From positions 1-32,041 of the forward strand of contig DYOK01000006.1 of the NCBI GenBank assembly GCA_020720565.1: a stretch of DNA of 32,041 nucleotides. The letters run 5' to 3'. Shown here piece by piece: positions 1 through 32,041 of this stretch. The notes under the pieces were generated by a model. It had not been told where the DNA came from. It ran no database searches and was given only the letters and a program-made list of their open reading frames with translations. Made by a program: the position numbers and the translations under genes. This stretch comes from Acetofilamentum sp. (GTDB taxonomy: Bacteria > Bacteroidota > Bacteroidia > Bacteroidales > JAFGXI01). Position 1 is the stretch's first letter. Every line of letters starts with the position of its first letter.

Positions 1-31
1 ATGCAAAAAGTGTAAAGTATAATTTTTTCAT
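1..31 (-). CDS. 5' end of a probable secreted protein running off the window edge (MKKLYFTLFA...)
   Basis: Minus-strand ATG at 31 reads ATG AAA AAA TTA TAC TTT ACA CTT TTT GCA, a typical signal-peptide start (MKK plus hydrophobic run) after an A-rich leader. Only 10 codons are visible. Confidence 0.55.
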   Translation of the reverse strand, partial: MKKLYFTLFA

Positions 32-273
32 ATGGTTATGGTTTTAAATGTTTCAAGCGCATTCAAGTAATAAATGCAATTTATCCTTTATTATTAATAA
101 AGTGTAAATATACTTGATTTGGCGATAAAAAACCAAATCATTTTCTTGGTCTGATATTTAGTTTATTTTCTACCATATTTTATATCATTTTCTGTTAATT
201 AACAGAACGTAAAGTTAATTAAGAGCTATTTATAGTAGTGGGTTAAGTAATTTCGGAATTAAATTGCAAGTTT

Positions 274-414
274 TCATATCGGACAGCGATATGTTTTTGT
301 TGCCGATTTCGGAGCATGTCACTGTCAAGCCACGATGAAGTTTGAAGCGAGCCACAGACGTTGATTTCAGCACTATCTCGGCAATAAAAAATACCGCATG
401 TTACCAGTAGGCAT
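274..414 (-). repeat. attC-like recombination site (long imperfect palindrome) directly after the stop codon of 415-1086
   Basis: On the minus strand, stop TAA is followed by ATGCCTACTGGTAAC (R''-like core ending in AAC). Arms GCGGTATTTTTTATTGCCGA (397-378) and TCGGCAACAAAAACATATCGC (306-286) pair with one extra base. The site ends in CCG|ATATGA where GTT is expected. Confidence 0.7.
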
Positions 415-1115
415 TTATTCATGTTTTAAGTTATATCTGAGTCCAAAATTTACTGTCAACCATTTTGTCAACCAAGGATAATCCCAACCACCCATTTCAT
501 GTGCAAATGTGCCATAAGTTATTAATCCGGCATTTATTCTTGAAAAAAGGCTTATTCTTTCAACCACAACTGATTTTATTTCAAATTCAATAAATATGTC
601 CAATCCTATTCGATTATTTTTATTATAGGTTGATTCTGATACAGTCTGTCGAATAAAGTTGTCTGGATATGGTCGGTAATGTGTCAATTCTGTTTTTCTG
701 TCATAAAAAAAGTAGTAGTAAGACAGTCCCGATCCAATTCCTAAAGATGAATTATCATTTTCTATCAAATTGTGGCAGAAATTGATATGCAAGCCAAGTC
801 TCTGATTCTTGGAATTTATTTTATAAAAATAATACTCTGGAAATTGAGGACCATTACTTTCTTTATCTACATTTATGTCGTTATACAATGCGTCCTTTAA
901 GCAATGTGTGAAATGAAAAGAAATTCGATTTTGATTGTGGTTTTTTAAACCATAGCCTAAGTCATAACCAAATGCATTCTTAAAATCATTTATTTCAGTT
1001 GTGGTAAAGAGTCCTGATAATTCAAATGATTGTCCTGTCAGGGAGCAATAACTTATGGCAAATAATATGGTCAATAAATTTTTCAAATCTGTCTGTCTTT
1101 TATGCTTACTGGTAA
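280..1115 (-). mobile_element. Solitary integron-type gene cassette (single ORF plus attC-like site, no integrase in window)
   Basis: GTTACCAGTAAGCAT (1116-1102) before the ORF and ATGCCTACTGGTAAC (414-400) after it are reverse complements at 14/15 positions, as expected for the R'/R'' halves of a circular cassette. Confidence 0.68.
415..1086 (-). CDS. Probable outer-membrane beta-barrel protein (~223 aa), cassette-encoded
   Basis: A TTG start at 1086 gives the signal peptide MKNLLTILFAISYCSLTGQ. The protein has alternating aromatic/Gly beta-strands and a C-terminal barrel-type strand NFGLRYNL. The ORF-track ATG at 1203 lies inside a terminator stem and outside the cassette. Confidence 0.65.
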   Translation of the reverse strand: MKNLLTILFAISYCSLTGQSFELSGLFTTTEINDFKNAFGYDLGYGLKNHNQNRISFHFTHCLKDALYNDINVDKESNGPQFPEYYFYKINSKNQRLGLHINFCHNLIENDNSSLGIGSGLSYYYFFYDRKTELTHYRPYPDNFIRQTVSESTYNKNNRIGLDIFIEFEIKSVVVERISLFSRINAGLITYGTFAHEMGGWDYPWLTKWLTVNFGLRYNLKHE

Positions 1116-1119
1116 CTAA

Positions 1120-1127
1120 CAAATATA
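1120..1127 (-). promoter_or_regulatory. Bacteroidota housekeeping -7 promoter element TATATTTG
   Basis: Exact TAnnTTTG match ending 3 nt before the cassette crossover G (1116). No good -33 TTTG is seen. Confidence 0.5.
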
Positions 1128-1189
1128 AGGATATAAATAAATTACCCACCGCTCTCATTTTTATGTTTAACAGCAGGTTTTGTAAAAAC

Positions 1190-1228
1190 ATAAAAGAAGC
1201 CATCTACAAAAGGGTAGATGGCTTCTTT
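1190..1228 (-). terminator. Intrinsic terminator of the rpoBC-DUF3467 operon
   Basis: 15-bp perfect inverted repeat AAAGAAGCCATCTAC (1193-1207) / GTAGATGGCTTCTTT (1214-1228) with a 6-nt loop and T-rich tails on both strands. Confidence 0.85.
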
Positions 1229-1244
1229 ATTTCACGGATTACGA

Positions 1245-1553
1245 CTATGCTTGTCCCTTTGGTGTTCCAAAGTTTAATGGCATCATTGGGGCGGAGTCTA
1301 CTTTAATGGTACCATGAGTCGATTCAAACTTACGAATATTGTCTTGCAGTGCCATCATTAAACGTTTTGCATGTTCGGGTGTCATAATAATTCTCGACTT
1401 TACCTTTGCTTTGGGAACGCCTGGCATTAATCGAACAAAGTCGATTACAAATTCGCTGTGCGAGTGTGTAATAACAGCCAAATTAGAATAAGTACCTTCG
1501 GCAACTTGCTCATCTAACTCAATGTTAATTTGTTGTTCTTTATTCTCGCTCAT
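1245..1553 (-). CDS. DUF3467 family protein
   Basis: Motifs GTYSNLAVITHSHSEFVIDF and KVKSRIIMTPEHAKRL; usual position right after rpoC in Bacteroidota. Confidence 0.9.
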   Translation of the reverse strand: MSENKEQQINIELDEQVAEGTYSNLAVITHSHSEFVIDFVRLMPGVPKAKVKSRIIMTPEHAKRLMMALQDNIRKFESTHGTIKVDSAPMMPLNFGTPKGQA

Positions 1554-1555
1554 AT

Positions 1556-4500
1556 TTATTCAGAATCGGTATAATTAGCACTTACTAAAATATTATCGTA
1601 GATACGAGCCCCAGTACCAGCGGGGATTTTGTGTCCAACAATAACGTTTTCTTTCAAACCTTCTAAACCATCGACTTTACCGCTAATAGCTGCTTCGTTA
1701 AGCACTTTGGTAGTCTCTTGGAACGATGCTGCAGAAATAAAGCTTTGTGTTTGAAGCGCTGCTCGAGTAATACCTTGTAAAATCTGATTCGATGTGGCAG
1801 GTACTGCATCGCGAGCATCAACTGGTTTTAAATCTTTACGTTTAAGTTGCGAATTTTCGTCGCGTAATTTACGTGCAGAAATTATTTGACCAGCTTTGAA
1901 ATTCTCAGAGTCACCAGCATCTACTACTACTTTCTTTCCATAAATTGAATCGTTCTCTTCGAAGAATTCCCATTTATCGACAATCTGATTTTCCAAGAAG
2001 ATGGTATCGCCTGGTTCAACAATGCTAACTTTACGCATCATTTGTCGAACAATGACTTCGAAGTGTTTATCGTTAATTTTAACACCTTGTAAGCGGTAAA
2101 CGTCTTGAACCTCGTTAACGATGTATTCTTGAACTTTTGTAGGTCCTTGAATCGCTAAGATATCGGCTGGCGTAATGGCTCCATCAGAAAGTGGTATTCC
2201 AGAACGAATGTAATCGTTTTCTTGAACCAAAATCTGTTTTGATAAGGATACCAAATACTTTTTAATTTCACCAGTTTTCGATGTAATTACAATTTCGCGG
2301 TTACCTCTTTTAATTTTACCAAAAGTAACTTCTCCATCAATTTCGGAAACAACTGCGGGGTTAGAAGGGTTACGTGCTTCGAATAATTCGGTTACACGAG
2401 GCAAACCTCCAGTGATATCGCCTGCTTTACCAATTGCTCTTGGGATTTTAACCAAAACCTGTCCTTGTTCAACTTCAGATTTTTCGTTCACCACAATGTG
2501 AGCACCCACTGGCAAGTTGTAAGTTTTCAAAGTATCTTTCGACTTACTTACAATCAATAACTCAGGGTTTTTAGTTTTATCTTTAGTTTCGATAATTACT
2601 TTCTCGGTAAATCCAGTTTGCTCGTCCGATTCTTCGCGGAAAGTAATCCCTTGAATCAAATTTTCAAAAACAATACGTCCAGAAGTTTCTGCAATAATAA
2701 CCGCGTTATAGGGATCCCAATCGCAAATGGTGGTACCTTTTTTAACTTCGGAATTATTTTCGACATACAATTTAGATCCGTAAGGCACAGAGTGAGTCGA
2801 ATAAACCACTTTAGTTTTCTTATCAATCAATCGTAATTCGCCCATTCGACCAATAACAACTTTCGAAACTTCGCCTTGTTCAGAGGTTGAATCGATGGTA
2901 CGTAGCTCGTCAATTTCGACAAATGCATCATAATTTGATACGATACTGGAGTTGGTTCCGATGTTACCGGCAGTACCCCCAACGTGGAATGTTCGAAGAG
3001 TCAACTGAGTACCTGGCTCACCAATTGATTGAGCGGCGATTACACCAACAGCCTCTCCTATCTGTACTTTTCGTGCTGTGGCTAAATTTCTACCATAGCA
3101 TTTTGCACAAGCACCTTTACGAGCTTCGCAAGTTAATACCGATCGAATCTCGACTTGGTCGATAGGTGATTGGTCTATTAATGCGGCAATATTTTCTGTA
3201 ATTTCTTGACCAGAATGTACCAATACGTCTCCTGTTAAAGGATGAATCACATCGTGTACACTGGTTCTACCAACGATACGCTCATTAAGGGTTTGAACCA
3301 CGTCTTGGTTCTTTTTAATGGCTGTTGCCACAATACCTCTTAACGTTCCGCAATCGTCTTCGTTAATAATCACATCTTGAGCCACATCGACCAAACGACG
3401 TGTTAAATATCCTGCATCGGCAGTTTTAAGTGCTGTATCGGCCAAACCTTTACGAGCACCGTGAGTTGAAATAAAGTACTCTAATACAGAAAGGCCTTCT
3501 TTAAAGTTCGAAAGAATTGGATTTTCGATAATCTGACCAGTGGTAGCACCCGACTTTTGTGGTTTCGCCATCAAACCCCTCATACCCGAAAGCTGACGAA
3601 TTTGTTCGCGTGAACCCCGTGCACCAGAATCCAACATCATGTAAACAGAATTAAATCCTTGATTGTCAGATTTCAACTGATTCATTAATGTGGTTGTTAA
3701 GCTGGCGTTAACGTGTGTCCAAATATCAATAATCTGATTATAACGTTCGTTGTTGGTAATGAAACCCATGTTATAGTTGTTCAATACCTCTTCGACTTGC
3801 TCGTATCCATCTTGAACCATCGCCTCTTTTTCTTCTGGAATAATAATATCCCCTAAGTTAAACGACAGACCGCCTTTAAAGGCCATGAAATAACCCATGT
3901 CTTTGATGTCGTCGAGGAATTTAGCCGCTTTGGCAGTTCCCGAAACTTGAAGAACAAGAGCAATGATATCGCGCAACGATTTTTTTGTTAATACGGTATT
4001 AATAAAACCTACCTCGTCGGGTACATGTTCATTAAATAGAACTCTACCAACTGTCGATTCGATAATGGTCGTACCTTTTTCCCCTTTTTCGTTGTAAGGA
4101 TAACGTACTTTAACGCGAGCATGCAAATCTACAGCTTTCTCGTTGTACGCAATAATAACCTCTTCGGGTGAATAAAAAATAAGACCTTCTCCTTTAGCAC
4201 CAGGACGTTCTTTGGTGATGTAATATAAACCTAAAACCATGTCTTGCGAAGGAACTGTAATAGGTGCTCCGTTGGCAGGGTTTAGAATGTTGTGCGACCC
4301 CAACATCAACATTTGAGCTTCCATAACAGCAGCGTTACCCAAAGGTAAGTGAACAGCCATTTGGTCACCGTCGAAGTCGGCGTTGAATGCAGTACAAGCT
4401 AAAGGATGGAGTTGAATGGCTTTACCCTCGATCAATTTAGGTTGGAAAGCCTGAATACCCAGACGGTGCAGTGTTGGAGCACGGTTTAGCAATACAGGAT

Positions 4501-5800
4501 GACCTTTTAAAACATTTTCGAGAATGTCCCAAACGACTGCATCTCTACGGTCGATAATTTTTTTAGCTGATTTAACGGTTTTTACAATACCACGTTCAAT
4601 CAACTTACGAATAATAAATGGTTTATATAATTCGGCAGCCATATCTTTTGGCATACCGCATTCGTGCATTTTTAAATCTGGACCAACGACGATAACCGAA
4701 CGAGCCGAATAATCGACACGTTTACCGAGCAAGTTTTGACGGAAACGACCTTGTTTACCTTTCAAACTATCGCTCAAAGATTTCAAGGGTCTGTTGGCAT
4801 CTGTTTTTACAGCGTTCGATTTACGTGAGTTATCGAACAAAGAATCAACTGCCTCTTGTAACATACGTTTTTCGTTACGTAAGATGACTTCTGGTGCTTT
4901 AATTTCGATAAGTCTTTTCAAACGGTTGTTTCTGATGATAACACGACGGTACAAATCGTTTAAGTCGGAAGTTGCAAAACGGCCACCATCGAGAGGCACC
5001 AAGGGGCGTAACTCAGGAGGAATAACAGGAACGATTTTAATTACCATCCATTCTGGTCTGTTTTTGCCTTTAGATGCACGGAAAGCCTCAATAACTTGTA
5101 GTCTTTTAAGTGCTTCATTTTTACGTTGTTGCGAAGTTTCTGTATTGGCTTGATGTCTTAAATCGTAGGATAATACATCGAGGTTAACACGAGACAGCAA
5201 CATATGTAAAGCATCGGCACCCATTTTGGCAATAAATTTCTCGGGATCTGCGTCATCTTTATAATGGTTATCGGCAGGGAGACGCTCTAAAATATCGAGA
5301 TATTCCTCTTCCGATAAAAATTCAAGATACTTAATGGGTTCTCCATCGGCAGTTACTGCTCTACCCGCTTGAATAACTACATACTTTTCGTAGTAGATAA
5401 TTGAATCGAGTTTTTTAGATGGTAAACCTAATAAGTAACCAATTTTATTTGGTAAAGAACGAAAATACCATATATGAGCTACAGGAACCACCAATTCGAT
5501 GTGTCCCATACGCTCACGTCGTACTTTCTTTTCGGTTACCTCAACCCCGCAGCGATCGCATACGATACCTTTGTAGCGAATACGTTTGTATTTACCACAA
5601 TGACACTCATAGTCCTTAACAGGTCCAAAAATCTTTTCGCAGAAAAGACCTTCGCGCTCAGGCTTATAGGTTCTATAGTTAATCGTTTCGGGTTTGAGCA
5701 CTTCGCCTTGCGAACGCTCTAAAATTTCTTCTGGAGAAGCCAAACCGATACGGATTTTTGAAAAACTTTGGTTTGTTTGTTTATCCTTTCTAAATGCCAT
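1556..5800 (-). CDS. rpoC: DNA-directed RNA polymerase beta' subunit
   Basis: Catalytic NADFDGD motif, N-terminal zinc finger (CHCGKYKR...CDRC), LLGKRVDYS; 1414 aa. Confidence 0.99.
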
Positions 5801-5825
5801 GTGAAGGAAAAGTTTATGGATTAAG

Positions 5826-5849
5826 GGAGCAAGCCAAAGGGCTTGCTCC
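5826..5849. other. GC-rich hairpin in the rpoB-rpoC spacer
   Basis: GGAGCAAGCC-AAAG-GGCTTGCTCC, a perfect 10-bp stem with no long U tract on the transcribed strand. Confidence 0.6.
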
Positions 5850-5854
5850 TAAAA

Positions 5855-8800
5855 TTATTCTTCTAAATTGATACTTAGGCCTAAACCTCGTAATTCGTGC
5901 ATCAACACGTTGAACGACTCAGGGATACCAGGTGCTGGCATACTTTCGCCTTTAACGATTGCTTCGTAAGTTTTAGCACGTCCAATCACATCATCGGATT
6001 TGACGGTCAAAATCTCTTGTAGAATATTAGACGCTCCGAAAGCTTCGAGGGCCCATACCTCCATCTCTCCAAATCGCTGACCTCCAAAGTGTGCTTTACC
6101 ACCAAGCGGTTGCTGTGTAATAAGCGAATAGGGGCCAATAGAACGTGCGTGCATTTTGTCGTCAACCAAGTGACCTAACTTAAGCATGTAGATGACACCA
6201 ACAGTTGCTGGTTGGTCGAATCGCTCGCCAGTACCACCATCGTGTAGATAGGTTTTACCAAATTGAGGTACACCCGCTTTGTGGGTATAACTAGTAATCT
6301 CGTCTAAAGTTGCTCCATCAAAAATTGGTGTCGAAAACTTCATACCTAATTCCAATCCAGCCCATCCAAGTACAGTTTCGTAAATCTGTCCAAGGTTCAT
6401 ACGCGAAGGTACACCAAGTGGGTTAAGTACAATGTCAACAGGCGTTCCGTCTTCGAGGAAAGGCATATCTTCTTGGCGAACAATTCGCGATACAATACCT
6501 TTATTTCCGTGGCGACCTGCCATTTTATCACCTACTTTTAGTACACGTTTTTGTGCAATGTATACTTTAGCTAATTTAATAATTCCTGTGGGGAGCTCAT
6601 CACCTACTGTAAGATTGAACTTTTTACGTTTGGCTTCACCTTCAATTTCTTTGAATTTTAATAAGAAATTATTGATTAATCGAATAATCAAATCGTTTTT
6701 ATCTTTATCGGTAGTCCACTTAGTCGGGTCGATATTCATATAATCGATTTCTTGTAAGGCTTTAAGAGTAATTTTAGAACCTTTTGCAATAATTTCGATA
6801 CCTAAGAAATCGGTAATTCCTTGTGAAGTTTTTCCGTTTACAAGACCAAACAATTTTTCGATAAATACAGAACGTAAATCGGTAATTTTCGCAATTGCTT
6901 CGTCATCGATTCTATCCATCAATGGTTTCTCGAGTTTTTTCGACTTACGATCTTTATTGGCTCTAGAAAATAATTGTTTTCCAATGATAACACCTTGCAT
7001 CGATGGAGTGGCTTTAAGCGAAGCATCTTTCACGTCGCCAGCCTTGTCACCAAAAATTGCACGAAGTAATTTTTCTTCAGGTGTAGGGTCAGATTCGCCT
7101 TTTGGAGTAATCTTTCCTATTAGAATATCGCCTGGTCTAACTTCGGCACCAATACGAATGATACCATTTTCGTCGAGGTCTTTTGTGGCCTCTTCGTTAA
7201 CGTTTGGTATATCGGACGTTAATTCTTCAACCCCTAGCTTGGTATCACGTACTTCCAAGGTATGTTCCGAAATATGGATAGAAGTGAAAATATCATTTCT
7301 AACAATTTTTTCAGATATTACAATTGCATCCTCAAAGTTATAACCTTTCCATGGCATAAACGCCACTTTTAGGTTACGACCCAATGCCAACTCGCCATCT
7401 TGTGTGGCGTAACCTTCGGTTAATACGGTACCCTTGCTTAATTTTTGACCCCTTGTTACAATTGGAATCAAATTCATGCAAGTGTTTTGATTGGTTTTGC
7501 GATATTTTGGCAAATTATATATGGTAGCTTCGTCGACAAAGGAAACAAATTTTTCTTCTTCGGTTCTTTCGTAACGAACTACAATTTTATTAGCATCAAC
7601 GTACTCAACAACGCCATCGCCTTCAGCTACAATCTGAATACGAGAATCGTGAATCACATGACGTTCGATACCCGTTCCAACAATTGGAGATTCTGCTTTG
7701 AGCAACGGTACAGCTTGACGCATCATGTTTGATCCCATCAATGCACGGTTCGCATCATCATGTTCCAAAAAAGGAATTAAAGAGGCTGCAATTGAAGCGA
7801 TCTGATTAGGTGCAACGTCCATAAGTGCAACTTCTTCGGGAGTCGAAACTGGGAAATCTCCGTTGAAACGAGATTTGATACGATTATTTAAGAAGTTACC
7901 ATGATCGTCAATTGCGGCATTGGCTTGTGCAATAACTACACCTTCTTCGTTTTCGGCACTCAAATAAACCGTATTAGAATCCTCTAAATTGACCACTCCT
8001 GTTTCAACTTTACGGTAGGGAGTTTCGATAAAACCTAACACATTAATTTTAGCATAAACGCACAACGAAGAAATCAAACCAATATTGGGTCCTTCAGGAG
8101 TTTCGATGGGGCACAAACGTCCATAGTGTGTATAGTGAACGTCACGAACCTCGAAACCTGCACGCTCTCTCGATAAACCACCTGGTCCGAGTGCAGACAA
8201 ACGACGTTTATGAGTCATTTCTGCCAATGGATTGGTTTGATCCATAAACTGAGACAGCTGATTGGTACCAAAGAACGAATTAATAACTGAAGATAAGGTT
8301 CTTGAATTAATCAAATCGACTGGTGTAAACACCTCGTTATCACGTACATTCATGCGTTCGCGAATGGTACGAGCCATACGAGCTAAACCTACGCCAAACT
8401 GGTTGGCCAATTGCTCGCCAACTGTTCGTACACGGCGATTACTTAAGTGGTCGATATCATCTACCACCGTTTTGTCGTTGATTAATTGAATAAGATACTT
8501 AATAATTTCTATGATGTCAGCTTTGGTTAAAATACTCACATCCATTTCGACATTAAGACCTAATTTTTTATTTATACGATAACGACCTACGTCACCTAAA
8601 TCGTAACGTTTATCAGAGAAAAATAGTTTATCAAATACGTCACGAGCAGTAGCCTCATCTGGTGGTTCAGAATTACGCAACTGTCGATAAATATGCATTA
8701 CTGCTTCTTTTTCCGAGTTACAAGGGTCTTTTTGTAATGTATTATATATTATTGCAAAGTCAGATGTATTAACATCTTCTTTGTGTAATAAAATCGATTT

Positions 8801-9667
8801 TACACCTGCATCAACAATAAGATCGATATGATCTTTATCGAGAATGGTTTCGCGATCGATAATCAATTCGTTACGTTCGATAGATACCAATTCACCAGTA
8901 TCTTCGTCGACGAAGTCTTCGATCCAAGATTTTAAAACTCGAGCAGCAAGTCTACGACCCACTACTTTTTTAAGTCCAGTTTTGGACACTTTGAACTCGT
9001 CGGCCAAATTAAAAATTTCGAGGATATCTTTATCACTCTCGTAACCGATTGCACGAAGCAAGGTAGTTACAGGTAATTTTTTCTTACGATCGATATAAGC
9101 GTACATCACATTATTAATGTCAGTAGCAAATTCAATCCAAGAACCTCTAAAAGGGATAATACGTGCCGAGTAAAGTGTTGTACCATTGGCATGGACATTT
9201 TGGCCAAAAAATACACCAGGAGAACGGTGTAATTGGGACACAACAATACGTTCAGCACCGTTAATCACAAAGCTACCAGCAGGAGTCATATATGGCACAG
9301 TACCCAAGTAAACATCTTGGATAACAGTTTCGAAATCTTCGTGATCTTCGTCTGTACAATATAACTTTAGCTTAGCTTTGAGCGGCACACTGTACGTGAG
9401 TCCTCTGTCGATACATTCGTCAATTGAATAACGAGGCGGTTCGACTTGATAGTCCAAAAACTCTAATACAAAGTTATTTCGGGTATCGGAAATTGGAAAG
9501 TTCTCGGCAAAAACTTGATACAATCCCTCGTGTTTACGTTTTTCGGAAGTTGTATCTTGTTGGAAAAAATCTGCAAATGATTTTAATTGAACCTCGAGAA
9601 AATCGGGATAGTTCAATTTCTTTTTAATCGAAGCAAAATCGATTCTTTCGTGACTTGTTATTGGCAT
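5855..9667 (-). CDS. rpoB: DNA-directed RNA polymerase beta subunit
   Basis: [41 protein letters not shown] and GGQRFGEME motifs; 1270 aa. Confidence 0.99.
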
Positions 9668-9703
9668 TTTAGAATATTTTAAAGAACTTAAAGAAATAAC
9701 GAC

Positions 9704-9736
9704 AAAAGGTTTAGAACCCTAAACAGGTTCTAAACC
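9704..9736 (-). terminator. Terminator/attenuator between rplL and rpoB
   Basis: 11-bp stem GGTTTAGAACC (9708-9718) / GGTTCTAAACC (9726-9736) followed by TTTT on the minus strand; same position as the known rplL-rpoB attenuator. Confidence 0.75.
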
Positions 9737-9759
9737 CCTAAATATTGTAAAAGATACAA

Positions 9760-10131
9760 TTATTTAAGTTCAACTTCTGCTCCTGCTTCTTCAAGTTTAG
9801 CTTTCAATGATTCAGCTTCTTCTTTAGAGCAACCTTCTTTAATGGCTTTAGGTGCAGCGTCAACTACTTCTTTAGCTTCTTTTAATCCAAGACCAGTTAA
9901 TTCTTTAACTAATTTTACTACTTGTAACTTTGCAGCACCACCGTTAACAAGAATTACATCGAATTCAGTTTTTTCGGCAACAGCGGCACCAGCAGCAGCA
10001 GCAGGAGCAGCTACTACAGCAGCAGCAGCAGGTTCAATACCGTACTCATCTTTAAGTACATTAGCTAACTCGTTTACTTCCTTAACAGTTAAATTAACCA
10101 ATTCTTCTGCAAGTTTTTTAATATCTGCCAT
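9760..10131 (-). CDS. rplL: 50S ribosomal protein L7/L12
   Basis: Ala-rich hinge, [23 protein letters not shown]. Confidence 0.99.
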
Positions 10132-10161
10132 TTTATAAAAATTTATTTATTTCTACTTTAA

Positions 10162-10686
10162 TTATTTTTCAGCTCTTTCTTGTAATGTTTTAACTAGGCC
10201 ACCAATAGTATTGGGTGCTGATTGTAATGCTCCAAGTACATTTTTGATAGGAGACTGTAAGATATTGATAATATCCCCAATAACCTCTTCTTTCGACTTG
10301 ATGCTAACAAGTGTATCAATTTGGTTGTCACCAATATAAATACCATCTTGTACAAAAGCGCCTTTTAAAATAGGTTTATCACCAGTTTTACGTAGTTCTT
10401 TGATCATTTTAGCCGGCTGAGTGGCATTTTCAGAGAACATAATGGTGGTATTGCCTTTAAGAATCGTGTAAAGTTGTTCGAAATCGCCATTGGCTTGCTC
10501 TAAAGCTTTTTTGACTAAAGTGTTTTTAGCCATTACCAATTCAACATTATTTTCGTAACAACTACGACGTAGGGAGGTAGTACGTGCAGCATTTAAACTT
10601 TCGATATCTGTGATATAGAAATGTGCTGCATTATTGATCTGCTCGGTTAAGCTGTCGATAATGATTGTCTTTTCTGCTCTATTCAT
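10162..10686 (-). CDS. rplJ: 50S ribosomal protein L10
   Basis: KNTLVKKAL motif, size, and position between rplA and rplL. Confidence 0.97.
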   Translation of the reverse strand: MNRAEKTIIIDSLTEQINNAAHFYITDIESLNAARTTSLRRSCYENNVELVMAKNTLVKKALEQANGDFEQLYTILKGNTTIMFSENATQPAKMIKELRKTGDKPILKGAFVQDGIYIGDNQIDTLVSIKSKEEVIGDIINILQSPIKNVLGALQSAPNTIGGLVKTLQERAEK

Positions 10687-10697
10687 GTTGATTCAGA

Positions 10698-11393
10698 TTA
10701 AAGATTCATAGATTTAGGATCAACTTGAATGCCCGGGCTCATTGTAGACGATAAGTATATACTAAGTACATAAGTTCCTTTTGCTGCAACAGGTTTTAAT
10801 TTCTGTATAGTTTGTAAGAACTCGTGGACATTTTCTTCTATTTTTAAAGCCTCGAATGATACTTTACCAATATTTGAATGTACAATACCGTATTTGTCTA
10901 CTTTAAAATCGATTTTACCAGCTTTAACTTCTTGTACGGCTTTACCGACTTCCATTGTAACTGTACCAGTTTTGGGGTTAGGCATTAAACCACGTGGTCC
11001 TAAAACTCGACCTAGTTTACCTACTTTGGCCATAGCCGAAGGCATAGTAATTACTACGTCGAAGTCGGTCCAACCCTTTTCGATTTTTTCGATCATGTCA
11101 TCCATACCCACAAAGTCTGCACCAGCTGCGGTAGCCTCTGCTGCTTTATCGGGAGTACAAAGAACAAGTACTTTAGTATCTTTACCTGTACCGTGTGGTA
11201 AAGTAACGATACCTCTAACCATTTGATTAGCTTTACGTGGATCGACACCTAAACGAACTGCTACATCAACCGAGGCATCAAATTTTGCATAGTTAACTTC
11301 TTTAACTAATTTTGATGCTTCTTGTAATGTGTATTGTTTGTTCGGCTCAATCTTAGCGTTTGCTAATTTTTGCTTTTTTGTTAATTTTGCCAT
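10698..11393 (-). CDS. rplA: 50S ribosomal protein L1
   Basis: [33 protein letters not shown]. Confidence 0.99.
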
Positions 11394-11405
11394 TGCCTTT
11401 ACCTT

Positions 11406-11852
11406 TTAGTTAATTTCTGCAGGTACATTGCCTTCGACACGTAAACCCATACTTCGCGCTGTTCCGGCAACCATTTTCATGGCTGAACCGATAGTAAAAG
11501 CGTTTAAATCGGGCATCTTATTTTCGGCAATTGCTCTCACTTGTTCCCAAGTTACGTTACCTACTTTTTTACGATTCGACTCAGGTGATCCTGATTTAAT
11601 CTTGGCGGCTTCTAGCAATTGAACAGCTGCAGGTGGTGTTTTTACCACGAAATCGAAAGACTTATCACTGTAATATGTGATTAACACTGGTAATACTTTA
11701 CCGGGTTGGTCTTGAGTTCTGGCATTAAACTGCTTGCAAAATTCCATAATATTCACACCTTTAGAACCCAATGCTGGTCCTACTGGAGGAGATGGATTTG
11801 CGGCGGCACCTTTAATCTGTAGTTTGATAAAACCTAGTACTTCTTTCGCCAT
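11406..11852 (-). CDS. rplK: 50S ribosomal protein L11
   Basis: [19 protein letters not shown]. Confidence 0.99.
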
Positions 11853-11880
11853 AATTTATAATTAAAATAATTCAAGTTGA

Positions 11881-12432
11881 TTAATTTTCTTTTTCAACTT
11901 GTAAAAAACTTAGCTCTACAGGTGTTTTACGATTGAAGATTTTAACAGTAACCGTGAGTTTTTTCTTCTCATTGTCAACCTCTTCAATTATACCAGTAAA
12001 GGTGTTGAATGGACCATCAATAACTTTGACAGTTTCTCCAACGAAAAACGGAATGGTTATCTCTTCGGAACTATCAGAAAGCTCGTCGACTGTACCTAAA
12101 ATTCTTTTAACCTCTGCAGGCCTCAAGGGTACAGGCTGACCACCTCTTTCTTCTCCAAGAAATCCAATCACGCCAGTGATACTTTTGATAACGTGCAGTA
12201 CTTCTCCTTCGATGTTGGCTTCAACCAAAATATAACCAGGAAAAAAACTTCGTTCTTTACTAATTTTTTTTCCGTTACGAATTTGGTACACCTTCTCTTT
12301 TGGAATAAGTACTTGAGATACTTGATTAACGAGATTAAATGCAGCAACTTCACTTTCGATGAGTTCTTTCACCTTCATTTCTTTGCCACTAACCGCACGA
12401 ACCACGTACCATTTTTTATCGATATCTGCCAT
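11881..12432 (-). CDS. nusG: Transcription termination/antitermination factor NusG
   Basis: WYVVRAVSGKE, FFPGYILV, KOW motif GETVKVIDGPF, IFNRKTPVEL. Confidence 0.98.
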   Translation of the reverse strand: MADIDKKWYVVRAVSGKEMKVKELIESEVAAFNLVNQVSQVLIPKEKVYQIRNGKKISKERSFFPGYILVEANIEGEVLHVIKSITGVIGFLGEERGGQPVPLRPAEVKRILGTVDELSDSSEEITIPFFVGETVKVIDGPFNTFTGIIEEVDNEKKKLTVTVKIFNRKTPVELSFLQVEKEN

Positions 12433-12449
12433 GATAATTTTTTAAATGA

Positions 12450-12641
12450 TTAAAACATGGAATATACCACCTGCATAGCATTGCGGAAAGAGTAATCCAT
12501 GAGCGCGATAACTATCGCAATCATGAAGGAAGCAACCATCACCACAATACCACTACTTTGTAATTCCTTCCAAGTAGGCCAAGTCACTTTGTTGACCAAC
12601 TCGTTATAGGACTCTTCAAAATAAGCTTTTATTCTCAACAT
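12450..12641 (-). CDS. secE: Preprotein translocase subunit SecE (63 aa)
   Basis: ELVNKVTWPT motif plus one TM helix. Start moved to ATG 12641 because the longer ORF overlaps tRNA-Trp. Confidence 0.95.
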   Translation of the reverse strand: MLRIKAYFEESYNELVNKVTWPTWKELQSSGIVVMVASFMIAIVIALMDYSFRNAMQVVYSMF

Positions 12642-12655
12642 ATTGAATAATTTTG

Positions 12656-12728
12656 CACGGGCGGAGAGGCTCGAACTCCCGACCAACGGTTTTGGAGACC
12701 GCTATTCTACCAACTGAACTACACCCGT
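12656..12728 (-). tRNA. tRNA-Trp(CCA)
   Basis: ACGGGTGTAGTTCAGTTGGTAGAATAGCGGTCTCCAAAACCG...GTTCGAGCCTCTCCGCCCGTG cloverleaf; anticodon CCA. Confidence 0.97.
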
Positions 12729-12730
12729 AT

Positions 12731-12764
12731 AAAAACTCCTACCCAAAGATTTGAGTAGAAGTTT
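12731..12764 (-). terminator. Terminator-like hairpin after tuf
   Basis: Minus strand AAACTTCTACTCAAA-TC-TTTGGGTAGGAGTTTTT; the stem closes with G-U pairs only on the transcribed strand. Confidence 0.65.
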
Positions 12765-12777
12765 AATATTATAATAA

Positions 12778-13962
12778 TTACTTAATAATTTCGATAACCT
12801 GACCAGCACCAACTGTACGACCACCTTCGCGGATAGCGAAACGTAATCCTTTGTCGATAGCAACTTCGGTAATCAATTCTACAGTAATGGTTACGTTATC
12901 ACCTGGCATTACCATTTCAACACCATCACCTAAAGTAATTTCACCTGTTACGTCAAGCGTACGCAAGTAGAATTGAGGACGGTATTTGTTATGGAATGGA
13001 GTGTGACGTCCACCTTCTTCTTTTTTCAAGATATAAACCTCAGCTTTAAAGGTAGTGTGTGGAGTAATAGAACCTGGTTTGGCCAAAACCATACCTCTTC
13101 TAATATCTTTTTTATCTACACCACGAAGTAAAAGACCAACGTTATCACCAGCTTCGCCAGTATCGAGAATTTTACGGAACATTTCAACACCAGTACAAAC
13201 TGTTTTCTTGTTCTCTGCACCTAATCCGATAATGTGGATTTCGTCTCCAGTGTGAACAACACCAGTTTCGATTCTACCAGTAGCAACAGTTCCACGACCA
13301 GTGATTGAGAATACGTCCTCAACAGGCATCAAGAAAGGTTTTTCGATATCACGAGGAGGAATTGGAATCCATGAGTCTACAGCATCCATTAATTGCATAA
13401 TGCTATCAACCCATTTAGGATCGTTGTTCAATCCACCAAGTGCCGAACCACGAATGATAGGTGTCTCACCTTCGTATCCGTAGAACTCCAAAAGGTCAAT
13501 CATTTCCATTTCGACAAGTTCGAGCATCTCTGCATCATCAACCATGTCTACTTTGTTCAAGAAAATAACCAATTTTGGTACGTTAACCTGACGAGCTAAA
13601 AGAATGTGCTCGCGTGTTTGTGGCATTGGACCATCGGTAGCAGCAACTACAACAATAGCACCGTCCATTTGAGCCGCACCAGTAACCATGTTTTTAACAT
13701 AGTCAGCGTGACCTGGACAGTCTACGTGAGCGTAGTGACGCTTCTCAGTAGTGTACTCTACGTGAGCGGTATTGATGGTGATACCTCTTTCTTTTTCCTC
13801 TGGTGCGTTATCGATTGAATCGAATGAACGCAATTCTGACAAACCTTTGCTAGCTAAAACGGTTGTAATAGCGGCAGTTAAGGTGGTCTTACCGTGGTCA
13901 ACGTGACCAATAGTTCCAATGTTTACGTGTGGTTTGGATCTATCAAATTTTTCTTTAGCCAT
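12778..13962 (-). CDS. tuf: Elongation factor Tu
   Basis: [35 protein letters not shown]. Confidence 0.99.
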
Positions 13963-14037
13963 AACTTAAATTTATTTAACTACTTTTAACAATTTACTAT
14001 TTAATATCTTTAAAATCAATTACTTGATAAAAAAAAG

Positions 14038-14109
14038 AGCCAACGATGGGAATTGAACCCATGACCTTTTCCTTACCAAGGAAACGCTCTACCCCTGAGC
14101 TACGTCGGC
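14038..14109 (-). tRNA. tRNA-Thr(GGT)
   Basis: GCCGACGTAGCTCAGGGGTAGAGCGTTTCCTTGGTAAGGAAA...GTTCAATTCCCATCGTTGGCT. Confidence 0.97.
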
Positions 14110-14119
14110 TTGTAATAAG

Positions 14120-14192
14120 AGCGGGCAACGAGGTTCGAACTCGCGACCCTCAGCTTGGAAGGCTGATGCTCTACCAACTGAGCTACACCCGC
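14120..14192 (-). tRNA. tRNA-Gly(TCC)
   Basis: GCGGGTGTAGCTCAGTTGGTAGAGCATCAGCCTTCCAAGCTGA...GTTCGAACCTCGTTGCCCGCT. Confidence 0.97.
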
Positions 14193-14202
14193 TTATTACT
14201 CG

Positions 14203-14285
14203 TGGGAAGAGCAGGGTTCGAACCTACGTAGGCGTATGCCAACAGATTTACAGTCTGCCCCGTTTAACCACTTCGGTATCTTCCC
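14203..14285 (-). tRNA. tRNA-Tyr(GTA)
   Basis: GGGAAGATACCGAAGTGGTTAAACGGGGCAGACTGTAAATCTG with a long variable arm, ending GTTCGAACCCTGCTCTTCCCA. Confidence 0.97.
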
Positions 14286-14312
14286 GGTTATTTTTACTAT
14301 CTTAAAGAACTG

Positions 14313-14386
14313 AGCCGGTGGAGGGATTCGAACCCCCGACCAGCTGATTACAAATCAGCTGCTCTGGCCAACTGAGCTACACCGGC
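14313..14386 (-). tRNA. tRNA-Thr(TGT)
   Basis: GCCGGTGTAGCTCAGTTGGCCAGAGCAGCTGATTTGTAATCAGC...GTTCGAATCCCTCCACCGGCT. Confidence 0.97.
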
Positions 14387-14413
14387 ATTCCTTTTCCATT
14401 TTCAAAAGGTTTG

Positions 14414-14445
14414 CAAATTTATTAAATATTTTAATTGTAAACAAG
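14414..14445 (-). promoter_or_regulatory. Housekeeping promoter of the tRNA-tuf operon
   Basis: -7 TAAATTTG (14421-14414) and -33 CTTG (14445-14442) with a 20-nt spacer. Confidence 0.75.
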
Positions 14446-14475
14446 GTTTTGTAATCTTTTTTCTTGCTATTTATT

Positions 14476-14600
14476 AACCAAAGCAAATTCCTTAGTTATA
14501 CTATGGTAATAACTAAGGAATTTGCTCCCAATAAATATCGAAAAAAATTGATGGGATCACCCACTCTTGTTTATTCCTATTATACTTATTCAAGTGTAAC
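14476..14600 (-). ncRNA. Candidate ~125-nt small RNA
   Basis: Bracketed by the -7 element TACTTTTG (14614-14607) and the 18-bp hairpin; no convincing ORF. Ends are approximate. Confidence 0.4.
14482..14526 (-). terminator. Perfect 18-bp inverted repeat, probable terminator of a short minus-strand transcript
   Basis: AGCAAATTCCTTAGTTAT (14482-14499) / ATAACTAAGGAATTTGCT (14509-14526) with a 9-nt loop, in a divergent intergenic region where no annotated gene ends. Confidence 0.6.
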
Positions 14601-14823
14601 TCGTCACAAAAGTACACTTTTAAATTGAATTCGAAAGCATCTTTTTTCAATTTGATTGTTCCCTTTAGCTTAAAACTACCATTTTTCAATTATGATTTTA
14701 AGCCCGTTTCAACAACAGCACATTTCTACGCTTAGTGTTATTCTTTGTTCAAATGTTGTATCTATTTGTATTTCTTATCATTATATAATGATATTAAAAA
14801 TTTAACTATTTTTTATCAAAATT

Positions 14824-14868
14824 ATAGTACTATGTATTGCACAATACTATTGTTTGTATATATCTTTG
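14824..14868 (+). promoter_or_regulatory. padR promoter with overlapping palindromic operator
   Basis: Imperfect palindrome ATAGTACTATG-TATTG-CACAATACTAT (14824-14850) covers the -33 TTG (14837-14839); -7 TATCTTTG at 14861-14868. Confidence 0.7.
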
Positions 14869-14889
14869 CATTATAAAATTTAAAAGCGT

Positions 14890-15222
14890 ATGTCGGAACG
14901 TCAAAACTTTGAATCGCAAATTCGAAAAGGAATTTTGGAATATTGCATCCTCAGCGTTCTTGGGAACGAGAGGGCTTATGCATCAGATATCATAAAAAAA
15001 TTGAAAGAAGCTAAACTGATAGTGGTCGAAGGAACGCTTTATCCACTTCTTACCCGCATGAAAAATGCCGAACTTTTAACCTACGAATGGGAAGAAAGCA
15101 ACTCAGGGCCACCGCGTAAATATTATTTTTTGACTGCTAAAGGCGGCGAATTTCAAAAAGAATTACACCAATATTGGCAAGAATTAGTAGAATCGGTTGC
15201 ATTAATCACTCAAAAACAATAA
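14890..15222 (+). CDS. PadR family transcriptional regulator
   Basis: SQIRKGILEYCIL, EGTLYPLLTRM, WEESNSGPPRKYY. Confidence 0.95.
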   Translation: MSERQNFESQIRKGILEYCILSVLGNERAYASDIIKKLKEAKLIVVEGTLYPLLTRMKNAELLTYEWEESNSGPPRKYYFLTAKGGEFQKELHQYWQELVESVALITQKQ

Positions 15223-15227
15223 TCACC

Positions 15228-16727
15228 ATGAATAAAACTTTTAACGTCAACATAGCAGGCCAAGTGTTTCATATTAACGACGACGCCTATCAAAATTTGG
15301 AACAGTATTTAGACAATATTAAGCGGCATTTCGAAACAGAAACTGGAGGGCAAGAGATTGTAGCCGACATTGAAAGCCGTATGGCCGAAATATTTACAGA
15401 ACGTTTTGCAGGACGACGCTCAATAATTGAATTTGCCGATGTCGAAGCCGCAGTTGTAATATTGGGAAAGGTAAACGACATGGAATCTAACGGGGTCGAA
15501 GAAAATGGCAATCCTACGTCAAACGAAACTCAAGATACAGAAGAAAAGAAATTGTTTCGCGACATCGACGATAAATATTTTGGAGGCGTGTCGACTGGCT
15601 TGTCGCATTATTTTGGTTTAGACGCCAACATTATCAGAATTATATTTGTGATTTTGGCATTTAGCACCGCTGGGATTTTAATTTACTTAATTTTATGGGC
15701 TGCCATACCAGGTGCAAAAACGAATCTCGAAAAAATGCAAATGAAAGGCGAACCCATTACCTTATCGAACTTAGAAAAGAACATCACTAAACAAATAAAC
15801 GAGGTTGCTGATGGATTTAAAAAGAAAAATATTGGGATAACGATTAGCTCTCTTATATCAAGAATTATCAAAGGAATTGTAACAATATTAAATGGGATCT
15901 GGAAAATTGTCAGTAAGATATTTGGAATATTCTCTATATTAATAGGTATTATATTGCTTGCTATCATGGTTAATATTTGGTTTTTCGATGCTCAAGCCAT
16001 GGTACACATTAACGACAGCGAATTGGAATTTGTTGCGATTAAGCCTTTTGTAACACATTTTTTCCAACCCAATTCGAGTACCTTATTTATATTGACTACT
16101 TTGGGATTGGCCTTGATACCTATTATCAGCATGTTGTCGGTGGGGGTCAAAATTCTTTTGAATATCAAAAAATCGTTTAAAGCATTTTATCTAAGTCTAG
16201 GAATGGCTTGGTTTTTCTTAGCCATCATGTTGGCTTTTTACATGATACCATTTGCCAAGGAGTTTAAACACGAACGTGTCGTGACACAAGTTATCCACGA
16301 TTCACTAGAGCACTCTAAAATTTATGTACAGTTTAACGATAATAAGGCAAATCTAACGAACCCTCATTGGATATTATCGCTGTCGGATGACGCTTTGTAT
16401 ATGAATGAAAGTTCGACATGGATGCATCCGGAGATGGAAATTTTGGAAAGTGAAGACAGTTTATGGCATTTCGAATTGGTAAACGAATCGAAAGGAAGGT
16501 CGGTAAAAGATGCATTAAAACGTGCCGAATCTATTCAAAACTCAATGGTTTTTCGGTCGGATACCTTGTTTGTTAACGAATTTACAGTATTCCCTAATCC
16601 TTACCGTGGGCAAATGAGTCGATTAAAGATATATAAGCCATTTTCATCTGAAATTCAGAGCAATAGGCCAGAGCTGATTATTGAAGCACTTGAAGATTGT
16701 AACAATGATGTCGAAATGGATTTCTAA
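15228..16727 (+). CDS. PspC domain-containing membrane protein (499 aa)
   Basis: Start MNKTFNVNIAGQVFHINDDAY 5 nt after the padR stop; PspC motif LFRDIDDKYFGGVSTGLSHYFGLD; several TM helices; typical padR-pspC pair. Confidence 0.9.
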   Translation: MNKTFNVNIAGQVFHINDDAYQNLEQYLDNIKRHFETETGGQEIVADIESRMAEIFTERFAGRRSIIEFADVEAAVVILGKVNDMESNGVEENGNPTSNETQDTEEKKLFRDIDDKYFGGVSTGLSHYFGLDANIIRIIFVILAFSTAGILIYLILWAAIPGAKTNLEKMQMKGEPITLSNLEKNITKQINEVADGFKKKNIGITISSLISRIIKGIVTILNGIWKIVSKIFGIFSILIGIILLAIMVNIWFFDAQAMVHINDSELEFVAIKPFVTHFFQPNSSTLFILTTLGLALIPIISMLSVGVKILLNIKKSFKAFYLSLGMAWFFLAIMLAFYMIPFAKEFKHERVVTQVIHDSLEHSKIYVQFNDNKANLTNPHWILSLSDDALYMNESSTWMHPEMEILESEDSLWHFELVNESKGRSVKDALKRAESIQNSMVFRSDTLFVNEFTVFPNPYRGQMSRLKIYKPFSSEIQSNRPELIIEALEDCNNDVEMDF

Positions 16728-16806
16728 TCGTGACATAATGCAAAATTCAATCCTCTAAAATAAATTGAGTCAAATCGACAATAGGTGGATAATTCCATTT
16801 GCTTAC

Positions 16807-16842
16807 AATCCGTTTTAGAAAAAACTAAAGCGGATTCTTTTT
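16807..16842 (+). terminator. Intrinsic terminator of padR-pspC
   Basis: AATCCGTTTTAG-AAAAAA-CTAAAGCGGATT followed by CTTTTT. Confidence 0.7.
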
Positions 16843-16883
16843 GCAAGCATGTTTAAGGCATATCGACAATCCACACAAATGAT

Positions 16884-16891
16884 TATCTTTG
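16884..16891 (+). promoter_or_regulatory. -7 promoter element of lepA
   Basis: TATCTTTG ending 32 nt before the ATG. Confidence 0.6.
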
Positions 16892-16923
16892 CAAATTATT
16901 TGAGTTAAAGCATACATCCACAT

Positions 16924-18711
16924 ATGAAGCACATTAGAAATTTTTGTATTATAGCCCACATCGACCATGGCAAAAGCACTTTAGCCGACAGGCTTTTGGA
17001 ATATACAGGCACTGTTACCGGACGCGATGCCCAAGAACAAGTTCTCGACAACATGGATTTAGAGCGTGAACGAGGCATTACCATTAAGAGCCACGCCATA
17101 CAAATGGATTATAAATACAATAACGAAAAATATGTTCTTAATCTAATCGATACCCCTGGACACGTCGATTTTTCGTACGAGGTATCACGTTCTATTGCGG
17201 CATGCGAGGGCGCTTTATTGATTGTGGATGCTACTCAAGGTATTCAAGCACAGACCATTTCTAATTTATATCTGGCCATCGAAAACGATTTGGAGATTAT
17301 TCCAGTTATGAACAAAATGGATCTTGACAGTGCCATGCCCGACGAAGTTGAAGAGCAAATAATCGACTTAATCGGATGCAAGCGCGAAGACATTATCAGA
17401 GCTTCTGGCAAAACGGGCATGGGTGTGATGGATATTTTGGCACAAATAGTTGAACGTGTCCCCTCGCCTTCTGGAGACCCCAACGCACCGCTTCAAGCTT
17501 TGGTTTTCGATTCGGTTTTCAACTCGTTCCGCGGCATTATCGCTTATTTTAAAATCACCAATGGCGAAATTCGCAAAAATGATTTGGTTAAATTTTTCAA
17601 TACCAAAAAAGAGTACAATGCAGACGAGGTTGGAATTTTACGTTTAAAACCAGAACCCCGCGATGTAGTCAAAACAGGCGATGTAGGTTATATTATTTCG
17701 GGTATCAAAACCTCGAAAGAAGTTAAAGTTGGCGATACCATTACCCACCCCCACCGCTCTTGCGACAAAGCTATTGATGGTTTCGAAGATGTAAAGCCAA
17801 TGGTATTTGCAGGGGTTTACCCGATTGACGCCGAAGATTATGAAGACCTGCGTGCTTCGCTCGAAAAACTACAATTAAACGACGCCTCTTTAACATTCGA
17901 GCCCGAATCGTCGGCCGCATTGGGTTTTGGATTCCGTTGCGGTTTTTTAGGTCTTTTGCACATGGAGATAATTCAGGAGCGTCTCGACAGAGAATTCGAA
18001 ATGAATGTAATTACAACAGTTCCCAACGTGTCGTATTTGGTTTACACCAAAAAAGGCGAAGTTACGGAAGTTCATAATCCTTCGAGCTTACCCGATTTAA
18101 ACTTGCTCGAGAAAATTGAAGAGCCATTTATTAAAGCCCAGATTATCACCAAATCGGACTATTTGGGAAATATTATGACACTTTGTTTATCGAAAAGGGG
18201 GATATTGAATAACCAAACATTTATAACGGGTAATCGTGTCGATTTAAGTTTTGATATGCCATTAGGCGAAATTGTGATCGACTTTTACGATAAACTCAAA
18301 AGCATTTCGAAAGGGTATGCTTCGTTCGACTATTACAGAATTGGATACCGACCAGCTAACCTGGTCAAATTAGATATTTTACTCAACGGCGATGGCGTCG
18401 ATGCTCTTTCTGCCTTAATCCACCAGGACAATGCTCAAAACTTTGGCCGAAGAATTTGCGAAAAACTAAAAGATTTAATTCCTAGGCAACAATTCGACAT
18501 TGCCATACAAGCGGCCATTGGCGTCAAAGTGATTGCTCGCGAAACCATTAAAGCCGTTCGTAAAGACGTTACCGCAAAATGTTATGGTGGCGACATTACT
18601 CGTAAGCGCAAACTACTCGAAAAACAGAAAAAAGGTAAAAAACGAATGAAACAAATTGGTAATGTCGAAGTGCCACAAAATGCCTTTTTAGCGGTATTAA
18701 AACTAGATTAA
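16924..18711 (+). CDS. lepA: Translation elongation factor 4 (LepA)
   Basis: [40 protein letters not shown]. Confidence 0.99.
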
Positions 18712-18788
18712 GGTTTTTAAATTTGACTTCTATACATACCTTAAATCATGGTATAGATTTTTGAAATTGCAGTTAACTTGTCAAAAAT

Positions 18789-18928
18789 ATATCGTTGATT
18801 TCGACGATAATCTGAAATATCGTTAATTTCGACGATAATCCGAAATATCGTTAATTTCGACGATAATCTGAAATATCGTTGATTTCGACGATATTTTGAA
18901 ATATCGATAATTTAAACGATATTTGTTG
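18789..18928. repeat. Tandem array of five 28-bp palindromic units directly upstream of the satD start
   Basis: Units start at 18789, 18817, 18845, 18873 and 18901; consensus ATATCGTTRATTTCGACGATAATCYGAA with internal palindrome TATCGT-N8-ACGATA; unit 5 is degenerate. Confidence 0.95.
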
Positions 18929-18929
18929 C

Positions 18930-19574
18930 ATGATAGCAGTTATTACAGGCGATATAATCGCGTCGAGGCATTTGGTGAACCAAGAAATATGGTTAGCACC
19001 ACTTAAAACGCTATTATCTACATGGGGTGAAAGACCCAAAACATGGAATCTGGATCGTGGTGATTTCTTTCAAATTGAGATTTCTAATCCAGAAGATGCT
19101 CTTATAAAAGCGTTTGAAATAAAGTCGTTAATCAAAAAAGCAACTCCACTCAATAACCACAAGAAAATAAGCACTATAGATGTTCGAATGGCTATTGGAA
19201 TAGGCGATAAAACATATTCTGGCGAAACCATATCGGAGAGTAACGGCCAAGCGTTCATATATTCTGGCGAAAAGTTTGATGTTTTAAAAAAAGAAGGCAT
19301 AACGATCGGCATTAAAACGCCATGGATAAATTTAGATGAAGAAATCAATTTATACCTAAAATTATCTCAAACTTTTATCGATAGTTGGTCGGTTTCATCA
19401 GCCGAATTAGTTAATCTAATCTTAAAAAACGGAAACACAAGCCAAGAAGAAATCGGACAAAAATTAAGTATAAAACAAAATTCTGTAAGCGGCCGATGGA
19501 ATAGATCTCATGCTGAAGAATTATTGGAGGTTGAAAAGATGTTTCGAAAAAAAGTAATGACGATACTCAAGTGA
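18930..19574 (+). CDS. satD: SatD family protein (nucleotide-cyclase-like N-terminus, C-terminal HTH)
   Basis: VITGDIIASR, RGDFFQ, VRMAIGIG and SNGQAF motifs; HTH-like SQEEIGQKLSIKQNSVSGRWNR. Confidence 0.85.
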   Translation: MIAVITGDIIASRHLVNQEIWLAPLKTLLSTWGERPKTWNLDRGDFFQIEISNPEDALIKAFEIKSLIKKATPLNNHKKISTIDVRMAIGIGDKTYSGETISESNGQAFIYSGEKFDVLKKEGITIGIKTPWINLDEEINLYLKLSQTFIDSWSVSSAELVNLILKNGNTSQEEIGQKLSIKQNSVSGRWNRSHAEELLEVEKMFRKKVMTILK

Positions 19575-20296
19575 TAATACTCATCAAACTAATATTAGCA
19601 CATTTAATTGGAGATTTTCTTCTACAGCCAAAATCTTGGGTAGAGGACAAAGAAAGAGCCAAAATCAAATCAAACAAATTATACCTGCACACATTAATCC
19701 ATGGGCTATTAATCTTAATATTATTATGGAGTTTTAACAATTGGCTTTTAATGATATCTATAATGCTTAGCCACTATTTTATAGATCTTATAAAAGTATA
19801 TGCCCAAACTAAAAAAAATAATGCAAAATGGTTTTTGATCGATCAAATATTGCATTTTATTAGTATTTTAATTCTTTGTAAATTATTATTAAAGTGTGAT
19901 TTGCAATTGATTACGTTATTTCAAGATGTTACTATATGGATATATTTAGTGGCATTACTATTAATTACCAATGTTTCAAGGATACTTATACAAACCGTCT
20001 TACAAAATTGGGCAAAAGCATTAGAAACAAATAATAACGAAGCCTTAAACGATGCTGGTAAATATATAGGAATATTAGAACGCTTATTTGTCTTCATTTT
20101 TGTAATTACTAACAATTGGGAAGGAATTGGATTTTTATTGGCTGCAAAGTCGGTCTTCCGCTTTGGCGATTTAAAAGAATCAAAAGACCGAAAATTGACA
20201 GAATATGTACTTATTGGGACATTATTAAGTTTTGGACTGGCAATTCTAACGGGCTTAGCAGTGTTAAAATTAATTACAATAGTTAATGCTTTGTAA
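19571..20296 (+). CDS. DUF3307 family multi-pass membrane protein (SatE-like)
   Basis: AHLIGDFLLQ, HTLIH, HYFID, DQILH, GKYIGILER, AKSVFRF, EYVLIGTLLS; GTG start overlaps the satD TGA (GTGA). Confidence 0.85.
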   Translation: MIILIKLILAHLIGDFLLQPKSWVEDKERAKIKSNKLYLHTLIHGLLILILLWSFNNWLLMISIMLSHYFIDLIKVYAQTKKNNAKWFLIDQILHFISILILCKLLLKCDLQLITLFQDVTIWIYLVALLLITNVSRILIQTVLQNWAKALETNNNEALNDAGKYIGILERLFVFIFVITNNWEGIGFLLAAKSVFRFGDLKESKDRKLTEYVLIGTLLSFGLAILTGLAVLKLITIVNAL

Positions 20297-20490
20297 ACAA
20301 TTTCCAAACAACAGAGATCTTTTTAACAAACGTTTAAATGAAATGAAACGAGAGATAAAATGAATATTTATGAACTAAAAACTTGAAACATTCAACGTAT
20401 AACAAATTAACAATAAAACCATTTAAGACATAAGAATCATTAGGAACTTCTGAATTAACACTTAGAACTTTCAACAAATAAACAACTCAA

Positions 20491-20520
20491 TCTACCTAAG
20501 GTAGACGGGCAACTCAACAA
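20491..20520. repeat. REP-like GTAG hairpin element, second copy at 30597-30626
   Basis: TCTACCTAAGGTAGACGGGCAACTCAACAA vs TCGACCGAAGGTAGACCAGCAAATCAACAA, 25/30 identical. Confidence 0.6.
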
Positions 20521-20551
20521 TCGTCAATCAAAAATCGTAAATTACAAACAG

Positions 20552-21127
20552 ATGAGACTTGTACTGGCATCAAATAACGCACACAAACTGGAGGAAATAC
20601 GTTCTGCCGTAGGTTCGAAACACGAGATTTTAAGTTTAAGCGACATTGGTTTTGTTGGCGAAATACCTGAGACCCACGACACATTGCAAGGCAATGCTTT
20701 CGAAAAAGCCGAATATATTTATAGCCGATTTGGATTAAACTGCTTTGCAGACGATACTGGTCTCGAAATAGAAGTATTGAATGGCGAGCCTGGAGTCTAC
20801 TCGGCACGTTATGCAGGAGAAAAACCAAGTTTCGACGACAACATGAACAAAGTGTTGCTAAAAATGGAAGGCAAAAGTAACCGTAAAGCTGTTTTCCGTA
20901 CTATAATTTCGTGTATTATCGAAGGAAGAGAATATACTTTTGAAGGCAAGTGCCCAGGTCAAATTGTAACCAGTAAGCAAGGTGAAGTAGGTTTTGGTTA
21001 CGATCCTATTTTTCGACCCGATGGATTTGAACAAACCTTTGCTCAAATGTCGATTGAAGTTAAAAATAAAATTTCGCACAGAGGCTTAGCTATGGTGCAA
21101 CTGATTCAATTTTTAAATTCGATTTAA
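20552..21127 (+). CDS. rdgB: Non-canonical purine NTP pyrophosphatase (RdgB/HAM1)
   Basis: ASNNAHKLEE, ADDTGL, PGVYSARYA, GFGYDPIF, KISHRG. Confidence 0.97.
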   Translation: MRLVLASNNAHKLEEIRSAVGSKHEILSLSDIGFVGEIPETHDTLQGNAFEKAEYIYSRFGLNCFADDTGLEIEVLNGEPGVYSARYAGEKPSFDDNMNKVLLKMEGKSNRKAVFRTIISCIIEGREYTFEGKCPGQIVTSKQGEVGFGYDPIFRPDGFEQTFAQMSIEVKNKISHRGLAMVQLIQFLNSI

Positions 21128-21184
21128 GCCACATTTTATTATTTACATCCAACAACATCCACCCAAAACACATCAATTAAAACC

Positions 21185-21475
21185 ATGAATCAAATTCAAT
21201 TAAACGATAGAATAATACCTCGCCAAGATATGATCGAAAGCAAGATTGATGGCGATTTAGTGATGATGAATCTCGAATTAGAACATTATTTTGGTTTAAA
21301 TTCTGTCGGGACAGCTATTTGGGACATGTTGCCTAAACAACCCACTTTTAACAGTTTGATAGAACAATTGATGCTCAAGTTTGAAATTGACCACGATACT
21401 TGTGTGAAAGAAACATCGGATTTTATAACGCTTCTCGAAACTCAAAAGTTAATAAGCATTGAAAAAGCGCATTAA
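21185..21475 (+). CDS. PqqD-family RiPP recognition element (lasso peptide B1-like)
   Basis: IDGDLVMMNLELEHYFGLNSVGTAIWDML and LMLKFEIDHDTC pattern; 96 aa; adjacent to B2. Confidence 0.88.
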   Translation: MNQIQLNDRIIPRQDMIESKIDGDLVMMNLELEHYFGLNSVGTAIWDMLPKQPTFNSLIEQLMLKFEIDHDTCVKETSDFITLLETQKLISIEKAH

Positions 21476-21881
21476 ATGGAGCCGTTTTTCAAAATGGTCG
21501 AGCATAGAGTACCGATACTGGTTAAAAGGTCTTGGCTTAAGCATATGGTATCTCATAGCTATCAAAATTTTAAGTTTTAAAACCATTGCCCAAAACAAAA
21601 AAAACAGTTCGATAGTTACAAACAGCATCTCTACAGAATTACTCATCAAAACCCTTGGGCGAGTAGAACGAACAGCTCCTTGGCCAGTTACCTGCTTAAG
21701 TATTGCCCTTGTGGCACGCAATTTATTTCGTTCTCAAGGATTAGATTTGACCATACATTTAGGAGTTTCGAAACAAAAAACCGACACTTTAGCAGCACAT
21801 GCTTGGACCATTTCGAACGAACACATTATTACAGGAGGAGGTAATTTGCAAAACTACACAGAACTGTTTACCTTTGAATAA
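21459..21881 (+). CDS. Lasso peptide biosynthesis B2-like leader peptidase (transglutaminase-like)
   Basis: Catalytic Cys in PWPVTCLSIAL, IHLGV, and catalytic His in LAAHAW; TTG start overlaps the end of B1. Confidence 0.85.
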   Translation: MKKRIKWSRFSKWSSIEYRYWLKGLGLSIWYLIAIKILSFKTIAQNKKNSSIVTNSISTELLIKTLGRVERTAPWPVTCLSIALVARNLFRSQGLDLTIHLGVSKQKTDTLAAHAWTISNEHIITGGGNLQNYTELFTFE

Positions 21882-21930
21882 CAAAGTTTTAGTTTTTGCT
21901 AATTCACTCGCTTAATCAATCTTTAGGAAC

Positions 21931-22731
21931 ATGTCTGGTAAGAATTTTCGTATTGCTGTAGTATTGCTTCAAATTGGCATAAATACTCATCTGCTGACTG
22001 GTCAGGTTTTATACAACAAAGCACCAGAGAATAAAGGGGTTGACCATTTAAAACAAATTTATCAACTCGACCAACAAATATTAACGAAATATACCGAAAA
22101 AGACACACTTTCTTATCGGAATATCATGTTGGGCACCATAGATGCAGTTGACATAAGTAATCCTTTACGAATTTTAGTTTTTTCGAAAAGTTCAAATTCT
22201 TTGGTCTTTTTAGATAACACCTTGTCGCCAATTGGCGATGTTATTTTACTCGATCAATTAAATGCGTTTGATGTAGCGGCGGTCTGCAATGCCCAAACAA
22301 ACGGCTTTTGGCTATATAATACTCACAAAAGATGCTTAGAGCATTACGATAGCCAACTTAAACTGACCCATCAAAGTGCACAAATTGCGTCCGAACAAGC
22401 ATTTAAATTCTCAGACATGATGCTTCAAAGCCAGAATGGCAATGTGTTCTTGTATCAACCCAATAAAGGAATCTTAAAATTTGACCGATTTGGATTGTAT
22501 CTTAAAACTTATTTTTTAAACAATGTGACCTATTTCGAACCTTTAGAAAAAGGTTTACTAATTGTTCTCGGCCAACAAATTTTGTTTTGGGCCTGGCAAA
22601 ATGCCGATTCTGAGGTTATATTAGAGTCGGAAAGTACAATTACTTGGGCTAGCAGAATCGGAAATCAGGTATGGTATACCGAAGGTAACACCTTAAAAAG
22701 CAAGCTGATAAAAAAAGCTGAACTTGAATAA
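21931..22731 (+). CDS. Hypothetical protein, probably exported and beta-propeller-like
   Basis: 266-aa ORF with hydrophobic N-terminus, DISNPLRILVF...LVFLDNTLS motif and NHL-like strand GILKFDRFGLYLK. Confidence 0.75.
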   Translation: MSGKNFRIAVVLLQIGINTHLLTGQVLYNKAPENKGVDHLKQIYQLDQQILTKYTEKDTLSYRNIMLGTIDAVDISNPLRILVFSKSSNSLVFLDNTLSPIGDVILLDQLNAFDVAAVCNAQTNGFWLYNTHKRCLEHYDSQLKLTHQSAQIASEQAFKFSDMMLQSQNGNVFLYQPNKGILKFDRFGLYLKTYFLNNVTYFEPLEKGLLIVLGQQILFWAWQNADSEVILESESTITWASRIGNQVWYTEGNTLKSKLIKKAELE

Positions 22732-22741
22732 GTCCAGCTTT
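22711..22741 (-). terminator. Terminator of tRNA-His, overlapping the 3' end of the convergent CDS
   Basis: Minus strand AAAGCTGGACTT-ATTC-AAGTTCAGCTTTTTT. Confidence 0.75.
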
Positions 22742-22742
22742 G

Positions 22743-22817
22743 GGTGAAAAATGGGGCTCGAACCCACGACCCCCGGAACCACAATCCGGTGCTCTAACCA
22801 ACTGAGCTATTCTCACC
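22743..22817 (-). tRNA. tRNA-His(GTG) with encoded G-1
   Basis: GGTGAGAATAGCTCAGTTGGTTAGAGCACCGGATTGTGGTTCCGG...GTTCGAGCCCCATTTTTCACC; C discriminator. Confidence 0.97.
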
Positions 22818-22830
22818 ATTTTTGCGGCTG

Positions 22831-22861
22831 CAAATATAGAAGGATTTATCGACGCTTCAAA
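22831..22861 (-). promoter_or_regulatory. Consensus housekeeping promoter of tRNA-His
   Basis: TTTG (22861-22858)-N19-TATATTTG (22838-22831). Confidence 0.85.
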
Positions 22862-22881
22862 ATTTAAACAGAATATTTTTA

Positions 22882-22889
22882 TACATTTG
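22882..22889 (+). promoter_or_regulatory. Candidate -7 element for rlmH
   Basis: TACATTTG, divergent from the tRNA-His promoter. Confidence 0.45.
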
Positions 22890-23031
22890 TTTCAAGTTTA
22901 AAAATCACTCTAAAATCTGGTTGCATCAGACCAGAATAATGTTTAAAAGTAACGAACTGTATTTTTCGAGAACCAACACTTAACCAAACCGCTTAAGCAT
23001 CATCACCCAAAACGATACAGATCTAAAACAA

Positions 23032-23505
23032 ATGAAAATAAGACTGATACAAATAGGGAAAACCGACGATAAATCGATTCAAGCATTAGTCGATTTGTAT
23101 CATCTGAGAATAAAAAAATATCATCCTTTCGAAAGCCTGATTATTCCCGACATTAAAAATTCGAAAAATCTACAAGCCGAACAACAAAAAAAACTCGAAG
23201 CCGAATTAATACTGAAGCAAATATCGACCACTGACCGCGTGATACTTTTAGACGAGAATGGGCTTACACCCGATTCGGTAGGTTTTGCAAAATTTATCGA
23301 ACAACAAGCTTTGCAATCGGTCAAAACACTTGTTTTTATTATTGGAGGCCCCTATGGTTTCGACCAAAGTGTATACCAACGAGCCAATGAGCGTATTGCT
23401 TTATCTAAAATGACATTTTCGCATCAATTGGTGCGAGTGATTTTTGCAGAGCAATTGTATAGAGCCAATACCATCATCAAAAAAGAGCCTTACCACCATG
23501 TTTAA
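23032..23505 (+). CDS. rlmH: 23S rRNA (pseudouridine1915-N3)-methyltransferase
   Basis: ILLDENG, FIIGGPYG, LSKMTFSHQLVRVIFAEQLYRA, EPYHH. Confidence 0.97.
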   Translation: MKIRLIQIGKTDDKSIQALVDLYHLRIKKYHPFESLIIPDIKNSKNLQAEQQKKLEAELILKQISTTDRVILLDENGLTPDSVGFAKFIEQQALQSVKTLVFIIGGPYGFDQSVYQRANERIALSKMTFSHQLVRVIFAEQLYRANTIIKKEPYHHV

Positions 23506-26500
23506 CTATTTAAAAATATCGGGACTGATTGTAGGTATTATGCTTGGTTTGTTTGTGGCTTCATACCTATCGAACCACCCAATAAATTGGATGTACGAAC
23601 ATCTCGATGTACAGTTGGTACAACAAGAAATTATTGAAAAAACAGAAACTTCGAAACCCTTTGAAGTGCTATTAATTTCGAAAAAGTCTGAATATCATAT
23701 TCGCCAATTGCGTCAAGAAAGTGACTGTATTTATGTGTTGTACGAACATCAAAAATTACTGTATTGGACTAGTAATGAGCTCAATTTCGAAGTGTTACCC
23801 ACCATTAGCACCGACGGATTGTACAATTTAGCCGGTCGGGTTTATTTGGTTTGGATTAAACGAGCCGAAAATAGAATTTTGTATAGTTTGTTACCTCTAA
23901 AAACAAATTTTAGAATCGAAAATGCTTTTCTCAAAAACAAAGCCTTATCGGGTTTAAGTATTCCCGATAATTTCTTACCCACCGCACATGCGGGGTCGCA
24001 AAAAATCACCATTCCCATCAATGGGAAATCGACCCGATTTAGTTTTATTCAAACTTCCGAGAATAAAATTTATCCCTATATTTATTACACGTTAAGCGGC
24101 TTGTACCTGCTATTGGCTGCTCTATTTTTGATTATACTTACTCGATTTGTTTTGTATCAAAACAATTTAAACCATTGGCTCAAGCTACTTATCTGGACCG
24201 TATTGTATCTAATCCTATTTACCTTTGTGCTTAATACAGAACAAATCCCATTCTCAAGTACCTATCCCATATTTAATGCTTTTGATTTTGCCAATCTATA
24301 CATCAGTTCTTTGGGGCAGCTGTTTATTTATGTCATTGGTTTCTTTATATGGGTATTTATCATTTTAAATTTTTGCAAAACATTCTGCATTTTTCCAAGA
24401 TTTTCGTCTTGGTTGATTCACGCTGGTGCAATGCTGTTATTGATTTTATGGAGCATATTTATCGAAAATATTATTCAAAATTCGACCAGTCAATTTGTCA
24501 ACTTTGATTCGGTCATTATGCGATGGCAAGATATTTTGCTTTTAATTTTATTTGGTCTGCCCATACTGTCAATCATCAGAATCCAACAATTTGCCATTAA
24601 TCAACAGAAGATTTTAAAACGAACCGATTGGTATGTGTATTTTGGTTTAATAACAGTTTTTGGGCTGATGCTTTACATTTTTCAAAAACAACTCATGGTT
24701 GTGATTGTGTTGAGTAGTTTAACGGCATTCTTACTTCACATTCATCAAAACCGCCCCAACAACAAAGAAACGTGGCGACTTATCATCATCATGCTGGTAA
24801 GCTTTTTCTTGACCATTCATATTTTGCACATTGCCAACATTAAAGATGCAAAGCAAAGCGATTTGTATCTTGAAAAAAGCAAAAGCGATTACAACCGTCT
24901 GGCCGAATATTTATTGCACGAACTCGATCACAAAATAAGTAGCGACACAGAGCTTTCGCTTTTAATGGAACAGCTTCCTGGTAATGAATCGGATATTTAT
25001 CAATATATTAGGATGCAATACCTGACGGGTTATTGGTCGCAATTTCTGTCAGAGATTACAATATGTGGTTCAAAAGAAATATACGAGTCGCCCAATGACT
25101 TAAGCAGTTGTGATGCTTTTTTTGAGCATAAAACCCAAAACCGCGAAAAACAAATAGAAAAAACACAATTTGTGTCGATTAACGAAGGTGGTGTTTCGCA
25201 TTATTTGGGTCGGTTTGCATATAAAATTAAAAACAATTCGATCGATATCAACCTTTATGTGTTTCTGCAAGCCAACGAGACCCACAAAAGCATGGGCTAT
25301 CCATCGGTTTTGCTTAACCACGAAATTGATTTAAATTATCAATCTGATCGACAGTCGTTTGCCAAATATGTCGATGGTGTTTTGGTAAACCAGCAAGGGG
25401 CCTACAATTACTCGACGCGGTTTAAGTCCAATTCGAAAGACGCCGTTTATGCTTTCGAAGAAAACAATTACGAACATTTGGTCGAGAACGTCGACAAACA
25501 TGTGGTGAATATCGTCAGCAGACCTAAACTCAATTTCTGGGCTTTGGTGGTGGCTTTTTCTTATATCTTTATACTATACACAGCCATTTTCTACAGTATT
25601 GGTTTTGTGATTAAACTCTTTAACTTTAACACAAAAGTCCAAAATACAAGTTTAAAAGATAAGCTAAGATGGTCGTTTATTGGCGTTTTAAGCGTCTCTT
25701 TTGTTTTGACCGCAACGGCCATTCTCTACAAAAGCACCGAAATATCGGAAAACAAAGAGCAACATTTGTTGAACGAAAAAATGCAGTCGATTTTGGTCGA
25801 AATCAAACATAAATTTTCGGAAAATAACACCATCAACACCAATAACGCCAACTATTACAATTACCTGCTTACCAAATTTTCGTATGTGTTTTTTTCCGAC
25901 ATTAATTTGTACGATTTAAACGGTAAAATTTTAGCTTCGTCGAGACCCGAAATCTTCGAAAAAGACCTAATTGGCAATCAAATGCACCCCGAAGCATACG
26001 AGCATATGCACTTTAAAAACGAGTCTGAGTTTTTACATCACGAGCAATTGGGAGAGCAAAATTATTTGTCGGCCTATATTCCCGTTAGAGACTCTAAAAA
26101 CGTGACCGTTGCTTATCTTAATTTGCCATTTTTTGCCAGAAATAACGAAATACAACGCGACATAAAAGATTTGATAACAGCCTTTCTTAACCTTTTTATT
26201 ATTCTGTTTATCATTACAGGTGTGTTTACTGTGTTTATTTCGAGTCGGATTACATCGCCTTTAAGCATCATACAGCAAAAGCTTAAAACTTTTAGTTTAG
26301 ACCAACCCAACGAACCTATTGCCTATCAATCGAAAGACGAAATTGGAGATTTGGTAAAACAATACAACTTAATGGCCGAAGAACTTAATAAAAACATTGC
26401 TCTGTTAGCTCAAAAAGAACGCGAAGGCGCTTGGAAAGAGATGGCCAAGCAAATTGCACATGAGATTAAAAATCCGCTCACACCCATGAAGTTAAGCTTG

Positions 26501-27088
26501 CAACACCTGCAATATATTTGGAATTCTGACAAGCCCGATAAAAACGAAAAAGTGATTAGTACCACCGAATTGGTTATTAAACAAATCGACCGCTTAGCCG
26601 AAATTGCTTCGGCATTTTCCGATTTCTCGAAAATGACCCAATCGAACCGAAAACCAATGGAATTGTGGCCTCTAATCATCGAAACAGCCGAACTATACCA
26701 TAACGAAATCGAAATTATTTTTGATGCTCAACTAAACCAAAAAGCACTGATTCTTGGCGACGAAAAACAAGTATCTCGCGTGTTGCAAAACCTAATTACC
26801 AACGCCATTCAAGCGGCACATCCAGAACGCAAACCCGCATTAACCATTCGACTGATGGCTTTGGAACCCAGTTGGCGGCTTTCGTTATGCGACAATGGAA
26901 TGGGAATCGAGGCCCAAGTGATGGAACATATTTTTGAGCCCAATTTTACGACCAAAACCAGCGGAATGGGGCTTGGCTTGGCTATCGTAAAACAAATAAT
27001 CGACCATCACAATGGAAAAATATATATCGAGTCGATCCCCGAAAAGGGTACTTGTATTACCATAGATTGGCCAATTTTTGAGGGGTAA
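23498..27088 (+). CDS. Large multi-TM sensor histidine kinase (NtrY-like HAMP-HisKA-HATPase), 1196 aa
   Basis: H-box AWKEMAKQIAHEIKNPLTPM, N-box NLITNAIQA, DNGMGI, FEPNFTTKTSGMGLGL, HAMP DEIGDLVKQYN. Start moved to ATG 23498. Confidence 0.93.
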   Translation: MFNYLKISGLIVGIMLGLFVASYLSNHPINWMYEHLDVQLVQQEIIEKTETSKPFEVLLISKKSEYHIRQLRQESDCIYVLYEHQKLLYWTSNELNFEVLPTISTDGLYNLAGRVYLVWIKRAENRILYSLLPLKTNFRIENAFLKNKALSGLSIPDNFLPTAHAGSQKITIPINGKSTRFSFIQTSENKIYPYIYYTLSGLYLLLAALFLIILTRFVLYQNNLNHWLKLLIWTVLYLILFTFVLNTEQIPFSSTYPIFNAFDFANLYISSLGQLFIYVIGFFIWVFIILNFCKTFCIFPRFSSWLIHAGAMLLLILWSIFIENIIQNSTSQFVNFDSVIMRWQDILLLILFGLPILSIIRIQQFAINQQKILKRTDWYVYFGLITVFGLMLYIFQKQLMVVIVLSSLTAFLLHIHQNRPNNKETWRLIIIMLVSFFLTIHILHIANIKDAKQSDLYLEKSKSDYNRLAEYLLHELDHKISSDTELSLLMEQLPGNESDIYQYIRMQYLTGYWSQFLSEITICGSKEIYESPNDLSSCDAFFEHKTQNREKQIEKTQFVSINEGGVSHYLGRFAYKIKNNSIDINLYVFLQANETHKSMGYPSVLLNHEIDLNYQSDRQSFAKYVDGVLVNQQGAYNYSTRFKSNSKDAVYAFEENNYEHLVENVDKHVVNIVSRPKLNFWALVVAFSYIFILYTAIFYSIGFVIKLFNFNTKVQNTSLKDKLRWSFIGVLSVSFVLTATAILYKSTEISENKEQHLLNEKMQSILVEIKHKFSENNTINTNNANYYNYLLTKFSYVFFSDINLYDLNGKILASSRPEIFEKDLIGNQMHPEAYEHMHFKNESEFLHHEQLGEQNYLSAYIPVRDSKNVTVAYLNLPFFARNNEIQRDIKDLITAFLNLFIILFIITGVFTVFISSRITSPLSIIQQKLKTFSLDQPNEPIAYQSKDEIGDLVKQYNLMAEELNKNIALLAQKEREGAWKEMAKQIAHEIKNPLTPMKLSLQHLQYIWNSDKPDKNEKVISTTELVIKQIDRLAEIASAFSDFSKMTQSNRKPMELWPLIIETAELYHNEIEIIFDAQLNQKALILGDEKQVSRVLQNLITNAIQAAHPERKPALTIRLMALEPSWRLSLCDNGMGIEAQVMEHIFEPNFTTKTSGMGLGLAIVKQIIDHHNGKIYIESIPEKGTCITIDWPIFEG

Positions 27089-27141
27089 ATTCATTAATTA
27101 AAACTTTGTGATTATTTATCCTAATGACAAGGCATATGCCC

Positions 27142-27167
27142 GTAACATTTTGCGTATGTATGTCGTC
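27142..27167 (+). promoter_or_regulatory. Candidate ECF-sigma promoter of the ABC efflux cluster
   Basis: GTAAC (27142-27146)-N17-CGTC (27164-27167), ending 19 nt before the likely ATG at 27187. Confidence 0.5.
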
Positions 27168-27186
27168 AAAACGCAAAACTTTGAGA

Positions 27187-27849
27187 ATGGTCCATTTAAA
27201 AAACATTCATAAATACTACCAGACGGCTAGTTCGTCGTTGCATGTCTTAAAAGGTATCGATTTAACTATTGAACAAGGCGAACTGGTTTCGATTATGGGT
27301 GCATCGGGCTCAGGCAAATCGACCTTATTAAATATTCTTGGTATTCTTGATAATTACGACCAAGGCTTGTACGAACTCGACCGCATACCCGTACTCAACC
27401 TGAGCGAAAAGAAAGCGGCAGAATACCGCAACCAATATATTGGTTTTGTGTTTCAATCGTTTAATTTAATCAGTTATAAAACCGCCGTCGAAAATGTGGC
27501 GCTGCCCCTCTATTACAGAAAAGTTTCTCGTAAAAAAAGGAATCAAATTGCATTAGAATACCTCGAAATGTTAGGTATAGCCGACCGAGCCAACCACTTA
27601 CCCAACGAATTATCGGGTGGACAAAAGCAAAGGGTCGCTATTGCGAGAGCCTTGATTTCGAATCCGAAAATTATTTTGGCCGATGAGCCCACTGGGGCAT
27701 TAGATAGTCAAACGTCGGTCGAAGTAATGGATTTATTCAAACAAATACACCGGCAAGGTAAAACCGTCATAATCGTAACCCACGAAGCCGACGTAGCCTC
27801 GCAAACCGATCGAATTATTCGCATAAAAGACGGTCTAATTCAAGATTAA
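27187..27849 (+). CDS. ABC transporter ATP-binding protein (LolD/MacB-type)
   Basis: Walker A GASGSGKST, LSGGQKQR, Walker B ILADEPTGALD; probable start MVHLKNIHK. Confidence 0.95.
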   Translation: MVHLKNIHKYYQTASSSLHVLKGIDLTIEQGELVSIMGASGSGKSTLLNILGILDNYDQGLYELDRIPVLNLSEKKAAEYRNQYIGFVFQSFNLISYKTAVENVALPLYYRKVSRKKRNQIALEYLEMLGIADRANHLPNELSGGQKQRVAIARALISNPKIILADEPTGALDSQTSVEVMDLFKQIHRQGKTVIIVTHEADVASQTDRIIRIKDGLIQD

Positions 27850-27946
27850 GTATGATAGTCGTGTTTTTTATATTAGAAGGCTGATATATGGCAAGTTATA
27901 ATAACAAAAAATAGGTCGAAGACCTTAATTTTTAAACTATTCGAGC

Positions 27947-29176
27947 ATGTTCGATTACGACAAATGGACAGAGGTCTATTATTCGATAAAACAAAATAAA
28001 CTCAGAGCTTTTTTGACGGGGTTTAGCGTAGCATGGGGAATTTTTATGCTCATAATCTTGTTAGGAGCAGGACAAGGTTTGCAAAATGGGGTCGAAAAAC
28101 AATTCGAATCGGATGCTGTCAATAGCGTTTGGATTGGAGCTGGCACCACCGAAAAACCATTCGAAGGCTATAAATCGGGTCGTCAAATTATATTTAAAAA
28201 TAAAGATTTCGAAAGTGTAAAAGCCGATTTCCCTGAGGTTAGCAACGTTTCTGCTCGATTAAACGTTTGGGGAGGTAGCTCTATTGTTTACAAAAACGAA
28301 TACGCCACTTTCGATTTAAAGGCGGTTCATCCAGACCACAGATATGTCGAAAATGTTAAAATAAGTAGTGGCCGCTTTATCAATCAAACCGACATTGACG
28401 ATTATAGAAAAACGGCTGTAATTGGTAAATTAGCTGCCGAAATATTGTTTAAGGAAGAAGACCCTATCGGGAAATTTGTTCAGATTTATGGCATTAACTT
28501 TTTAATTGTCGGTGTTTTTGTCGACAAACAAGAACAAGAAATGAAGCGATTGTATTTGCCCATTTCTGTGTTTCAAAAACTGATGTCGGGCAACGAAGAC
28601 ATTGGACAAATTTCGATGACAGCCCCATTACAAAACCAATCCGAAATGGATAGTTTAGAAAAAACCCTTCGCACCTATTTGGCTACACGCCATCAATTTG
28701 ACCCTACCGACCAAAGAGCTATTTGGGTTTGGAGCAATTTTAAAGAATATTTACAAGTCATGAAGTTGTTTGGTGGGATTAAAATGTTTGTTTGGATTGT
28801 GGGCTTACTCACCATTATTGCAGGTATTGTAGGCGTCAGTAATATTATGCTGGTAGTAGTTAAAGAACGAACTAAAGAGATTGGGATAAGGAAAGCCATT
28901 GGTGCACAACCATCGCATATTATAGGTCTGATTGTTTTCGAATCTGTTGTGATTACTTCGGTAGCCGGATATATGGGCATGTTGCCTGGAATATTAATTT
29001 TAGAATTGATTTCGAAAAATCTACCTGCAGGAGATTTTTTTGCCAATCCTTCGGTCAGTCTCGAAGTGGTATTATTAGCTATGTTTATTTTAGTTGCGGC
29101 TGGTGTAATAGCAAGTTATCTTCCTGCTCGGCACGCAGCACTTATCAAACCAATTGAGGCCCTCAACGAAAAATAA
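27947..29176 (+). CDS. ABC transporter permease (MacB/FtsX family)
   Basis: NKLRAFLTGFSVAWGI, VSNIMLVVVKERTKEIGIRKAIGA, KPIEAL. Confidence 0.95.
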   Translation: MFDYDKWTEVYYSIKQNKLRAFLTGFSVAWGIFMLIILLGAGQGLQNGVEKQFESDAVNSVWIGAGTTEKPFEGYKSGRQIIFKNKDFESVKADFPEVSNVSARLNVWGGSSIVYKNEYATFDLKAVHPDHRYVENVKISSGRFINQTDIDDYRKTAVIGKLAAEILFKEEDPIGKFVQIYGINFLIVGVFVDKQEQEMKRLYLPISVFQKLMSGNEDIGQISMTAPLQNQSEMDSLEKTLRTYLATRHQFDPTDQRAIWVWSNFKEYLQVMKLFGGIKMFVWIVGLLTIIAGIVGVSNIMLVVVKERTKEIGIRKAIGAQPSHIIGLIVFESVVITSVAGYMGMLPGILILELISKNLPAGDFFANPSVSLEVVLLAMFILVAAGVIASYLPARHAALIKPIEALNEK

Positions 29177-29184
29177 AAACCAAC

Positions 29185-30450
29185 ATGATACTATTCGAAA
29201 GAGACACCTGGCACGAAATCTACATCTCACTAAAAAAGAACAAATTACGTACTTTTTTAACTGGATTTGGGGTATCATGGGGCATTTTTATGTTAGTACT
29301 GATGCTTGGTGCTGGCACTGGCTTGAAAAATGGGGTAACAGCCGGATTTGGTCAATTTGCAACCAATAGTTTTTTTGTATGGACACAAACCACTACCATT
29401 CCGTACAAAGGTTTTCCGCGAGGACGAAATTTTAATTTCAATACCGACGACATCAAAGCTATTAAAGAACAAGTTCCCGAAGTTGGTTTATTAGCACCCA
29501 AATTAACCGCTGGTAATTGGGGTTCGGAAGGAGGCAATGTCATTCGAGGTAAATTCAATGGAACTTTTACCATTAACGGCGATTATCCTGAGACTTTTTT
29601 AATCGACCCCGTTCATGTGGATGCGGGAAGAACTTTAAATATTAAAGATATTGACCAAAACCGAAAAGTAGCTGTAATTGGTATTCGTGTAAAAGAACTA
29701 TTATTTGAGCCAAACGAAGATCCCATAGGCGAATTAATCACCATTCAAGGCGTCTATTTTACAGTTATAGGCATCATTTCGCCCAAAGGTAACGCCAACA
29801 TGAATGGTGACAAAAAAGAAATGATATGGGTGCCTTTTAGCACCTTGCAACAAGTGTTTAACTATGGCAATATTGTGGGCTATTTTGCTATAACAAGCAA
29901 AGACCATATTCCGGCATCGGTTGCAGAAGCCAAAGTTAGGGCGCTTTTAGCCGAACGTCACCAAATTTCGCCCGAAGACCATATGGCCCTGGGTGGTTTT
30001 AATATCGAAAACGAATTCAACAAAATGAATGGCTTATTTATGGCTATCAACCTGATTATTTGGCTTGTAGGCAGTGGCACATTAATGGCTGGTGCCATTG
30101 GCATCAGTAATATTATGTTAATTGTAGTGAGAGAACGAACCAAAGAAATCGGTGTCAGACGGGCTATAGGTGCAACACCACGTTCGATTATTGTTCAAAT
30201 TATGGCCGAATCGACCACATTAACCATCGTAGCCGGACTAGCCGGAATGCTAATTGGGGTTTGGATTCTGGAGGCTATCAGTCCATTTTTCGCAGGTGGC
30301 GAGGACAGTTTTTTTAAAAACCCGAGTGCCGATATTGGTGTAGTAAGTACTTCATTGGTTATTTTGGTTTTTGCAGGTGCTTTCGCCGGTTTTTTACCAG
30401 CCCGACGTGCGCTTAAAATCAAGGCTATCGATGCACTCAGAGATGAATAA
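29185..30450 (+). CDS. ABC transporter permease (MacB/FtsX family), paralog
   Basis: NKLRTFLTGFGVSWGI, ISNIMLIVVRERTKEIGVRRAIGA, KAIDALRDE. Confidence 0.95.
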   Translation: MILFERDTWHEIYISLKKNKLRTFLTGFGVSWGIFMLVLMLGAGTGLKNGVTAGFGQFATNSFFVWTQTTTIPYKGFPRGRNFNFNTDDIKAIKEQVPEVGLLAPKLTAGNWGSEGGNVIRGKFNGTFTINGDYPETFLIDPVHVDAGRTLNIKDIDQNRKVAVIGIRVKELLFEPNEDPIGELITIQGVYFTVIGIISPKGNANMNGDKKEMIWVPFSTLQQVFNYGNIVGYFAITSKDHIPASVAEAKVRALLAERHQISPEDHMALGGFNIENEFNKMNGLFMAINLIIWLVGSGTLMAGAIGISNIMLIVVRERTKEIGVRRAIGATPRSIIVQIMAESTTLTIVAGLAGMLIGVWILEAISPFFAGGEDSFFKNPSADIGVVSTSLVILVFAGAFAGFLPARRALKIKAIDALRDE

Positions 30451-30457
30451 TTTTTGA

Positions 30458-30708
30458 ATTATCAATTTTCTATTATGAATTAAAGATTAAAGATTTAAAA
30501 TTAAAGATTAAGAATTAATAATGAATCAACAAAAGAATTACCCTGCAACATTAAACCTGAAACCTTCAACAAATCGATCTACAAGAGGTAGATTTATCGA
30601 CCGAAGGTAGACCAGCAAATCAACAAACTAATCACGACAAACTTTTAACTTGAAACTTTAAACAAAACAACAAACCGCACTCAATTCCCCATTCGGGGGT
30701 CAGGGGGC
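30458..30708. repeat. Mosaic of degenerate heptamer tandem repeats, GTAG hairpins and a C/G-run palindrome
   Basis: Nine consecutive ATTnnnn heptamers 30458-30520; nAACnnn heptamers 30546-30573 and 30639-30666; ATCTAC-AAGAG-GTAGAT 30577-30593; TCCCCATTCGGGGGTCAGGGGGC 30686-30708. Confidence 0.75.
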
Positions 30709-30721
30709 TAAATACAAACAG

Positions 30722-31807
30722 ATGAAAAAGATTATTAGAATTTCGGGAATTGCATTGTTCTTTATTACAGTTATTTATACCATTTACTACTTATACCAAA
30801 AAGACCAAAAGTCGCCGATAAAATACGAATTGGTAAATGTTGAAAAAAACGTAATCACTAAAAGAACTGTGGCTACAGGATCGGTGGTGCCAAGAAAAGA
30901 AATCGAAATTAAGCCTAAGATTTCGGGAATTGTCGAAGTGCTCTATGTGCAACCCGGCGACTTGGTTAAAGCAGGCGATTTAATTGCTAAAGTAAGGGTA
31001 ATCCCTAATATGCTCAGTTTGAACGAAGCCGAGTCGAGACTCAATCGTGCAAAGCTCAGTTTAAAAGAAGTTGAACTCGAATTCAACAGAAAAAAACTGC
31101 TTTACGACCAAAAAGTAATTGCAAAAGCCGAATTTGAAACCATCGAACTCAAATTAGACAACACCAAAGAAGAATTAAGTACTTCGGAATCGAACTTACA
31201 ATTGGTAAAAGAAGGTGTCGCTAAAAGTCAAGGTGCAATTACCAACACGCTAATTCGTTCGACCATAACCGGAATGGTTTTGCAAGTGCCTATCGAAGAG
31301 GGAAATTCAATAATTGAAAGTAATAACTTTAACGACGGAACAACTATTGCGACAGTGGCCAACATGAGCGAAATGATATTTAAAGGCAAAATCGACGAAT
31401 CGGAAGTCGGAAAACTAAAAATTGGCATGGATCTTATTTTGCGTATTGGTGCACTCGAAGGCCACGATATCGAGGCCAAATTAGAATACATCTCGCCCAA
31501 AGGGGTTCAAGAAAACGGTGCGATACAGTTCGAAATTAAAGCAGCCGTAAAATTGACCGATGCTGCATTTATTCGGGCAGGATACTCGGCCAACGCCGAC
31601 ATTGTACTGGCTAAAACCGACAGCGTTTTGGTAATTCCTGAGCGTCTTTTGATTATCGAAAATGGAAAAAATTATGTCGAAATCGAAATCAAACCACAAG
31701 TTTTCGAACGAAAAGAAATTCAAACGGGCCTATCGGATGGCATATCGGTTGAAATTAAATCGGGCTTACAGCTTAACGACAAACTCAAAGGTAAAAGCTT
31801 AGAATAG
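30722..31807 (+). CDS. Efflux periplasmic adaptor subunit (MacA/HlyD family)
   Basis: N-terminal TM anchor, lipoyl halves (IKPKISGIVEVLYVQPGD; IRSTITGMV), coiled coil, IDESEVGKLKIG. Confidence 0.93.
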   Translation: MKKIIRISGIALFFITVIYTIYYLYQKDQKSPIKYELVNVEKNVITKRTVATGSVVPRKEIEIKPKISGIVEVLYVQPGDLVKAGDLIAKVRVIPNMLSLNEAESRLNRAKLSLKEVELEFNRKKLLYDQKVIAKAEFETIELKLDNTKEELSTSESNLQLVKEGVAKSQGAITNTLIRSTITGMVLQVPIEEGNSIIESNNFNDGTTIATVANMSEMIFKGKIDESEVGKLKIGMDLILRIGALEGHDIEAKLEYISPKGVQENGAIQFEIKAAVKLTDAAFIRAGYSANADIVLAKTDSVLVIPERLLIIENGKNYVEIEIKPQVFERKEIQTGLSDGISVEIKSGLQLNDKLKGKSLE

Positions 31808-31833
31808 GGCTGTTGACTGTATTAATGAATTAA

Positions 31834-31967
31834 CGGGAGTTCTAAAAATTGCTTTTTCTCCGTTGGACTTCAGAATTTATAAACGTAGCAAGCTACACGC
31901 AGGTGGAGATTCAAAAGAGCAAAATTTTCAAGTTAAAACTAATGAACTTAATAATTCAGAACTCCCC
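31834..31967. mobile_element. MITE-like non-autonomous element (134 bp)
   Basis: Terminal inverted repeats GGGAGTTCT (31835-31843) / AGAACTCCC (31958-31966), TTAA on both flanks (31830-31833, 31968-31971), central palindrome GTAGC-AA-GCTAC; no ORF. Confidence 0.6.
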
Positions 31968-32041
31968 TTAACACATAACTCCCTATTGGGTTTGTGCCTT
32001 TGTTAGCACCTGGACTTTTATTTACCTTGAAAGTTGATAAT

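Follow-up and report, generated by a model that had tools for sequence, protein, structure and literature searches.

A probable single-gene cassette with an attC-like site behind the RNA polymerase genes of a Bacteroidales-like genome

Positions 280–1115 of the window, the 32,041-nt stretch of DNA analysed here, are most likely a single mobile cassette belonging to an integron-like system by which Bacteroidota capture genes. The window opens contig C133 in a 2.85 Mb assembly of 390 contigs from an uncultured Bacteroidales-like host, and the cassette is found just 3′ of the RNA polymerase genes. All features given below are read on the minus strand. The genes rpoB (5855–9667) and rpoC (1556–5800) are followed by a DUF3467 gene (1248–1553, Pfam E-value = 5.4e-34), and the operon closes with a terminator hairpin (1193–1228), a 15-nt perfect inverted repeat followed by a T run, which lies outside the cassette. 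The closest named relative of the DUF3467 protein is 88% identical and labelled 'Bacteroidales bacterium'.

The cassette consists of 836 nt, starting with TTACC... (1115) and finishing with ...GTCCG (280). Its limits come from a contig of metagenome run X11 that joins the two flanks and from the comparison of copies, since the homology of other copies to the window element begins at 280. The upstream junction (1102–1116) shows a G at 1116, on the target side, followed by TTACCAGTAAGCAT, which represents an R′-type half-site with an extension and forms the 5′ end of the cassette. This segment is complementary at 14 of 15 positions to 400–414. Between the two lies the cargo gene (418–1086), an open reading frame of 223 aa with a TTG start that encodes a predicted signal peptide and eight-stranded outer-membrane beta-barrel; its stop codon occupies 415–417 and the word 414–400 follows directly on the 3′ side. 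That word (400–414) consists of a 9-nt extension specific to this cassette (414–406) and an R″-type box (..GGTAAC, 405–400); family homology stops at 405, and metagenome contigs aligned to the window show loose ends at 402–406.

The attC-like recombination site has a conserved core at 280–405 (approximately 126 nt), and the covariance model R1, described below, matches it at 274–407 with 129.6 bits and an E-value of 1.1e-30. It contains a long stem, with an L″-type arm at 378–397 and an L′-type arm at 286–306 that has one base more than its partner; both arms are seen as an inverted repeat, in the predicted fold and in the family alignment. The inner stem (294–306 and 378–390) is 13 nt long with 92% pairing and extends outward to about 286 and 397 with one mismatch and one extra base. 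At the end of the element the minus strand reads ...GTCCG and then ATATGA. The downstream junction (274–280) thus displays a G at 280, the final base of the cassette, followed by ATATGA (279–274) of the target, as read from the sequence, the family comparison and the joint. The window copy ends in G|AT, while most family copies end in G|TT. The initial annotation had described a beta-barrel open reading frame bracketed by the 400–414 and 1102–1116 repeat, and a long imperfect hairpin with one extra base ending in CCG|ATATGA; both descriptions hold, the first with a modelled eight-stranded barrel and the second in the sequence and the fold. On the target side, 4 nt ahead of the upstream junction, is found TATATTTG (1120–1127), a candidate promoter box of the Bacteroidetes −7 type, the consensus of which is TAnnTTTG. 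As read from the sequence, this box may transcribe the cassette.

The 15-nt repeat by itself is within chance. A count of 15-mer pairs with no more than one mismatch, 100–1500 nt apart, gives 16 pairs in the window, and in 40 first-order Markov shuffles the mean is 7.4 and the highest count 19. The window copy also folds weakly when taken alone, with z = −1.84 for the plus strand and −0.85 for the minus strand. For both reasons the case rests on the other copies of the element.

A BLAST search with the window element shows four copies in the host genome. The 280–405 sequence recurs on contig C36 at 88% identity, on contig C40 at 92%, where it is interrupted by the contig end, and on contig C32 at 84% over the loop part. 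By BLAST the element is present in 17 of 61 related genomes. A common layout is displayed by nearly all copies when oriented by the upstream open reading frame: an AAC-ending box, a few unpaired bases, an arm of about 20 nt, a partly conserved loop, the complementary arm, 4–6 unpaired bases, and then G followed by TT. RNAalifold predicts 17 pairs from an alignment of 21 copies, with compensatory changes in 15 of the 17 and Watson-Crick pairs in 313 of 357 pair cells. Thus the L″/L′ stem is maintained as structure and not as sequence, a statement carried by covariation within the family because the window copy folds weakly alone. Single unpaired positions occur on both arms, and the extra base of the L′ arm is found in the subfamily of the window copy. 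G·T wobbles occupy 16 cells on the top strand and 5 on the bottom strand; wobble pairs do not decide the strand.

The covariance model R1 was built from the 21-copy alignment. R1 gives 21 matches on 21 different contigs of the host genome, where the family is counted 19–21 times in all, and at E ≤ 0.001 it recognises 1 to 39 sites per genome in 51 of 61 genomes from the order. The hairpin is therefore not unique to this locus, as it would be expected to be if it were not part of a cassette system. An Rfam scan of window positions 1–1600 at E ≤ 10 shows nothing in 274–414.

The ends of the copies are largely uniform. Among the 21 copies of the host genome, scored by eye, 14 end in G|TT, three in G|AT (those on C133, C143 and C104), two in G|CT and one in G|AA, and one is unclear. 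G|TT is also found in 16 of the 21 aligned copies and in all ten singletons taken from G035 and G032, which are complete or near-complete genomes. The crossover thus falls between G and TT in the family, and a G is present at the joint of the window insertion, where one base is ambiguous.

The window repeat has counterparts at other loci. The split-site comparison took in 31 loci with enough upstream sequence. At 13 of them the complement of the word preceding the element is found at the upstream GTT with at least 9 contiguous matches; when words from other loci are used as a control, this occurs in 7 of 930 tests. Six of ten singletons from G035 and G032 show the same complementarity. It is this anchoring at the site, together with its recurrence, that gives the 14/15 repeat of the window its significance. 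A split of this kind is expected for a circular unit with a long R-type stem that has been opened between G and TT.

Contig C36 carries a second cassette of this form. It consists of an open reading frame for a 233-aa protein with a signal peptide, followed by the element that is 88% identical to that of the window. The two cargo proteins show no detectable similarity (E-value = 0.044), and neither gives a family in Pfam or NCBIfam. In C36, 15 nt ending in GGTAAC are complementary at 14 of 15 positions to a word upstream of the open reading frame that starts with GTTACC, but the other nine bases are unlike those of the window. Thus the split R′/R″ cassette geometry proposed for the window recurs with a different sequence. 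The first 55 nt of C36 are identical to the final stretch of contig C345, the shared sequence finishing exactly at ...AGTT, where the cassette starts. C345 ends with an acyl-CoA dehydrogenase gene and a terminator. In G001, a genome of the same genus, the acyl-CoA dehydrogenase gene is followed after 111 nt by a BadF-like gene with no cassette between, and this BadF-like gene is the one found downstream of the cassette in C36. Both the window cassette and the C36 cassette are situated directly behind terminators and are co-directional with the upstream operon.

An empty form of the window locus appears in metagenome data. Logan contigs of four public metagenome runs (X11, X16, X15 and X3) were aligned to window positions 1–2600. 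One contig from X11 joins 279 to 1116 and skips exactly 836 nt, so that the empty site reads ...TTAG|ATATGA..., which is the site predicted on removal of 280–1115. The contig has a depth of 3.81, a shorter side of 35 nt and 90% likeness to the window, and one base at the joint fits either side; it is the expected crossover G. The junction agrees with the prediction to within that base. In the same run the occupied form has a depth of about 9–17; the values are about 6–9 across both junctions and about 14 in the cassette interior. Contigs of the occupied form cross one or both junctions in X16, X15 and X3, both being crossed in X3, and the 279 to 1116 joint is absent from these three runs. As a single contig in one of four runs, this is good but not overwhelming evidence for an empty allele. 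Two further joints, 710 to 915 and 1845 to 2568, have shorter sides of 20–21 nt and were treated as cross-mapping. No junction of a circular form is present among the listed joints, and contigs would rarely show one. A scan of metagenome contigs for the left flank of the insertion gave 0 matches and no further alleles. Near-identical sequence is found in runs that come from four or more studies or sample sets, namely soil, biofilm and cave. Relatives were also compared. The gene after DUF3467 differs in five of five, and no empty site is readable there by rpoBC synteny. A barrel gene standing in synteny without the cassette ends would have spoken against a cassette; five same-genus or same-family genomes show no match to window 415–1116.

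In the host genome the sites are dispersed. No contig among the 21 carries two sites. On C297 the site is at 10.3 kb of 16 kb, and C117 continues for 33 kb downstream of its site. By sequence appearance the open reading frames that flank the sites are housekeeping-like. In G035, which is a single contig, eight of 15 R1 matches lie in one region and the other seven at six distant places. The 32-kb window itself contains one credible R1 match, the next having 19.9 bits (inside the DUF3467 gene) and 14 bits, and no recombinase match is present on contig C133 over these 32 kb. This agrees with the initial annotation, which had seen no integrase nearby: the window shows neither an integrase-like gene nor a second credible site.

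The search for an enzyme gave a candidate of another type. An IntI-like recombinase had been suggested as the thing to look for, and the candidate of the host genome is Xer-like instead. The best TIGR02249 match of the host genome is a 380-aa protein on the 1.9-kb contig C384; at 204.7 bits it falls short of the cut-off of 265, and nothing in it matches model positions 180–239. The protein passes the XerA-type model NF040815 (240.6 against 220). Among solved structures, XerA is matched over its whole length by the protein but VchIntIA (2a3v) in two pieces, approximately 43 residues being missing at the IntI-specific domain. Judged by these alignments the C384 protein appears to lack the additional domain that is specific to IntI. 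R1 gives no match on contig C384. A true IntI is found in one of 61 genomes, G031, with 325.8 bits against the cut-off of 265 and a visible IntI-specific insertion. G031 also has 25 sites of the R1 family, and no R1 site is present in the 3.2 kb around its IntI gene. G035, the single contig with 15 sites, gives nothing with TIGR02249 at E ≤ 1e-40.

In G035, G041 and G032, R1 sites are headed by a relative of the C384 protein, whose gene is immediately 5′ of them and runs in the same direction. Behind the recombinase there are 17 sites in 13 kb in G035, 11 sites in G041 and one adjacent site in G032; in G021 the recombinase gene is divergent and interrupted by stops. When aligned, seven of seven array-linked recombinases lack the two insertions of the G031 IntI. 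The recombinase (E ≤ 1e-50) is present in 26 of 51 genomes with sites and in 0 of ten without sites, a co-occurrence which is suggestive, the genomes being kin and many of them incomplete. In a scan of named genomes R1 sites adjoin the recombinase at 11 loci, all labelled as Bacteroidota or unlabelled, the labels including Bacteroidales, Flavobacteriaceae, Winogradskyella, Aquiflexum, Psychroserpens and Pontibacter; none of the scanned loci labelled as other phyla shows R1 sites beside the recombinase. In one relative, sites of the R1 family bracket tetracycline, macrolide, lincosamide, aminoglycoside and beta-lactam resistance genes. The initial annotation had suggested a Bacteroidota-type system that scatters single genes about the chromosome. 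The scatter is borne out by 21 sites on 21 contigs, but the system is not without a platform, as relatives carry arrays headed by a recombinase and the host genome has the C384 gene.

The cargo protein has 19 homologues at 54–84% identity, none with a Pfam family, and these start at the same MKNLL as the cargo open reading frame. AlphaFold2 run on an alignment of 18 sequences gives a model with a pLDDT of 80.9 that displays a signal peptide and eight long strands; a model from the single cargo sequence reached a pLDDT of 38.8 and was discarded. The best Foldseek matches of the retained model are OmpX, the OmpA transmembrane domain, Ail and NspA, with E-values down to 1.4e-6. The cargo is thus predicted from the model to be an OmpX/OmpA-like eight-stranded outer-membrane barrel. 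It occurs in six of 301 sampled genomes of the order, and the sampled members of the host's own family all lack it; it is therefore an accessory gene. At five loci with distant cargo homologues (27–36% identity) R1 finds nothing at E ≤ 0.01, so the gene family is not always carried on a cassette.

The best-supported explanation of the locus is the mechanism put forward in the initial annotation, insertion of a circular cassette at a chromosomal site. In a free circle, the predicted intermediate, the opening 14 nt of the cassette would base-pair with the sequence immediately ahead of the conserved element and give a 15-bp R-type stem, a short unpaired spacer and an L-type stem of about 20 bp. 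The site would fold in this way as single-stranded DNA. A tyrosine recombinase, presumably a XerA-like enzyme of the C384 type that lacks the IntI insertion, would then cut the site after its terminal G and join it to a chromosomal G|AT located 77 nt behind the terminator of the rpoBC-DUF3467 operon, in parallel with attC x attG recombination by integron integrases. By this step the TTACC... half-site would become the 5′ end of the cassette, and the 3′ end would be a hybrid, non-pairing G-ATATGA. The cargo gene appears to be promoterless, and the host −7 box at the junction would transcribe it. At G|AT the R-type stem can no longer be restored; excision of the integrated copy is therefore probably difficult, and for that reason the empty allele is more likely to be ancestral than a product of excision.

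Other explanations account for some of these features. One alternative, which is unlikely, is that a classical IntI moved the unit as a standard integron cassette; this IntI could be elsewhere, lost or acting in trans, with the Xer-like enzyme as a bystander. The layout of the site is classical in its AAC...GTT boxes, long imperfect stem, position after the stop codon and G|TT crossover, and G031 does combine a true IntI with 25 family sites. Yet that IntI locus has no family site within 3.2 kb, a true IntI occurs in only the one genome of 61 and was not found in the host genome (the assemblies being incomplete), and in several genomes the arrays are directly behind the Xer-like gene. Even less probable is that the 126-nt element is mainly an RNA feature, a 3′-UTR stabiliser or shared terminator, and that the rest is coincidence. 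The element is always 3′ of a stop codon on the coding strand, where G·U-type wobbles are commoner (16 against 5), and, besides recombining, it may well act as a transcription terminator. As an RNA feature alone it has no Rfam match and would leave unexplained the exact presence or absence of 836 nt, the complementarity to the word upstream of the open reading frame, the G|TT rule and the arrays behind a recombinase.

The inverted repeats admit two further readings. A small non-autonomous transposon with terminal inverted repeats and a passenger gene would also be repeated, dispersed and flanked by inverted repeats, but is quite improbable here: a target-site duplication is absent, with one ambiguous base at the joint, one end lies 126 nt outside the repeat, and head-to-tail arrays of units adjoin a tyrosine recombinase. 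Moreover the repeats differ between copies and yet are complementary within each, which points to pairing and not to the binding site of a transposase. The least probable is an inverton, in which the 15-nt repeats would bound a segment whose inversion switches the barrel gene on and off. Invertons are well known from Bacteroidales, the repeats flank the whole gene, and a promoter-like box is found just outside one of them. Against this, the polymorphism is the precise absence of 836 nt and no strand-changing joint is listed, the skipped segment passes one repeat to reach the end of the 126-nt element, and in every locus the repeat is asymmetric relative to the conserved element. Cassette insertion, as outlined above, thus continues to be the preferred reading.

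For classical integrons, the presence of single cassettes at secondary sites is established. Classical attC sites have RYYYAAC and GTTRRRY boxes and act through the bottom strand, and the Vibrio VCR is a homogeneous attC family of a sedentary chromosomal integron. The family reported here shares with classical sites the splitting of the site on integration, the R″-L″-loop-L′-R′ anatomy, the conserved AAC and GTT and the G|TT crossover, and it likewise consists of promoterless single-gene units in which a family of about 125 nt is kept across unrelated cargo. It differs in several respects. The R-type pairing is 10–15 bp as opposed to 7 in classical sites, the window boxes GGTAAC and GTTACCA match RYYYAAC and GTTRRRY at the AAC and GTT triplets only, no extrahelical bases were identified in these sites, and the G·T bias is to the top strand. 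The array-adjacent recombinase does not have the IntI insertion and is co-directional with the cassettes.

According to Loot et al. (10.1101/2022.09.11.507474), integron integrases insert cassettes at genomic attG sites, 5′-GWT-3′, with the cut after G; the lone cassettes are named SALINs in that report, and 1847 of 2469 SALIN-bearing genomes have just one. The window resembles these in that one open reading frame and one attC-like site are found with no integrase or other att site nearby, and in that the insertion is intergenic, near a promoter-like box of the host, with an empty allele present. The target G|AT also fits the published GWT rule with cutting after G, in agreement with the secondary-site landing that had been proposed. 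In contrast to the SALINs as described there, both the family of sites and the probable enzyme differ from those of classical integrons, the candidate enzyme not being an IntI; the host genome has about 20 sites and not mostly one; and some of its copies end in G|CT or G|AA, outside GWT. The IntegronFinder 2.0 preprint (10.1101/2022.02.28.482270) gives almost no integrons in Bacteroidetes, with one complete.

A closer counterpart in layout is rAID-1. Ross et al. (10.1101/471110, PMC12247911) report rAID-1 (recombinase-associated acquired interbacterial defence) clusters in 226 of 423 Bacteroidales genomes, each with a XerD-like recombinase at the 5′ side, short co-directional genes, and intergenic repeats 'reminiscent of integrons'. 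Membership is defined there by a recombinase more than 44% identical to BF9343_RS08045 and at least two co-directional downstream genes, and how the arrays are built is described as unclear. Compared from that description, the recombinase-headed arrays of the relatives match by layout. At least two co-directional genes with repeats are found in G035 and G041, but the window has one cassette and no recombinase. In the text consulted, no folded site, crossover point or off-array insertion is given; the supplementary motif figure may show the same repeat. A literature search, with subscription papers and supplements outside its range, found no paper on the Bacteroidales system that describes site folding, the crossover position or singletons outside the arrays. 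New here is a solitary, polymorphic insertion of the SALIN type by a non-classical system of Bacteroidota.

The locus provides base-exact boundaries, a crossover after G and before WT, a natural empty allele and a split-site rule for the Bacteroidales system. The mechanism is directly testable with one enzyme, of the C384 type, and one 126-nt site. A broader reading, put forward tentatively and held to be somewhat short of an even chance, is that Bacteroidota possess a parallel form of integron, with a Xer-like integrase that has no IntI domain and long folded sites with R stems of 10–15 bp. Such a system would stack cassettes behind its own gene and also routinely scatter single ones at G|WT sites over the whole chromosome, and a sizeable share of the accessory genes of the order, resistance genes included, would be cassette-borne singletons gained and lost in natural populations. 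The findings suggest that standard integron finders, which need the IntI domain, under-count the cassette-borne genes of this phylum.

The contig start (window positions 1–31, minus strand) holds the beginning of a gene, MKKLYFTLFA, which is cut off at the contig start. The region upstream of this gene is the place where both the gene cassette (280–1115, minus strand) and a MITE-like repeat have inserted. The latter belongs to a second repeat family of approximately 118 nt, found at positions 56–173, directly downstream of the cassette and unrelated to the attC-like site family. In public metagenome contigs, depth over positions 56–173 is 120–1083 vs. 6–25 in the single-copy flanks, and loose contig ends occur at 56 and 173. 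The 22-mer at 61–82 is also present on eight other contigs of the same genome, and positions 57–131 are matched by contig C117 of the related genome G007 at 95–98%. The repeat is probably a MITE.

The integrated cassette copy displays a 7-bp hairpin, 275–281 with 287–293, in which the target flank pairs with the terminal part of the L' arm of the attC-like site. In the minimum-energy fold this hairpin rivals the long stem's outer portion. The L' arm carries a T in the window copy, where most copies have a C. An inverted repeat of 22 nt (86%) is also found at 507–528 and 1042–1063, inside the cargo open reading frame, and may be a chance product of AT-rich DNA.

Recombinase-headed arrays of related sites are found in other genomes. 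In the relative G041 (C3:8000–27500, locus L069), antibiotic-resistance genes are situated at approximately 1100–16300 of the locus, between sites matched by R1, the covariance model of the attC-like site family. Scores exceed the NCBIfam cut-offs for Tet(X) (861.7 bits), AadS (518.6 bits), a class D beta-lactamase (271.8 bits), a tetracycline ribosomal-protection protein (960.6 bits) and EreD (953.4 bits), as well as for an Erm methyltransferase (227.1 bits with a broad model); a Lnu(H)-like protein scores under its cut-off. The AadS gene and its flank are present in two copies.

The array behind the recombinase in G035 (C1:530000–548000, locus L071) shows sites of about 130 nt intermixed with sites of 76 nt. 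The shorter sites are G+C-rich (0.58–0.63) and are still matched by R1, at 37–43 bits. A single platform therefore serves sites of two or more size classes.

The XerA-like recombinases linked to arrays (L069, L070, L071 and L073) are 356–656 aa in length. They contain, once to three times, an N-terminal module of approximately 45 residues that ends with a conserved W-x4-K/R-x-W motif. True IntI and Xer proteins are without this module. The module is a candidate reader of the folded site.

Follow-up and report, generated by a model that had tools for sequence, protein, structure and literature searches.

In Acetofilamentum sp. (Bacteroidota), a SatD-like protein very probably binds an array of five palindromes upstream of its own gene and represses its own promoter, which is predicted to lie in the last unit of the array, because the operator core tracks three residues of the recognition helix across the relatives compared. 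The window is the whole 32,041-nt stretch of DNA that was analysed (contig DYOK01000006.1, positions 1 to 32,041). The reading that we favour, and hold to be fairly probable, is that the SatD/DUF3307 cassette is a horizontally acquired, self-contained switch which represses itself through the five palindromes. It is supported by the array itself, the fold of the protein, the strict pairing of the two genes, the covariation between helix-turn-helix (HTH) and operator, and the insertion of the cassette.

In such a switch, SatD would bind, by its C-terminal HTH, the five palindromes found immediately 5′ of the satD-like start codon. Since the predicted −33 and −7 elements enclose the last palindrome, bound SatD would block RNA polymerase and so keep down the amounts of both SatD and the membrane protein coupled to it in translation. 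Cooperative polymerisation of SatD dimers along the array is suggested by the half-sites, which alternate every 14 bp. The palm domain is most likely a ligand-sensing and dimerising module that would lift repression on a signal, and the obvious candidate for its ligand is a nucleotide. The output would be DUF3307, a polytopic membrane protein, and the most speculative step is that this protein is probably a metal-dependent membrane enzyme or an ion path, harmful in excess.

The SatD/DUF3307 pair is common in Bacteroidota and reaches the streptococci, and the literature hardly mentions it. SatD figures there just as a label or as an accessory gene whose essentiality is left unexplained. The switch makes three testable predictions, i.e., a three-residue code that pairs the operator core with helix positions 184, 185 and 188, a promoter embedded in the last operator, and a repressor that shields the cell against the membrane protein encoded beside it. 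If such shielding is true, the essentiality of satD in Streptococcus pyogenes would be explained, and a palm-domain sensor would join the repertoire of one-component regulators.

Locus, putative operator array and helix–operator covariation

The two-gene unit is flanked by lepA (16924–18711) and the Ham1/rdgB gene (20552–21127). The insert between them (18712–20551, + strand, 1.84 kb) holds the array, the two genes and non-coding DNA, 77 nt on the left and 255 nt on the right. The satD-like ORF (18930–19574, ATG start) and the DUF3307 ORF (19571–20296, GTG start) overlap in GTGA, and the GC content is 0.27–0.35 over 18600–20600, compared with 0.40–0.445 in lepA and 0.37–0.41 in rdgB, all of which bears out the first-pass annotation, where an AT-rich two-gene unit with a GTGA overlap had been described between lepA and rdgB. 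Two genomes of the same genus have no cassette here, and their lepA stop and rdgB start are 10–25 nt apart. Judged from these sequences, the cassette at lepA–rdgB is a recent insertion in the Acetofilamentum sp. genome. No integrase or transposase was found near the cassette in the window, and none of its flanking DNA is conserved among 120 loci or repeated within the window.

By analogy with the C proteins of restriction systems, the promoter and operators of the cassette might mainly regulate the gene downstream, hsdR or rdgB, a reading that we hold to be the least probable of those considered. It is favoured by an hsdR start overlapping the DUF3307 end by 14 nt in two loci (L007 and L011), by an hsdR gene 30 nt past DUF3307 in another (L004), and by the window, where no terminator-like site was found on the + strand between DUF3307 and rdgB. 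However, the downstream genes are unrelated in most loci and some lie on the opposite strand, a 255-nt gap separates DUF3307 from rdgB in the window, and the congeners express rdgB without any cassette. Regulation of a neighbour would also leave the obligate membrane partner unexplained.

Tandem Repeats Finder returned one array in the window (18789–18921, no strand assigned; period 28, 4.8 copies, 90% matches, score 210), which is the putative operator array of five 28-bp units. The palindrome TATCGnnnATTTnnACGATA occurs in five copies with zero mismatches, at 18790, 18818, 18846, 18874 and 18902, i.e., five matches in the window vs. none in 100 dinucleotide-preserving shuffles of it. Repeat finding and shuffles thus confirm the five 28-bp palindromic units that had been noticed directly before the satD-like gene. 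Each unit contains the palindrome TATCGt-N8-ACGATA, and the array is also palindromic in the other phase (ACGATA-N8-TATCGT), resulting in ten alternating half-sites, one per 14 bp. The array is found once in the 2.85-Mb genome, and elsewhere only six isolated single sites occur. A spacing of 14 bp turns the half-sites to different sides of the double helix, an uncommon arrangement for a simple HTH dimer.

A Bacteroidota sigma-A promoter is predicted from the sequence at 18895–18925 (+ strand), consisting of TTTG (18895–18898), a 19-nt spacer and a −7-like box, GATATTTG (18918–18925), which differs from the −7 consensus by a G in place of the first T. The predicted promoter brackets operator unit 5 (18902–18921), with TTTG on one side and the −7-like box on the other, and the ATG of the satD-like gene follows 5 nt past the box. 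In Flavobacterium, the −7 box TAnnTTTG occupies −12 to −5 (PMC9723704). The predicted transcription start would then be 18930, the A of the ATG, and the mRNA would be leaderless. Such a leaderless arrangement, with a −7 box ending at −5, is seen in 10 of 51 loci, and an exact −7 box within 60 nt is missing in 23 of the 51. A sigma-70 consensus scan was uninformative (10 sites vs. 10.8 expected). The palindromes were also considered as an RNA hairpin, and this was rejected, since the arrays contain or precede the predicted promoter. An Rfam search of 18600–20700 returned only chance-level matches to eukaryotic miRNA and snoRNA families, far under their gathering scores.

Nearly all orthologues carry arrays of one to five equivalent units upstream, with compensated changes in the half-sites. 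Covariation was analysed in 50 classified loci by comparing the half-site core TAT-NNN with the helix positions x1, x2 and x5 after a conserved Q, i.e., residues 184, 185 and 188 of the window protein, whose recognition helix is Q183-N-S-V-S-G-R189 (19476–19496, + strand). Four loci were dropped, namely L003 (units TCAACC-N-GGTTGA, not TAT-NNN), L016 (upstream DNA missing), and L032 and L060 (one weak unit each), and L010 and L030 were excluded throughout, since they nearly duplicate L009 and L015. The CGT core accompanies an N-S helix in 13/13 loci vs. 0/37 others, the T(A/C)C core accompanies R/K at x5 in 8/8 vs. 0/42, the TGC/TGA core accompanies an S..G/S helix in 6/6 vs. 0/44, and the (C/A)GG core accompanies an S..E helix in 13/14 vs. 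1/36. Three of the four contingency tables are therefore perfect. On a tree inferred with the HTH columns excluded, the traits change 5, 6, 2 and 5 times (same class order), and lineages just 41–45% identical to the window protein again combine R/K at x5 with T(A/C)C. Independent contrasts on well-supported branches number only one or two, so that a sign test cannot reach significance, and inheritance or joint recombination of HTH and operator could lie behind part of the covariation. The survey of orthologues suggested in the first-pass annotation thus found upstream arrays covarying with the HTH over 50 loci with few independent contrasts, and the earlier proposal that SatD binds the array is well founded as a predicted binding.

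The SatD-like protein and its palm domain

The satD-like gene (18930–19574, + strand), described from its ORF, an AlphaFold model and an HTH profile, encodes a protein of 214 aa. Its palm (cyclase-like) domain spans residues 1–132 (18930–19325, + strand) and holds D8 and D45, and its HTH domain spans about residues 147–200 (19368–19529, + strand). The best match of the HTH profile is HipB (E 4.5e-4), in agreement with the C-terminal HTH recognised earlier. The three motifs previously read as TGDII, RGDFF and RMAIGIG are all present in the translation, as T6-G-D8-I-I, R43-G-D45-F-F and R86-M-A-I-G-I-G92.

The label "SatD" holds in part. The window protein itself scores under the Pfam cut-off for PF16264 (17.4 vs. 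29 bits, E 0.0037, residues 2–193), and a six-frame search of the genome gave no match to PF16264 at E ≤ 0.001. However, of 109 aligned relatives, which share 31–62% identity with the window protein, 89 reach E ≤ 0.01 against PF16264 (best 6.6e-14), and about half of the close SatD-like homologues carry a precomputed PF16264 match. By these profile matches, it is only via its homologues that the window protein can be counted among the SatD relatives. Among fused forms, one 760-aa protein spans 52% of SatD and is probably a mis-call, and no Rosetta-stone link for SatD was found.

The AlphaFold model (pLDDT 96.3, pTM 0.93) has the palm order beta-alpha-beta-beta-alpha-beta. It matches the GGDEF domain 4zvg_B (Z 10.0, 126 aligned, rmsd 3.0), GTP cyclohydrolase III (Z 9.7), the class III cyclase Rv1625c (Z 9.5, 141 aligned, rmsd 3.5), Cas10 (Z 9.2) and several further class III cyclases (Z 8.5–9.1), with uridylate cyclase also among the matches, and a Foldseek search with the model gave E 4.4e-4. 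In six true cyclases, the counterparts of D8 and D45 are the D of FSDIxGFT and the D of KTIGD, and in Ma1120 they line up with the GD, all by a weak sequence link (hhalign probability 12%, E 0.0024; HMMER E 0.05–0.2). Neither aspartate varies among 38 sequences, each is conserved to 90% or more in 109, and R86 is invariant in the family alignments. The model, the fold matches and the alignments together substantiate the palm fold with both acidic metal-binding motifs that had been proposed from the letters.

A palm of this kind might make a (cyclic) nucleotide that activates DUF3307 in a Pycsar- or CBASS-like manner, with the HTH only setting expression. The palm fold with both metal aspartates and the invariant R86, the uridylate cyclase and Cas10 among the fold matches, and the strict pairing with a membrane protein all point in this direction, but we consider such a signalling pair very unlikely in view of the catalytic residues. 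The class III substrate lysine, expected four residues before the second Asp, is L41 in the window protein (family consensus I) or a gap. The hhalign alignment with the cyclases ends at residue 91, before the Asn/Arg (VNxAxR) helix, and no Asn or Arg past residue 92 is invariant in the 38- and 109-sequence alignments. The catalytic Glu at the fourth position of GGDEF is F46 in the window protein (hairpin R-G-D-F-F, family consensus RGDSFQ), if the two hairpins are equivalent, as we infer from the fold. In addition, the SatD-like protein matches none of PF00211, GGDEF and mCpol at E ≤ 1, no recognisable nucleotide-binding domain was found in the DUF3307 protein, and a canonical class III cyclase is already encoded elsewhere in the same genome (PF00211, E 1.1e-55). 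With neither the substrate lysine of cyclases nor the catalytic glutamate of GGDEF present, the palm domain is likelier a sensor than a synthase. Of the first suggestion, that SatD makes or senses a nucleotide signal, the synthase part goes unsupported, with no Asn/Arg pair alignable either.

The DUF3307 partner, its distribution and a possible defence role

The DUF3307 gene (19571–20296, + strand, GTG start) encodes 241 aa and was characterised by Pfam PF11750, an alignment and a model. The match to PF11750 (108.3 bits vs. a cut-off of 23, E 3.6e-31) covers residues 3–118 only, and the C-terminal half matched no Pfam family. The translation contains H11-LIG-D15, H40-TLI-H44, H68-YFI-D72 and D91-QIL-H95, i.e., the four His/Asp motifs of a multi-pass partner as first described, and in a 44-sequence alignment H11, D15, Q19, H40, H44, H68, D91, Q92 and H95 are invariant in the N-terminal bundle (1–118). 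The C-terminal half (119–241) holds the near-invariant stretch AAKSVFRFGDLKESKDRKLTEY. The model (pLDDT 83, pTM 0.57) is an all-helical polytopic membrane protein of eight helices, four of whose transmembrane helices each present a His/Asp/Gln pair spaced by one helical turn. No solved structural relative was found, the best Foldseek match in the PDB having E 0.44, and the best of 48,161 chains compared by VIA-align (a TetR C-domain, Z 8.3, 93 residues) is helical-bundle noise. The ESM Atlas gave only unnamed clusters, at 0.79 with the full-length protein and 0.86 with its C-terminal half. The metallo-enzyme suggested earlier is a candidate reading drawn from the invariant His/Asp residues.

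The pairing of SatD with DUF3307 is obligate. Near-full-length SatD is matched in 64 genomes, 62 of which also match DUF3307, and DUF3307 lies directly 3′ of satD in all 29 loci of L031–L060 and in most of L002–L029, with the 4-nt overlap kept in most loci. DUF3307 is broken and SatD intact in two loci (L017 and L019), and the reverse is seen in one (L027, a long-read MAG), a pattern of decay that weakly favours the proposed switch. In S. pyogenes, according to a study of transposon screens in three strains, satD is the sole accessory gene scored essential, and it is carried by 178 of 249 genomes (PMC11323703). The SatD encoded there is distant from the window protein. Its reported essentiality is as would be expected if it represses a neighbouring gene with a harmful product.

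The distribution of the pair is patchy. It occurs in 70 of 301 sampled Bacteroidota genomes and in 38 of 144 genera of the phylum, the cassette is found in 3 of 41 relatives and in none of seven other genomes of the same family, and the representatives at 50% identity form 1045 clusters. Identity is 55–75% across several orders. Of the 26 loci of the close clade, 7 are located within or next to type I restriction operons, with at least three HsdR types and three positions, and one such locus (L019) has been further invaded by a HigB-like toxin-antitoxin pair. In the phylum sample, type I restriction genes lie within 7 kb in 2 of 53 loci (tblastn with eight Hsd/RhuM queries over all 53) and within two genes in 1 of 20 (a Pfam scan of 80 of 182 neighbour proteins, from 20 of 46 loci), and the neighbours are housekeeping genes conserved within lineages. 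As for the defence-island enrichment that had been proposed as a check, the tie to restriction operons is seen in the close clade but not across the phylum.

A defence or addiction role of the cassette is possible. SatD would then be a repressor-antitoxin responding to its own loss or to a change in nucleotides brought about by phage infection. On its release from the DNA, a burst of DUF3307 would damage the membrane and halt the infected cell. The patchy distribution, the recent insertion, the identity kept across orders and the restriction and HigB-like neighbours of the close clade fit addiction or abortive infection, as do the HTH profile closest to the antitoxin HipB, operator specificities that have diversified like those of systems needing to avoid cross-talk, and a gene reported as essential yet accessory in S. 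pyogenes (PMC11323703). However, PADLOC-DB 2.0 has no DUF3307 family and returned only a chance-level SAVED match for SatD (E 0.023, 12.9 bits), the genes of the window are housekeeping only, with no defence genes among them, and the restriction association is faint in the phylum. Neither protein was found in 50,697 phage records, and SatD occurs in 3 of 72,556 plasmids, at 25–27% identity. The invariant, enzyme-like residues of DUF3307 also differ from the loose sequences of small membrane toxins. We therefore regard abortive infection or addiction as rather unlikely, and the PADLOC result and the housekeeping genes of the window leave the original defence reading unsupported.

A more far-reaching version would make the cassette a new class of addiction or abortive-infection system, and to this we give a low, distinctly doubtful, standing. 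Here, a cyclase-fold repressor polymerised on a 14-bp lattice would silence a lethal membrane metallo-enzyme, and a nucleotide signal or loss of the cassette would dissolve the filament. Rapidly diversifying helix–operator pairs would insulate co-resident copies, and the clade would spread as a promoter-bearing cassette into intergenic gaps, often those of type I restriction operons.

Comparison with known systems

The SatD/SatE pair (PF16264 and PF11750), named after the sat operon of Streptococcus mutans, has the same families in the same order, except that the window SatD falls under the Pfam cut-off. We take SatE to be the DUF3307 protein. In S. mutans, SatE (SMU.1057) is four locus tags from ylxM (SMU.1061; PMC13492114). 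The term "acid tolerance", as applied to SatD, is a label derived from the name of the operon.

The palm domain shares its fold with the class III adenylyl/guanylyl cyclases, GGDEF domains and Cas10 (Z 9.2–10.0 over about 120–140 residues), and both metal aspartates are in the same register as in the class III cyclases, albeit in weak alignments. In contrast to these enzymes, the SatD domain has only about 132 residues and is fused to an HTH, and it lacks the substrate lysine, the fourth-position glutamate and a demonstrable Asn/Arg pair. Regulators of the PucR/CdaR family combine a GGDEF-like domain with an HTH, and by description they resemble SatD in being transcription factors with a degenerate cyclase-like domain and a C-terminal HTH, whereas SatD is much shorter and has no PucR N-terminal domain. 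No PucR-family Pfam match was found for the SatD-like protein or its aligned relatives.

HipB/HipA, a type II toxin-antitoxin system, is similar in its HTH (the best match, as above), in autorepression via tandem palindromes (predicted here), in overlapping genes and in a patchy distribution. However, SatD is encoded upstream, is larger than a typical antitoxin and carries a palm domain, and the putative toxin in the window is a conserved eight-helix membrane protein.

In TetR/TetA, a one-component repressor holds down a membrane protein that is harmful in excess. The window pair is alike in that a ligand-binding domain is joined to an HTH, operators lie over the repressor's own promoter (predicted in the window), a membrane protein is regulated, and losing the repressor is expected to harm the cell. 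We note the differences as well. First, the sensor in the window is a palm domain, whereas that of TetR is a helical bundle. Second, the window has five phased operators, not two, and its genes are co-directional and translationally coupled.

Array, gene pair and predicted promoter

The five palindromic units, the gene pair coupled by a GTGA overlap and the flanking lepA and Ham1/rdgB genes described in the first-pass annotation are all borne out, as is the AT-richness of the two-gene unit, though in moderate degree (GC 0.27–0.35 vs. 0.37–0.445 in the flanks). The single array reported by Tandem Repeats Finder lies at 18789–18921 (period 28, 4.8 copies, 90% matches, score 210), and the palindrome TATCGnnnATTTnnACGATA matches it five times without mismatch, at 18790, 18818, 18846, 18874 and 18902, with matches in 0 of 100 shuffles. 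Read with a 14-bp shift, the array is palindromic too (ACGATA-N8-TATCGT), and is thus a lattice of ten half-sites in alternating orientation, spaced 14 bp apart. The satD-like ORF (18930–19574, 214 aa) and the DUF3307 ORF (19571–20296, 241 aa) follow.

A predicted promoter brackets unit 5, the gene-proximal unit (18902–18921): TTTG at 18895–18898, which we take, with its spacing, to be the −33 element, is followed after 19 nt by GATATTTG at 18918–18925. The Bacteroidota sigma-A −7 box TAnnTTTG spans −12 to −5 (PMC9723704), which would put the start at 18930, the A of the ATG, and predicts a leaderless mRNA. This arrangement is common to 10 of 51 loci; in 18 the box lies farther upstream, hence a leader, and the remaining 23 lack an exact box within 60 nt. 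With SatD sitting on unit 5 as a repressor, the promoter would be blocked, and the four upstream units would add cooperativity.

Covariation of operator and recognition helix

Orthologous satD loci were collected from species genomes (27), from relatives (2) and from an even sample of the phylum (29). Nearly all carry one to five units of the same design 5′ of satD (TAT-NNN, then a spacer of about 8, T-rich in the middle, then N′N′N′-ATA; period 28), whose three-base core varies among loci, with changes always paired on both arms. In 50 classifiable loci, we scored this half-site core against positions x1, x2 and x5 after the conserved Q183 in the recognition helix of the SatD helix-turn-helix (HTH). 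Core CGT goes with N-S at x1-x2 (13/13 loci with the core vs. 0/37 others), T(A/C)C with R or K at x5 (8/8 vs. 0/42), TGC/TGA with S at x1 and G/S at x5 (6/6 vs. 0/44), and (C/A)GG with S at x2 and E at x5 (13/14 vs. 1/36), while the single-class cores AAG, CTG, TAG and ATG each have a helix of their own. On a tree built free of HTH columns, these four classes show 5, 6, 2 and 5 changes, respectively, and the pairing of T(A/C)C with R/K is found within the window's clade as well as in lineages 41–45% identical to the window protein.

Because only one or two contrasts lie on well-supported branches, a sign test for the covariation cannot reach significance. If helix and operator recombined together, the pattern would look no different; in either case, the two behave as a matched pair. 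The survey of orthologues thus yielded both the upstream palindromic arrays and their covariation with the HTH, and the earlier proposal that SatD binds the array holds, the tracking of recognition-helix residues by the half-site core being the strongest non-experimental evidence for such putative binding. No other such array exists in the genome, where a relaxed pattern gave just six single matches, all scattered, so that the cassette of array and gene pair appears to be the sole target of SatD.

Hybrid arrays, with two half-site classes in one upstream region, are found at loci L004, L014 and L015/L030, suggesting past recombination between cassettes. L004 has TATCGT units at −198/−170 and TATTACC units at −116 to −60, and its resident helix fits the promoter-proximal class only. 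At locus L003 (G036, SatD 29% identical), three 28-bp upstream units are of another design, AAAATCAACC-N6-GGTTGATTT, showing that the array principle reaches beyond the TAT-NNN scheme.

The SatD palm and its membrane partner

A literature search found no description of the SatD/DUF3307 mechanism. The window protein scores 17.4 bits against the Pfam SatD cut-off of 29, i.e., below threshold; PF16264 is matched by 89 of its 109 aligned relatives, which places it in a divergent Bacteroidota branch of the family. An AlphaFold model made with the relatives' alignment (pLDDT 96.3, pTM 0.93) shows residues 1–132 as a beta-alpha-beta-beta-alpha-beta palm and residues 133–213 as helical, and a profile of the C-terminal part hits the HTH of the antitoxin HipB (E 4.5e-4). 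Foldseek ranked GGDEF domains first (E 4.4e-4), followed by class III cyclases and Cas10. VIA-align gave Z 10.0 for the DosC GGDEF domain (126 residues aligned, rmsd 3.0), 9.7 for GTP cyclohydrolase III (109 residues), 9.5 for the adenylyl cyclase Rv1625c (141 residues) and 9.2 for Cas10 (134 residues), a tie within one superfamily that settles the predicted palm fold and leaves the subfamily unsettled. Together with the register of D8 and D45, these matches uphold the palm fold with acidic motifs.

All quoted motifs were found: D8, D45 and R86–G92 in SatD, and H11/D15, H40/H44, H68/D72 and D91/H95 in its partner. The sequence link of the palm to cyclases is faint but consistent in register. 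HMMER aligned ..GD-F.. with the GD, and ..VR-aIGIG.. with the VRIGIHMG, of the cyclase Ma1120 (E 0.05–0.2). In hhalign comparisons with six true cyclases from relatives (E 0.0024, probability 12%), D8 aligned with the D of FSDIxGFT and D45 with that of KTIGD. An alignment of 38 sequences shows no variation at D8, G44, D45, R86, G90 or G92. The cyclase substrate lysine is replaced by L41 or a gap, the Asn/Arg helix of cyclases does not align, no Asn or Arg beyond residue 92 is invariant, and the GGDEF catalytic Glu position is F46, all of which counts against catalysis. The palm may still hold metal and phosphate; of the earlier proposal that SatD makes or senses a nucleotide signal, synthesis is thus unlikely, and a sensor is the likelier reading.

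DUF3307 lies immediately 3′ of satD in 29/29 phylum-sample loci and most others, and is matched in 62 of the 64 genomes whose SatD match is near full length; three genomes have DUF3307 with SatD undetected. Its model is all-helical (pLDDT 83, pTM 0.57), and each of four N-terminal transmembrane helices bears a polar pair one helical turn apart. Among 44 sequences, H11, D15, Q19, H40, H44, H68, D91, Q92 and H95 never vary, and D72 reaches at least 90% conservation. DUF3307 may be a membrane metallo-enzyme, as first suggested; a metal site in the four-helix bundle is no more than a reasonable guess. By our own positive-inside count, the near-invariant stretch AAKSVFRFGDLKESKDRKLTEY in the C-terminal half would be cytoplasmic. 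No solved structure resembling the model was found, Pfam assigns no family to the second half, and an Atlas comparison returned unnamed clusters only.

Insertion, spread and the question of defence

The window's gene content is core genome, with rpoC, rpoB, four ribosomal protein genes, nusG, tuf, a PspC-domain gene and lepA up to the cassette, and rdgB, a PqqD/transglutaminase-like pair, a SPOUT methyltransferase, a histidine kinase and a MacB-type ABC exporter after it. The PspC-domain membrane protein (517 aa, 15174–16727, stress-response family) lies immediately 5′ of lepA. The PqqD-family gene (96 aa), which adjoins rdgB in both congeners too, overlaps a Transglut_core3 gene (140 aa) at 21185–21881, the pattern of lasso-peptide B1/B2 maturation proteins; no cyclase or precursor gene was identified.

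In the two congeners, lepA stop and rdgB start are 10–25 nt apart, identifying the 1.84 kb at 18712–20551 as an insert. The distribution of the satD-like gene is patchy: it is present in 3 of 41 relatives, while the 7 other family genomes and both congeners lack it. Sampling across the phylum gave SatD matches in 70 of 301 genomes (38/144 genera). Despite this patchiness, proteins 55–75% identical occur in Bacteroidales, Chitinophagales, Flavobacteriales, Cytophagales, Sphingobacteriales and Chlorobiota bins, which points to horizontal spread of the window's clade. No conserved cassette ends were found, no recombinase among the window genes, no copies in 50,697 phage records and only three distant matches among 72,556 plasmids. 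At locus L017, a 4-kb contig binned as Alphaproteobacteria carries a cassette with 67% identity to that of the window, its array made of four TATCGT units and its DUF3307 frameshifted; either the contig was misbinned or the cassette was transferred beyond the phylum.

The cassette may have a defence role, as first proposed, and the check for defence-island enrichment gave a divided answer. Type I restriction genes are immediate neighbours in 7 of 26 scanned loci of the window's clade (L004, L007, L009, L011, L013, L014 and L019), with at least three HsdR types and three positions (in the hsdS–hsdR gap, after hsdR, before hsdM). In L007 (5345) and L011 (1404), the hsdR start codon comes 14 nt before DUF3307 ends, so that the restriction subunit would be read from a SatD-controlled transcript, and the L019 cassette is further invaded by a HigB-like pair. 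However, PADLOC returned no match for the cassette, none of the genes in the 32-kb window is a defence gene, and type I genes lie within 7 kb in only 2 of 53 loci of the even phylum sample and within two genes in 1 of 20, the neighbours there being lineage-conserved housekeeping genes. Taken as a whole, the family resembles a resident regulatory pair; one clade, that of the window, is mobile and often lodged in restriction operons.

At L019 (5025–5900), in a type I restriction operon on a Pedobacter MAG contig, an insertion of about 875 nt, encoding a Gp49/HigB-like and HTH_3 toxin–antitoxin pair, interrupts DUF3307 near residue 125; the upstream satD is intact. A telomere-like TTAGGG/TTAGGGG run lies about 90–150 nt 5′ of this satD, between the hsdS end and the operator array.

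Two loci, L017 and L019, combine a broken DUF3307 with an intact SatD, one (L027, a long-read bin) shows the opposite, and both genes are eroded in L028 and L030, patterns weakly in line with SatD restraining a harmful neighbour. In Streptococcus pyogenes, a published study reports that satD, carried by 178 of 249 genomes, was alone among accessory genes in scoring as essential in three strains (PMC11323703); essential yet accessory, it would there follow the pattern of a repressor or antitoxin restraining a putative harmful neighbour.
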